Assembly (NCBI GenBank): GCA_964465955.1 | Contig: CAYXMN010000002.1 | Coordinates: 1-34,544, forward strand | Reading direction: 5' to 3' | Origin: an uncultured Planctomycetales bacterium | GTDB taxonomy: Bacteria > 4484-113 > JAFGCY01 | Length of the DNA: 34,544 nucleotides | In this document: in pieces, positions 1-34,544 of the stretch | Numbering within the stretch: the stretch's first letter is position 1 | How the letters are laid out: every line of letters begins with the position of its first letter | Notes under the pieces: generated by a model | The model's input: the letters and a program-made list of their open reading frames with translations, nothing else | Databases searched by the model: none | Told to the model about the DNA's origin: nothing | Made by a program: the position numbers and the translations under genes

Positions 1-1427
1 AACAGCTCGACCTTCGCCACCGAGTTCGCGACGCCAAACAGCACGTAAGCTGCGTATTTACCGCTGCGGTCCGGATCCGGGGCAATCTCCACGTTTGAAG
101 CGCCAGCCAGCAAGTCTGCGCCGACGGACAGGTCGAACGGCGCTGGATACGGGCCGGGATTGAGCGACCAAGTAGCGGCGTCGAGCACGTACAGCTCGTC
201 GGTGTTGAAACTGAGGGCGAGCGCGTATTTGCCGTCGGGCGTGAAGGCGATATCGCTGGTGAAGGAGAATGACTCCGACAACACGATGGGGGCGTCGGCT
301 CCGCGGACGGCGGTTAAATCACGCAGATCCACCGCGTACAGCTGGGCTTCCAGCGAGCTGCAAATCAGTGCGTGATTGCCGTCGGGAGTCAGGGCGATCC
401 GGCCCGCGCCGACCAAGCCAAGCTCAAGTTGCCGCGGCTGGCTCGCGTCACCGCTCTGCCAGATGCGTTCGAGGTAGCTCGCGCTCTCCGCGTGCGGCTT
501 GTAATACTCATCGAACTGGATCGAACCACTTGTAACCACATACAGGCTGTTATGGCTGGGGTCGTAAGCGCCGAACTGCGGATTGAGGCCATAGGTGGGC
601 AGCTCGCCGTAGGAGCCGGTGGTTGTCTGAACCACTCCCACTATCCCCGGCGCATAAGTCGTGGGGGCGAAAGTGGCGATTTCGTTAAGGGGAATGTAAA
701 CCTTGCTGTCGAACACAACCGGCTTGCTCGGACCAATGAACGCAACGCCTGCGCCTTCCAGCAAATAATCCTGGCCAGCCAAGGGGGCCAGATTCCCGGC
801 CTCGAAACCTTGAACATGATTGCTGCCATTACTGACGACCCACAGTTTGTTATCGTCCAAGGCCAGGTAGCTGGGGCTGGCGCCGGCGGCGAAACTCGCG
901 GTGGCCAGCACGTTGCCGTCCAAGCTGTAGCGCACGGCGGTGTTATCCATGCTGTTCGCGACGAATAAGGAGTCGACGTCATCGACCTTGCCATAGGCCA
1001 TGTCATTCGGTCCGGCCCCGGTCGCGAATAACGGATTCGTGATGTGGTTCGCTGGGCTGTCCACGATGCAAGTGCTGCTCGCGGCGGCACCGTCTTTGGT
1101 ATAGGTGACCACCACTTGCTGGGCAGCGGGGGATAACACCGCGTCGAAGGCGAAACTGCCATCCAGCGCGGCGCTGCTTGATCCGGTCGCGCCGGCCGTG
1201 GCGGTCACGATGGTGCCGCCGTCGGCGCTGCCCGCCCCTGCGGCTATCCGCACTGCGGCTGTGCCATGAGCCACCGCGAAAACTTGAGCGGCCTCCGGCG
1301 GGCCGAGGGGCGCGTTGCCGCTGGTACCGCAGGCGGTTAAGGTAATTGAGGCAAGGAGGCAAACTGCGCCCCATGCCGAGTAAGCAGCGGCGCGCGATTT
1401 TACGCGCAGCGTTGTGTTAGCTGCCAT
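1..1427 (-). CDS. beta-propeller-repeat lipoprotein (N-terminus complete, C-terminal end beyond window edge)
   Basis: Frame is open from ATG (complement of 1425-1427) to position 1. It is absent from the ORF track because there is no stop in the window. N-terminus MAANTTLRVKSRAAAYSAWGAVCLLASITLTAC is a signal peptide plus lipobox. Repeated blades such as LTPDGNHALICSSLEAQLYAVDL and FTPDGKYALALSFNTDELYVLD resemble YVTN/lactonase-type beta-propellers. GC3 is high. GGAG lies upstream of the ATG. Confidence 0.6.
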   Translation of the reverse strand, partial: MAANTTLRVKSRAAAYSAWGAVCLLASITLTACGTSGNAPLGPPEAAQVFAVAHGTAAVRIAAGAGSADGGTIVTATAGATGSSSAALDGSFAFDAVLSPAAQQVVVTYTKDGAAASSTCIVDSPANHITNPLFATGAGPNDMAYGKVDDVDSLFVANSMDNTAVRYSLDGNVLATASFAAGASPSYLALDDNKLWVVSNGSNHVQGFEAGNLAPLAGQDYLLEGAGVAFIGPSKPVVFDSKVYIPLNEIATFAPTTYAPGIVGVVQTTTGSYGELPTYGLNPQFGAYDPSHNSLYVVTSGSIQFDEYYKPHAESASYLERIWQSGDASQPRQLELGLVGAGRIALTPDGNHALICSSLEAQLYAVDLRDLTAVRGADAPIVLSESFSFTSDIAFTPDGKYALALSFNTDELYVLDAATWSLNPGPYPAPFDLSVGADLLAGASNVEIAPDPDRSGKYAAYVLFGVANSVAKVEL

Positions 1428-1437
1428 CGCTCAACTC

Positions 1438-1630
1438 CAGAAGCTAAGATTGCCGGCCGGTCTCCTGGCTCAGCGTCAACGGGCCGCCCCGCCTTCCCAG
1501 GCGTACGTTCGCCCAGTGGCATCGTGGGGAGCTCTCAGCTTTACAGTGGCTGGTACCGCGGCGGGTTCGCACCGCCTTCCCAAATCCGGCAGCGCTAGTG
1601 TACCATGTGCTTATCCTGGCTCGGCCCCCG
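1438..1630 (-). promoter_or_regulatory. cobalamin (B12) riboswitch in the leader of the 1..1427 lipoprotein gene
   Basis: On the minus strand, GGGAAGGCGGTGCGAACCCGCCGCGGTACCAGCCACTGTAA (complement of 1541-1581) matches the conserved cobalamin-riboswitch core (GGGAA..GGTG.GAA.CC...GC.G..CC.GCCACTG). AGCCAGGAGACCGGCC (complement of 1455-1470) matches the B12 box. It ends about 15 nt before the GGAG/ATG of the downstream gene. Confidence 0.8.
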
Positions 1631-1923
1631 CTGGAGCCAGCTGGCGCAACTTGAAAACTAGACTAATGTAGGGTATACGTATATGTAGGTGAACCAAACG
1701 CTAAGTGAGACGGGTGTCTAATTTCGAATTGATTTTTTGAGAGGCCTAGAGCGTTGGGTTGAGTCTGTTTCATGCTTGTCCCGCCATGGGGCGGTGCGTG
1801 GCAAGTTATCCGCGCGTTGTCCGCTGCTGGCGTTAAGCTGGCACGGCGTTGGTGTGGAGCGGGCGAAATTGGTTGGTTTTTCATGAGTGCTTTACACAAA
1901 GTTTGGCGAGTTGTACACAGGGC

Positions 1924-1932
1924 TTATCCACA
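1924..1932 (+). promoter_or_regulatory. perfect DnaA box TTATCCACA upstream of the dnaB promoter
   Basis: Exact 9-mer consensus about 20 nt upstream of the putative -35. A weaker relative, TTATCCGCG, lies near 1806. A single perfect box could be chance. Confidence 0.3.
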
Positions 1933-1952
1933 GGTGTTAATAGGAGCCCGCA

Positions 1953-1981
1953 TTGAATCTAGCTTCCTGGCGTGTTATCAT
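1953..1981 (+). promoter_or_regulatory. sigma70-like promoter (TTGAAT-N17-TATCAT) for dnaB
   Basis: Hexamers at 1953-1958 and 1976-1981 with a 17-nt spacer. This would give a leader of about 210 nt before dnaB. Confidence 0.3.
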
Positions 1982-2200
1982 CGCTGCCGGAAAACGAACC
2001 AGCTGCAGGGGAGCTTGAGCGGCTGGGAGGGTAGGCCGGAACACCAAAGAGAGAGTGTGCCGGTGCTGGGTTTGGAAGCAGCTTTACTTTATCTAGGCAG
2101 GGTGAATCGTGGTAAGCGTTAGAGGGATGCATTGTGGCCATTACCTGTCGCCGGTGCGCGGAGGGTGGCCGGCAGGTCAACGACCAGGAGGGTTGAACTA

Positions 2201-3640
2201 ATGGCGGTGCCGCGTGAAGTGCGGCCGGTGTTGGAGCGAACACCGCCGCAAAATGTGGAGCTGGAGCAGTGCGTGCTGGGCGCCGTGATGATCGAACCCA
2301 AGGACGCCTTCCCCGCTGTTAGCGATGTGCTGTCGCCGGACAGCTTCTACCTGGATGGGCATGGGCTCATCTTTGAACTGATGGGCGAGCTGTATTACCG
2401 CGGCATCCCGCCGGACAGCATTGCCGTGCTGGATGAGCTGCGCAGCCGCGGGCAGTTGGAGCGCGTCGGCGGCTCGGCTTACGTGATGGCGCTGCTCAAC
2501 CAGGTCGCCACCGCGGCGAACGTGGAATATCACGCCAAGAAGGTGGCGGAAAAGGCGCATTTGCGCAGCCTGATCCGCGCCTGCACGCAGACGATTGAGG
2601 AATGCTACCGCCAGGAATTGCCGCTGGAGCAAGTGCTGGACCAGGCGGAAAGCAGTATCCTGCAGCTCTCCACGCATTCGGCGGGCCGCGAGTTCATGCC
2701 GATCGCGGATGTGCTGCAGGGCTACTGGGAGAAGCTTGACGAGCGCGATCAGCAACTGCGTGAACGGCGCCTGGCCGGCGAGGCTAATCCGCGTATCGCC
2801 AGCGGCCTGCCCACCGGCTTCACCGACCTCGACATCATGACCGGCGGCCTGCGCGCCAGCGAACTGACCATCATCGCCGCGCGGCCCAGCATGGGCAAAA
2901 CCGCGCTGGCGCTGAACATGATGCACAACGTGGCGGTGAAACACCGCATCCCCTGCGCGCTGTTCAGCCTGGAAATGGGGGCACAGCAGCTCGCCGAACG
3001 CATGCTGTGCATGGGGACCAAGTCTTGGGACAACCAGCGGCTGATGGGCGTTTCGTCCAACCGCCTGCAAAACCCGGACCTGTCCGACCGCGAATGGAAC
3101 TTGCTCACGCAATCGTATGAGAACCTGGTGCAAGCCCCGATCTATATTGACGACTCCAGCCTGCTGTCCGCGCAGATGCTTAAAAGCAAGGCGCGCCGCA
3201 TGTACTCGCACCACAAAGTGCAGCTCATCATCGTGGACTACCTGCAACTGATGAGCGGCGGCAACAGCGAGAACCGCGTGCAGGAAGTCAGCGAGATCAG
3301 CCGCGGCCTGAAGCAGATCTCGCGCGAGCTGAAGATTCCGGTCGTCGCCCTCAGCCAGCTCAGCCGCCAGGTGGAGAGCCGCCAGAGCAAGAAGCCGCAG
3401 TTGTCCGACCTGCGCGAGAGCGGCGCTATTGAACAAGACGCCGACGTGGTGATGTTCATCCACCGCCCGGACTACTACGAGGACAAACAGCCGGTGCGCC
3501 AGTCGGACGGCAGCTACGATCAATACACCCTGCCGGAGGCCCAGCTGATCGTGGCCAAGAACCGCAACGGCCCGACCGGCACGGCGGAGATGTACTTCTA
3601 TCCTGAGATCACGCGGTTCCTCGACAAGGCTGGCCGCTAA
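2201..3640 (+). CDS. dnaB: replicative DNA helicase DnaB
   Basis: PPQNVELEQCVLGAVM N-terminal domain, Walker A (ARPSMGKTALALN), IIVDYLQLM and SQLSR motifs. AGGAGGG lies upstream of ATG 2201. The track's 2132 start adds an implausible Arg-rich extension. Confidence 0.95.
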   Translation: MAVPREVRPVLERTPPQNVELEQCVLGAVMIEPKDAFPAVSDVLSPDSFYLDGHGLIFELMGELYYRGIPPDSIAVLDELRSRGQLERVGGSAYVMALLNQVATAANVEYHAKKVAEKAHLRSLIRACTQTIEECYRQELPLEQVLDQAESSILQLSTHSAGREFMPIADVLQGYWEKLDERDQQLRERRLAGEANPRIASGLPTGFTDLDIMTGGLRASELTIIAARPSMGKTALALNMMHNVAVKHRIPCALFSLEMGAQQLAERMLCMGTKSWDNQRLMGVSSNRLQNPDLSDREWNLLTQSYENLVQAPIYIDDSSLLSAQMLKSKARRMYSHHKVQLIIVDYLQLMSGGNSENRVQEVSEISRGLKQISRELKIPVVALSQLSRQVESRQSKKPQLSDLRESGAIEQDADVVMFIHRPDYYEDKQPVRQSDGSYDQYTLPEAQLIVAKNRNGPTGTAEMYFYPEITRFLDKAGR

Positions 3641-3672
3641 GCCGGCCCGGGGGACCGGCCTGGGAGGCAATC

Positions 3673-5040
3673 ATGGCAAACCCGCGCCGGATCATGGTGG
3701 TGGGCAACGGCGGGCGCGAGTGCGCGCTGGCGTCGGCGATCCTGCACAGCGCGGAGGTGGAGCGGTTGTACATCACGCCGCCGAACTGGGGCGTGGTGGA
3801 TCCGCAGGGCGGTGCGCGCGTGCGCGTGCTGAGCCTTAAGCCGGAGGACGCGCCTGGCATCGTCGCCGCGGCGCAAACCGAGAGGGTTGAGCTGGTGGTG
3901 ATCGGCCCGGAAGCGCCGCTAGTGGCCGGGCTGGCGGACGCGCTGCGGGCGGCGGGGATCCCGGCGCTGGGTCCTGGCGCGGCTGCGGCGCGGCTCGAGG
4001 GCAGCAAGGAGTTCGCCAAGGACTTCATGCAGCGCCATGGCATACCCACGGCGGATTACCAGGCCTTCACCAGCATCGACGCGCTGATGAGTTACCTCGC
4101 CGTGCTCGACGGGCCGTGCGTGCTGAAAGCTGACGGCCTGGCGGCGGGCAAGGGCGTCATCGTCTGCGAGTCGCGCAGTGATGCTGAGGTGGCGGCGCAA
4201 CGCATGCTCGTTAAGCGCGAGTTCGGCGAGGCCGGGGCGCGCGTCGTGGTGGAGCAGCTGCTCACCGGCCCGGAACTGAGCTTCACCTGCCTGGTGGCCG
4301 GCGGCCAGGCGCAGTTGCTCGGCGTCAGCACGGATTACAAGCGCTTGCTTGACGGGCAGCAGGGGCCGAACACCGGCGGCATGGGCAACATCTGCCCCAC
4401 GCCGTACGCAACCGCGGAGGTGCTCGCCGAGTTTACCGCGCGCATCCTCGACCCCGTGCTGGCCGGGCTCCACGCGGATGGGCTCGATTACCGCGGCTTC
4501 CTGTTCATCGGCGCGATGCTGACCAGCGCCGGGTTGAAGGTGCTGGAGTTCAACGTGCGCCTGGGCGATCCGGAAGCGCAGGTCGTGCTGCCGCTGCTGG
4601 AGGCGGATTGGCCGGCGGTGTTTGGGGCCGCGGCGGACGGGCGGCTGGCCCCCGAGGCGGTGCGGGTCCGGCCCGGCGCCTGCGTGGCGGTCGTCTTGGC
4701 CGGCGCGAGCTATCCCGCTGGCAAAAGCGAACCGGCGGAGATCGCTGGATTCGCGCGCGTGCGGGCCCGCGGTTTGCTGGATGGGGCTGATCCCGATGTG
4801 CGGCTGTACTTCGCCGGGGTGGACCGCGTGACGGGAGCCGGCGCGGCTGCCGGCGCCACAGGGCCGTATGCCACTTACTTCACAGATGATGAAGCGCAAT
4901 TCCTGGCTGCCGGCGGGCGCGTCCTGGCGGTCAGCGCACGCGGTGAGGACCTATCCAGCGCGCGGCGGTTGGCGTATGAGGTGGTGGGAAATCTAAGCTT
5001 CGCCGGGATGCAGTTCCGCAGCGATATCGGCAAGCGTTGA
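3673..5040 (+). CDS. purD: phosphoribosylamine--glycine ligase PurD
   Basis: MVVGNGGRECALA N-terminus, ATP-grasp core (VLKADGLAAGKGV, LEFNVRLGDPE), and GGRVLAVSA in the C-domain. GGGAGG RBS is present. Confidence 0.95.
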   Translation: MANPRRIMVVGNGGRECALASAILHSAEVERLYITPPNWGVVDPQGGARVRVLSLKPEDAPGIVAAAQTERVELVVIGPEAPLVAGLADALRAAGIPALGPGAAAARLEGSKEFAKDFMQRHGIPTADYQAFTSIDALMSYLAVLDGPCVLKADGLAAGKGVIVCESRSDAEVAAQRMLVKREFGEAGARVVVEQLLTGPELSFTCLVAGGQAQLLGVSTDYKRLLDGQQGPNTGGMGNICPTPYATAEVLAEFTARILDPVLAGLHADGLDYRGFLFIGAMLTSAGLKVLEFNVRLGDPEAQVVLPLLEADWPAVFGAAADGRLAPEAVRVRPGACVAVVLAGASYPAGKSEPAEIAGFARVRARGLLDGADPDVRLYFAGVDRVTGAGAAAGATGPYATYFTDDEAQFLAAGGRVLAVSARGEDLSSARRLAYEVVGNLSFAGMQFRSDIGKR

Positions 5041-5136
5041 GCGGTGAGGCTTGAGGTTTGGCGTCGTAATTAAGAGCGACTGGTTCAGTAAAGGAAAGAC
5101 CAATGGCAGGCAGGCGAATGCATGACGAAATCCGTG

Positions 5137-5160
5137 AAAAAAAGCCCCCCGTGGGGGGGC
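5137..5160 (-). terminator. strong intrinsic terminator oriented for the minus strand (orphan)
   Basis: Minus-strand sequence is GCCCCCC-cac-GGGGGGC followed by TTTTTTT. No annotated minus-strand gene lies upstream of it. Confidence 0.6.
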
Positions 5161-5470
5161 ATCTAGGGATGGGTAGGAGGATAATCAGTTTTTACCTGGA
5201 GGAGGGGCTGGGGCTGTTTTCTACTTCTACATTTCCTCCAGGACGTATATATATTTCCTTAGAAGTTTCAAGAAAGTTTCAACTTAGCCTGAAGAATATT
5301 CCAATGCGCTAGGTTTGAGCAAAGTTTTACCTGTGCGACCTTGGATTGCCTTATGGCATATATCCAGTTGAATGCCGGCGCATTGCTGCTAGCGTTAGTC
5401 CCAGTCAAGGTTCGCGGAGATAAGCTAGAGTTTGGATCCAACATATTGTTGTTTCCATCCGCGCAAAAAA

Positions 5471-5647
5471 GAGGCGGGCTTGAGCGACGAGGACTGCCCG
5501 GCGTCGAAAGACCGGTTGTTCGGCGAAGGCTGCAGCGCGGCCATAGGCGGCGAGGTCAGCCTGGATGTGCTGGCCGAGGGCTTCGAGAACAAGGACGCCA
5601 GCCCGGACGGAAGTGCGGGGGAAGGCGGAGCCGCAGGCGGCCAATAG
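5471..5647 (+). pseudogene. GC3-rich coding remnant (about 58 C-terminal codons of an unidentified gene)
   Basis: This frame (..EAGLSDEDCPASKDRLFGEGCSAAIGGEVSLDVLAEGFENKDASPDGSAGEGGAAGGQ*) has the strong G/C third-position bias of native genes. It is embedded in AT-rich DNA and lacks a credible start or RBS. Confidence 0.25.
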
Positions 5648-5656
5648 CCAACAGCT

Positions 5657-5664
5657 TGTATAAT
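5657..5664 (+). promoter_or_regulatory. extended -10 element TGTATAAT upstream of mrr
   Basis: TGnTATAAT-type element 27 nt upstream of the mrr ATG. Confidence 0.4.
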
Positions 5665-5690
5665 ACGGGTAACCATGTTGGGGGCTGTGA

Positions 5691-6596
5691 ATGGCGATAC
5701 CCGGTTACCAAAGCATCATGTTACCTTTGTTGCGCTTAACCGGCGACGGTGTGACCCGGCAGCTGCGTGATGCAATCGAACAACTCGCCAAAGAATTTGG
5801 ACTGACTGAAGAGGAACGCGGGGAGTTGCTACCCAGCGGACATCAAAGCACATTCGATAACCGCGTGGGCTGGGCCAGGACATATCTAAAGAAAGCTGGT
5901 TTGGTTGAGATGCCGAAGCGTGGGTACATCCAGATCACCCTGCGAGGCAAGACTACTCTTGATGAGAAACCAACAGAGATCAATGAAAAATACCTTCGGC
6001 AGTTTCCGGAGTTTGTTGACTTCAAGACTAGCAAACGTACAGTTGATGAGGAAACAGATTGCACTTTGTCGACCCAAAAGCAAACTCCTGAAGAACAGCT
6101 TGAGCTAGCACACCAAGTCCTGCGTGCTGAGTTGATCGATGAGCTGACCGCCGCGATCAAAGCCTGCTCCCCCAAGTTTTTCGAGCAACTTGTAGTTGAC
6201 TTGCTAGTAAAAATGGGTTACGGCGGATCACTGCGCGAGGCAGGCCAGGCCATTGGCAGATCTGGTGACGAAGGCATTGATGGCATCATTAAGGAAGACC
6301 GGCTGGGTCTCGATATCATCTATCTGCAAGCTAAGCGTTGGGAGAACGTTATCGGTAGGCCGGAGATTCAGAAATTCGCCGGGGCGCTGCAAGGCCAGCG
6401 TGCGCGCAAGGGAGTTTTCATAACAACATCCTCGTTCACAAGAGAAGCTAGGGAGTATGTTTCACTGATCGAGACAAAGATCATCTTGATCGATGGCAGC
6501 GATCTCGCTGAATACATGATCGATAACGGCGTGGGTGTGACCACCCACAGAGTATTTGAAGTGAAACTGATTGATAACGACTATTTTGAGGAGTAA
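5691..6596 (+). CDS. mrr: Mrr-family type IV (modification-dependent) restriction endonuclease
   Basis: N-terminal winged-helix Mrr_N-like region (MLPLLRL..GWARTYLKKAGL) plus the Mrr catalytic core (GDEGIDGII...LQAKRW...GVFITTSSFT). Confidence 0.9.
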   Translation: MAIPGYQSIMLPLLRLTGDGVTRQLRDAIEQLAKEFGLTEEERGELLPSGHQSTFDNRVGWARTYLKKAGLVEMPKRGYIQITLRGKTTLDEKPTEINEKYLRQFPEFVDFKTSKRTVDEETDCTLSTQKQTPEEQLELAHQVLRAELIDELTAAIKACSPKFFEQLVVDLLVKMGYGGSLREAGQAIGRSGDEGIDGIIKEDRLGLDIIYLQAKRWENVIGRPEIQKFAGALQGQRARKGVFITTSSFTREAREYVSLIETKIILIDGSDLAEYMIDNGVGVTTHRVFEVKLIDNDYFEE

Positions 6597-6610
6597 CTCT
6601 AGCTAGGGGA

Positions 6611-7579
6611 ATGATCATGAAGCAGTGGGTTGTCTTGGTGCTCGCTAGCCTATTTCTGCTGCTTGCGCTGCCTGCATTCGCCTATGTCCCGCATACCGGC
6701 GACCGCGCCGCACCGCTGAGCGGCCGCGACCTCAAGACCGACAGCGAGCTGAGCCTGGAAGACCTGCGCGGCAAGTGGGTGCTGTTGGACTTCTGGCATA
6801 TGTACTGCCCGTCCTGCCTGCGCGATCTGCCCGGTGTCTGCACGGCAGCCAAGCCGTACATGGCGGCAGGCGCGCTTGACGTTGTCCTGGTCAGCCTCGA
6901 TCAACCTGAGACAGCGGCAGCGATGAAGGAGTTCGTGGCCAGCCTGCCAATCGAACCGCATGTGATCTACTCAGGCGGCGGCCCGCTGCCCATCGGCCCG
7001 CCTGTGCTAGTCGCACCCGACTGGGACTCCTATGCGCCACAAGCCACGGAATGGGGCGTCTCCGGTGTTCCGGCATCATACCTGATCACACCAGACGGCA
7101 CCATCGCCGCCAAGCGCATCCGCCGGGATAACGTGGATGACTTGCTAGATTATTTCCTCGGACGAGGCGCGGCTTACGCGCCAATCGCGCTCCGCACGAG
7201 CGTTAGTTACAGCGATGACGCGCAAGTCAATGTCATGATCGAAGCAGCCAGCGCCAGCCACGCCCCGTTGCAAGCGCGGATCACCTATCGCCTGGAACGT
7301 GTGGCGTATAAAGAATACGAGGGCTGCCTGATCCAGGATCGCGGCACTAGAGAATATACAGACTGGGTCACGAGCGAGCTGTGCCTCATGTTCAGCGAGT
7401 TCAGCGACGCGGTGCAGCCGTGCTTGATTGATGCCAGCGGCTACCAAGGCCTGCAATACCGCGTTGAGGTGCTGCTGCCAGGCAGCGGGCGCTATAAGGA
7501 TGGTGCGGGCTTGTGGCTACGGCAATACGGGGACCTGGACTTTGCACTAGACTGGCTGGGCGGCGAGTCCGCGAATTAG
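6611..7579 (+). CDS. secreted TlpA/redoxin-family thiol-disulfide oxidoreductase with an unknown C-terminal domain of about 170 aa
   Basis: Signal peptide (LLLALPAFA). Thioredoxin-fold motif KWVLLDFWHMYCPSCLRDLP. GVPASYLITPDGTI cis-Pro loop region. Confidence 0.8.
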   Translation: MIMKQWVVLVLASLFLLLALPAFAYVPHTGDRAAPLSGRDLKTDSELSLEDLRGKWVLLDFWHMYCPSCLRDLPGVCTAAKPYMAAGALDVVLVSLDQPETAAAMKEFVASLPIEPHVIYSGGGPLPIGPPVLVAPDWDSYAPQATEWGVSGVPASYLITPDGTIAAKRIRRDNVDDLLDYFLGRGAAYAPIALRTSVSYSDDAQVNVMIEAASASHAPLQARITYRLERVAYKEYEGCLIQDRGTREYTDWVTSELCLMFSEFSDAVQPCLIDASGYQGLQYRVEVLLPGSGRYKDGAGLWLRQYGDLDFALDWLGGESAN

Positions 7580-7680
7580 CCGCGGGGGCGCCAGCGCCAC
7601 CACTCGCCGCAGCGTAAGCTAGCAGTTGCGCTTGCTGCGGAAATAGTCATGGGCAGCATCATCCTCGCGGATTCCCGCAG

Positions 7681-7716
7681 AAAAAAGGGGCGAAGCATTA
7701 GCTCCGCCCCTGAGTT
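7681..7716 (-). terminator. intrinsic terminator after the aldehyde dehydrogenase gene (possibly bidirectional)
   Basis: Hairpin GGGGCGAAGC-ATTA-GCTCCGCCCC (7687-7710). It is flanked by A6 on the plus strand, which is a U-run for the minus transcript, and by GAGTTTTCT on the other side. Confidence 0.6.
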
Positions 7717-7738
7717 TTCTCCAGTTATGCCCGCGGCT

Positions 7739-9328
7739 TTACTCCCCGAACTTGATGCCCTGGGCTAATGGCAGCTCGGTGGTGTAGTTGATCGTGTTGG
7801 TCTGGCGGCGCATGTACGCCTTCCAGCTGTCCGAGCCGCTCTCGCGCCCGCCGCCGGTCTCCTTCTCGCCGCCGAACGCGCCGCCGATTTCCGCGCCGCT
7901 CGTGCCGATGTTGACGTTGGCGATGCCGCAGTCGCTGCCCGCCGCGGAGAGGAAGCGCTCGGCCTCCAGCAGGTTTTGTGTGAAGATCGCGCTCGACAGG
8001 CCCTGGGGCACGCCGTTATGCAGCGCGATGGCTTCGTCCAGCGTGTTGTACTTGATCAGGTACAGAATGCAGGAGAAGGTCTCATCCTGGACGATTTGGT
8101 AGTGGTTCTCCGCCTCGGCGATGCACGGCGTCACATAGCAGCCGCCGGGGTAGTTCTCGCCGCTGAGGCGCTCGCCGCCGCAGAGAATCTTGCCGCCTTC
8201 CTGCTTCACCTTCTCCACCGCCGCCATCAAGTCGTCCACCGCGCCGGTATTGACCAGCGGCCCCATCAGCGTCTTAGCGTCCAGCGGATCGCCGATGGGC
8301 ACCGTGCTATACGCCTTCACCAGCCGGTCGCGCAGCTCGTCATACTTGCTCGCGTGCACGATGATGCGCCGGGTCGAGGTGCAGCGCTGGCCCGCCGTGC
8401 CGACCGCGCCGAACAGGATCGCGCGTAGCGCAATGTCGAGATCGGCGTGCTCGCTGACGATAATCGCGTTGTTGCCGCCCAGCTCCAGGATGGTGCGGCC
8501 CAGGCGCTGGCCGACGATGCTGCCCACGCGGTAGCCCATGCTGCACGAACCGGTCGCGCTGATCAGCGGCACGCGCTTGTCATGCAACATCCGCTCGCCG
8601 ACGGCACTGCCTTTGCCGATCACGAGGCTCGCCAGCGCCGGGTCGTAGCCGTTGCGCTCGAACACGCGCGCGGCGATCTTGGTGCAGGCGATGGCCGTCA
8701 GCGGCGTCTGGCTGGAGGGCTTCCACAGCACGGCGTCCCCGCAAACCCAGGCCAGCGCGGCGTTCCAGCTCCAGACCGCCACCGGGAAGTTGAACGCGGA
8801 GATCACGCCGACCACGCCCAGCGGGTGCCACTGCTCGCACATACGGTGGCCGGGGCGCTCGGACGGCATGGTGAAGCCGTAGAGCTGGCGCGACAGGCCC
8901 ACGGCAAAGTCGCAGATGTCGATCATCTCCTGCACTTCGCCCTCGCCCTCGGCGCGAATCTTGCCCATTTCGAGCGTGACCAGCGCGCCCAGCGCCTTCT
9001 TATAGCGCCGCAGCTCCTCGCCGAGCTGGCGCACCACCTCGCCGCGCTTGGGGGCGGGCACCGTGCGCCATTTCAGGAATGCCTCATGCGCGCGGGCGCA
9101 GACGCGGTCGTATTCCTCCGCCGTGGCCTGGCGCACCGAGCCGATCTGCGAGCCGTCGATGGGCGTCGAGACGTTCAGCACGTCGCCGCTGCCGAACCAT
9201 TCGCCGCAGAACGCGCCGGCGTGATCGGGCTTGAGGCCGAGCGATTCGAACAGCACCGCCTGGTCGACATCCTTCTTGATGCCGCTGATGGCGCTCTCCA
9301 ACTGCGCCATGATCTCCTTGAATTCCAT
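7739..9328 (-). CDS. ALDH7-type aldehyde dehydrogenase (alpha-aminoadipic semialdehyde / piperideine-6-carboxylate dehydrogenase-like)
   Basis: ALDH superfamily motifs ELGGNNAIIV and GTAGQRCTSTRR. The N-terminal region (GEWFGSGDVLNVSTPIDG) is typical of the ALDH7/AmaB/Pcd group. GGGAGGAAGG RBS precedes ATG 9328 (MEFKEIM). Confidence 0.9.
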   Translation of the reverse strand: MEFKEIMAQLESAISGIKKDVDQAVLFESLGLKPDHAGAFCGEWFGSGDVLNVSTPIDGSQIGSVRQATAEEYDRVCARAHEAFLKWRTVPAPKRGEVVRQLGEELRRYKKALGALVTLEMGKIRAEGEGEVQEMIDICDFAVGLSRQLYGFTMPSERPGHRMCEQWHPLGVVGVISAFNFPVAVWSWNAALAWVCGDAVLWKPSSQTPLTAIACTKIAARVFERNGYDPALASLVIGKGSAVGERMLHDKRVPLISATGSCSMGYRVGSIVGQRLGRTILELGGNNAIIVSEHADLDIALRAILFGAVGTAGQRCTSTRRIIVHASKYDELRDRLVKAYSTVPIGDPLDAKTLMGPLVNTGAVDDLMAAVEKVKQEGGKILCGGERLSGENYPGGCYVTPCIAEAENHYQIVQDETFSCILYLIKYNTLDEAIALHNGVPQGLSSAIFTQNLLEAERFLSAAGSDCGIANVNIGTSGAEIGGAFGGEKETGGGRESGSDSWKAYMRRQTNTINYTTELPLAQGIKFGE

Positions 9329-9409
9329 GAAGCCTTCCTCCCGGAATGATGGCAATAGTTTAATGCCTGGAACGGGGCGTCTAAGACGCTAGGCGGCGCG
9401 GGATTTGGC

Positions 9410-9437
9410 AAAAAAAAAGCGGGCATTGAGCCCGCCC
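9410..9437 (-). terminator. intrinsic-terminator-like hairpin inside the region upstream of the ALDH gene
   Basis: Minus-strand sequence is GCGGGC-tcaat-GCCCGC followed by T9. It lies about 80 nt upstream of the ALDH start, on the same strand. Confidence 0.45.
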
Positions 9438-9744
9438 AAAAACCCGTAATTCTCCATCCAGCAAAGGAGACAGGTTGAGGCAGGGTCGGTAACGGGAAAT
9501 ATGACAATTCGGATCATGATTTCCCCGCGCCGGAGCGCTGTTTCTGCGGAAGCAGCCGGAACACCGCGCTTAGGCCGGGGCCAGGGGGATTTGTAACTAT
9601 GTATTCATCCACGGCGGCAGTAACAGATTCCCGCCATCCCCGTTCACATCCCACCGAACATGCTCGCCTGCTGGTAGTCTTATATATGTATGTGCCGCGC
9701 TGAGGGCGGGCTGGCGCTCGCCTGTAGGCCAAGACGCGGCGACC

Positions 9745-11031
9745 ATGCGGGTGGTGATCATGATGCGGGCAAACGGTGCGCTACTAGCGTTCATCCCGGC
9801 GGCGGCTTTGATGCTGCTGTCCAGCGTTTCCCACGCGGAGACCGACATCTCGGTGCGCGTCGGCGGGTCGGAGGGCTCCCAGCACTACGGCTACGACGCC
9901 GACTGGTGGTGGGGCGACGCCGTGCTCTACGGCGATTGGAACTACGGCAGGAACGGGCTGTACCTCGGATATCGCGACGGCGATTGGGACGCGCGCTATC
10001 GCAGCAGCGGCCGCGACCCGTACTATGCGCACCCCAATGACCGCCCCGGCTATCGCGTGTTTATCCCGCGCGGGCTGGAGTATCCGCCGGAGTATTACGG
10101 CGGCGGTTCCGACAGCGGACGCAGCCGCGGGCGCGGGCGCTACGGCCACGATGATCCGGGCCATGTCGTCGTGGTCCAGCCTTACAACCCGCCCTGCAAC
10201 AGCTACGATCCATATTATGATTCCTGCGGCTACCCCTACTACGATCCGTACTACCCGCAGGTCTACAGCTCGCGCTATCCGATCGTGATCGACAACACGC
10301 CGCGCCAGCGCTACACCGGCATCCAGGTGTCCACCGGCGGCAGCCGCTCGCGCTATACCGCGCCTGACGCACCGGAATATGGTTACTACCGGCCGCAAGC
10401 GGACGACGACTGGGACTATCAGCTGGAACAGCAGCCGCTGGTGATCAACGACAACCGCACATACAACTATTACGGTGACGCCCCCGCGGCGTCCGAACCC
10501 ACGCCGTCGGCGGCAGCCACCCGCACCGCGGAGACGGCGAGCGCTACGCCGGGCGGGCATCCCGCGCCGCAATACGAACAACTGCCTCCCGCGCCGGCCG
10601 CCCCGCCCACCGAGCGGGCCTTTGGCGGGCGGTTTTACGACGAGTTGCGCCTCGAGATCTCCGGCGGCCCCGTGCGCTTCTCGCTCAGCGGCGCTAATCT
10701 CTACGCCGGGCCGGACACCGGCCCCGCCGTGCTCATCAGCGATGCCGCGGACGCGGACTTTGGCGCGTTCGGCGCCTTCCTGCCTGGCTCAGGCAGCGTG
10801 GTGCTCTACCGCAGCGGCGCGAAGCTGCTGGCGGCCTATCCGGCGGGCGGAGCCTGGCAGTCCAGCGCGCTGCCCGTGCAGGTGGACTTCGCGCAGGCGC
10901 CGAGCATCGGCATTGTGGGCAACGCGCTCTGGGCCACCGTGTCAAGCCTGGAAGGCCGGCGCTATGTGATGGCGTTTAGCGGCGGGCTGTGGACCGAGGT
11001 CGGCAGCGGCAGCACCGCTCCGGCGCAATAA
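9745..11031 (+). CDS. secreted Tyr/Asp/Pro/Gly/Arg-rich protein of unknown function
   Basis: Signal peptide (ALMLLSSVSHA-ETD). The N-terminal half is low-complexity (DWWWGD, YGYDAD, PYYDSCGYPYYDPYYPQVY). The C-terminal half has ordinary composition. GC3 is high. Confidence 0.7.
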   Translation: MRVVIMMRANGALLAFIPAAALMLLSSVSHAETDISVRVGGSEGSQHYGYDADWWWGDAVLYGDWNYGRNGLYLGYRDGDWDARYRSSGRDPYYAHPNDRPGYRVFIPRGLEYPPEYYGGGSDSGRSRGRGRYGHDDPGHVVVVQPYNPPCNSYDPYYDSCGYPYYDPYYPQVYSSRYPIVIDNTPRQRYTGIQVSTGGSRSRYTAPDAPEYGYYRPQADDDWDYQLEQQPLVINDNRTYNYYGDAPAASEPTPSAAATRTAETASATPGGHPAPQYEQLPPAPAAPPTERAFGGRFYDELRLEISGGPVRFSLSGANLYAGPDTGPAVLISDAADADFGAFGAFLPGSGSVVLYRSGAKLLAAYPAGGAWQSSALPVQVDFAQAPSIGIVGNALWATVSSLEGRRYVMAFSGGLWTEVGSGSTAPAQ

Positions 11032-11060
11032 GGGCGGCCAGGCCCGGCTGCGGCGCGCGG

Positions 11061-11336
11061 CTAGCTGTGTTGGCCGAAAGCGCTGGCCAGGCCGATGACC
11101 ACCAGGCTGCCGATGAACGCCCACAGAATGGGGAAGGCTTTGCCGGCCAGGTAGACGGTGGCGAGCGGCGGCAGGCCGAAGAACTCGGCGATCCAGCGCC
11201 CGACGAACGCCCCGACAAAGCCCAGCACAATCAGCACGATGATGTTCAGACGTTTCGCGCCAAGCAGCTGGCTGGCCAGAAAGCCGCAGCCGCCCGCAAT
11301 CAGGATCAAGATCACCACTTCCAGCAAGAACGCCAT
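11061..11336 (-). CDS. GlsB/YeaQ/YmgE-family small membrane protein
   Basis: 91 aa, MAFLLEVVILILIAGGCGFLAS...VLGFVGAFVGRWIAEFFGL. Only the last 91 codons of track ORF 11061..12032 are credible. GAGGTGG RBS is present. Confidence 0.85.
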   Translation of the reverse strand: MAFLLEVVILILIAGGCGFLASQLLGAKRLNIIVLIVLGFVGAFVGRWIAEFFGLPPLATVYLAGKAFPILWAFIGSLVVIGLASAFGQHS

Positions 11337-11405
11337 CGCGCCACCTCGGCAGGCAATTGCGCCCGGCATGCGCGCCGCGCGCGGTTTGGCGGTATTGTAA
11401 TACAC

Positions 11406-12449
11406 ATGCCTGACGCCTTGGCCCCGCCGGATGGCGGCGAACCACGCTATAGCCGCATGCTGCGCTACGCCCCGCTGGGCGGCGTCTTGCCGCGCTGGCA
11501 GGCGAGCTGCGCCGCCGTGGCCGGCCTCGGCGGATTGGGCGGCGGACTGGTGTTGCAGCTTGCGCGGCTGGGCGTCCGGCGGCTGGTGCTGATCGATCAC
11601 GAAACCGCCGCGCCGGAAAATCTTGGGCACCAAGCGCTGTTCACGGAGCAGCACGCCCGCGAACGCTGGCCCAAAGCCGAGGCGGCGGCGGCGCAGGTGC
11701 GCGCGGTAAACAGCTCGGTTGATGCGGTCGCGCTGGCCGCCAACCTGAACCATCGCACGGCGCGCGAGTTGCTCGCCGGCGCGGACCTCATCTTCGACGG
11801 CCTCGACAACTATGCGGCGCGCTTCCTGCTCAACGATTATGCGGTGGCGGCCGGCGTGCCGTACTTCCATGCCGGGGTCGTGCGCGGCGAGCTGAGCGCG
11901 AAGGCGGTCGTGCCCGGCGTGACGGGCTGCCTGCGCTGCCTGCTCGACGGCCCGCCCCCCGCGGGCAGCGTGCCCACCTGCGCGGCGGCAGGCGTGTTCC
12001 CGCCGTTGCTCGGGGTGGCCAACGCGCTGCAACTCGATCTGGCCAGCCGCTATCTGGCCGGGAACCTCACCGCCGCGGACGATGTGCTCTACAGCCTGGC
12101 CTTGCCGGACTGGACGCTACGCCAGCTTAAACTGGGCGGCGCCGTGGCGGATTGCCCCTGCTGCGGCCAGCGCCGGTTCGCTTACCTCGACGGCTTGGCG
12201 GGGGAGGCGGGCCAGGCCGGCTGCGCCCCCGGAAGCGTGAGCGGCGAACTGGCCGGCGGGATTGACTTAAGCCGCGCCAGCGCTGTGCTGGAGGCGGCAG
12301 GGCTGTGCGTCCGGCGCAATAGGTTTTGCCTTGTGGTTGAACAAGACGGGCAGGCCTGGACTCTCTTCCCGAGCGGGAAGATTATCCAAACTGGCAGTGG
12401 AGACGCCGTTGTATTGAATAAGTTTGTTGCATCATACTTGGGGGTATGA
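11406..12449 (+). CDS. ThiF/MoeB/HesA-family E1-like adenylyltransferase with a C-terminal extension
   Basis: Rossmann motif VAGLGGLGGGLVLQLARLGVRRLVLIDHE, FDGLDNYAARFLLND, and two CxxC pairs (GCLRC, CPCCG). The N-terminal 139 codons of the track ORF overlap the glsB-like gene on the opposite strand and are rejected. Confidence 0.85.
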   Translation: MPDALAPPDGGEPRYSRMLRYAPLGGVLPRWQASCAAVAGLGGLGGGLVLQLARLGVRRLVLIDHETAAPENLGHQALFTEQHARERWPKAEAAAAQVRAVNSSVDAVALAANLNHRTARELLAGADLIFDGLDNYAARFLLNDYAVAAGVPYFHAGVVRGELSAKAVVPGVTGCLRCLLDGPPPAGSVPTCAAAGVFPPLLGVANALQLDLASRYLAGNLTAADDVLYSLALPDWTLRQLKLGGAVADCPCCGQRRFAYLDGLAGEAGQAGCAPGSVSGELAGGIDLSRASAVLEAAGLCVRRNRFCLVVEQDGQAWTLFPSGKIIQTGSGDAVVLNKFVASYLGV

Positions 12450-12850
12450 AAGTCATGCTGCGATTGATCACGCTTGGATTATTACTCACAGCGCTCACGC
12501 TGGGCCTGAGCCTGCTCGCCGGCTGCCCCGGCAATCCTGACGCGGATAAGACCGTGGCGGAAGCGGCGGAAGTGCCAGGCCTGGAGCAGGCGGTCATCGC
12601 CAAGGACCGCGCCATCGAGTCGGCGATCACGATGAGCTGGGCCGCCGACGTGGAGCTGCTGCAGGAGCAGCTCGCGGTGGAGGAGGTGCGCGCGGGCAAG
12701 GTGCGCATCACCGGCATCGTCAGCCGCCCGGAGCTGAAGGACCGCGCGGAAAGCATCGCGAAAAACCAGGAAGGCGTGGTGGACGTGGTGTCCACAATCA
12801 CGGTGGACGAAACGCTGAAGGACAAGCGCATCAACATGGACGAGCTTTAA
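12446..12850 (+). CDS. BON-domain lipoprotein
   Basis: Lipobox LLAGC. BON-like segment VRITGIVSRPELKDRAESIAKNQEGVVDVVSTITV. The start overlaps the ThiF stop (ATGA), which implies translational coupling. Confidence 0.8.
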   Translation: MKVMLRLITLGLLLTALTLGLSLLAGCPGNPDADKTVAEAAEVPGLEQAVIAKDRAIESAITMSWAADVELLQEQLAVEEVRAGKVRITGIVSRPELKDRAESIAKNQEGVVDVVSTITVDETLKDKRINMDEL

Positions 12851-12928
12851 TCCGCAGCGTCCGGGCCGTTGCGATAATCCCGCGTGCCGCGCTGTAGAAT
12901 ACCCGTACCAGTATTCACGGGAGACAAC

Positions 12929-13507
12929 ATGCACAAGCACGCCCTGGCCCTCGTTCTCGCGCTGGCCGCGCTAGCTCTCGCCGGCTGCCCGGCGTCCAAG
13001 CCTGCGGACGGCACCGCCGCGGACACGCCGCTGGCCCAGGGCCAGCCGCCCGCGGCCCGAACCCAGACGCCAGCGCCTGCCACAGAGATCCCGCAGCCCT
13101 CGGCGGCGAACGTGAAACCAGCGCAGGACTTTGAATACACCATGTTCGACGGCACCCCGCATAAGCTCAGCGACAACTTCGGCAAGCCGACGGTGGTGAA
13201 CTTCTGGGCCGACTGGTGCCCGCCTTGCGTGGGCGAGCTGCCCCATTTCGAGGAAGCGTGGCAGGCCAAAGGCGGCCAGTTCAACCTGGTGGCGATCGCG
13301 GTGAGCAGCGCCAAGGATCCGCGCGGCTATGTCGCGGAGCAAGGCTACACCATGCCCTTCGCCGTGGACGGTAACGGCGCTTCCACCTACAGCGTCACAG
13401 GCATCCCGGTGACGCTGTTCATCGACCGTGACGGCAATGTGGTGGAGCAGGTTGTCGGCGGCATGGACAAAGCCACCTTCGAGACGAACCTGGCGAAGAT
13501 TCTTTAG
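12929..13507 (+). CDS. TlpA/ResA-family thiol-disulfide oxidoreductase lipoprotein
   Basis: Lipobox LALAGC. KPTVVNFWADWCPPCVGELP active site. GIPVTLFIDRDGNVV. GGGAGA RBS precedes ATG 12929. Confidence 0.85.
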   Translation: MHKHALALVLALAALALAGCPASKPADGTAADTPLAQGQPPAARTQTPAPATEIPQPSAANVKPAQDFEYTMFDGTPHKLSDNFGKPTVVNFWADWCPPCVGELPHFEEAWQAKGGQFNLVAIAVSSAKDPRGYVAEQGYTMPFAVDGNGASTYSVTGIPVTLFIDRDGNVVEQVVGGMDKATFETNLAKIL

Positions 13508-13618
13508 CCGGAGGCAGAGGGAGACCGCGCCAGCTTCGGATTAGGGATTTTGTGCTTGATTTTCGGATAGATATACCCGATAGTGTATCTGGTTCGTATC
13601 GGCGCTGAGGAGGACGGC

Positions 13619-14104
13619 ATGGCGCGGTTCGCGATGATTGCGGTATGGGCGGCGGCAGTGGCGCTGCTCGCCGGCTGTCCCGGCGGCGGGGGCGGCGGCA
13701 GCCTGGGGACGGCCAAGGACTTCAACTACGCCAAATATGACGGCGGCCAGGGCAAGCTGTCGGATCACGCGGGCAGGGTCACGGTGGTTAACTTCTGGGC
13801 CGTGTGGTGAGGCTCATGCGTGCAGGAGTTGCCTGCGCTCCAGCAAGTCTATGAGCAATATGCGGGGCGGATCGACATGCTGGCCGTGGCGGTCGACGAA
13901 AGCGGCGATCCGCAGAAATACTTCGCCGACAACAACTTCACCATCCCGCTCGTCAAAGACGTGGACGGGTCAGATGTGTACAGCGTGCGCGGCATCCCCC
14001 GGACCTTGATCATCGATCAACAGGGCGACCTGGCCCAGGAATTCACCGGCGGCATCTCGTCCGCCGAACTGGAGATCGCAATCAAGGGCCTGCTCAAGCC
14101 TTAG
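13619..14104 (+). CDS. TlpA-like lipoprotein with an in-frame TGA (13808-13810) at the CxxC nucleophile position; probable selenoprotein (UxxC)
   Basis: Track ORFs 13583..13810 and 13820..14104 are in the same frame. The junction reads NFWAVW-TGA-GSCVQELPAL and aligns with NFWADW-C-PPCVGELPHF of the adjacent paralog. Lipobox LLAGC. GAGGAGGA RBS precedes ATG 13619. Confidence 0.7.
13818..13838 (+). promoter_or_regulatory. SECIS-like hairpin 7 nt downstream of the TGA
   Basis: GCG-(UG bulge)-CAGG / loop AGUUG / CCUG-CGC. Its position and bulged architecture resemble bacterial SECIS elements. Confidence 0.5.
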
Positions 14105-14110
14105 CCCGCG

Positions 14111-14677
14111 CTAATTCAGCAGCTTAAAGCTCTGCAGCACCGGTGCGCCATACTCGCTGACGGCGTCGTCAATCGGCCGCAAGTAGTACATGCTGATGGT
14201 GTAGATCTTCGCGCCGGCGTAGGTGCTGAACACGGAGTAATACACTGGGCTCTCGGCGGCGGACTTATCCTCAACCTCGATCAGGTTCCAGGTGAACTGG
14301 TCTTCCACCAGCGCTTCGTTGGAAGTGATGACGCTGTACTTCTCCGCGTCATCGCTCCAGTTGCTCAGCAGGGTGTCGCAGAACGTGGCGAACGCCGCGG
14401 CGTTGAGCGGCTGGTCCATCGTGTCCACGCGCAGCATGATCAGCGCCACCGGCGCGCCGGCCGGGCCTTGCCACATGCCGGCCACCTGCGGCTCGGCGTC
14501 CCAGCCGGGGTTGTCCGGCAGCTTCAGTTCGCCGCCCGCGGGCAGGCTCAGCGAGCAACCGAAGTTGCCAAAGTCATAGTGCTCATACTTGGTTGCTTCG
14601 TCTGCAGCCAGCGCCAGGGCGGCTGCCAGCCAAACCATCAAACCCGCCGTCAGCGCGGCGCAAATTCGCTTCGTCAT
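14111..14677 (-). CDS. secreted hypothetical protein
   Basis: Signal peptide MTKRICAALTAGLMVWLAAALALA. High GC3. No recognisable motif. Confidence 0.7.
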   Translation of the reverse strand: MTKRICAALTAGLMVWLAAALALAADEATKYEHYDFGNFGCSLSLPAGGELKLPDNPGWDAEPQVAGMWQGPAGAPVALIMLRVDTMDQPLNAAAFATFCDTLLSNWSDDAEKYSVITSNEALVEDQFTWNLIEVEDKSAAESPVYYSVFSTYAGAKIYTISMYYLRPIDDAVSEYGAPVLQSFKLLN

Positions 14678-14789
14678 GTCGTGCTCCTTTTCTTCGCGAT
14701 CCGCCGCCCCTTAATCGACCAGTATAGCGCACACGCGGCGATATGCTATGCTCACGCAAGTAAGATGACCCAAGCCAAAGGAGTGTTCG

Positions 14790-15338
14790 ATGCGCAAGCT
14801 GTTCGTGGTTGCCGTGTTAATGCTGCTGGCCGTGCCGGCCTTTGCCCAGACCGAGGAGCCCACGGACTTGGCCAAGGGTTACAACCTGGGCGAAATGGGG
14901 ACGCTGGCCAACCTCGTCGCGCTTGAGCTAGGCACGATCCAGGATCTCGCCGCGCCGCTGGCGGATATCACCGATGAGAATTACGATTCCGGCTCGATCA
15001 CCGATGACAACATCTTCAAGGGGCAGCTCGTGCTGGCCTATGTGATGTGGCGCTGCCAGTTCATGCTGCAGCCGGTGTGCAGCGCGGGCTTGGGCGAGGA
15101 AGCATTCACCGATCCCGGCCTGGCTGATTTCAAGGAGGAGGGCCAGGCTGTGCTGGGCGACGTGGTCTCGCTGGTGGAAGCCTTCCTGGCCGCGGAAGAC
15201 GCCGACGCGTTCGCGGCCGCGGGTGAATTCGCCGCGGAGATTACCGACAAGGACCTGGTCAACCGCCTGTACGCCTTGAGCGATAAGGCCCTGACCGCCG
15301 CCGGCTTGGCCGAGGCAAGCGAGGCAGCCCCGGAATAA
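14790..15338 (+). CDS. secreted acidic hypothetical protein
   Basis: Signal peptide MRKLFVVAVLMLLAVPAFA. AAGGAG RBS. High GC3. Confidence 0.7.
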   Translation: MRKLFVVAVLMLLAVPAFAQTEEPTDLAKGYNLGEMGTLANLVALELGTIQDLAAPLADITDENYDSGSITDDNIFKGQLVLAYVMWRCQFMLQPVCSAGLGEEAFTDPGLADFKEEGQAVLGDVVSLVEAFLAAEDADAFAAAGEFAAEITDKDLVNRLYALSDKALTAAGLAEASEAAPE

Positions 15339-15416
15339 GCGCAGGGAGGCTTTGAACCCAGGTGCGCCGCCGCCTCGCGGGCGCGCGGTCCGCGCCGCAG
15401 GACTTTAGCCTGCAGT

Positions 15417-15467
15417 CCGGGGCTGAAGCCCCGGCTACCGCGCAAGTTCTGAAGCCCCGGCTACCGC
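15417..15467. repeat. REP-like hairpin repeats (two copies of ..CTGAAGCCCCGGCTACCGC..)
   Basis: CCGGGGCTGAAGCCCCGGCTACCGCGC (15417-15443) and CTGAAGCCCCGGCTACCGC (15449-15467). Related copies lie at 30392-30421 (inverted) and 30454-30480. Confidence 0.55.
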
Positions 15468-16294
15468 TCCGTCTTGGCCCAGCGGTCTAGTTCGACAAGG
15501 CGGGTGAGCAGCGGCTCCACCTGCTCCAGCATGAGCTGGTTCGGCCCGTCGCACTTCGCCGCGTCCGGGCAGGGGTGCACCTCCCAGAACAGCGCGGCGA
15601 TGCCGAGGCTGAGCGCGGCCCGGGACAGGCCCGCCACGTACTGGCGCTGGCCGCCGCTGCTCGCGCCCTGGCCGCCGGGCAGCTGTACCGCGTGCGTGGC
15701 GTCGAAGCAGCACGGCCAGCCCTGCTCCTTGAAGTACAGCAGGCCGCGGAAGTCCACGACGAGGTTGTTGTAACCGAAGCTCGCGCCGCGCTCCGTCACC
15801 AGTACGCGCTCGCAGCCGCCCTCGCCCAGCTTGTGCACGACGTTTTGCATGTCCCACGGCGCCAGGTACTGCCCCTTCTTGACGTTGACCACCTTGCCGG
15901 TGCGCGCGGCGGCAACGAGCAGGTCGGTCTGGCGGCAGAGGAACGCGGGGATTTGCAGGATGTCCACGACGGCTGCCACGTCCGCGGCCTGGCCCGGCTC
16001 GTGGATGTCCGTCAGCACGCTCACGCCCGCCTGCGCCTTGACCGCGGCGAGGATGTCCAGGCCGTCCTTCAGCCCCGGCCCGCGGAAGCTCGTGACGGAG
16101 CTGCGGTTCGCCTTGTCGAAGCTGCTCTTGAACACGTAGGTGACGTCCAGCCGCGCGCAGATCTCGCGCATCCGCCCGGCGACCTCGATGCTCATCTCGC
16201 GCGACTCGATCACGCACGGCCCCGCGATCAGCAGCAGCGGTGCGCCGTTGGCGATGGTCTCGCCCGTGTCCAGCTTGAAGGATGTAAGCGCCAT
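15461..16294 (-). CDS. kdsA: 3-deoxy-8-phosphooctulonate synthase KdsA
   Basis: LLLIAGPCVIES, FKSSFDKANRSS, VKKGQ, FDATHAVQLPGG. Full-length 277 aa. Confidence 0.95.
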   Translation of the reverse strand: MALTSFKLDTGETIANGAPLLLIAGPCVIESREMSIEVAGRMREICARLDVTYVFKSSFDKANRSSVTSFRGPGLKDGLDILAAVKAQAGVSVLTDIHEPGQAADVAAVVDILQIPAFLCRQTDLLVAAARTGKVVNVKKGQYLAPWDMQNVVHKLGEGGCERVLVTERGASFGYNNLVVDFRGLLYFKEQGWPCCFDATHAVQLPGGQGASSGGQRQYVAGLSRAALSLGIAALFWEVHPCPDAAKCDGPNQLMLEQVEPLLTRLVELDRWAKTER

Positions 16295-16362
16295 GGGGGT
16301 ATTGTAGCGTGGCGGTGAGCTACAGAGGGATCAACCAAACGGAAGTGGTCCCGTTTCGGCGG

Positions 16363-16860
16363 CTACTGATAACGGACTAGTGCACCGATGCCTGAGATAC
16401 CGGTGAAATACGATCCTTCGGGAATGATAAAGTAATCGCCGGGCTGCCCAAGGGTGACTTGCCAGCGGACATAATTACTACCTTCCTTCAAGAAGCGTAT
16501 GGTGCAGCCTGGGGCGGCACTGTCCCCTAATTTACCTTCGGCGTCAACTAAGATAACACGCGCCGCGCTGGTGCCGACGAGGCTACAAAACATCTTTTTC
16601 TCGTCCTCCGTGTTAAACCTATACTCAAGCGTGAAGTTTCCAGCAACGTTCTCAAATTCTCCCACCGCCCGCACGGAAAAAATTGATCCCGGAAACTGCT
16701 CATGAAAATCGTAATCGGACTGGGTGATCACTACATCCGCGCCGCCTAGACCTTTACAGCTTGGGAAAAGGAAGGCAAGTCCGCCCAGTGTAAATATAAT
16801 CACCAGCGCTAAAATTCGAGTATGGTTTAAACCGGGCATGACTACCCCTTTTTTCTTCAT
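16363..16860 (-). CDS. membrane-anchored or lipoprotein-like hypothetical protein (AT-richer gene)
   Basis: N-terminal hydrophobic segment ILALVIIFTLGGLAFLFPSC. The alternative start at 16839 (MPGLNH) has a better GGGG RBS. Confidence 0.6.
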   Translation of the reverse strand: MKKKGVVMPGLNHTRILALVIIFTLGGLAFLFPSCKGLGGADVVITQSDYDFHEQFPGSIFSVRAVGEFENVAGNFTLEYRFNTEDEKKMFCSLVGTSAARVILVDAEGKLGDSAAPGCTIRFLKEGSNYVRWQVTLGQPGDYFIIPEGSYFTGISGIGALVRYQ

Positions 16861-16952
16861 ACTAGGTTTTATTTACCAGGCTGGATAGATGATACTCCCA
16901 GTAGTTACAGTGTGCAAGTCGCCGGTGTAGGGTAGATCTAGCGGGCTAATCC

Positions 16953-16980
16953 TTTACACCGGCGCGGCCCTTGCTATACT
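16953..16980 (+). promoter_or_regulatory. sigma70-like promoter TTTACA-N16-TATACT ending 9 nt before ATG 16990
   Basis: Hexamers at 16953-16958 and 16975-16980. No SD precedes the ATG, which suggests a leaderless or near-leaderless mRNA. Confidence 0.4.
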
Positions 16981-16989
16981 TGCTGCCCG

Positions 16990-17175
16990 ATGGTGCGGAA
17001 GGACAAGCAGGCGGAGGTGTATCTGGCGTTCGACTCAGAGCGTGAGAAGCAGCGCCATTTCCAGCGCCTTAGCCAGCTCGATATCACCAGCAACGCGGTC
17101 GGGCTGGTGCTGATCGTGCTGGTGCTGTTAATCCTCTCCCGCTGCAGCGGCCTGTTGCATTCCCCGGTGCACTAG
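16990..17175 (+). CDS. small tail-anchored membrane protein (61 aa), hypothetical
   Basis: Strong G/C third-position bias. Charged N-terminus followed by the TM segment AVGLVLIVLVLLIL. Confidence 0.45.
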   Translation: MVRKDKQAEVYLAFDSEREKQRHFQRLSQLDITSNAVGLVLIVLVLLILSRCSGLLHSPVH

Positions 17176-17546
17176 CGCGCCACGAGCCCGGTGATCCACT
17201 TCACCAAGCTCGATATCAGCAGGAACGCGGCGAGGCCCACGGCCACCCAGGTTCCCGGTCAGACTTTACAAAGGATGTCGCGCACCAACGCATTGTACCC
17301 TGTCCGGCCGCAATCTATCTATCCTTAAGCATATCCACCCCGTTCAGGTTTGGGCCAAACACCTTCACAACCGGTGCGCCATCATGCGATACTACCTGGA
17401 GTAGACCATTCCCGTATTGTGCAGCGCGCGTTGCGGCTGCCGCATGCGGCGGATTTCATCCAAGGTTCATTTGAATTTCCGCAGGAATTGCGCACAAGTA
17501 CGGCGGGGCTGGCTAAACTCATTTGGATCAAAGCAGGTTGGAGGCA

Positions 17547-19835
<2,289 letters not shown>

Positions 19836-19864
19836 TTTTAGATTGCACCAACTGTAGTGTGTTT

Positions 19865-19896
19865 ACCGCCGCTGAGCGATCAGCGGCGGTTTTTTC
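19865..19896 (+). terminator. intrinsic terminator after hppA
   Basis: ACCGCCGCTGA-gcga-TCAGCGGCGGT followed by TTTTTT. Confidence 0.85.
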
Positions 19897-19962
19897 TGAA
19901 CGCCTAGCGTATGATAATGGGTATTATTCTCACATTATGCGTGTAGTGGTTGAGGTATCCGG

Positions 19963-21936
19963 ATGAGGCTTGTGTTTAATGACTGGCTAATTGGCTTGGC
20001 ACTGGCCGGCGCGCTGGCTGTTGGCGCGGGCTGCGGCGGCGCGGCGGGCCGCCTGGCGCCTGGCGTGGCGATCCAGCCCGCCGGACAAGCCGGCGTCCAG
20101 TCCGCGGCGGCCGGCTGGGCGGGCTTACTGCCCCGGCCCAGCGCATTGCAGTCCCTGGCGGCGGGCGGTTCCAGCGCCTCGCGGCAAGCTTCGCTCACCG
20201 ATGAACCGCTGTTCAAGACCGCCAATGCGACTTTCCCGATTCTGCCGCAGCAGCACGCCGCCAACCAGCCCGGTGATCAACTGAGGTTCACGCCGGACTA
20301 TACTCCGGGCGGCCCGTTTGCCGGGGTGGCCTGCGCCGGGTATGCCTTCGACTTCGCCAGTTACTCCGGCGCGCTGGAACTGCAACTGGACTGGTTTGCC
20401 GCGCCGTCAGCCGGCCAGGCGTACCTGGGACTGGCGAATTTCGCGCGCGACTGCTGGGAATGGCGCGTCATCGATCCCGCGGTAACCAAATACGGCTACA
20501 GCAACCGGGCGGACTACCTTGCTACAGACAGCGCGTTGTACGCCATGCTCATCATCACCGGTTCGACTGCGGCGGAACTGCGCTCGCTGCGCGCCGGCAA
20601 CGTCGTGCCTGTCGCCACGTTCACCCAGAGCGCCGCGAGCGGCTTTCCCGGTCTCACAGTGTCGTTTAACGCGACAGGCAGCGCGGATCCTGATGGAGCC
20701 ATCGTGAAGTACGAATGGGATCCGGAAGGTGACGGCACCTACCGCTTCAATTTCTTCGATCCTGACGGTTCGCCAACGGCCACGGTGGTATACAGCGCGC
20801 CCGGCGAATACAGCCCGACAGTCCGCGTGACCGATAACGCGGGCGCCCAGGCGACATACAGCAAGACGTTGTCCGTGAAATTCGGCGCCGCGGTGGCGAA
20901 AGCCCTGGACGGCCAAGGCAGCCAGCCTGACCCAACCAGCGTGCAGCTGACGGTAGCGGACGGCATGCCGTTAATCACGTATATCAGCAACTGGTCCCTG
21001 AGATTCACCAGAGCCACCAACTCCGCACTGACCGTCTGGACCGCCCCCGCATCCATCGGCGGAGCGTCAGCGTGGGAGTTGGCGTCAGCACTGATCGACG
21101 GACGGCCTGCGGTGGCCTACCGCTCGGAGGTCGGGAACGTGTGCTATGTACGGGCCGCGAATGCCAGCGGGTCGGCCTGGAACGCGTCAAGCATCGCCTT
21201 CGTGCCGGGGTCGTATAGCATTGGGTTCAACATCTCGCTGTCCGATCTGGAGGGCAGGCCGATGATCGCGTTCGGGGATGATCGCGAGGGCTTTGGCGGC
21301 GCCATCCAGGCGTCCTGGGGCACGACGCCGGATGGCGCGGGCTGGGGAGCGCTGACGCGGCTGGATACCGACATTAATCCCAACGGAGGTTCAAGCCTCA
21401 CGGTCAGCGGCGGCGATCTGTTTTGTGTTTTCAACGCCGCGTCCGGTCTCAACTCGGTAAACGTACAGGTGGCGCGCTTCAGCCCCAGTACTCCGGCGTG
21501 GGACGCGCCGCTGCTGCTGGCCGACACGGGGAACCCGATCGCGGGCCAAGCCGCGCTGATCGATGCCAACGGCAGGCCGATGCTGGTGTACTTTTCAGCA
21601 GCCGACCTAGCGCTGTTAGCCCGGCGTTCAAAGGATGCGAGCGGTACGGATTGGTGGGAACCCGCAGTCGCCGTCACCACCGGCGAGGCGACCCACAGCG
21701 CCTATGCCGCGGCCATCGTCAACGGCTTGCCATGCATCGCCTGCCACGTGGTGGACAAGGGCATCTGCCTGGTCTACGCGACAAGTTATCTGGGCACTGC
21801 ATGGAACGAACCGCTGGTGTTGGTTCCTGACGCAAGCGGTTCCATGTACGCCTTGGCCAGCCTGCCGGATGGCCGCCCGGCGCTTGCCTATAAAGACATT
21901 ACCGGGGAGCTGGTGTTCGCCACTGTGCAGCCCTAG
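19963..21936 (+). CDS. PKD-domain lipoprotein with a C-terminal beta-propeller-like repeat region
   Basis: Lipobox AVGAGC. PKD-like segment VSFNATGSADPDGAIVKYEWDPEGDG...VRVTDNAGAQA. About six repeats of the type DGRP.(I/V)AY....L.Y.....G..W. Confidence 0.8.
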   Translation: MRLVFNDWLIGLALAGALAVGAGCGGAAGRLAPGVAIQPAGQAGVQSAAAGWAGLLPRPSALQSLAAGGSSASRQASLTDEPLFKTANATFPILPQQHAANQPGDQLRFTPDYTPGGPFAGVACAGYAFDFASYSGALELQLDWFAAPSAGQAYLGLANFARDCWEWRVIDPAVTKYGYSNRADYLATDSALYAMLIITGSTAAELRSLRAGNVVPVATFTQSAASGFPGLTVSFNATGSADPDGAIVKYEWDPEGDGTYRFNFFDPDGSPTATVVYSAPGEYSPTVRVTDNAGAQATYSKTLSVKFGAAVAKALDGQGSQPDPTSVQLTVADGMPLITYISNWSLRFTRATNSALTVWTAPASIGGASAWELASALIDGRPAVAYRSEVGNVCYVRAANASGSAWNASSIAFVPGSYSIGFNISLSDLEGRPMIAFGDDREGFGGAIQASWGTTPDGAGWGALTRLDTDINPNGGSSLTVSGGDLFCVFNAASGLNSVNVQVARFSPSTPAWDAPLLLADTGNPIAGQAALIDANGRPMLVYFSAADLALLARRSKDASGTDWWEPAVAVTTGEATHSAYAAAIVNGLPCIACHVVDKGICLVYATSYLGTAWNEPLVLVPDASGSMYALASLPDGRPALAYKDITGELVFATVQP

Positions 21937-22158
21937 CCGGAGGGCGGCCAATGCGGCGCCTCGTTTCAGCAAACCTTGATGTTGGCCAAGCCCAGCCTGC
22001 TTGAGCCGCGCCGGGTCGACGCCGTGCTGGCCCTATACCTTGATATGCTGCGCTGTGCGAGTTGCTGCAACCCGGCGAGCACCTGCTTCGTTGAAGCGAA
22101 CATGCGGATGTCGCAAAATTGGAATTAGTCTCGACTTAGCATCACGTATAACTTGCGC

Positions 22159-22827
22159 ATGGCTGACGCAAACCACTACGCGAGCTTCATCGAGCTGGCC
22201 CGGCATGAGGCGGGCAACTATGAGATCGCCTGGGAGCAGCGCGACTCGCCAGTGGCGATCCTCGCCATCCACGGCGGCACCATTGAGCACCGCACGGACG
22301 AGATTGCGCGGGTGCTGGCCGGGGAGAGCTTCAGCTGGTACACCTTTCGCGGCTTATTGGATGAAGACGTTTGGCGCTTGCATGTCTACAGCGGCGCATT
22401 TAACGAGCCCCAGGCTCAAGCGCTGGCGGCAGGCGCGCTGATCGTCTGCACGATCCACGGCTGCCAGAACATCGCTGCCGCGGACGGCGCTGTCCCGGAG
22501 GTGGTCATTGGCGGCGCGCACCAACTGCTTAAGCGCGGCGCGGAGGCGGCGTTGGCGGACGCAGGATTCGCCTGCTACGACGCGGATAAGTACGAGCGCG
22601 CTGGCGGAAAACCTTACACCGGGCGCGATCCGGAGAACATCTGCAACAAGGGCAGGATCAATATGGGCCTGCAGCTCGAACTGGCGAGCGATTTCCGCAA
22701 GCGCCTGCTGCCGCGCAACCACCAGACGGGACGGCGCGAGGCCGGGGAATTACTGGAGCGGTTCTGTAAAACGCTGCGGGGGGTGCTGAACTGCCATGCG
22801 CTGGGCGCGCCAGGAAAGCACGGCTAG
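22159..22827 (+). CDS. poly-gamma-glutamate hydrolase family (UPF0714/YjqB-like) protein
   Basis: VAILAIHGGTIEHRTDEIA and CTIHGC resemble the Zn-ligand motifs of the phage-associated gamma-PGA hydrolase family. This assignment is from memory of the family signature. Confidence 0.6.
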   Translation: MADANHYASFIELARHEAGNYEIAWEQRDSPVAILAIHGGTIEHRTDEIARVLAGESFSWYTFRGLLDEDVWRLHVYSGAFNEPQAQALAAGALIVCTIHGCQNIAAADGAVPEVVIGGAHQLLKRGAEAALADAGFACYDADKYERAGGKPYTGRDPENICNKGRINMGLQLELASDFRKRLLPRNHQTGRREAGELLERFCKTLRGVLNCHALGAPGKHG

Positions 22828-22983
22828 CGCGCAGTTGCATTACACCCCGGCGCCAGGGATCTGCCGGCACCGCAACCTTCCGCTGAGTGCTGCTGCCTTC
22901 CGGCCCTGACACGGTTCACGGCGTTTGCGCGCAGCAGGCCCGGCGCGCGGGGCTTGCGTAGATTTTAGCATGGCCGGAGGCGG

Positions 22984-23904
22984 TTACTGCGCCGGGTGTT
23001 CGTAGCTGCGCTGCACCAGCCAGTCGCGTACCCACAGCTGCTGCTTGCCGTCCGGGTCCTGCCGGTAAAGCTCCGGCGCGAACTCCAGGCACAGCGCGCT
23101 CAGCAGCGCCCAATCCATGGCTCTAAGCCCCGCCGCGGGCGGTGGCGCCGCGTCCCAGCCTTGCGCGTCCAGGAAGCGCTCGTCCACCTGCATTCCGGCG
23201 TTGTGCAGCAGCTCGCCCACCAGCGCGTCCTGCACCTTCGGCTTGATCATCGGCGTGCCCACGTCGGTGAAGCGTTTGATCCAGTTGTCGATCTCGCGAT
23301 ACGGCTCGTCAGGCGTCTGCAATGGGACGACGAGTTGATCGTGCAGGCGCTGGGCGCTTTCGCCGCTCAAGGCGTCCCAAGCCGGCGGGTAAGTCAGCAG
23401 CACCGCGCCGAGCCAGGCCTTGTAATCCGGGTGCATCGCCACCGCGAACCATTCCGCGTCATAGACGCTGTAATAACTGAACAGCGTAGCGTAATCAGCC
23501 CGCGGCTCAAGCTGGCCGGCAGCCAGCGCGTTGAAATAGCGGCTCTTGGCCACCATCGTCGGTTGGAAGGCGTTGTAGCCGTCGGTGAACCAGCGCGGGA
23601 TGACGGGCTGCACCTGGGCGGCCTGCTTGAGCCCGTATTGCGGCAAGCCGGACAGCGCGTCCAGCGTGGCCGCGGCCAGGTCGGCGCGCGTCGCGTCCGG
23701 CGCGGGGCGGTGGCCCGTCAGCTGTTCCAGCGCGTCCCAGGCGTAGTCATAGCTGTGCGACATGTCGAAGTACATCCGCTCGGCGGCGACCTTCGGCTGC
23801 ACCTTGATCGGAATCGCGGGCGGATCCGCGGCGGCGGCGGCGGCGGTTAGCGCGCAGGCCGTGATCAGGAGTAACAGGCTGAAATGTAAGGTTCGAATTC
23901 CCAT
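22984..23904 (-). CDS. secreted hypothetical protein
   Basis: Signal peptide MGIRTLHFSLLLLITACALTAAAAAA. GAGGA RBS precedes ATG 23904. High GC3. Confidence 0.7.
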   Translation of the reverse strand: MGIRTLHFSLLLLITACALTAAAAAADPPAIPIKVQPKVAAERMYFDMSHSYDYAWDALEQLTGHRPAPDATRADLAAATLDALSGLPQYGLKQAAQVQPVIPRWFTDGYNAFQPTMVAKSRYFNALAAGQLEPRADYATLFSYYSVYDAEWFAVAMHPDYKAWLGAVLLTYPPAWDALSGESAQRLHDQLVVPLQTPDEPYREIDNWIKRFTDVGTPMIKPKVQDALVGELLHNAGMQVDERFLDAQGWDAAPPPAAGLRAMDWALLSALCLEFAPELYRQDPDGKQQLWVRDWLVQRSYEHPAQ

Positions 23905-24039
23905 GGCTTTCCTCGTCAGCATGGCTTCACAAGTACCCGATGCGCGCATTATCGCAGATGTTCAGGGAAACGAACATCAACTCTGTGTTGCGACAGTAGT
24001 TGCCATTTGTGAATTGTGTATGTTGTTAGATGTATGCCG

Positions 24040-24068
24040 TTGACATCGTTTTCTTTTTGCGGTAGACT
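24040..24068 (+). promoter_or_regulatory. sigma70 promoter TTGACA-N17-TAGACT for the island genes
   Basis: Hexamers at 24040-24045 and 24063-24068, about 28 nt upstream of ATG 24096. Confidence 0.45.
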
Positions 24069-24095
24069 ATCTTCATCTAAGAGTGTGAGGACACC

Positions 24096-25013
24096 ATGAG
24101 ACTGCTACTCCTATCAGCCTGCTTAGGCAGCGCCTTGCTTTTTATGTCTTGTGACAATGTCGTGAAAAGCGATCAGCATGCTAGCTCATCACCTGTACAA
24201 CTTCGACTTGCCAGTTATAACATCCAAGATGCAAATGCCGAGGGTAATCCCTTTGCTGAGCAGTACACAGAAATCGACGACTGGATGTTTGAGAATTTCC
24301 AGCAAGCGACCTCATCTAGTGGCGGGTTAATCCTTAACATTACAAAAGAACAGAAGATGCTGAAGTGCCCTGTGAACGAGGATGGATTCAAACTGCCATA
24401 TCGTGATTCGTTGGTTATGGTGGAGGAAGCCAGGAAGAATGGTGACGAGACATTAGGTATTCAAGGATATACTTTTTTCTATGCTGCGGGAGAAATGCCA
24501 GACGAGATCACTGCTATGGTTCGAGAAATGAATTCCGAGGTATTGGCCGAATACTATCCCGTAGTTCCATTATGGCTTGCTGAAGCAGAATACGATAGTG
24601 CTGCGATGTGTCCAAATGGTGATATTCTCACGATGGGGCCAGTTGAGATTGGGACTATTGAAACCAAAGAGGATGCTGATGAAAAGACGACCAAAGAAGG
24701 TGGTTGTTGTGGCGGATCGTTTAATGCTAAGACATTTTATCGCTACAATGCGGATGGGGTTCTAATCAGCGCAGATAAGAGCTGGATTTTTACATTTGAC
24801 GATTTTTCCCCTGAGAAGCTGGCATCGCCAAACATGACCGTAAGATTGGACGGTGTAGTAACTTTCACTGGTGACGATGGAAATATTGTTGCGGTATATG
24901 ATTATGATTGGACTGAGTTGGGAACTAGTTTGCCTCCGATGAGGGATCTGCATTATTTCATGTTCTACCCAAAGTCGACCCTCGATCAGGTATATCACTG
25001 CCAACAAAGTTAG
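24096..25013 (+). CDS. lipoprotein of unknown function (island gene 1)
   Basis: Signal peptide plus lipobox LLFMSC. AT-rich codon usage unlike the backbone. No recognisable domain. Confidence 0.7.
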   Translation: MRLLLLSACLGSALLFMSCDNVVKSDQHASSSPVQLRLASYNIQDANAEGNPFAEQYTEIDDWMFENFQQATSSSGGLILNITKEQKMLKCPVNEDGFKLPYRDSLVMVEEARKNGDETLGIQGYTFFYAAGEMPDEITAMVREMNSEVLAEYYPVVPLWLAEAEYDSAAMCPNGDILTMGPVEIGTIETKEDADEKTTKEGGCCGGSFNAKTFYRYNADGVLISADKSWIFTFDDFSPEKLASPNMTVRLDGVVTFTGDDGNIVAVYDYDWTELGTSLPPMRDLHYFMFYPKSTLDQVYHCQQS

Positions 25014-25069
25014 AGTTGTTCTGGTGGACAGGGTGCTGGTGACTAACGTGTAGTAAAGGAGATCATGAG

Positions 25070-25594
25070 TTGAATAAGAGAATCCACTTATCAATGTACT
25101 TAGTACTGGTGTGTGTGCTCATTACATGTGTGGCGCATGCAGGTGAGAAAGCGGTGGGATGTTTCGCTTATCAGCAGTCGATTACCGTGGCTGGACCTCA
25201 GACACCATATGAACCATGTCAGACTGATGGTGGTTATTGTATCGACGTGCTAAGTTGTTTAGAGCCTTTGGATTATGATAGAGTATGTTTTCAAGCTCAG
25301 CAGTATACGTTTTTCATTTGGGAGTGTTATGCTGTATTCGGGAATACTTACCATAATATAGATTGCGGTAAAAGTATGGTGGTATCAAATCAGGTTGTCG
25401 GAAACGGCGAACGTGTGGCACAGATTTGTGATCCGAATGAATTATGTGCATTTGCTAATCTCCCAGATGTTGGTCCAAGTGATATAGTAGACGAATGGAT
25501 CAATGGTATGAGAGTAGTATTTGATACATTTACCATCACATGTGATTGCGAAGCGGGAGAATGTGTATCAAGCCAAAGCTCATCGGAAAGCTAA
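25070..25594 (+). CDS. secreted Cys-rich protein (12 Cys in the mature part), unknown function (island gene 2)
   Basis: Signal peptide LVLVCVLITCVAHA. AAGGAG lies upstream. TTG 25070 or ATG 25094 could be the start. Confidence 0.65.
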   Translation: MNKRIHLSMYLVLVCVLITCVAHAGEKAVGCFAYQQSITVAGPQTPYEPCQTDGGYCIDVLSCLEPLDYDRVCFQAQQYTFFIWECYAVFGNTYHNIDCGKSMVVSNQVVGNGERVAQICDPNELCAFANLPDVGPSDIVDEWINGMRVVFDTFTITCDCEAGECVSSQSSSES

Positions 25595-25640
25595 TTGAAA
25601 TCGACATTTGTTTGAATTGAAATTGAAGTTCTTAACTATG

Positions 25641-25675
25641 CGCTAGGAGGATAAGGCAATCTTGGCCTCCTAGCG
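25641..25675 (+). terminator. perfect 10-bp inverted repeat (CGCTAGGAGG..CCTCCTAGCG) downstream of the island genes
   Basis: Stem 25641-25650 / 25666-25675 with a 15-nt loop, followed by a T-rich tract (TATTGCATATT). This is not a canonical U-run. Confidence 0.4.
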
Positions 25676-26070
25676 TATTGCATATTAGCGTAATGTGTAA
25701 ATCGAGAACTAAAGATGTATTGCTCCTGATTGCACTGCGGCTCGATCGCGGCTAGTGCCTGGGGGCGGACTGCGCCCGGGCAGGGTTAAGGTACATATCC
25801 GCCGGGTCTTCCTTGATGGGGGTGAACCCGCCGCGGTGGATCTCCCGCAGCTTCCGGCTGGTTAAACTAACCACCGCCACGCCAAAGCGAAAACAGCCAA
25901 GCAGATCACATGCAGCACGAGGACATTCCTGTCAACCCCGGCTGCTTGCTTTCCACCGCCGCCATAGCCTGGGAGATAAATGAGAATAGTAGTTATGAAT
26001 AAGGATATGGTATATGAGCATGGCGATGACTAAGAAATTATTCGGACATCCGAAATCAACCTTGCTAATA

Positions 26071-26099
26071 TTGCAAAACCCGTTAGGATATGTTACAAT
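26071..26099 (+). promoter_or_regulatory. sigma70 promoter TTGCAA-N17-TACAAT upstream of the NfeD-like/flotillin cluster
   Basis: Hexamers at 26071-26076 and 26094-26099. This predicts a leader of about 295 nt before ATG 26400. Confidence 0.5.
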
Positions 26100-26399
26100 T
26101 GCTGCGGTGACTAAAATGTTAGTCTAACGGAACAATTGCTAGGGCTGCTGAGAGCGGCCCTGGTGCGCGTAATAGAGAAACCGCGCGATTTACCCAGTTT
26201 TCTTCTTCAACATTCCCAAGGTTTACCAAAGCCAAGCCGCTTGCGGCAGGGCCAATCCCGGGTTATGGCCACACCGCGACGGCGGGTGCGCGGTCCGCCG
26301 CGGGCGGTAGAATTAAGCTGGGACGAAACGTAGCCCGGTTGGAACCTAACAGCCGGGACAACCAGCGGCGAACCGCTGGACGCAAGCAAGGAGCGCGAG

Positions 26400-27188
26400 A
26401 TGGCTGCGCTGACAACAGTGTATTGGCTGTGTTTCGGCTTCGGCCTGGTCTATGTCGTCGTGTCGGCGACGCTCGGCGCGATCGGCCATGGGCTGGCGAA
26501 TGTGGGCGGGCAGGATGTTGACGCCTCCGGGCATGACTTCGATGCCAGCGGCCACGATTTCGACGCCTCAGGCCACGACTTCGACGCCTCAGGGCACGAT
26601 TTCGACGCGGCTGGGCATGACGTGGACGCGGGAGGCGCTGGCAGCGGCGAGCTGGCCAGTGCGGACCTCTCCACGGACAGCACCGGCCTGGAGGCTGGAG
26701 CCACGGACGAAACGGCGGCGGGCCACGCCGGGCAGAGCGGCCATGGCGCGCAGTACGACACCCACGTCATGCCGTCGTTCAGCCCGTTTTCACCGCTGAG
26801 CATCGCGGGATTCCTCGCGGCATTCGGCGGCGCGGGCCTGGCGGCGACTGCCACGCAGCTCAATCCGCTGGCTACTCTCGGCATTGCCGCGGGCGGCGGG
26901 ATCGTGATGGGCTACTTGCTCTACTTGCTGATCGGCAAGCTGCTGTTCTCCATGCAGGGCAGCTCCGAAGCGCACCAAGCCGATATGCTCGGCCTGGATG
27001 CGGAGGTGCTGACTCCGGTGGAACATGAGCTTAGCGGCGAGATTGCCTATGTTCTGGAAGGCACGCGCTATACCGCCCCGGCGCGCCTGGCAAGCGCGGG
27101 GCGCGTCGAGAAGCGGGAGAACGTGCGGATTAAGGCCGTGCAGGGAAACATCGTGTACGTGGAGCAGAAACGCAAGTTACTAGAGTAA
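26400..27188 (+). CDS. NfeD/YqiJ-like membrane protein with a His/Asp heptad repeat loop
   Basis: N-terminal TM segment, five DASGHDF repeats, two further TM segments, and a C-terminal NfeD-type OB-fold region (GEIAYVLEGTRYTAPARL...VRIKAVQGNIVYVE). AAGGAG RBS. A flotillin gene lies downstream, as in yqiJK-type pairs. Confidence 0.8.
   Translation: MAALTTVYWLCFGFGLVYVVVSATLGAIGHGLANVGGQDVDASGHDFDASGHDFDASGHDFDASGHDFDAAGHDVDAGGAGSGELASADLSTDSTGLEAGATDETAAGHAGQSGHGAQYDTHVMPSFSPFSPLSIAGFLAAFGGAGLAATATQLNPLATLGIAAGGGIVMGYLLYLLIGKLLFSMQGSSEAHQADMLGLDAEVLTPVEHELSGEIAYVLEGTRYTAPARLASAGRVEKRENVRIKAVQGNIVYVEQKRKLLE
26520..26624 (+). repeat. five tandem 21-nt coding repeats (DASGHDF x4 plus DAAGHDV)
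   Basis: Units at 26520, 26541, 26562, 26583 and 26604. Synonymous differences between units indicate selection at the protein level. Confidence 0.9.
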
Positions 27189-27241
27189 CCGCAGCATGCG
27201 CAGGTTATTAATCCGGTTACTCCATGTCTAGGTGGTTAGTG

Positions 27242-27943
27242 ATGGCGATTTACGATGATTTCTCCAGCGGGCAACTCGACCCTGAGCGCTGGGCTAAGGG
27301 TGAAATGTGGGATGGCGCTAAGCTGGTTTGGCGCTGGATTGATCCAGGCTTGCGGACTGAAGTCAACTCGGGACGGTTGACATTAGCGGTGGAGCGCTAC
27401 AGCTTGAGCCATGCTGCGGTGCAGATTTTCGACAATCCGAAGGCGTTGTACTTAAGCACGCGGGCTTGGCCCATCGGCGAGCGGCCCGTGAAGTTCAGCT
27501 GCACCCTGGCGGCGGACTGCACCGGCGATTTGGACGACATTCGCAACGGTTTCGCGAGTTTCAATGTGCTCGATTTCGCGACAGGCACAGTGATGGATAT
27601 TGTGGCTAACGGCCGCAAGGTATGGTCCATTACCGAACGGCTCGACATCCCTGGTGTGGCGGAGCCGCCCGCGCCCTTCTCGGACTACTGCGACTTGAAC
27701 GTTGCCAGCTCTCCGGGGCAGGAGCACGAGGTGGCTGTGCTGTATAACCCGCAGGCCGGGGAGGTGAGCTACCAGGTTGACGGCGAGGTGCGCCAGCAGC
27801 GCTCTCTGCCCACCCGGCCCGCCAGCTTGACGCTGGGCATGGGGCTGATCACGTTGTATCCCATCGAGCATGGGCGCTCCGTGAGCTGCCGGGGCCAGGG
27901 TGGCCTGGGGCTGTGGGGCCGGATCGCGAGCGAAGAACTTTAA
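27242..27943 (+). CDS. hypothetical cytoplasmic protein (233 aa) between the NfeD-like and ArsR genes
   Basis: AGGTGG RBS 6 nt before ATG 27242. High GC3. No signal peptide and no motif I can name. Confidence 0.7.
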   Translation: MAIYDDFSSGQLDPERWAKGEMWDGAKLVWRWIDPGLRTEVNSGRLTLAVERYSLSHAAVQIFDNPKALYLSTRAWPIGERPVKFSCTLAADCTGDLDDIRNGFASFNVLDFATGTVMDIVANGRKVWSITERLDIPGVAEPPAPFSDYCDLNVASSPGQEHEVAVLYNPQAGEVSYQVDGEVRQQRSLPTRPASLTLGMGLITLYPIEHGRSVSCRGQGGLGLWGRIASEEL

Positions 27944-28018
27944 TGGCTAGAAGCGCCGGCCCCGGACGGGAGGGAACTGGGGTGGCGGCAAGGGCTGGGC
28001 AGCGCCCCGGCCAGACGA

Positions 28019-28062
28019 TTGCACCTTGACATGGATTCTGTTATACTTCGACACATGTCGAA
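28019..28062 (+). promoter_or_regulatory. promoter TTGCAC-N17-TATACT plus 7-2-7 palindrome TTCGACA-ca-TGTCGAA overlapping the arsR-like start
   Basis: -35 at 28019-28024 and -10 at 28042-28047. The palindrome at 28047-28062 spans the predicted TSS and ATG 28055. No SD is present, so the transcript is probably leaderless and autoregulated. Confidence 0.45.
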
Positions 28063-28378
28063 TTATCGAACCGAAGATGTTGAACGGCTGGCAGAAGTGT
28101 TCAAGTGCTTGGGCAACCGCCACCGTTTGCGAATTCTGATCGAGCTCGCCGCCTGCTGCAAGCCGGACGCGGCTTGTTGCGGGGGGGCGGGATCGCGCAG
28201 GGTAGGCGAGCTCGCCGAGGGCCAGGAGCTGGCGGCTAGCACGGTATCGCACCACATCAAGGAACTGAACCGCGCGGGATTGATGTGCTGCGCCAAACAT
28301 GGCAAGCAGACGCTGTGCTGCGTTGACCAAGGCGTGCTGGCGGAACTCCGGGAGTTCTTCAATGGCCTTGCCCGCTGA
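28055..28378 (+). CDS. ArsR/SmtB-family metalloregulator with four vicinal Cys-Cys pairs
   Basis: FKCLGNRHRLRILIEL ... STVSHHIKELNRAGL winged-helix core. CC pairs occur in AACCKPDAACCGG (an insertion at the alpha3 position) and in LMCCAKHGKQTLCCV (wing). Confidence 0.85.
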   Translation: MSNYRTEDVERLAEVFKCLGNRHRLRILIELAACCKPDAACCGGAGSRRVGELAEGQELAASTVSHHIKELNRAGLMCCAKHGKQTLCCVDQGVLAELREFFNGLAR

Positions 28379-28418
28379 CCCGGTTCGAGACGGCAGAGAC
28401 TATGTCAAGGAGTACGAG

Positions 28419-28574
28419 ATGTGTAGTAGTGAACAAGGCCACAGCGGCCAGTGCGGCAGCAAGACCTTTTCCTGGCAGTGCGACTGCGGATGCAACATGA
28501 CCGTGACGGTATCCTGCGACTGCAGCGGGCACGAAGGCCAGGACAAGGAAGGGAAGTGCTGCGGCGGTAAATAG
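28419..28574 (+). CDS. 51-aa Cys-rich protein (9 Cys, 2 His), metallothionein-like candidate
   Basis: AAGGAG RBS 6 nt upstream of ATG 28419. Sequence is MCSSEQGHSGQCGSKTFSWQCDCGCNMTVTVSCDCSGHEGQDKEGKCCGGK. It lies immediately downstream of the ArsR-family gene. Confidence 0.6.
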   Translation: MCSSEQGHSGQCGSKTFSWQCDCGCNMTVTVSCDCSGHEGQDKEGKCCGGK

Positions 28575-28722
28575 CCGCCGGAGCACGGGGGGGATTCGAC
28601 CCCCGGCCCTGCCGTGAGGTGCGCTGGGCTTAATCGGAGAATGCTTGACCTAGCGTATAATGCCACGCAGGATTCGGCGGAGGCATTCGGGGCCGGGGGA
28701 CCGGCAAAGGAGCGGAAGAAAG

Positions 28723-30285
28723 ATGGATTTACTGTATGCAATCGCGCTGCCGATGGCGCAACTCAAACCACCCAGCACGACAACCATCGTGTTCATCATG
28801 GTCGGCGTCGCCGTCCTTTTTATCATTCTCGGCATTTGGGCCAGCCGCTTCACCAAGGTGCCGCCCAACACCGTGATGGTGATCTCCGGCGGCAGCGGCC
28901 AGACCATCCGCCGGACGGACGGCACCCGCACGAAGCTGGGCTTCCGCATTATCAAGGGCGGCGGCACGTTCGTCCTGCCGATCCTGGAACGCGTCGATCT
29001 CCTGAGCCTGGAGCTAATGACCATCGATGTGAAGACGCCTGAGGTCTACACCCTGCAAGGCGTGCCGGTGATGGTGGACGGCGTGGCGCAGATCAAGGTG
29101 AAAAGCGACGACGTCTCGATCGCGACCGCCGTCGAGCAGTTCTTAAGCAAGTCCACCGTGGACATCATGAATGTGGCGCAACAGACGCTGGAAGGCCACC
29201 TGCGCGCGATCATGGGCACGATGAACGTCGAGGAGATCTACCGCAACCGCGACGCCTTCGCCCAGCGCGTGCAGGACATCGCGGCGACGGACTTAGCCAA
29301 CATGGGCCTCGCCATCATCTCGTTTACCATCCGCGACGTGCGCGACAACGAGGGCTATCTCGACGCCCTGGGCAAGAAGCGCACCGCCGAAGTGAAGCGC
29401 GACGCGCGCATCGGCGAGGCGGAGGCGGAGCGCGACGCGACGATCAAGGCCGCATCGTTCCGCCAGGAAGGCGAGACGGCGAAGTTTGAGGCCGAGACGA
29501 AGATCGCCGCCAGCAATCGCGACTACGAGATTCAGGTGGCTAATTACACCAAGTCGGTCAACAAGGAAAAGGCCGAGGCGGACTTGTCCTACGACCTGCA
29601 AAAGAACCTTTCCTTGCGCCAGGTGCGCGAGAACGAGGTCGAGGTCGAGATTGTGGAGAAGAACAAGCGCATCGAACTGGAGCAGCTCGAAATCCAGCGC
29701 AAGCAGAAGGAGCTGGAGGCGACGATCCAGCGCCCGGCGGACGCCAAGAAGTACGAGACCGAGCGCCACGCCGAGGCGGAGCGTTTCCGGCTGGAGAACG
29801 TGGCGGAGGGCGAGTCGCGCAGCCGCAAGCTGACCGGCTTCGCTGAGGCCGAGGTCGTCCAGGCCAAGGGTAATGCGGAGGCCGAAGCGGTGAAGGCCAA
29901 GGGTCTCGCGGAAGCGGAGATCATCCGCCAGAAGGGTCTCTCGGAAGCGGCGGGGTCGATGGAAAAGGCTAAAGCCTGGCAGGAGTACAACGAGGCGGCC
30001 ATCGCGCAGCTGCTCATCGAGAAGCTGCCGGAGATCGCCCGCGCCATCGCCGAGCCGATGGCCCGCATCCAGAGCATCACCATCGTAGACTCAGGCGGCC
30101 AGGCCGGGACTGGCGCGCACAAGATCACGCAGGATATCGGCAAGGTGCTGGCGGAGCTGCCGCCGGTGGTCGAAGCGCGCAGCGGCGTGGACTTGAAGCA
30201 GTTGATCCAGATGCTGCCGGACATCGCGGCCAACGCGGCGCACAAAAAGAGCGCGCCGGCGGATGACGGCGGCAAGGTGAAGTAA
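28723..30285 (+). CDS. flotillin-family (SPFH domain) membrane protein, YqiK/FloT-like
   Basis: N-terminal TM segment, SPFH domain (VMVDGVAQIKVKSDD...MGLAIISFTIRDVRD), and Glu/Ala-rich coiled-coil flotillin repeats (AEAERDA.., AEAEAVKAKGLAEAE). Confidence 0.9.
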   Translation: MDLLYAIALPMAQLKPPSTTTIVFIMVGVAVLFIILGIWASRFTKVPPNTVMVISGGSGQTIRRTDGTRTKLGFRIIKGGGTFVLPILERVDLLSLELMTIDVKTPEVYTLQGVPVMVDGVAQIKVKSDDVSIATAVEQFLSKSTVDIMNVAQQTLEGHLRAIMGTMNVEEIYRNRDAFAQRVQDIAATDLANMGLAIISFTIRDVRDNEGYLDALGKKRTAEVKRDARIGEAEAERDATIKAASFRQEGETAKFEAETKIAASNRDYEIQVANYTKSVNKEKAEADLSYDLQKNLSLRQVRENEVEVEIVEKNKRIELEQLEIQRKQKELEATIQRPADAKKYETERHAEAERFRLENVAEGESRSRKLTGFAEAEVVQAKGNAEAEAVKAKGLAEAEIIRQKGLSEAAGSMEKAKAWQEYNEAAIAQLLIEKLPEIARAIAEPMARIQSITIVDSGGQAGTGAHKITQDIGKVLAELPPVVEARSGVDLKQLIQMLPDIAANAAHKKSAPADDGGKVK

Positions 30286-30311
30286 GGAGAACGCATCTCA
30301 CTCGCAAATCA

Positions 30312-30345
30312 AGCCGGGGGCCCACGCGGCCTCCGGCTTTTTTTA
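30312..30345 (+). terminator. intrinsic terminator after the flotillin gene
   Basis: Long GC stem AGCCGGGGGCC..GGCCTCCGGCT followed by TTTTTTT. Confidence 0.8.
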
Positions 30346-30361
30346 TTCTGGAGGGGCGCGT

Positions 30362-30480
30362 AGGGGCGAAGCCATGCTTCGCCCATCCTCCGCCCGGTAG
30401 CCGGGGCTTTGGCCCCAGCGCTCCAGTGGGGCAGGCAGCCTGCCTGCCATCCCCCGGCCTAAAGGCCGGGCTACCAGCGC
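30362..30480. repeat. cluster of four consecutive GC-rich hairpins (REP-like elements) between convergent genes
   Basis: GGGGCGAAGC-catg-CTTCGCCC (30362-30385; relative of the 7687-7710 hairpin). GGTAGCCGGGGCTTTGGCCCC (inverted relative of 15417-15443). GGCAGGCAG-c-CTGCCTGCC. CCGGCCTAAAGGCCGGGCTACCAGCGC. Confidence 0.55.
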
Positions 30481-30989
30481 TACTGGGCGGGCTGGCGCGG
30501 CTCGCGCAGCAGCACGCGGGAGATAAATAGGTATAGCGCGGCGAGCCAGGTGAGGTTGAGGAGAAGGGAAAGGAATGAAGCCCAGTAAGGTAGCTCCAAG
30601 TGTAAATCCGATATCAAAGCGCTACACACAGTTGTGGTAACCGCGCCATCGAGCTCACTCCCGAAAGAATATAGCGGAAGCACTGTCAGGCCTACCGCAA
30701 GTTTCGCCCAGTATTCGAGGGCGAAACGCAGTCCCCCAGTTAGGCTCGGGAAGATTCCCGGCAATAGGAATACCATTCCATTCAGCGCTACAGCTGCTGC
30801 CATAACGCCAACCAGCGCCAATGCCCATCGAGTGCGCCCTTGTTTCCACCACCAGACAGCCAGCGCGAACAACATCAGCCCTGCTGCAGCACCTTCCAGC
30901 TCAAATTGGCTGTTGTTCAATTCAAAGTACCAGTCGCCAACTGTGGATCGAAACAACTCATGCGTAATGCTTTCGACGAATTCCACCAA
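30480..30989 (-). CDS. polytopic membrane protein, hypothetical
   Basis: About four hydrophobic segments. TTG/GTG start with no clear SD. It lies 27 nt downstream of the preceding minus-strand gene, so the two are probably co-transcribed. Confidence 0.6.
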   Translation of the reverse strand: MVEFVESITHELFRSTVGDWYFELNNSQFELEGAAAGLMLFALAVWWWKQGRTRWALALVGVMAAAVALNGMVFLLPGIFPSLTGGLRFALEYWAKLAVGLTVLPLYSFGSELDGAVTTTVCSALISDLHLELPYWASFLSLLLNLTWLAALYLFISRVLLREPRQPAQ

Positions 30990-31016
30990 AACTGGGAGGC
31001 CGAACGCGATTGAAAC

Positions 31017-31586
31017 TCATACTGGTGCGAGCCAGGAATGCCTCTGGGAAGTGGCTAGCAAAGCCACGAGCCAGAGCAGTACCTGCCAGACTCCACAGGT
31101 TACTTCCAAGCTAGAGGTGGCCGCAACCAGAACTCCACCAAAGGATAAGTTTGCTGCAGGTAGCATCCCACCGCCGATGTAGCCGCCAAGCGCTAACAGG
31201 AACCGGAATGCAGCCAAACTCGTGAACGCCGGCCAGGTGCGTAAGAGCGCTAGGTTGTACAACTGCGCGAATGTCGCCACGGCAGGCGCGGCCTCTTCTT
31301 CACCGATTTCGCGACACGCCCTCGCCGAAGCGCCAGCTGCGAGGATGGCGCAAAGCAGAAAGCACAATGTAATCGCGTTGTCTAGCAGGGTTTCCAGTTC
31401 ATCCAGCCAACTACGGTTGGTGTTAACCGAAATCAAGCCTGGTGCGAAAGCAGAAAGCAGGATCATCGACACGAGCGCGGTCGCTAAGAGCAACGTGCCT
31501 CCCAAAATCCATATCCCGCGCTTCCACCACCAGCGCGCCATGGCGGGCTGGGTCAGCTTGGCCAGCGTCCGCAGGCTTACCCCCAT
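31017..31586 (-). CDS. polytopic membrane protein, hypothetical
   Basis: WWWKRGIWILGGTLLLATALVSMILL and further TM segments. TACAAT lies 6 nt upstream of the ATG with no SD. A sigma28-type promoter lies about 110 nt upstream. Confidence 0.6.
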   Translation of the reverse strand: MGVSLRTLAKLTQPAMARWWWKRGIWILGGTLLLATALVSMILLSAFAPGLISVNTNRSWLDELETLLDNAITLCFLLCAILAAGASARACREIGEEEAAPAVATFAQLYNLALLRTWPAFTSLAAFRFLLALGGYIGGGMLPAANLSFGGVLVAATSSLEVTCGVWQVLLWLVALLATSQRHSWLAPV

Positions 31587-31703
31587 GGGCGTATTGTAGA
31601 CGATTCAGGGTTAAACAGGTGTGTCTGAATGTGCGCAGGCGCGCGCGATTTTATCCAGACTAAAAGTGCCTGGACGGCATTTTGCGTAGACTTAACACAC
31701 TTC

Positions 31704-31730
31704 TTATCGGCAGACATTGACGAGACTTTA
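31704..31730 (-). promoter_or_regulatory. near-consensus sigma28 (FliA) promoter on the minus strand: TAAAGTCT-N11-GCCGATAA
   Basis: Complement of 31704-31730 reads TAAAGTCTcgtcaatgtctGCCGATAA, against the enterobacterial consensus TAAAGTTT-N11-GCCGATAA. It points toward 31586..31017, away from the flagellin gene. Confidence 0.55.
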
Positions 31731-31776
31731 GTGTTCTGGTAATCTTTCACTAGGACAAAGCGGGCGCAATCCATTA

Positions 31777-31853
31777 CAAGGAGGTGATGTATTGCCCAAC
31801 CCACAGCGTACCGTGATGTTCTGAAGTCTACGCCACTGGCACATTCAAGGAGG
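31777..31853 (+). promoter_or_regulatory. two CAAGGAGG motifs in the flagellin leader (candidate CsrA sites; the second is the SD)
   Basis: CAAGGAGGTGATGT at 31777 and CAAGGAGGAATGTGT at 31846. The first is not positioned to start a sensible ORF. Confidence 0.3.
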
Positions 31854-31864
31854 AATGTGTAGAA

Positions 31865-34544
31865 ATGTCTGTTCTACGGATTTATAATAACCCACTCGCG
31901 ATCAACTCCCTGCGCAATCTGTCGATTACGTCGGGTTCGGTCGCTAAATCCCTAGAACGGTTGAGCTCAGGCCTACGGATTAACCGCGCGGCGGACGACG
32001 CCGCCGGTCTCTCGATTAGCGAGAAATTACGTGCACAGATTCGAGGGCTCAATCGTGCTAGTAGCAACGCGCTGGACGGCATATCGTTGATCCAGACCGC
32101 CGAGGGCGCGCTGAACGAGGTGCATAGCATCTTGCAGCGTATGCGCGAGCTGTCTGTCCAAGCGGCCAACGGCATCTACACCGCCGACGACCGCCAGGCG
32201 ATTCAGCTGGAAATCTCCCAACTGACCGACGAGATCAACCGCATTGCCGACACGACGGAATTCAACTCTAAAACCCTGCTGGACGGCACGCTCGGCGCGC
32301 TGATCAGCACCGACGACTATACGCGCGTCAGCGCCGCGGTCGTCGGCAACGTGGGCAAGGGCGGCAACTTCGTGATGAAGGCCGCCGCGCTGACCACGGG
32401 CCAGCTCCAGGTGCAAAAGACCGACGTGTTCGCCACCACGCTGGAGGCGGACGCGGTGGGCAAGGTGAACTACCTCAAGACCTGGCAGGCCCACGCCAGC
32501 TTCACCACCTCGACCTCGAACACCGGTATCACGGCCATCGCCGTGCCGGTCACCGCCGCGGGCAGCGTGGCGGTGCAGAGCGAGGTGAACGGGCGCATCA
32601 GCGTTTACAACGCCGAACTCGCCAGCGCGGGCCGGAACTATGTTTCGTTGTTCCAGGCCAGCGGTGTGACGGCAGGCGACAAGTTCATCTTTAGCTTCAC
32701 GATCAGCAACGGCGGCGGCGCCGGCGGCAAGTACATCATTTCGTTCGCCGCGCCGAGCTTCGGTACCGATCTCACCAGCTTCGCCGCCATCATCAGTTCG
32801 ACGGTGACCGCGGGAACCAACGCCTATAACGGCACCGCGGCGAACTACGGCATTAGCGCCGTCAACTACGACGCCGCCAACGGCCGGTTCAGCTTCGCCA
32901 TCTCAGGCGGCGCGGTGGTGGTCAGCGGCATGACCGCGGACTTCGTGGACGGCGACAACGGCAAGAGCCAGTTCCACTTAAGCTTTGCCAGCGACGGCAC
33001 CGAGAGCAACGTGTTCATCATGGCGGCCAGCATCGCGGTGGTCAACAACGGCAACACGTTCAACGCCGCCGTGAGCTATGCGGCCAACGGCGGGGCGATC
33101 ACCATCGGCTCAATCGCCGCGGGTTTCAGCACCGGCCACATGAATGTGCTGTTCGACACGGCCTACAGCCATTGGGGCAGCATCGCCGACGGCTCGGCGG
33201 ACTTCGCCGACACCGTGGCCTGGAGCAAGTACACCGGCACCAACACCTTCGCCAACGATATGGTGCTATCGCAAAGCGGCCCGGCCAGTGCCAATGGCAC
33301 CTATCTGGTCCGCGCGCTGAGCACCCGCACCTTCCAGGTCTTCAGTTTCAACAATGCGGCCTACACCAGCCTGGTTGCCGGCGGCACGGACCAAACGGCG
33401 GCGGTGAGCCTGGCGACCGGCTCGGCGGCGTTGAGTAACGCCACCGGCGTGACGACCTTTAGCATCGGGCTAGGTTTCACCGGCGTTGCCGGCGGCCCGC
33501 TCGAGAACATCATCATCGGCTGGGATTCCAACACGATCCTGCAAACCGGCGAGACGGCGACGTTCAACGTCAGCACCAACAACGTGCTGACCGCGGACCA
33601 AGCCAACACGCTGGCGAGCTTGAACCGCTTTGACGACTTCGGCGTGTTCAACGGCCGCAACAACGTGGAGCTGACGGTCTATCTGCGCGGTTCCAGCCAG
33701 AGCGTGACGGTCAACCTGTTCAAGAACGACACGCTGGAAGACATGGCGGGCAAGATCAGCCTCGCCATCTGGAATCCGGACGGCAGCGGCGTCGTGAACA
33801 GCAACATCATCAATCCGCTCAATGCGCCTGATCTGGTGCATGTGAACACCATCGGCTCGGCCAAGGGCACCGTGTCCATTACGACTCCGGTGCCGGGGGC
33901 GGAGATTGTGTTCGCGGGCGACGAGAAGCTGCTCAAGGCCTTGAGCTTAATCCAGGTGCAGGAAGGCGTGTCGCCGACTTACAGCATCAACGCCTTCAAC
34001 TTGGAAACGGGCACGACCGTCGGTACCGTCGAAGTCCAATCCGACGAGATCACAGGCCTGCTGCCAGGCCTCAAGGTCTTCTTCGACAACACCCTCGGGA
34101 TCAAGGTCGACCCGGATCCGCCAGTCAGCGGCGGGGCTGATCCCACCAGCTTCGCTTATTTGAAGATGAACGAACATCCCGCCCTCAGCCTGTCCGGCGA
34201 TGTGGAGAGCTTCTTCATCCACGTCGCGCCGCGCGACTTCACGCTGCAGGTGGGTGCCAACGAAGGCCAGACGATTTCCAGCTATATCGGTGACATGAGC
34301 GCGCAAGCACTCGGCATCGAGGGCCTGCTGGTGGTTGACAGTGAACTCGCGCAGGAGTCGATTAGCATCGTCGACCACGCGATTAACAAGGTGAGCAACC
34401 AGCGGTCCCGCTTGGGCGCACTCCAGAACCGCCTGGAGAGCACCATCCGCAACCTCGACGTGGCGGCGGAGAACCTGACCGCCTCGGAGAGCCGCATCCG
34501 CGACGCGGATGTGGCGCTGGAAACAGTCGTGCTGACCCGCAATC
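31865..34544 (+). CDS. fliC: giant flagellin (at least 893 aa; the last ~25 codons lie beyond the window)
   Basis: N-terminal flagellin domain (LERLSSGLRINRAADDAAGLSISEKLRAQIRGLNRASSNALDGISLIQTAEGAL). C-terminal domain (NQRSRLGALQNRLESTIRNLDVAAENLTASESRIRDAD). Flagellin_IN-like segment (VELTVYLRGSSQSVTVNLFKNDTLEDMAGKISLAI). Not in the ORF track because no stop lies in the window. Confidence 0.95.
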   Translation, partial: MSVLRIYNNPLAINSLRNLSITSGSVAKSLERLSSGLRINRAADDAAGLSISEKLRAQIRGLNRASSNALDGISLIQTAEGALNEVHSILQRMRELSVQAANGIYTADDRQAIQLEISQLTDEINRIADTTEFNSKTLLDGTLGALISTDDYTRVSAAVVGNVGKGGNFVMKAAALTTGQLQVQKTDVFATTLEADAVGKVNYLKTWQAHASFTTSTSNTGITAIAVPVTAAGSVAVQSEVNGRISVYNAELASAGRNYVSLFQASGVTAGDKFIFSFTISNGGGAGGKYIISFAAPSFGTDLTSFAAIISSTVTAGTNAYNGTAANYGISAVNYDAANGRFSFAISGGAVVVSGMTADFVDGDNGKSQFHLSFASDGTESNVFIMAASIAVVNNGNTFNAAVSYAANGGAITIGSIAAGFSTGHMNVLFDTAYSHWGSIADGSADFADTVAWSKYTGTNTFANDMVLSQSGPASANGTYLVRALSTRTFQVFSFNNAAYTSLVAGGTDQTAAVSLATGSAALSNATGVTTFSIGLGFTGVAGGPLENIIIGWDSNTILQTGETATFNVSTNNVLTADQANTLASLNRFDDFGVFNGRNNVELTVYLRGSSQSVTVNLFKNDTLEDMAGKISLAIWNPDGSGVVNSNIINPLNAPDLVHVNTIGSAKGTVSITTPVPGAEIVFAGDEKLLKALSLIQVQEGVSPTYSINAFNLETGTTVGTVEVQSDEITGLLPGLKVFFDNTLGIKVDPDPPVSGGADPTSFAYLKMNEHPALSLSGDVESFFIHVAPRDFTLQVGANEGQTISSYIGDMSAQALGIEGLLVVDSELAQESISIVDHAINKVSNQRSRLGALQNRLESTIRNLDVAAENLTASESRIRDADVALETVVLTRN

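Follow-up and report, generated by a model that had tools for sequence, protein, structure and literature searches.

The window analysed here, the whole 34,544-nucleotide stretch whose first lines are given above, begins with a lipoprotein gene and the cobalamin riboswitch that precedes it in the direction of transcription, both carried by the minus strand (Table 1). The product of this gene is referred to as X.

Table 1. Features of the riboswitch and of the lipoprotein gene at the left end of the window.
Feature	Position	Strand	Basis
Full-length aptamer of a cobalamin riboswitch (RF00174) carrying a large P6 extension	1438..1605	-	cmscan
Aptamer core GGGAAGGCGGTGCGAACCCGCCGCGGTACCAGCCACTGTAA, including the L5 loop UACCAG (CCAG at 1550-1553)	1541..1581	-	string search
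B12 box AGCCAGGAGACCGGCC	1455..1470	-	string search and cmscan
P13-like, putatively regulatory hairpin GCUU-CUGGAGUU-GAGC	1429..1444	-	conservation and pairing
CUGG in the hairpin loop, complementary to CCAG of L5 over 4 bp	1437-1440	-	
Shine-Dalgarno GGAG in the hairpin loop	1435-1438	-	
Lipoprotein start codon ATG, 7 nt after GGAG	1425..1427	-	
Lipoprotein gene X, 475 codons, no stop; truncated at the window edge, one codon short of where the stop is expected	3..1427	-	
Signal peptide with lipobox L30-T31-A32-C33 (Cys33 codon 1329-1331)	1329..1427	-	
N-terminal Ig-like beta-sandwich, about residues 50-123, seven strands, pLDDT about 95	1059..1280	-	AF2
Seven-bladed beta-propeller, about residues 129-475	3..1043	-	AF2 and Foldseek

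When the leader was scanned with cmscan, the Cobalamin model (RF00174) was matched on the minus strand from 1605 to 1438 with 95.2 bits, well above the gathering score of 31.5 (E = 1.1e-22), and the match spans model positions 1-189 untruncated, which corresponds to a full-length aptamer. The riboswitch, which the first-pass annotation had placed at 1438-1630, is therefore genuine; the aptamer ends at 1605 and not at 1630. Both strings quoted in that annotation as the aptamer core and the B12 box were found, each of them unique, with the conserved junction core GGGAA...GCCACTG lying within the former, and the B12 box ends 27 nt upstream of the ATG. The aptamers of all related loci score 79-94 bits against RF00174. 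Among the 11 related loci compared, GCGGTACCAGCC is the same in eight, the other changes being two stem substitutions and one loop substitution, and CCAG of L5 carries no change in any. The riboswitch sequence is ordinary for its class, and what is notable at this locus is the gene that it regulates.

The 3' end of the aptamer overlaps the short hairpin bearing the Shine-Dalgarno sequence. The distance from the aptamer to the ATG is just 11 nt, and no intrinsic terminator was detected in this interval; three terminator-like matches inside the open reading frame are at chance level. Across four stand-alone loci (see below) the 20-nt block comprising the Shine-Dalgarno sequence, hairpin and ATG, GCTTCTGGAGTTGAGCGATG, is 100% identical, while the proteins encoded at these same loci share just about 50-62% identity. 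A P13-like hairpin is also present 3' of the aptamer in 10 operon-type loci, and is kept in 14 loci overall. Also notable is the use made of this hairpin in the operon-type relatives, where it opens, together with the start codon, a short uORF that is coupled to btuD. The hairpin is predicted to be weak (-1.3 kcal/mol); over 11 loci 95.5% of its cells are paired, the changes being one-sided (U-A/U-G) and none of them compensatory. Because a minimum free energy fold of the whole leader was uninformative (z = +0.87), the covariance model and comparative conservation were used instead. As in the E. coli btuB leader and the env8 HyCbl riboswitch, a linker of ~6 nt (J1/13) is followed by a hairpin whose loop holds the ribosome-binding site and is complementary to L5; in those RNAs a ligand-stabilised kissing loop hides the ribosome-binding site, and occlusion through L5-L13 is the established mechanism of this riboswitch class (PMC5028336). 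Judged from the 11-nt gap, the lack of a terminator and the location of the Shine-Dalgarno sequence in a hairpin loop that is both conserved and complementary to L5, control of the lipoprotein gene is most probably translational, in agreement with the earlier suggestion. The arrangement of the Shine-Dalgarno sequence within the hairpin and its conservation are seen directly in the alignments, from which we infer that L5 and the hairpin would form a kissing loop in a ligand-dependent manner.

Homologues of X are 457-492 residues long and align to the last residue, so the window copy lacks no more than its last residue and the stop. The first-pass description of the product as a lipobox lipoprotein is borne out by the LTAC motif at residues 30-33, the cysteine of which is invariant in 24/24 family members; the residues that follow it are Gly/Ser-rich throughout the family (CGTSGN, CSGGGG, CGGGG). 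In an AF2 model of X (pLDDT 91.4, pTM 0.86) residues 6-32 form a helix, after which comes a disordered linker, and the model matches seven-bladed propellers in Foldseek, which accounts for the propeller-like repeats noted at first reading. The Ig-like domain is missing from two family members, P0013 and P0023, and the former gave an AF2 model with a pLDDT of 89.2. The propeller is marked by the family motifs TGAGPND, ANSxDNT, NGxN, IQFD, LGxxGAG, SFNTDE and PGPYP. X is strongly acidic (pI about 4.2, net charge about -27), a property shared by all mature proteins of the family (pI 4.05-4.4, net charge -18 to -48). No Pfam family was matched at E <= 1 and no relevant family in NCBIfam, the curated YVTN-repeat and YncE models of both collections gave no significant match, and the view that the product is neither a transporter nor a cobalamin enzyme holds insofar as no transporter or enzyme family was matched in either collection.

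The family is small, with 23 matches in a word search and about 25 full-length representatives, and in that search it was seen only in metagenomes of the UBP7 lineage. Six close relatives, the window gene included, are stand-alone genes, and in the 4/4 for which DNA was available the cobalamin riboswitch lies directly upstream. More distant members have another arrangement: in 16 distinct loci X is found directly 3' of btuB as the last gene of a btuD-btuF-btuC-btuB-X operon, with a 4-nt ATGA overlap between btuB and X in three of them (L004, L006 and L007) and a cobalamin riboswitch at the operon head in 10/10 loci whose sequence extends that far. The best NCBIfam matches of the transporter genes in these operons are TonB-B12 (TIGR01779) and BtuC, BtuF being second-ranked, all with scores below the curated cut-offs; the receptor bears the JGI name 'vitamin B12 transporter'. 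No X-family locus without a B12 link was encountered among the loci examined, where genomic association of the family with B12 riboswitches and btuB is obligatory. Four GTDB matches from Acidobacteriota, Micrococcales and Bacteroidetes (L018-L021) were set aside as weak single-blade repeat matches with no riboswitch. Similar lipoproteins also form a more distant tier (P0033, P0035, P0037, P0041 and P0049-P0092), to which HSG30178.1 of Thermodesulfobacteriota belongs.

Neither btuB nor btuFCD occurs within the 34.5-kb window; these uptake genes are met in the related loci. In the stand-alone lineage BtuB would have to be encoded at another genomic site; among the BtuB homologues returned by a word-limited search none lies on the 2.70-Mb contig of P0001, a result that is not evidence of absence, and no BtuB could be linked to this lineage. 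The first-pass annotation had also assumed that the rest of an operon lies beyond the window edge. This part of it calls for correction, since the reading frame is essentially complete and the next gene is convergent in 5/5 of the closest relatives, and no further operon is expected there. The proposed B12 role itself is much strengthened by the btuDFCB operons of the 16 related loci and by the riboswitches of the stand-alone copies. Because the same gene ends a B12-uptake operon in related uncultured bacteria, X is probably an accessory protein of B12 uptake, a type hitherto reported from Bacteroides alone.

Cumulatively, we think it probable, with a good measure of doubt, that the locus is a single-gene, B12-repressed unit whose product takes part with BtuB in corrinoid uptake. 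The mRNA leader would act as a class-I-type cobalamin riboswitch responding to coenzyme B12 or another corrinoid. With ligand bound, L5 (UACCAG) would dock on the loop CUGGAGUU of the hairpin that follows the aptamer, burying the Shine-Dalgarno GGAG and switching off translation of X, whereas under B12 scarcity the hairpin loop would be free and X would be translated. The protein would then leave the cytoplasm, receive its lipid at Cys33 and be delivered to the outer membrane, where it may partner the TonB-dependent B12 receptor BtuB in corrinoid uptake. In the most likely mode a cationic corrinoid would be caught on a propeller face at the surface and passed to BtuB, as BtuG does. The outer-membrane or surface location, the binding of corrinoid and a physical partnership with BtuB are what we infer.

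The closest parallel is BtuG, represented by Bacteroides thetaiotaomicron BT1954 and its paralogues, with PDB entries 3DSM, 8BAI, 8OKV and 8BMX. Like BtuG, X is an acidic lipobox lipoprotein with a predicted seven-bladed beta-propeller, and in its operon-type relatives, although not in the window lineage, the gene stands beside btuB in an uptake locus under a cobalamin riboswitch. Unlike BtuG, the window copy lies away from btuB with a riboswitch of its own, most members of the family carry an extra N-terminal Ig-like domain, and X belongs to a different phylum (UBP7 lineage). The Bacteroidota lipoprotein export signal after the cysteine, which in BtuG2 reads MKWD (PMC6143338), is absent from the X family. 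The propeller face on which BtuG holds B12 is negatively charged (PMC10404256), and BtuG caps BtuB (PMC6143338, PMC10404256).

At the level of sequence, BtuG was not matched among PDB chains by phmmer (E <= 1) or by the family profile (E <= 10), the BtuG entries 8BAI, 8OKV and 8BMX being present in the Foldseek PDB library, and searches of Pfam, NCBIfam and PDB chains detected no similarity of X to known B12-binding proteins. The structural similarity to BtuG is generic: BtuG ranked only 28th-50th against the window model (TMt 0.62-0.67, rmsd 11-12 Å, E about 5e-9 to 1e-8) with 10% identity in the structural alignments, a fit no better than that of unrelated propellers, and it was missing from the best 50 matches of the propeller-only member P0013, which had been modelled for a fairer comparison. 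YncE and G-beta, the latter also among the Foldseek matches, superpose better. The best-superposing solved structure is YncE (3vgz; TMt 0.77-0.78, rmsd 3.9-4.0 Å over about 365-378 columns, 14-18% identity), a protein of E. coli with structures 3VGZ, 3VH0 and 7SEU, and three family members carry the JGI label 'DNA-binding beta-propeller fold protein YncE'. YncE itself is soluble and periplasmic, with no lipid anchor, no Ig-like domain and no B12 link; X has a predicted lipid anchor, an Ig-like domain and a link to B12, and the similarity is structural only. The top Foldseek match (E = 6e-12) is the Leptospira antigen Lp49 (3BWS), likewise a bacterial envelope protein in which an N-terminal Ig-like domain precedes a seven-bladed propeller, but identity is 13%, Lp49 has no B12 context, and the overall rmsd of 11 Å suggests that the two domains of X are differently oriented. 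With no relationship to BtuG detected in sequence and only a generic match in fold, X is best read as an analogue of BtuG and not as a member of its family, 'analogous' being also the word chosen at first reading.

In most diderms lipoproteins face the periplasm by default, as do most of those outside Bacteroidota and spirochaetes. Together with the lack of a recognisable surface-export signal in X, where Gly/Ser-rich residues follow Cys33, this favours a different picture, in which X would be an outer-membrane lipoprotein facing the periplasm and aiding BtuB otherwise than by ligand capture, for example as a dedicated assembly or stabilising factor, or as a periplasmic platform on which BtuB and BtuF dock. 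BamB, a propeller lipoprotein serving BAM, offers a precedent, and one distant relative of X gave a faint PQQ_2/BamB Pfam match (E = 5e-4, below the cut-off). The ATGA overlap, which implies tight translational coupling to btuB, also fits, as it suggests that X is a stoichiometric partner. We nevertheless hold this picture to be unlikely, although it deserves serious weight: BtuB homologues in most bacteria work without such a factor, the operon already provides a periplasmic binder in BtuF, the extreme acidity of the whole family is easier to reconcile with drawing in a cationic corrinoid than with acting as a chaperone, and the existence of stand-alone copies with their own riboswitch indicates that X is in itself a target of regulation by B12 status.

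Catalysis was considered as well, given that X might be an extracytoplasmic propeller hydrolase or lyase, comparable to lactonases, PON1 or virginiamycin lyase, that acts before uptake on corrinoids or on material carrying them, for instance to release or remodel cobamides. Weak sequence matches to the lactonases 3scy and 6igb, to PON1, to virginiamycin B lyase and to 9m58, which are propeller enzymes or propellers fused to enzymes, point in this direction, as do the appearance of the lactonase RPA3624 among the Foldseek matches and conserved Asn/Asp-rich motifs in several blades that could in principle line a metal site. The sequence matches are, however, marginal (E >= 5e-5, 15-25 bits) and cover one or two blades each, as expected where repeat motifs are shared; the conserved Asn and Asp residues recur at equivalent sites of successive blades, as they do in structural YVTN-type repeats; and the best structural matches (YncE, Lp49, G-beta) are non-enzymatic. 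With no enzyme family of Pfam or NCBIfam matched even at E <= 1, we regard an enzymatic role as improbable. Still further from our preferred reading is the notion that the riboswitch governs a protein with no part in corrinoid handling. Cobalamin riboswitches do control genes other than those for transport and biosynthesis, the B12-independent isozymes metE and nrdAB being repressed in this way, and the window gene has no transporter neighbour. Yet orthologues sit within btuDFCB operons in 16 distinct loci, and an exported lipoprotein is implausible as an isozyme of a cytoplasmic B12 enzyme; the operon data in particular leave this explanation with hardly any credit.

Returning to surface capture with transfer to BtuB, we hypothesize, tentatively and in the knowledge that the balance tips somewhat against so specific a proposal, that X is an independently evolved surface corrinoid-capture lipoprotein that caps BtuB, and that the lid gene of the window lineage has left the transporter operon and gained a riboswitch, hairpin and AUG module of its own. 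BtuG-type lids give gut Bacteroides femtomolar B12 capture and are reported to be restricted to that phylum (PMC6143338, PMC10404256). If the proposal is true, lipoprotein-capped TonB-dependent B12 transporters would not be exclusive to Bacteroidota, and a detached lid gene would permit independent, B12-tuned dosage of the lid or its release as a free 'corrinophore'. A different family of propeller lipoproteins occupying the genomic slot of BtuG in an uncultured phylum of environmental metagenomes would suggest convergent, lipoprotein-assisted B12 piracy. It would also offer a new scaffold on which B12 could be bound very tightly, and would assign a function to a so far unannotated protein family.

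The gene for X, the propeller lipoprotein encoded at one end of the window, is preceded by a complete cobalamin riboswitch: cmscan of the whole window returned RF00174 at 95.2 bits (E = 1.1e-22; gathering score, 31.5) and was untruncated, covering 189/189 model positions. Rescanning 1400-2300 permissively gave no further RNA match. The first-pass annotation had called this minus-strand riboswitch from a core and a B12 box string, both of which were found; only the extension of the aptamer to 1630 had to be corrected. The riboswitch as such is ordinary. Just 5' of P1, a TACACT hexamer is invariant in four stand-alone loci (window, L001, L002 and L022; leader alignment A2) and, judged by sequence, could represent a -10 box from which the riboswitch is transcribed; a convincing -35 element to go with it was not found.

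The encoded N-terminus (MAANTTLRVKSRAAAYSAWGAVCLLASITLTAC-GTSGN) comprises a signal peptide and an LTAC lipobox with Cys33. Since the window protein aligns through the last positions of its homologues (457-492 aa), the gene is essentially complete, with only the final residue (F) and the stop codon absent by that alignment, rather than the leading gene of a truncated operon. The earlier suggestion that the rest of an operon lies beyond the window edge is thus not borne out, and from synteny no operon is expected to continue there. No Pfam family was assigned to X even at E <= 1 and NCBIfam yielded nothing relevant, in agreement with the view that X is neither a transporter nor a cobalamin enzyme. 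PDB chain sequence and profile searches gave marginal matches over one or two blades (the SodC-fused propeller 9m58, lactonases, PON1, virginiamycin B lyase), with no B12-binding protein among them. The AlphaFold2 model, built from a 24-sequence alignment, is confident (pLDDT 91.4, pTM 0.86) and consists of a signal helix, a disordered linker after Cys33, a seven-stranded beta-sandwich (~50-123) and a propeller (~129-475); together with Cys33 and the 7-bladed propellers matched by Foldseek, it bears out the assignment as a propeller lipoprotein. The lipobox Cys is kept in 24/24 family members, all of which are very acidic (mature pI 4.05-4.4, net charge -18 to -48; window X, 4.22 and -27). Two members, P0013 and P0023 (376-377 aa), are without the Ig-like sandwich, the lipobox running straight into the propeller (family alignment A1, columns ~55-150), which argues that the sandwich is dispensable for the core function.

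Two gene arrangements occur. X stands alone in the window and in P0001-P0005, the five relatives nearest to it (~50-62% identity), with the upstream gene divergent or across a long gap and the downstream gene convergent; 4/4 such loci with DNA (window, L001, L002/L003, L022) have a full cobalamin riboswitch whose 3' end is 11 nt from the ATG. The dnaB-purD synteny is common to the window, L001 and the P0002 contig. At 16 distinct loci (L004, L006, L007, L009-L013, L015, L017, L023, L025, L029, L031, L032 and L034; proteins 37-47% identical to window X), X is the last gene of an operon ordered ABC ATPase, Peripla_BP_2, FecCD, Plug/TonB barrel, X. It comes immediately 3' of the TonB-dependent receptor gene, which it overlaps by 4 nt (ATGA) in L004, L006 and L007, and each of the ten distinct loci whose sequence includes the operon head has a cobalamin riboswitch there. 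In NCBIfam the receptor best matches the TonB-dependent B12 receptor (TIGR01779) and the permease best matches BtuC (NF007081); BtuF and a corrinoid ABC ATPase are the second-ranked matches of their genes, and all four matches are below curated cut-offs. JGI annotates the receptor as 'vitamin B12 transporter'. No family member was found at a locus without a B12 signal among the loci examined, and no other B12-related gene was found in the 34.5-kb window. X is a lipoprotein, presumably destined for the outer membrane, and its evolutionary history is bound up with BtuB and B12 riboswitches.

No intrinsic terminator was found between aptamer and ATG, nor is there space for one in the 11-nt gap; the step controlled must therefore be translation initiation, as had been proposed. 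The loop of the hairpin that follows P1 contains the Shine-Dalgarno GGAG (1435-1438), and its CUGG (1437-1440) is complementary to CCAG (1550-1553) of the L5 loop UACCAG. A 20-nt block, GCTTCTGGAGTTGAGCGATG, is 100% identical across four loci whose proteins are only ~50-62% identical; L5 (GCGGUACCAGCC) is identical in 8/11 related loci compared, and CCAG is unchanged in all 11. The hairpin, predicted to be weak alone (-1.3 kcal/mol), is present 3' of the aptamer in every operon-type locus examined and is 95.5% paired; changes across the loci compared are one-sided (U-A/U-G) only, with no compensatory ones. The same anatomy is found in L5-L13 kissing-loop riboswitches, in which bound cobalamin stabilises docking and the ribosome-binding site is occluded (PMC5028336). 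From complementarity and conservation we infer a kissing loop in the window leader: cobalamin binding would dock L5 on the hairpin loop and thereby occlude the ribosome-binding site.

In operon-type loci the AUG after this hairpin starts a uORF of 17-21 codons, not btuD; its peptide is unconserved between subclades, its stop overlaps or abuts the btuD ATG, and a GC-rich hairpin (e.g. CTCCGG...CCGGAG) buries btuD's own Shine-Dalgarno. This looks like a relay in which the riboswitch acts on the uORF and the uORF, through translational coupling, on btuD. The window lineage has the riboswitch's Shine-Dalgarno hairpin and AUG joined straight onto the X ORF, and X there has an N-terminus longer by 14-20 residues. 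In two related genomes, L006 (6981-10004; = L014) and L011 (P0306, 991 aa), the BtuC ORF continues in frame, stopless, into BtuB, the junction retaining a signal-peptide-like segment (...RRRPAEVLTICLLGGLLLSAVPARA-QDE...); this may be either a real polyprotein cut by signal peptidase or internal initiation after stop loss.

Positions of features in the window and of uORFs in related operon-type loci
Feature	Sequence	Position	Strand	Remarks
X ORF	window	3-1427	minus	ATG at 1427 to base 3; 475 codons, no stop
ATG of X	window	1425-1427	minus	11 nt past aptamer end
SD hairpin	window	~6 nt 3' of P1	minus	GCUU-CUGGAGUU-GAGC, then G-AUG
Cobalamin riboswitch (RF00174)	window	1438-1605	minus	
B12 box	window	1455-1470	minus	single occurrence
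Aptamer core	window	1541-1581	minus	single occurrence
TACACT hexamer	window	1587-1592	minus	
~97-nt block	window	1945-2039		84.5% identical to L001 9386-9482
Sigma-70-like promoter match	window	1953-1981	plus	TTGAAT-17-TATCAT, facing dnaB
Low-GC island	window	5001-7000		53-55% GC; Mrr-type restriction endonuclease gene, 5691-6596
Small SRP RNA, bacterial (RF00169)	window	22848-22945	minus	63.3 bits
Low-GC island	window	24001-26000		44-46% GC; ORFs 24096-25013 and 25070-25594, no Pfam match for either
uORF	L004	5339-5401		
uORF	L006	5193-5249		
uORF	L007	5345-5407		
uORF	L009	5228-5290		
uORF	L010	5254-5319		
uORF	L011	5154-5210		
uORF	L013	5384-5437		
uORF	L015	5333-5386		
uORF	L017	5363-5416		
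uORF	L034	5247-5300		

The first-pass annotation had likened X to BtuG, which binds B12 on a negative propeller face and caps BtuB (PMC6143338, PMC10404256). The top Foldseek PDB matches of the X model were Lp49, whose Ig-like domain plus 7-bladed propeller the model matches, E. coli YncE (TMt 0.77, rmsd 4.0 A) and many G-beta subunits, with BtuG2 (8bai), BT2095 (8okv) and the BtuBG complex (8bmx) only at ranks 28-50 (TMt 0.62-0.67, rmsd 11-12 A, 10% identity). For a second model, of the naturally N-domain-less P0013 (pLDDT 89.2), YncE and G-beta again led and no BtuG chain was among the top 50. These predicted structures therefore give X and BtuG a common fold class, the 7-bladed propeller, with no specific relationship demonstrable. 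X also showed neither sequence similarity to BtuG nor the Bacteroidota export signal, which makes it an analogue, or at most a homologue too remote to detect. The analogy holds for position, anchor and fold class but not for specific structural similarity, and X, unlike BtuG, has an extra Ig-like domain (missing in P0013 and P0023).

We favour a BtuG-like role, by analogy, in which X would capture corrinoids and hand them over, because the place directly after btuB (in operon-type relatives), the lipid anchor with a 7-bladed propeller and the strong acidity are all BtuG features. X could instead act as a periplasm-facing accessory or assembly lipoprotein of BtuB, which we consider unlikely; that it is an extracytoplasmic propeller enzyme acting on corrinoids seems quite improbable. 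A B12-regulated protein unrelated to corrinoids is made very unlikely by the operon data.

Within the 595 nt between dnaB and the riboswitch, the ~97-nt block is more similar to its L001 counterpart than the flanking genes are. The only sigma-70-like promoter match falls inside this block, which has no Rfam match and, by sequence, probably represents the promoter and leader of dnaB. Window GC is 62%, and its two low-GC islands were both probably acquired horizontally.

Window DnaB shares 71% identity with DnaB of the complete UBP7 genome CP060262.1 and falls in a clade spanning 54-83% identity, with a clear gap between it and all other phyla (<= 48%); this places the window in the UBP7 lineage. 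GTDB genomes with X are labelled UBP7, 'Planctomycetales bacterium' or 'bacterium' MAGs. The hosts are diderm bacteria, as indicated by the genes for TonB-dependent receptors and for PagL and LptD-like proteins at neighbouring loci. A word-indexed search found only 23 relatives of X (best, 61% identity), and when 1.84 billion representatives were searched exhaustively with a profile, some 25 full-length ones formed a core with a sharp boundary (424-657 bits), followed by a second tier of the same architecture (200-280 bits) and, below it, generic repeat proteins. Distant-tier proteins (P0033, P0035, P0037, P0041, P0049-P0092) have the lipobox, the Ig-like-plus-propeller layout and an SFN(T/E/S)D-like motif, and at least one (HSG30178.1) is from Thermodesulfobacteriota. 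The X family is unannotated and phylum-restricted. Full-text literature searches returned no paper that, outside Bacteroides, connects propeller lipoproteins with cobalamin riboswitches, and BtuG homologues are described as 'exclusively found in the Bacteroidetes' (PMC6143338); the X family fills this niche.

Follow-up and report, generated by a model that had tools for sequence, protein, structure and literature searches.

A predicted selenocysteine-containing TlpA-like lipoprotein gene, interrupted by an in-frame TGA, in an uncultured bacterial lineage

Positions 13619–14104 of the 34,544-nucleotide stretch of DNA analyzed here (hereafter the window) very probably form one gene, encoding a TlpA/ResA-like lipoprotein with a thioredoxin fold and with a predicted selenocysteine (Sec) as its attacking residue. 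An earlier note on this DNA had proposed such a protein, divided by the ORF track into two ORFs. That interpretation is supported by orthologs and more distant relatives that carry TGA at the same place, by purifying selection on the coding sequence, and by a conserved hairpin specific to the TGA-bearing genes. TlpA-like selenoproteins with a UxxC motif have been known since 2005, and the present gene adds another.

Layout of the interrupted gene

The two ORFs, 13583..13810 and 13820..14104, lie in one frame and are held apart by TGA followed by GGC TCA TGC. The DNA around the TGA reads GTG GTT AAC TTC TGG GCC GTG TGG TGA GGC TCA TGC GTG CAG GAG TTG CCT GCG CTC, which gives the read-through junction ...VTVVNFWAVW-[TGA]-GSC-VQELPALQQVY.... 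The proposed coding sequence (13619..14104, forward strand, as are all features of the gene given below) has 161 codons, the 64th of which would specify Sec, and ends in a TAG stop at 14102–14104; its limits follow the translation, the Pfam and PDB alignments across the junction and the architecture of the orthologs. From ATG 13619 the translation runs MARFAMIAVWAAAVALLAGC...VTVVNFWAVW*GSCVQELPALQQVY...LLKP. This ATG, which stands behind a Shine-Dalgarno-like GAGGAGGA read from the sequence at 13607..13614, is most likely the true start of the first ORF, rather than GTG 13583.

The ORF-track start GTG 13583 falls inside a promoter-like motif (13556–13587). The motif, TTGATT-N17-GATAGT at 13556..13584, is common to three close orthologs in the alignment, being kept in the window and in the related loci L001 and L082 and absent from L170 and L093, and its core, ATACCCGATAGTGTA, occurs once in the window. 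It matches 8 of 12 consensus positions, which is under the threshold of the promoter scan, and we regard it as a putative promoter. The promoter and terminator scan gave no match reaching threshold.

The N-terminus carries a predicted lipoprotein signal peptide, MARFAMIAVWAAAVALLAGC (13619..13678), with the lipobox L-A-G-C at residues 17–20 (LLAGC at residues 16–20 of the read-through product), kept as LAGC or LASC in the orthologs. The TGA at 13808..13810, the proposed Sec codon, occupies the column of the first Cys of CxxC and opens a redox motif U-G-S-C (13808..13819), whose second Cys (codon TGC or TGT) is invariant among the Sec and the Cys homologs alike. Just upstream lies a Cys paralog (12929..13507; ORF list, Pfam and alignment), a WCPPC lipoprotein that reads VVNFWADW-C-PPC-VGELPHF at the corresponding place and aligns with the read-through product at 40% identity over 132 aa, without gaps. 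The layout thus bears out the claim of the earlier note that the two ORFs share a frame and are split by TGA plus three codons. The gapless alignment with the paralog, together with 164 Cys homologs among the matches listed, agrees with its placing of the TGA at the nucleophilic Cys of CxxC. In a scan of the 34.5-kb window, 13808–13810 is the sole in-frame TGA with coding-like flanks, and scanning the window and the loci of the relatives for further genes of this kind gave nothing convincing.

Fold and family of the read-through product

Judged from profile and structure alignments, the read-through product is one thioredoxin fold of the TlpA/ResA type and not two, because the Pfam matches, the PDB alignments and the 40%-identical paralog all cover the junction. 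The Pfam families AhpC-TSA (63.2 bits, cut-off 26), Redoxin (48.3 bits, cut-off 26.6), Thioredoxin (41.8 bits, cut-off 23.5) and Thioredoxin_8 match across it, and the PDB entries 3kcm, 1st9 and 1jfu align unbroken through it over residues 32–147, with an E-value of 3e-20 for 3kcm. These alignments also uphold the suggestion that the fused product combines the LLAGC lipobox with a complete thioredoxin fold. P127 and T129 are invariant in our alignment A5, and the cis-Pro is conserved. An extracytoplasmic, membrane-anchored location of the product would fit its signal peptide and lipobox.

None of the NCBIfam models reaches its cut-off. The scores are 77 bits for ResA (NF002854, cut-off 170), 55.5 for TlpA (NF047696, cut-off 230), 35.7 for DsbE (TIGR00385, cut-off 123), 32 for WAxxUGC_long (NF041054, cut-off 300) and 16 for TUGYCR (NF053656, cut-off 100), and the UGSC family NF041046 gives no match to the read-through product. 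The protein is therefore filed at the superfamily level only, as a predicted Sec-containing TlpA-like protein.

Relatives of the gene and constraint on its coding sequence

Five further DNA sequences (L001, L082, L093, L170 and L171) have an in-frame TGA at the same column, and their protein identity to the window gene ranges from 87% down to about 32%. L001 is the DNA of a JGI metagenome protein found by public protein search, P0007, an N-terminal half that ends ...VVNFWAVW; it is 78% identical over the available length (alignment A1) and 87% identical in a local segment, and it reads TGA GGA GCT TGC GTG CAG GAG TTG CCT GCA TTC. In the public protein search the C-terminal half also turned up, as an NCBI protein of 94 aa (P0001) on a 40.8-kb contig. 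The KdsA cluster led to L082, a locus syntenic with the window on an ENA contig of 2.70 Mb (ERZ21869602, ctg94833l), whose ortholog is 65% identical, with the junction ...VVNFWAVN-TGA-GAC-VQELPAF.... The ortholog in L170, found via a conserved 188-aa neighbor, is 46% identical (...VVNFWAVW-TGA-QFC-VKELPSF...). L093, at about 33% identity (...VVNFWAVW-TGA-PYC-VQEMPAF...), came from a metagenome scan with the generic motif VVNFWA, in which the matches listed are mostly distant Cys homologs. L171, which begins TGA CCT TAC TGC GTG CAG GAG TTG CCT GCC, came from a search of a representative library with the C-terminal half. The same division into two ORFs, with 9 nt between them, is seen in the ORF layout of two contigs from JGI sample 3300075153.

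In all 164 other homologs collected among the matches listed, the TGA column holds Cys, and a scan of a collection of species-representative genomes returned Cys homologs only, at up to 41% identity. The question raised by the earlier note, whether homologs carry Cys or TGA in this column, is thus answered with both: TGA in five relatives, in a frame that has not decayed, and Cys in the 164.

A gene caller that meets an in-frame TGA yields ORFs that start just after the xxC. The representative library contains at least 15 clusters (50% identity; P0201–P0309) of 85–97-aa ORFs that begin exactly there, with starts such as VQELPAF, MQELPAF, MPAFQEVY, MPHFQEVY and LPHFNEVY. In the one short ORF that was checked (P0204, corresponding to L171), the upstream TGA is present. 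These ORFs are probably cut-off annotations of further Sec-containing genes.

The codons on both sides of the TGA are under purifying selection. Comparison of the window with L082 gives a dN/dS of about 0.16 upstream and 0.28 downstream of the TGA (pS 0.70 and 0.55, pN 0.26 and 0.23, respectively). The TGA-bearing sequences are free of frameshifts and extra stops. The TGA is followed by three codons before the next possible start; these stay in frame, and the second Cys (TGC/TGT) is invariant. The earlier note had named a shared stop followed by downstream frameshifts in close relatives as a sign of a pseudogene; the downstream frame is instead intact, with the dN/dS of 0.28. Since frame, selection and the invariant Cys are all kept, a pseudogene and a sequencing error are excluded, and the three in-frame codons together with the invariant Cys argue against two separate polypeptides.

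A SECIS-like hairpin downstream of the TGA

Immediately downstream of the TGA, the RNA is predicted to fold into a SECIS-like element (13815..13847). Its upper stem-loop, GUGCAGG-AGUUG-CCUGCGC (13820..13838), has 7 bp (13820–13826 with 13832–13838) and a 5-nt loop (13827–13831) with G at loop position 2, and the loop lies 16 nt after the UGA. Below it, RNAalifold places a 4-nt 3' bulge (13839–13842) and a lower stem (13815–13819 with 13843–13847). The earlier note had described a hairpin with a G/U-containing apical loop at 13818–13838; the hairpin and its loop are conserved, and the coordinates have to be revised to 13820–13838 for the stem and 13815–13847 for the whole element. In the consensus of the 53 nt from the TGA, the element consists of the 7-bp stem GUGCAGG/CCUGC(A/G)(U/C), the loop AG(U/A)U(G/A), the 4-nt 3' bulge and a weaker lower stem. 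Pairing over the six TGA sequences amounts to 95% in the upper helix and 70% in the lower. The whole structure is 85% paired, a value that falls to 22–50% in a control in which the 3' partners are slid by 1 to 3 columns.

Double changes preserve pairs at three positions. In the upper stem of L170 a C-G pair has become A-U (CAG to AAG, GCA to UCU), and in the lower stem of L082 a C-G pair has become U-A by a pair of synonymous substitutions (TGC to TGT, CAG to CAA). Where the window has GCG CTC in place of GCA TTC, U-A becomes U-G and G-U becomes G-C, and pairing is retained. L001, L082 and L093 fold significantly better than shuffled sequences do, with z from –2.5 to –3.5. The window gives z = –2.4 for a 26-nt core and –1.2, unexceptional on its own, for the 53 nt, and L170 and L171 have one of the seven upper pairs broken and weak energies. 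The significance of the hairpin thus derives from comparison with other sequences and not from the folding energy of the window alone.

In the register of the upper stem, the Sec genes pair at 7, 7, 7, 7, 6 and 6 of 7 positions despite their lower G+C, whereas the 164 Cys homologs among the matches listed typically pair at 2–3 of 7, with none at 7 and two reaching 6; owing to the relatedness of the six Sec sequences, this contrast does not amount to six independent events. Given the peptide VQELPA and the codon usage of the window, the codons required by the stem (GTG, CAG, CCT and GCA/GCG) have a joint P of about 0.02; CCT, a rare codon that accounts for 8.9% of Pro codons, is used by six of six Sec sequences. 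The idea that the hairpin is simply dictated by the peptide VQELPA was considered and rejected on the strength of the register control in Cys homologs and the codon choice. One Cys homolog, L050 (NFWAVWCPPCRKEMPSMG), has a similar hairpin in register (AGGAAGG-AGAUG-CCUUCCA, –9.7 kcal/mol), which could be left over from a Sec-to-Cys conversion or could be due to chance.

Rfam covers bacterial SECIS elements poorly, and its SECIS families gave no match in 13500–14200 even at E ≤ 10. The bSECISearch model of the bacterial SECIS, as quoted in a 2026 review (PMC13188914), has a loop of 3–9 nt, a stem of 4–16 bp, a UGA-to-loop spacing of 16–37 nt, a required G within the first two loop positions and a minimum free energy of at most –7.5 kcal/mol. 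The element in the window agrees with all of these constraints, with its 5-nt loop, 7 bp, AG at the start of the loop, 16-nt spacing (the minimum of the published range) and –11.8 kcal/mol. It fits a SECIS-like element, predicted from comparative folding and specific to the TGA-bearing genes. With the E. coli fdhF type of bacterial SECIS it shares an in-CDS stem-loop just 3' of the UGA, a small loop with G and then U, and values for spacing and upper stem that lie inside 16–37 nt and 4–16 bp. It departs from the consensus in standing at the minimum spacing of 16 nt and in having no Rfam match, and SelB binding is predicted here.

Alternative explanations

In SelB-independent read-through, a near-cognate tRNA (for Trp or Cys) or some other suppressor would decode the UGA in a fraction of passages, the product would contain no Sec, and the hairpin would act as a generic stimulator. 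The window holds no genes of the Sec machinery, and TGA is infrequent as a stop there (3 of 23 genes), which would be compatible with weak UGA termination. However, the UGA falls precisely on the codon of the catalytic nucleophile; a Trp there would leave the enzyme inactive, and exchange of Sec and Cys is the rule at the nucleophile in this superfamily (PMC1088965). The position and loop features of the hairpin are moreover those of a bacterial SECIS, and TGA does terminate purD and a thiF-like gene in the window. We consider such read-through unlikely. Even less probable, in our view, is a truly split gene, in which translation would stop at the TGA and restart at GTG 13820 to give a 63-aa lipopeptide and a 94-aa cytoplasmic fragment. 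This GTG is kept in six of six sequences, and in three close orthologs a GAGG that resembles a ribosome-binding site follows the TGA, 7 nt before the GTG. This arrangement (13809–13822) arises from the Gly codon that follows Sec, and it is missing in L093, L170 and L171, which read UGA CCU UAC or UGA CAG UUC at this point. The 9 nt between the ORFs hold both the frame and the invariant Cys codon, giving UxxC, and a C-terminal piece on its own would have no signal peptide and neither of the active-site residues, with the fold cut inside the active-site helix. The GAGG–GTG arrangement might nevertheless permit some re-initiation when selenium is lacking.

A nonsense mutation in one of two redundant paralogs is a possibility suggested by the functional Cys paralog next door and by the NCBI annotation, which has only the 94-aa C-terminal ORF. 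A pseudogene of this kind is, however, hard to reconcile with the recurrence of the TGA in six sequences, the most distant at about 32% identity, with their freedom from frameshifts and further stops, with the dN/dS of 0.16–0.28, or with L170, which retains the Sec gene without a neighboring Cys paralog; we give it a very small chance. Smallest of all is the chance of a sequencing or assembly error for a true TGC or TGT, or of a genome-wide reassignment of TGA. TGA is a single base away from TGC and TGT, but it recurs in independent assemblies from NCBI, JGI, ENA and Logan, the remaining genes of the window are free of TGA interruptions, and purD ends with TGA at the end of its Pfam domain. 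The genetic code is taken as standard because TGA is the normal stop of purD and of the thiF-like gene, and code reassignment was rejected on this ground. Pseudogene, sequencing error and code reassignment are thus effectively excluded.

Proposed mechanism and comparison with known selenoproteins

On the selenoprotein reading, the UGA at 13808 would not be read as a stop and Sec would be inserted in its place. In the manner of bacterial SECIS elements, the stem-loop 16 nt from the UGA would recruit SelB-GTP-Sec-tRNA(Sec). From the signal peptide and lipobox we expect export of the precursor and lipid modification at Cys20, leaving a membrane-anchored domain that faces the periplasm. By analogy with the family, the enzyme would act as a thiol-disulfide reductase in which Sec64 attacks the substrate disulfide and Cys67 resolves the selenenylsulfide, and a membrane electron carrier of the CcdA/DsbD type would re-reduce it. 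We infer Sec insertion, localization, substrate and electron donor from these features and from the family. Genes for selA, selB, selD and tRNA-Sec are absent from the 34.5-kb window and from the roughly 20-kb syntenic locus L082; neither region contains any tRNA gene, and the window contains no gene for a ccdA/dsbD-type carrier. The location of the Sec gene beside its Cys paralog is consistent with a duplication followed by Cys/Sec exchange.

The closest description among known selenoproteins is that of the "thiol-disulfide isomerase-like protein" family (cd02966, TlpA-like, UxxC), predicted from the Sargasso Sea metagenome by Zhang, Fomenko and Gladyshev in 2005 (PMC1088965) and also included in PMC13188914. 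Its likeness to the window gene is one of description and not of alignment (representative MGB1650493.1): both have the TlpA-like fold, a UxxC motif with Sec first, widespread Cys homologs and a hairpin right after the UGA, and both are known from sequence only. The window gene differs in coming from a non-marine lineage, in encoding a lipoprotein and in lying beside a Cys paralog in a conserved cluster. The 2026 review (PMC13188914) further lists Prx-like thiol:disulfide oxidoreductases, a thiol:disulfide interchange protein, Redoxin-family proteins and UGC-type TlpA selenoproteins; these share Pfam families and the logic of the redox motif with the window protein and are curated as separate groups. 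The NCBIfam families NF041054 (ResA-like WAxxUGC) and NF041046 (UGSC) are likewise Sec-containing thioredoxin folds, and WAVW-U-G-S-C resembles both names. NF041054 differs in its U-G-C motif with one spacer residue and in its 354-position profile, and by the profile searches the window protein lies outside both families. ResA from Bacillus subtilis (1st9), TlpA from Bradyrhizobium (1jfu) and the Geobacter thioredoxin-family protein 3kcm are Cys-containing extracytoplasmic reductases with the same fold, membrane anchoring, C-x-x-C-x-x-E-x-P context and cis-Pro; unlike them, the window protein would have Sec in place of the nucleophilic Cys.

The weight of the finding is modest because the class of UxxC TlpA-like selenoproteins is already established (PMC1088965; PMC13188914), and it leaves the understanding of how selenoproteins work unchanged. 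It corrects an annotation, as the public record has just a 94-aa fragment of the gene, and, should the machinery be confirmed, an uncultured bacterial lineage would be credited with the selenocysteine trait. Cys/Sec exchange in an extracytoplasmic reductase could be studied cleanly on the natural pair formed by the Sec gene and its adjacent Cys paralog. The SECIS GUGCAGG-AGUUG-CCUGCAU could act as a search key, and ORFs in the databases that start with VQELPAF or MPAFQEVY are likely to mark hidden selenoprotein genes of the same family. More tentatively, and with clear reservations, we suggest a widespread subfamily of Sec-containing TlpA-like lipoproteins that is mis-annotated as short ORFs, has a minimal SECIS within V-Q-E-L-P-A, and may form part of a conserved envelope module with a Sec/Cys reductase pair for a periplasmic substrate.

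Genomic neighborhood

Five contigs share a cluster of genes for a ThiF/MoeB-like E1, a BON-domain lipoprotein, the Cys TlpA-like protein, the Sec TlpA-like protein and a 188-aa secreted protein. It spans 11424–14677 in the window, 13537–16824 in L082 and 596–3384 in L170, where the Cys paralog is missing. The 188-aa secreted protein matches no Pfam or NCBIfam family. KDO-8-P synthase and the lipoproteins indicate a diderm envelope, as far as gene content can tell.

The 23 likely genes of the window end in TAA (10), TAG (10) and TGA (3), which is unusual for DNA of 62% G+C, and the relatives' loci L082, L163, L165, L167 and L170 are also rich in TAG. For the DnaB encoded at 2132–3640, the nearest named relatives are labeled simply "bacterium" (GCA_020440645.1, 71% identity), and next come Megasphaera and Margulisbacteria with about 47%. 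Around the dnaB homologs of relatives the dnaB–purD order is kept; the redoxin cluster is not nearby, and no orthologs were gained in this way. Between purD and an aldehyde dehydrogenase gene (5041–7700), the window has a gene for an Mrr-type restriction endonuclease (5691–6596) and one for a 322-aa AhpC/TSA-like protein with C-P-S-C (6611–7579). L082 has nothing between purD and the aldehyde dehydrogenase gene, and because this syntenic locus is without those genes, the segment looks like an insertion. Only two Rfam matches in the window are above the gathering score, a cobalamin riboswitch at 1438–1605 (reverse strand, 95 bits) and a bacterial small SRP RNA at 22848–22945 (reverse strand, 63 bits).

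Follow-up and report, generated by a model that had tools for sequence, protein, structure and literature searches.

Our analysis of a 34,544-nucleotide stretch of DNA from an uncultured Planctomycetales bacterium (hereafter the window) suggests that a run of five co-directional genes probably consists of an nfeD-floT pair, an accessory DUF6081 gene and an autonomous cassette of an arsR gene and a 51-aa Cys-rich orphan (mini), the link of the cassette to flotillin being positional (Table 1). The cassette is a small, self-contained, putative metal(loid) sensor unit and its Cys-rich mini-protein is new. A sequence-only reading of this DNA had placed the five genes correctly, all being real ORFs, and had joined them into an integrated sensor, chelator and scaffold module. 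It had also named lack of conservation in relatives and independent transcription units as findings that would speak against such a module. Conservation in relatives is low and the transcription units are apparently independent, so the module largely fails on these terms: gene combinations are mixed, promoters are separate and a shared operator was not found. Nothing found here shows the cassette working together with the scaffold genes.

Table 1. Features of the nfeD-floT region, in window coordinates.
Feature	Position	Strand	Description
nfeD-like promoter	26071-26099	+	TTGCAA-17-TACAAT with TG extension; consensus scan
nfeD-like gene	26400-27188	+	membrane protein, conserved partner of flotillin; outside the cassette
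21-nt tandem repeat, 5.2 copies	26520-26629	+	TRF; encodes DASGHDF His/Asp heptads
DUF6081 gene, 233 aa	27242-27943	+	Pfam E 1.8e-28; independent accessory insertion
arsR-mini cassette	28016-28640	+	clean ~625-bp indel relative to L111; boundaries +/- 30 bp
arsR promoter	28019-28047	+	-35 TTGCAC 28019-28024, 17-nt spacer, -10 28042-28047
putative ArsR operator, inverted repeat ATACTTCGACA-ca-TGTCGAATTAT	28043-28066	+	overlaps the -10 box and arsR codons 1-4
arsR, ArsR/SmtB-family repressor, 107 aa, 9 Cys	28055-28378	+	Pfam HTH_5; NCBIfam metalloregulator ArsR/SmtB E 2e-12
Shine-Dalgarno (SD) AAGGAG of mini	28407-28412	+	6-7 nt before ATG; kept in window, L002 and L030
mini, orphan Cys-rich gene, 51 aa, 9 Cys, 2 His	28419-28574	+	three orthologues, conserved SD
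two GC-rich hairpins	28556-28605	+	span and follow the mini stop codon; repeat search and folding
floT promoter region ACCTAGCGTATAATGC	~28648-28663	+	-10 TATAAT 28656-28661
floT 5' UTR, hairpins and SD AAGGAG	28664-28722	+	conserved in alignment
floT, flotillin	28723-30285	+	SPFH/Band_7 Pfam 8.2e-34, Flot 2.1e-10
intrinsic terminator 3' of floT	30311-30346	+	12-bp stem, 9 GC pairs, then T-run; fold z = -2.8

In more than 20 loci, drawn from two phyla, flotillin is directly preceded by an NfeD-like orthologue, and the two genes adjoin each other in loci L007 and L008 (79-83%) and in about 18 Chloroflexi loci. Close relatives carry every combination: NfeD-Flot, NfeD-ArsR-mini-Flot, NfeD-DUF6081-Flot and all five genes. 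The order NfeD-ArsR-mini-Flot was found again in L002 and L030, both without DUF6081, while DUF6081 without ArsR and mini occurs in L111, whose flotillin (91.5%) ranks with the closest found, and on the P0094 contig (NfeD-DUF6081-Flot). The spacer from DUF6081 to floT in L111 aligns with the window until ...GCGCCCCnGCCAnA, then again from ACCTAGCGTATAATGCC. The DUF6081 gene had been recorded as a 233-aa unknown; the gene stands and now has a family, and a homologue with 61% identity sits in an unrelated gene context in L112. The more distant L009/L010 and L012 have unrelated genes inserted at the same nfeD-floT spot, and the gap is an insertion hotspot. The predicted recurrence of ArsR with the Cys-rich ORF between NfeD and flotillin thus holds in L002 and L030 and fails outside a very narrow clade, within which ArsR identity is 84% or more, all copies found lying in a handful of planctomycete genomes that are close relatives of one another. 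Every cassette-bearing locus found is an nfeD-floT gap, with none seen elsewhere, and the cassette is therefore not demonstrably mobile.

Both members of the pair score below model thresholds: the NfeD-like protein reaches 19.6 bits against the Pfam NfeD C-terminal domain (cut-off 29.1) and the flotillin 488.6 bits against NCBIfam FloT (equivalog cut-off 700). The promoter at 26071 had been described as the one strong promoter of the region. In the consensus scan it is at chance level (1 found versus 1.5 expected); the element ATATTGCAa...TAGnATATGTTAnAnT 5' of nfeD also occurs in L002, L007 and L008, and because of this conservation the promoter is probably real. It is not the sole one, since two further conserved promoter-like elements lie within the cluster, 5' of arsR and floT. 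The floT promoter does not vary between the window, L002 and L030, and it is present in L111 and in the insertion-free L007, and the element GGCATTCGGGnCCGGGG...CCnGG of the floT 5' UTR is also found in L007 and L008. Judged by these alignments, floT has its own conserved promoter, predicted to be older than the insertion. The strong terminator claimed after floT was recovered.

The cassette carries a compact candidate control region. The arsR -10 box is extended (TGTTATACT) and ends 7 nt before the ATG, and a leaderless mRNA is therefore predicted. The promoter is kept in the window, L002 and L030, and among 79 unique distant homologues, 63 have the same geometry (TTGACA-17-TATAnT-7-ATG) and 57 have both TTCGA/TCGAA half-sites in their promoters. 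The putative operator is an 11-2-11 inverted repeat, its 11-nt arms being 91% complementary in a repeat search, and it is kept at the arsR start in all three cassette loci. Searches of the window and L002 returned a single exact copy of the operator core, at the arsR start, and no second operator close to the promoter of nfeD or of floT; one match with a single mismatch (window 510-525) is within chance expectation. This layout looks leaderless and self-repressed. Between mini and floT, neither a terminator scan nor folding detected a canonical terminator, the hairpins there having no U-tract, and read-through from an induced arsR promoter could thus, at most, add to floT transcription.

The four Cys-Cys pairs of ArsR (34-35, 41-42, 78-79 and 88-89), already seen in the sequence-only reading, are joined by Cys18. 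An AF2 model (pLDDT 80) places the pairs within the loop between alpha2 and alpha3 and on the two strands of the wing. The nearest solved structures are CgArsR (6j0e) and CzrA, and, compared by sequence, the closest relative with a solved structure is an ArsR that responds to As(III); Foldseek returns the ArsR/SmtB fold, with CzrA, the As(III)-responsive CgArsR and SmtB as top matches and SqrR, BigR and HlyU matching too. In the subfamily at 40-53% identity to the window ArsR, the downstream gene is ArsM in 34 of 54 loci (351-360 bits; cut-off 263) and HgcA in L039 (443 bits), with six C_GCAxxG_C_C proteins and DsbD_TM also among the cargo, and vicinal CC motifs are present in 44 of the 54 cargo proteins. 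Window ArsR and subfamily share the MSNY N-terminus, Cys34/35/88 and the promoter/operator layout. The CVG cysteine, found in 48 of 55 family members, is lost in the window clade, and CC at 78-79 is found in that clade only, so that its ligand and that of the relatives linked to ArsM may not be the same. ArsR-like regulators adjoining hgcAB and arsM have been described, one of them As-responsive (bioRxiv 10.1101/2022.10.17.512643; PMC7438021), their Cys being placed in the coil that follows helix 2 and in a beta strand (bioRxiv 10.1101/2022.10.17.512643).

The 51-aa ORF, with its 9 Cys and 2 His as first counted, is a real gene on the evidence of its conserved SD and an invariant Cys core (TF..CDCGCN.TVTVSCDC...EGKCCGGK in the three orthologues). 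Cys makes up 17.6% of the protein, and every Cys except Cys12 is conserved while the linkers vary. Pfam, NCBIfam and the PDB gave no family match, and a profile search of 1.84e9 representative proteins yielded no other small homologues beyond the three orthologues. We predict that mini is a metallothionein-like thiolate buffer or chaperone, and the earlier proposal that ArsR and the Cys-rich ORF form a metal(loid) sensor/thiolate-protein pair is plausible.

In our preferred model, an old nfeD-floT pair, each gene under its own conserved promoter, would have hosted the cassette and DUF6081 through independent gain in, or loss from, a permissive spacer in a narrow planctomycete lineage. Transcription of a leaderless arsR mRNA would begin at a promoter overlapped by the 11-2-11 repeat, which takes in both the -10 box and the start codon, and an ArsR dimer on that repeat would repress its own bicistronic arsR-mini transcript. 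Binding of a thiophilic metal(loid), most likely As(III) and possibly the soft metals Cd, Hg or Cu(I), to the vicinal Cys pairs of the alpha2-alpha3 loop and beta-wing would release the repressor, and the nine thiolates of the induced peptide would buffer or hand on the metal(loid), in the manner of SmtA under SmtB. The cassette is thus probably an SmtB/SmtA-like sensor with a thiolate buffer for As(III) or soft metals.

Co-regulation of all five genes as one metal(loid)-responsive microdomain module, with ArsR as sensor, the peptide as chelator, the NfeD His/Asp loop as metal site and flotillin as scaffold, would fit the single strand, the short gaps, the single strong terminator after floT, the lack of a canonical terminator between mini and floT, the recurrence in L002 and L030 and the confinement of known cassette copies to the nfeD-floT gap. 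We nevertheless regard it as very unlikely: ArsR and mini are missing from L111 and the P0094 contig, NfeD adjoins Flot in L007, L008 and the Chloroflexi loci, the gap holds unrelated genes in other lineages, nfeD, arsR and floT each have a separate conserved promoter, and those of nfeD and floT have no nearby operator. The DASGHDF heptads, located in the loop after TM1, are genuine; their assignment to the module does not survive, as the His/Asp repeats are ancestral and older than the cassette insertion, with longer DHDFD arrays in the NfeD orthologues of L007 and L008, both without ArsR, and HDISHDVDH in the His/Asp-rich loop of Chloroflexi orthologues.

Two other hypotheses keep the cassette and change its chemistry. 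ArsR could sense thiol or redox stress through di- or persulfides, as BigR, SqrR and HlyU do, with the peptide as a sacrificial thiol or redox buffer; the fold matches to these three proteins, the unusually large, clade-specific Cys set with loss of the CVG Cys and the redox-type part of the family cargo are consistent with it. This is unlikely, if somewhat less so than the five-gene module, given that the cargo is mostly ArsM or HgcA, which is metal(loid) chemistry, and that the closest solved sequence relative responds to As(III). Vicinal CC pairs are typical of the As(III) sites of ArsD, AfArsR and CgArsR. Alternatively, the 51-aa product could be an ArsR partner (anti-repressor or metal donor), a structural beta-hairpin mini-protein or a precursor peptide. 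It is an orphan, its AF2 model is poor (pLDDT 58) with a beta-hairpin (residues 13-20 and 26-33) as the sole confident element, and its profile matches FTYT...ATVTVTV strands in proteins with Ig-like repeats. Against this stand the Cys content and conservation, the finding of no maturase, radical-SAM gene or transporter in its neighbourhood, and a position 3' of an ArsR/SmtB repressor that mirrors SmtB-SmtA, and we give a non-chelating role only a slight chance. A metal(loid)-sensing cassette remains our preferred reading.

Among known systems, the cassette invites comparison with SmtB-SmtA of Synechococcus PCC 7942 and BxmR-BmtA, in which an ArsR/SmtB repressor controls a bacterial metallothionein. 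As in SmtB-SmtA, a repressor of ArsR/SmtB fold (Foldseek matches SmtB) adjoins a small Cys/His-rich protein, and the imperfect inverted repeat that forms the putative operator has a 2-nt centre, a layout that recalls the 12-2-12 sites of SmtB and CzrA. Unlike in SmtB-SmtA, the two genes point the same way and probably form a bicistronic unit instead of diverging, the mRNA is apparently leaderless with an operator extending into the coding sequence, and the sensor Cys lie in the alpha2-alpha3 loop and wing, not at alpha3N/alpha5 sites; mini has no similarity to the zinc-finger-like fold of SmtA/BmtA in Pfam or NCBIfam matches. Relative to ArsR regulators linked to arsM or hgcAB, such as ArsR2 of Pseudodesulfovibrio mercurii ND132 (compared by literature description), the cargo is an orphan Cys-peptide and not a methyltransferase, and the window clade is without the CVG Cys and carries additional CC pairs at 41-42, 78-79 and 88-89.

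MymT, the mycobacterial Cu(I) metallothionein, is similar to mini in size, and C-x-C...CGC-x7-CxC-x8-12-CCG aligns between them, a weak match (E 2e-4 over 15 aa in pairwise BLASTP; 73.6% over 26 columns in hhalign) obtained with a MymT sequence that scores 87 bits against the NCBIfam MymT model (cut-off 80). Mini itself scores 7 bits (E 5.4) against the same model, MymT-like proteins were not recovered by its profile search of the 1.84e9 proteins, and mini has no statistically supported homologue. The regulator of MymT is the CsoR-type RicR, not an ArsR. Finally, as in yuaF-floT of B. subtilis and yqiJ-yqiK of E. coli, the gene for a short NfeD-like membrane protein lies directly 5' of an SPFH/flotillin gene. 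The planctomycete pair differs from these in its sub-threshold NfeD match with a variable His/Asp-rich loop, in the predicted promoter of its own for floT, and in a spacer that has repeatedly been filled by unrelated genes.

Our data best support a self-contained, autorepressed cassette, composed of arsR and a gene for a 51-aa Cys-rich peptide (the mini-protein), that was inserted between nfeD and floT, two genes with promoters of their own whose spacer is permissive; its coupling to flotillin is positional. The five plus-strand genes that the sequence-only reading had placed in this cluster were all recovered when the ORFs were checked, as was the strong terminator it had assigned downstream of floT. 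The promoter it had proposed upstream of nfeD has a chance-level score (1 found versus 1.5 expected), but it is probably genuine because the same element precedes nfeD in three comparison loci (L002, L007, and L008). The nfeD leader (~300 nt) is conserved in L002 (8680-8976) and differs in length in L007 and L008; an Rfam scan found no RNA family in this leader or elsewhere in the cluster, and a riboswitch there was considered and rejected. The surroundings of the cluster (DnaB, PurD, H+-PPase, SRP RNA) are those of an ordinary chromosome, and the nearest named relatives are ‘uncultured Planctomycetales’ MAGs. Our scan found no tRNA genes, hence no tRNA-linked island. A low-GC island with two Cys-rich ORFs lies directly upstream of the nfeD promoter and was probably acquired horizontally; L002 carries CstA at the matching place.

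Features of the nfeD-floT cluster and of the rest of the window (positions in the window)
Feature	Position	Strand	Evidence or remark
One-mismatch match to the arsR operator core	510-525		within chance expectation
Cobalamin riboswitch	1438-1605	-	95 bits
Mrr-type restriction endonuclease gene	5691-6596		in a lower-GC stretch (~0.53)
Bacterial small SRP RNA	22848-22945	-	63 bits
Low-GC island	23950-26000		GC 0.44 versus ~0.63
Cys-rich ORF, lipoprotein-like signal	24096-25013		no Pfam/NCBIfam match
Cys-rich ORF	25070-25594		no Pfam/NCBIfam match
nfeD promoter	26071-26099	+	consensus scan; same element in relatives
nfeD leader	26100-26399		conserved in L002
NfeD-like membrane protein, 262 aa	26400-27188	+	Pfam NfeD C-terminal, sub-threshold
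DUF6081 protein	27242-27943	+	Pfam PF19559, E 1.8e-28
arsR-mini-protein indel	~28016-28640		alignment with the L111 spacer
arsR promoter and putative operator	28019-28066		subfamily layout
Inverted repeat at the arsR start	28043-28066		11-nt arms, 91% complementary
ArsR/SmtB-family repressor, 107 aa	28055-28378	+	Pfam and NCBIfam
Cys-rich mini-protein, 51 aa, 9 Cys and 2 His	28419-28574	+	ORF, conserved SD, orthologues
floT 5' UTR hairpins	28664-28722		also in L007 and L008
Flotillin	28723-30285	+	Band_7 and Flot domains
Strong terminator after floT	30311-30339	+	terminator scan and fold

The NfeD-like protein scores 19.6 bits against the Pfam NfeD C-terminal OB-fold domain (cut-off 29.1), and more than 20 loci in MAGs of Planctomycetes-like and Chloroflexi origin have an orthologue directly 5' of flotillin, a conserved synteny that makes ‘NfeD-like flotillin partner’ a fair label. 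Its DASGHDF heptads, encoded by a 21-nt tandem repeat (5.2 copies), had been read as a plausible metal-binding loop. Longer DHDFD arrays occur in the NfeD orthologues of L007 and L008, whose genomes lack the cassette, and Chloroflexi orthologues carry HDISHDVDH. The His/Asp loop is an ancestral, variable trait of this NfeD-like family and did not arise to serve the sensor module. The flotillin exceeds the cut-offs of Pfam Band_7/SPFH (117.6 bits) and Flot (41.2 bits) and reaches 488.6 bits against the NCBIfam FloT equivalog model, for which the cut-off is 700, so that equivalog status with B. subtilis FloT is not reached. In L008, a second match to the flotillin N-terminus (5600-6193, 39% identical) just before the main match (6437-7909) may represent a duplication or a fragment of an SPFH gene. 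The protein formerly listed as unknown belongs to DUF6081 (100 bits against PF19559, gathering score 25.9), a domain carried by all 64 of its homologues. No solved relative was found in a structure search, and the sole mention of DUF6081 in our literature search concerns ActVA-3/NcnN-type oxidases in Streptomyces. A 61%-identical DUF6081 protein is encoded in unrelated surroundings at L112/L113 (5001-5693, near an NAGPA-domain protein, DUF488, and PPK2), so the family is not tied to flotillin or ArsR.

The order NfeD-DUF6081-ArsR-mini-protein-flotillin is found in the window, and a near-identical short contig (L001) spans only the NfeD end to the mini-protein start. The cassette occurs without DUF6081 in L002 (ArsR 86% and flotillin 90% identical) and L030 (ArsR 84%), while DUF6081 directly precedes flotillin without ArsR or the mini-protein in L111, one of the closest relatives recovered (flotillin 91.5%); an NfeD tail, DUF6081, and flotillin follow each other on another contig (P0094). 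NfeD abuts flotillin in L007 and L008 (flotillin 79–83%) and in ~18 Chloroflexi loci. The gap holds a URO-D-family gene in L012 and, in L009/L010 (flotillin 74–75%), a pair of paralogues of ~455 aa that belong to no known family. These paralogues (L009 2984-5762, same place in L010) have signal-peptide-like N-termini and match no Pfam family. Aligned with the L111 spacer, arsR and the mini-protein gene form a clean indel of ~625 bp, and this indel together with the varied gap contents identifies the nfeD-floT spacer as an insertion hotspot. The expectation that ArsR and a Cys-rich ORF recur between NfeD and flotillin holds in L002 and L030, but conservation of the gene order is limited to a very narrow clade, and the pieces have been gained or lost independently. 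DUF6081 and the cassette are two independent accessory elements. A JGI metagenome scan found no flotillin or NfeD adjoining any of 80 ArsR homologues and no closer ArsR relatives, the best identity being 53%.

The cassette and floT each have a control region of their own. In the three cassette loci it reads TTGCAC-17-TGTTATACT, then 7 nt to the ATG, and no Shine-Dalgarno sequence precedes arsR. An inverted repeat, ATACTTCGACA-ca-TGTCGAATTAT (11-2-11), covers the –10 box and arsR codons 1–4 and is conserved family-wide. We compared 79 unique promoter regions of ArsR homologues (40–53% identical), for which 80 metagenome contigs and three further loci were the source. TTGAC at –40 to –26 and TAnnnT at –13 to –8 each occur in 63 of the 79 regions, and TTCGA at –8 to –4 is combined with TCGAA at +4 to +8 in 57. 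The ArsM/HgcA-associated ArsR proteins with an MSNY N-terminus, distant homologues of the window ArsR and here called the subfamily, share the layout TTGACA-17-TATAnT-7 nt-ATG with a TTCGA-N6-TCGAA repeat across the start codon (L003–L005, L031–L110), and the MSNY N-terminus itself (ATG TCG AAY TAT) arises because the putative operator half-site runs into the start codons. We infer that arsR is leaderless and autorepressed, the same being implied for the subfamily transcripts. The core of the putative operator occurs as an exact copy only at the arsR start, both in the window and in the L002 locus (20 kb), and no copy was found near the nfeD or floT promoters. A literature text search on the operator layout of ArsR regulators, judged by titles alone, returned no title on this subfamily, and the leaderless, operator-into-coding layout may be undescribed so far. 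It supplies one concrete predicted operator for ~80 regulators that, in environmental bacteria, control genes for the methylation of arsenic and mercury, and this family-wide architecture, which lies outside the original claim, is the most reusable by-product of our analysis.

The window protein has the predicted fold of the ArsR/SmtB family, a winged HTH of the HTH_5/ArsR type: it scores 26.8 bits against Pfam HTH_5 (cut-off 22) and 46.7 against NCBIfam HTH_metalloreg (below the cut-off of 55), and its AF2 model (pLDDT 80) has H-H-H-H-E-E-H order with the canonical alpha1-alpha5 plus wing topology, matching CzrA, CgArsR, and SmtB in Foldseek (prob 1.00, TM ~0.7). Among solved structures, its sequence is closest to that of Corynebacterium ArsR (6j0e), which responds to As(III), and next to that of CzrA. 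The 107-aa protein from the ATG start is the version on record, and an exact-protein look-up of a 119-aa version from a TTG start gave no match. The four Cys-Cys pairs of the earlier description were confirmed at 34-35, 41-42, 78-79, and 88-89, in addition to Cys18; in the model, the first two pairs lie within a 9-residue insertion of the alpha2-alpha3 loop and the other two on both wing strands. The protein bears the marks of the subfamily, namely Cys34-Cys35, Cys88, MSNY, a leaderless-type promoter, and the TTCGA-N6-TCGAA putative operator. Among subfamily members, Cys35 and Cys88 are invariant, Cys34 nearly so, and Cys41 is present in 41/55; the ‘CVG’ Cys where alpha3 begins (48/55) was lost in the window clade, which alone gained the pair 78-79 and also carries Cys42 and Cys89. 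A canonical R773-type As(III) ArsR was rejected, there being no CVC/ELCVCDL motif and no Cys in alpha3 (RRVGELAE), and so was a toxin-antitoxin or SdpR-SdpI-like system (SdpR match 29 bits, cut-off 100). The protein may sense thiophilic metal(loid)s, As(III) being the leading candidate ligand, although the window clade, with its altered Cys set, may bind a different one. The four vicinal Cys pairs of this clade offer a natural experiment in the rewiring of ArsR ligand sites.

ArsR-like regulators adjoining hgcAB and arsM have been described (bioRxiv 10.1101/2022.10.17.512643; PMC7438021). In our set, 54 loci have a gene 3' of the subfamily arsR: 34 of these genes encode an arsenite methyltransferase (NF008823, 351–360 bits, cut-off 263) and six a C_GCAxxG_C_C protein, while a few loci have HgcA (443 bits) or else DsbD_TM, CdhD, and ferredoxin as a set. 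The window cassette differs from these loci in that its cargo is a 51-aa orphan rather than arsM or hgcAB, but the vicinal-CC theme, seen in 44 of the 54 cargo proteins, is common to both. Seven loci (L033, L035, L047, L056, L068, L087, and L005) encode as first gene after arsR a ~200–240-aa protein with an N-terminal CC...CC followed by a transmembrane segment, which has no NCBIfam match in L033, L047, or L005, the three members scanned, and seems to form an uncharacterised family controlled by these ArsR proteins.

The 51-aa ORF is a real gene, given the conserved AAGGAG 6–7 nt 5' of its ATG and three orthologues (57–78% identity) that share the invariant core TF..CDCGCN.TVTVSCDC...EGKCCGGK between variable linkers. 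A word search of 5.8e9 proteins returned only these orthologues, and when 1.84e9 representatives were searched with a profile, the two known orthologues were joined only by long Ig-like repeat proteins, whose ‘FTYT...ATVTVTV’ strands resemble the hairpin; we judged this to be compositional or structural mimicry rather than homology. Pfam and NCBIfam gave no match even at E ≤ 10, which includes the SmtA/BmtA family (Cys4 zinc-finger-like core with His ligands), and no PDB sequence matched. Known bacterial metallothioneins form a very short list, comprising SmtA/BmtA, MymT, and a few others. Metallothioneins as a functional class are small, contain at least 15% Cys, and bind several metal ions in thiolate clusters; the 51-aa peptide, with 17.6% Cys at conserved positions, is a candidate for this class. 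It shares the pattern CGC-x7-CxC-x8-12-CCG with MymT, the Cu(I) metallothionein of mycobacteria (pairwise BLASTP E 2e-4, hhalign 73.6%; the MymT sequence used scores 87 bits against the NCBIfam MymT model). This is a motif-level likeness, and the peptide's own score of 7 bits (E 5.4) against NF052418 (cut-off 80) does not support membership. A RiPP precursor was rejected, no maturase being encoded nearby. The AF2 model, of low confidence (pLDDT 58), shows a beta-hairpin flanked by disordered ends, as might be expected of a thiolate protein in its metal-free (apo) state. Because of its composition, its conserved Cys, and the ArsR/SmtB repressor gene that precedes it, the peptide is most likely a metallothionein-like buffer or chaperone, by analogy with SmtA under SmtB. 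If it binds metal(loid)s, it would represent a new bacterial metallothionein sequence family, the first tied to the ArsM/HgcA-linked ArsR branch.

The mini-protein gene is followed by GC-rich hairpins with no U-tract. Beyond these lie the element ACCTAGCGTATAATGCC, which is invariant, and then the floT 5' UTR, conserved and structured, whose SD is AAGGAG. Since this promoter element is also present in L111 and in the insertion-free L007, the floT promoter predates the cassette. The 5' UTR hairpins AATGCC...GGCATT and GCCGG...CCGGC, found also in L007 (5925-5998) and L008 (5540-5617), are kept in L008 although it has no TATAAT box, and may act as an RNA stability or translation element. Read-through from the cassette into floT would be the only plausible route to co-expression. 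It enters a joint reading that we regard as improbable, in which the mini-protein founds an ArsR-controlled metallothionein-like family (beta-hairpin CDCGC...CDC...CC), flotillin becomes metal-responsive in this lineage by metal(loid)-induced read-through, as the missing terminator between the two genes would allow, and the spacer serves as a ‘cargo slot’ into which client genes are recruited; if true, membrane microdomains and metal stress would be at an early stage of becoming functionally linked. The sequence-only reading had joined all five genes in one metal(loid)-responsive sensor, chelator, and scaffold module. Such integration is not supported, given the varying gap contents, the separate promoters, and the absence of the operator near nfeD or floT.

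For flotillin biology, the inserted cassette is a mostly negative result, the juxtaposition being a lineage-specific insertion and not a conserved functional coupling. Compared with known systems that pair an ArsR/SmtB repressor with a metallothionein, the cassette is distinguished by an orphan peptide, a new arrangement of sensor Cys, and an apparently leaderless layout in which the putative operator extends into the coding sequence.

Follow-up and report, generated by a model that had tools for sequence, protein, structure and literature searches.

Does a short cysteine-rich reading frame that follows a gene for an ArsR/SmtB-family repressor encode a genuine protein, and, if so, could that protein be a metallothionein of a kind not yet described? 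The question is raised by the window (i.e. the whole 34,544-nt stretch of a contig from an uncultured Planctomycetales bacterium that was analysed here) and by an earlier reading of its letters without database searches (hereafter, the sequence-only reading), which had proposed the frame as a candidate novel bacterial metallothionein.

Bacterial metallothioneins fall into few recognised families (SmtA/BmtA, MymT, and some others), and none of these is known to be linked to ArsR regulators of the arsenic/mercury branch. Should the product of this frame (here called the miniprotein) prove to bind As(III), Hg(II), or Cd(II), it would represent a new minimal scaffold for metal(loid) sequestration (a 51-amino-acid beta-hairpin with eight cysteines), its module would supply a matched sensor–operator pair for biosensor work, and it would help to clarify how effectors are recognised by the little-understood ArsR clade linked to arsM and hgcAB. 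The reach of the miniprotein is limited to three members, all from one uncultured lineage.

The miniprotein gene and its start codon

The miniprotein gene occupies positions 28419..28574 of the forward strand, from an ATG at 28419-28421 to a TAG stop at 28572-28574. Its translation, MCSSEQGHSGQCGSKTFSWQCDCGCNMTVTVSCDCSGHEGQDKEGKCCGGK, comprises 51 amino acids, including nine cysteines (positions 2, 12, 21, 23, 25, 33, 35, 47, and 48) and two histidines (positions 8 and 38). The length, the cysteine and histidine counts, and the spacing C-x9-C-x8-C-x-C-x-C-x7-C-x-C-x11-CC given in the sequence-only reading agree exactly with this translation, and the frame was also correctly placed directly after the ArsR/SmtB gene, beginning 40 nt past the arsR stop. 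The AAGGAG Shine-Dalgarno sequence, which had been described as a good ribosome-binding site, is found at 28407..28412 (forward strand), 6 nt before the ATG, and is kept in the window and in the two other loci that carry the gene (L001 and L002). Similarly, the codon bias had been called native-like, and indeed the frame has a GC3 of 0.77 and scores 0.60 on a CAI-like index built from neighbouring genes, within the range of the adjoining genes (0.54–0.76) and above the other five frames (0.29–0.51).

The longer open reading frame 28299..28574 had been described as out of register with the miniprotein frame. This was mistaken: it is the same frame read from an upstream ATG (28419 − 28299 = 120 nt, or 40 codons), and the only gene with which it is out of register is arsR, the 3′ end of which it overlaps. 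The arrangement AAGGAG-N6-ATG of the 51-aa start is the only start common to all three loci. Neither L001 nor L002 shows an equivalent of the upstream ATGs (28299 and 28362), and L002 carries an in-frame stop upstream; the 51-aa form is therefore the conserved one. The two longer forms, one of 91 aa from 28299 and one of 70 aa from 28362 (called in the database as P0001), were accordingly discarded. Two antisense open reading frames, 28359..28586 and 28400..28741, were ruled out by codon usage and by the pattern of substitutions. A RiPP precursor was also considered and rejected, as flanking radical-SAM, cyclodehydratase, lanthipeptide, and protease/transporter genes are absent.

No known RNA family was found in 25900-30500. 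Directly 3′ of the miniprotein stop lies a G5-7/C5 hairpin (28587..28604, forward strand) that lacks a U-tract; it is kept in the three loci without compensatory changes, it was not called by a terminator scan, and it possibly marks the end of the transcript or stabilises it.

A tiny family under purifying selection

Two relatives of the miniprotein were identified: P0002 (78% identity, on a 2.7-Mb ENA contig) and P0003 (57% identity, 50 aa, on a 1.9-kb contig). Besides the product of the window itself (called there as 70 aa), they were the only sequences to emerge from a word-indexed search of 5.8 billion proteins. An exhaustive HMMER search of 1.84 billion cluster representatives with a profile of the three sequences gave full-length matches to P0002 and P0003 only. 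The other 21 matches to this profile are long repeat proteins, each with several short matched stretches; they reflect strand composition and were set aside as non-relatives. The three of the 21 that were inspected (P0071, P0083, and P0091) contain beta-strand-like units (e.g. ‘SFTYT..ATVNVTVNC’ in P0071). No match in 60 related genomes (nine of the same family) had an E value below 0.009, and a peptide-pattern scan of JGI metagenome contigs found no miniprotein. The single match in a collection of species-representative genomes, a CDCGCN motif in an NC10 metagenome-assembled genome (MAG; L003), was rejected as a relative, the motif being embedded in an unrelated 199-aa protein. Finally, with thresholds as loose as E ≤ 1 or E ≤ 10, the miniprotein had no match in Pfam, NCBIfam, or PHROGs or among the sequences of the PDB. 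Profile searches against these collections thus place it in no described family, in keeping with the earlier suggestion that it may represent a new one, and the family is, by all of these searches, tiny and confined to one lineage.

The three miniproteins align unambiguously. Invariant residues are M1, C2, G13, S14, T16, F17, C21-D-C-G-C-N26, T28-V-T-V-S-C-D-C35, H38, and E44-G-K-C-C-G-G-K51. Eight cysteines (C2, C21, C23, C25, C33, C35, C47, and C48) are therefore invariant, and approximately 40% of the other positions vary. C12 and H8 are not conserved among the three homologues, and L001 and L002 have a second CC pair at the N terminus. The sole indel among the three loci is one of 6 nt, in frame, and differences between the window and L002 are distributed as 11/6/20 over the three codon positions, the third being the richest. 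Nei-Gojobori dN/dS values are 0.37–0.56 for the miniprotein, 0.14–0.36 for arsR, and 0.09–0.13 for flotillin, the product of the gene downstream. Together, these comparisons indicate purifying selection on the miniprotein that is strong on the cysteines and the hairpin core and loose elsewhere.

The tiny family and a dN/dS above that of the neighbours are what might be expected of a non-functional stretch, either a conserved, untranslated part of the arsR 3′ UTR or a decaying gene. We consider this very improbable. The frame, the spacing of the ribosome-binding site, the position of the stop, and all core cysteine codons are kept in three lineages, and the in-frame indel, the enrichment of third-position differences, and native codon usage in this frame alone likewise speak against it; on these sequence features, the gene is genuine.

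An accessory module between nfeD and flotillin

All genes of this region lie on the forward strand. Upstream, a gene for an NfeD-like membrane protein (26400..27188; a weak match to PF01957) forms one border of an insertion site, and downstream, a gene for flotillin (SPFH/Band 7; 28723..30285; PF01145, 117.6 bits; PF15975, 41.2 bits), the start of which is fixed by homologues, forms the other. The arsR–miniprotein pair lies between these two in all three loci. As the three genomes are close kin (their flotillins are ~90% identical), the shared position is put down to common descent and does not count as separate support for a linkage. The pair is missing from G002 and G006, in which nfeD adjoins floT, and from a JGI contig with a flotillin 88% identical, on which the order is nfeD-DUF6081-floT with a 170-bp gap. 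In G004, which was inspected, two unrelated genes of ~455 aa occupy the nfeD–floT site, and the gap in G001 is of the same size. Since unrelated inserts are also found there, the site resembles a hotspot permissive to insertion.

The DUF6081 gene of the window (27224..27943; PF19559, 100 bits) is a second, independent insert at this site. It is absent from L001, and the contig of P0096 carries it but lacks the arsR–miniprotein cassette; by this distribution, it is not part of the module. Judged from the same genomes, the arsR–miniprotein pair is an accessory two-gene module, with a distribution typical of resistance cassettes.

The constant position between nfeD and floT might instead be read as a sign of a structural role, with the miniprotein acting as a Zn-knuckle or Fe-S protein (e.g. 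a zinc-ribbon-like adaptor on an NfeD/flotillin scaffold) and ArsR being merely a local regulator. The predicted CxC...CxC beta-hairpin does resemble a zinc knuckle, and the only other genomic match, WQCDCGCNVRVG..C-x2-C in the unrelated NC10 MAG protein, is zinc-ribbon-like. Several observations nevertheless make this explanation unlikely. A TATAAT box (28656..28661, forward strand) lies within a conserved leader before flotillin, and TAGCGTATAATGC and the leader downstream are kept in the window, L001, L002, and the cassette-less relative G002; flotillin thus probably has its own promoter, which it keeps with or without the cassette. Additionally, relatives carry the same nfeD–floT pair without the module, the site hosts unrelated inserts as a hotspot would, and eight invariant cysteines exceed the need of one structural site. 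A functional tie of the module to flotillin is not supported.

The regulator, its putative promoter, and a candidate operator

The first gene of the module, arsR (28055..28378, forward strand), encodes an ArsR/SmtB-family repressor of 107 aa that matches PF01022 with 26.8 bits (cut-off 22) and NF033788 with 46.7 bits, which is under the cut-off of 55. Homologues fix its start at 28055 (MSNYR), which corresponds to M13 of a 119-aa open reading frame. The protein has nine cysteines, C18 and four vicinal pairs (34/35, 41/42, 78/79, and 88/89), and C18 and the pairs are invariant in the three loci. An AlphaFold2 (AF2) model with a pLDDT of 79.6 predicts a winged helix with the order a1-a2-loop-a3-aR-b1-b2-a5, in which the expanded loop after helix 2 (34-47) holds CC34/35 and CC41/42, CC78/79 lies on wing strand 77-82, and CC88/89 lies on wing strand 85-90. 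The alpha5 His/Asp/Glu zinc site is absent from this protein, in which the candidate ligands are exclusively cysteines.

A putative sigma-70-type promoter of the operon is located at 28019..28047 (forward strand), with TTGCAC (28019-28024) and TATACT (28042-28047) separated by a 17-nt spacer. A simple promoter consensus scan gave no score at this position, and we infer the promoter from its hexamers, which are kept or improved in L001 (TTGAAC/TATACT) and L002 (TTGCAC/TACAAT). No Shine-Dalgarno sequence precedes the arsR ATG, and the putative promoter would start the transcript at or next to this ATG, yielding a leaderless mRNA.

The arsR start codon is spanned by a perfect 7+7 inverted repeat, TTCGACA-ca-TGTCGAA (28047..28062, with no strand assigned), which is a candidate ArsR operator. 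This palindrome, TTCGACAcaTGTCGAA, is invariant in the three loci and may serve autorepression by ArsR. The gap between arsR and the miniprotein gene measures 40 nt in the window and 40–45 nt across the three loci, and neither a promoter nor a terminator was detected within it; very likely, the two genes are co-transcribed.

Relatives of the regulator

Homologues of the regulator number 67. Those that are 42–50% identical to it have in common with it the MSNYR start, the AACC..C..CVG loop, the recognition helix STLSHHIKELNRAGL, and a cysteine in the wing. At three loci of this clade, arsR is directly followed by a gene for arsenite methyltransferase (NF008823, 351–364 bits; cut-off 263); at two others, it is followed by unknown and/or DsbD_TM genes and then by those for HgcA and HgcB (NF040863, 448–463 bits; cut-off 275); and at one, the contig ends after arsR, an unknown gene, and a DsbD_TM gene. 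A scan of JGI metagenome contigs for the operator DNA pattern yielded three further stretches: L036, with an apparently truncated arsR; L037, which ends within arsR, leaving the downstream side unseen; and L038, a clade arsR-arsM locus. In L037 and L038, the same 16-mer lies over a leaderless MSNYR start, and the miniprotein was seen in none of the three stretches (L037 being cut within arsR).

As its relatives precede arsM or hgcAB, the regulator more likely responds to soft metal(loid)s, e.g. As(III) or Hg(II), than to Zn. Arsenic is reported to raise the expression of hgcA and hgcB in Pseudodesulfovibrio mercurii ND132, which has an hgcAB-linked ArsR (10.1101/2022.10.17.512643). The clade and the candidate cysteine ligands point to a thiolate-type sensor that derives from a lineage of soft-metal(loid) sensors and not from the SmtB-type zinc sensors.

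Cysteine richness of this kind would also suit a module for thiol redox or sulfane sulfur, in which ArsR senses oxidants or persulfides and the miniprotein serves as a sacrificial thiol buffer or persulfide carrier. Persulfide sensors of the ArsR family (BigR and SqrR) are established; furthermore, ArsR has nine cysteines and the miniprotein has 9–10, often in vicinal positions, and the sensor lacks His, Asp, or Glu metal ligands. The nearest ArsR clade is, however, tied to arsM and hgcAB and not to sulfide-oxidation genes, and the module contains no sqr, rhodanese, pdo, or thioredoxin gene. We give this explanation a slim chance.

Short cysteine motifs recur in the proteins encoded with the sister ArsRs. 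The tails read ..TCCGGCSC in ArsM, ..SCDCDSGCC in HgcB, and ..SCDCSGH..KCCGGK in the miniprotein, and the ArsR loop contains AACCGG; the likeness of these motifs is an analogy only. The miniprotein was also considered as a remnant of arsM and rejected, the sole likeness being a match of eight residues in the tail (KEGKCCGG/KPGTCCGG).

Another function to be weighed is that of a metallochaperone or co-sensor, with the miniprotein passing a metal(loid) to ArsR, to an exporter, or to a methyltransferase (as ArsD does to ArsA), or modulating ArsR directly. Its C-terminal CC pair and the second, N-terminal CC pair in L001 and L002 recall ArsD-type chaperones; the ‘CCGG’ motif is common to the miniprotein, the ArsR sensor loop AACCGGAG, and ArsM tails; miniprotein and regulator are coupled one-to-one at every locus; and a separate, canonical arsR(ELCAC)-acr3-arsM operon elsewhere in the same genome could supply the recipients. 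Against this, the miniprotein has no homology to ArsD or any other chaperone family, the operon contains no transporter or enzyme, and the shared motifs are just 7–8 residues long, so that a small chance is all that we allow it.

Predicted structure and proposed function

AlphaFold2, run on the three-row alignment, modelled the miniprotein with low confidence (pLDDT 58; best block 76). The predicted fold is a single beta-hairpin with strands 13-20 and 26-33. In this low-confidence model, C21, C23, and C25 lie in the turn, close to C33 and C35 just past the second strand, and the disordered termini carry C2 (C3) and C47/C48. A Foldseek search of the PDB with the model retrieved no structural neighbour with E < 5. 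Cysteine makes up 17.6% of the miniprotein, in CxCxC, CxC, and CC motifs, and its size and conserved cysteine content fit the operational class of metallothioneins. Classical metallothioneins seldom have aromatic residues, such as its F17 and W19, or a regular beta-hairpin, and these features speak against the metallothionein reading.

Because the miniprotein falls in no described family, a candidate new metallothionein-like family remains the best reading. In its fuller form, namely that the miniprotein represents a new, lineage-restricted, cytoplasmic, metallothionein-like thiolate family produced from an arsR–miniprotein operon, we regard it as an evenly balanced proposition. The original proposal of a novel metallothionein accordingly holds in one part, that of a genuine, conserved, cysteine-rich protein outside the described families, and is conjectural in another, that of metal binding and metal-inducible expression. 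Homology to any metallothionein is not detectable.

Under the metallothionein-like reading, we envisage the following mechanism. In the absence of effector, a dimer of the cysteine-rich ArsR would sit on the palindrome over the start of the leaderless mRNA and block transcription. A thiophilic metal(loid), for which As(III)/Sb(III), Hg(II), Cd(II), and possibly Cu(I) are candidates, would bind the thiolates of the ArsR CC pairs and release the repressor. The operon would then be transcribed, and the accumulating miniprotein would bind the same ion via 8–10 cysteines (and H38) at both ends of its short beta-hairpin, thereby buffering it in the cytoplasm. Most likely, these ions would be similar to As(III), Hg(II), or Cd(II). 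Four elements of this scheme are steps that we infer: that the miniprotein binds metal, that ArsR represses at the palindrome, which effector it answers to, and that the miniprotein protects the cell. Metal-inducible expression is suggested by the ArsR partner and the operator. As the genome already has an arsR-acr3-arsM operon, the benefit of one more arsenic buffer is not evident.

A bolder version, which we put forward tentatively and consider rather doubtful, is that the miniprotein founds a family of single-beta-hairpin metallothioneins dedicated to soft metal(loid)s, e.g. As(III) or Hg(II), and turned on by an ArsR that senses via four CC pairs. The miniprotein would then be a free-standing version of the substrate-capturing cysteine tails of ArsM and HgcB.

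Comparison with known systems

The closest parallel in gene arrangement is SmtB-SmtA/BmtA, in which a cytosolic Cys/His-rich protein of ~50–56 aa is likewise encoded beside an ArsR/SmtB-family repressor, and the expected logic is alike in that metal frees the repressor and a metal buffer is made. The parallel with smtB-smtA that the sequence-only reading had drawn therefore holds, if loosely, as far as a small cysteine-rich gene beside an ArsR/SmtB repressor is concerned. It does not extend to the regulator, which lacks the alpha5 zinc site, offers thiolates as its only candidate ligands, and belongs to the arsM/hgcAB clade. Moreover, smtB and smtA are divergent, whereas arsR and the miniprotein gene are co-directional in one operon. 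The cysteine pattern had been judged to be unlike the SmtA/BmtA signature, and this judgement was sound: PF02069 (SmtA/BmtA; gathering cut-off 33 bits) gave no match at E ≤ 1 with either the 51-aa or the 91-aa form, nor did it find anything in the whole genome in all frames, in a search in which the Synechococcus elongatus control scored above the cut-off. The Cys9His2 count of the miniprotein equals that of the SmtA/BmtA Zn4Cys9His2 cluster, but C12 and H8 are not conserved and the low-confidence AF2 model shows a hairpin only; a fold of this predicted kind would differ from the zinc-finger-like fold of SmtA, and the cysteine pattern differs as well.

MymT is similar in size (53 aa compared with 51) and in pattern, with a core of CGC, seven residues of alternating hydrophobics, and CxC, and with a further cysteine pair near the C terminus. 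The MymT sequence used for this comparison scored 99.6 bits against the MymT model NF052418, as a family member. With hhalign, DCGCNMTVTVSCDC of the miniprotein aligned with GCGCRVRIEVPCHC of MymT (segments DCGCNMTVTVSCDCSGHE and GCGCRVRIEVPCHCAGAG, respectively) over 18 columns at 61% probability. The score was reached by none of 300 shuffles, but reversed MymT scored almost equally (22.4 compared with 24.1), so the likeness is one of cysteine spacing and beta-strand pattern and not demonstrable homology. The pattern hints that both proteins may assemble a thiolate cluster on a hairpin in a like manner. NF052418 (cut-off 80 bits) itself had no match to the miniprotein at E ≤ 1, and its scan of the genome at E ≤ 10 missed 28419-28574. 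Membership of the miniprotein in either SmtA/BmtA or MymT was rejected on the results with PF02069 and NF052418. MymT is controlled by RicR, a regulator of the CsoR type and not an ArsR (PMC3944814).

The miniprotein resembles ArsD in having vicinal cysteine pairs, which are the metalloid ligands in ArsD, and in being encoded in an ArsR-controlled operon. ArsD is a protein of ~120 aa with a thioredoxin-like fold that works with ArsA; Pfam and NCBIfam searches showed no homology of the miniprotein to ArsD, and the module contains no arsA.

For the regulator, the arsM/hgcAB-linked ArsRs are the nearest known relatives, with 42–50% identity, the same leaderless MSNYR start, and the same operator. 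The hgcAB-linked ArsR of P. mercurii ND132 has cysteines near the N terminus, in the coil after helix 2, and in a beta strand (10.1101/2022.10.17.512643). Compared by this description, the window ArsR has its cysteines at like positions to those of that protein (ArsR2), i.e. in the N-terminal helix, in the coil after helix 2, and on the wing strand. It differs in having four CC pairs where the arsM/hgcAB-linked ArsRs have single cysteines, and the gene that it would regulate encodes a 51-aa cysteine-rich protein in place of a methyltransferase or HgcAB.

Gene content of the nfeD–floT gap

We compared the gap between nfeD and the flotillin gene floT in the window (27189-28722), in L001 (the locus of another arsR-miniprotein pair), in the stretches L030, L031, L032 and L033, and on the JGI contig of P0096, and found it to be an insertion hotspot whose content varies. 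In the related genomes G002 and G006 nothing lies in it; on the JGI contig it holds solely DUF6081, and in L001 it contains arsR and the miniprotein gene and nothing else; in the window, DUF6081 and the arsR-miniprotein pair are both present. The gap of G004 contains two genes of ~455 aa each and, because it is of the same size in G001, the latter probably contains two such genes as well. Between a TATAAT box and the flotillin start lies a leader of ~60 nt (window 28662-28722; GGCGGAGGCATTCGGGGCCGGGGGACCGGCAAAGGAG) that is conserved among the window, L001, L002 (the locus of a further arsR-miniprotein pair) and L030, and is partially retained in relatives lacking the cassette. It has no match in Rfam.

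The NfeD-like protein (gene 26400-27188) carries five DASGHDF heptads (window 26520-26624) C-terminal to its first transmembrane helix. The linker of its orthologue in the relative G004 (L031 24-1013) is without repeats, but likewise rich in His, Asp, Ser and Gly (..SGHSLELSSSDLDSGHDGLDSVHGELDAHS..); the acidic His-rich loop is thus a trait of this NfeD lineage, unconnected to the arsR cassette.

Elsewhere in the window, genes at 24096-25594 (GC 0.42-0.45; GC3 0.34-0.44) and at 5691-6596 (GC 0.50) are low in GC relative to the window as a whole (62%) and were probably acquired horizontally.

The ArsR clade and other ArsR-family genes

An operator half-site doubles as the coding start, ATGTCGAAnTAYCG encoding MSNYR, in the window (28047-28062) and in two stretches found by scanning for the operator pattern (L037 1648-1670; L038, an arsR-arsM stretch, 1770-1791). 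This overlap may be the reason for N-terminal MSNYR conservation throughout the leaderless-start ArsR clade. A third such stretch (L036 400-581) has the operator and MSNYR start of the clade, followed by a frame that has lost its resemblance to ArsR (MSNYRNDRRAVVVSTATW..), and looks like an arsR that has been truncated or has decayed. In the 134-aa P0070, an ArsR of this clade makes up the N-terminal two thirds and is joined to the final ~50 residues of an ArsM, ACCGGCSC tail included; the protein stems either from a deletion that fused arsR with arsM or from chimeric assembly.

The genome carrying the window (G000) encodes seven ArsR-family genes, the window's among them. A canonical ars operon on the minus strand of its contig C82 (L035, about 6495-8727) comprises an arsR with the ELCAC motif, followed in our list by acr3 (374 bits) and a 405-aa open frame for a homologue of ArsM, with 51% identity across the alignment. 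This makes the ArsR of the window a second metal(loid) regulator of this genome, distinct from that of the operon.

HgcB ferredoxins encoded 3′ of sister ArsRs (L016 6134-6430; L017 6343-6633) carry C-terminal Cys tails (..TCGCGEDSSRCG or ..SCDCDSGCC) that resemble the CxC/CC ends of the miniprotein.
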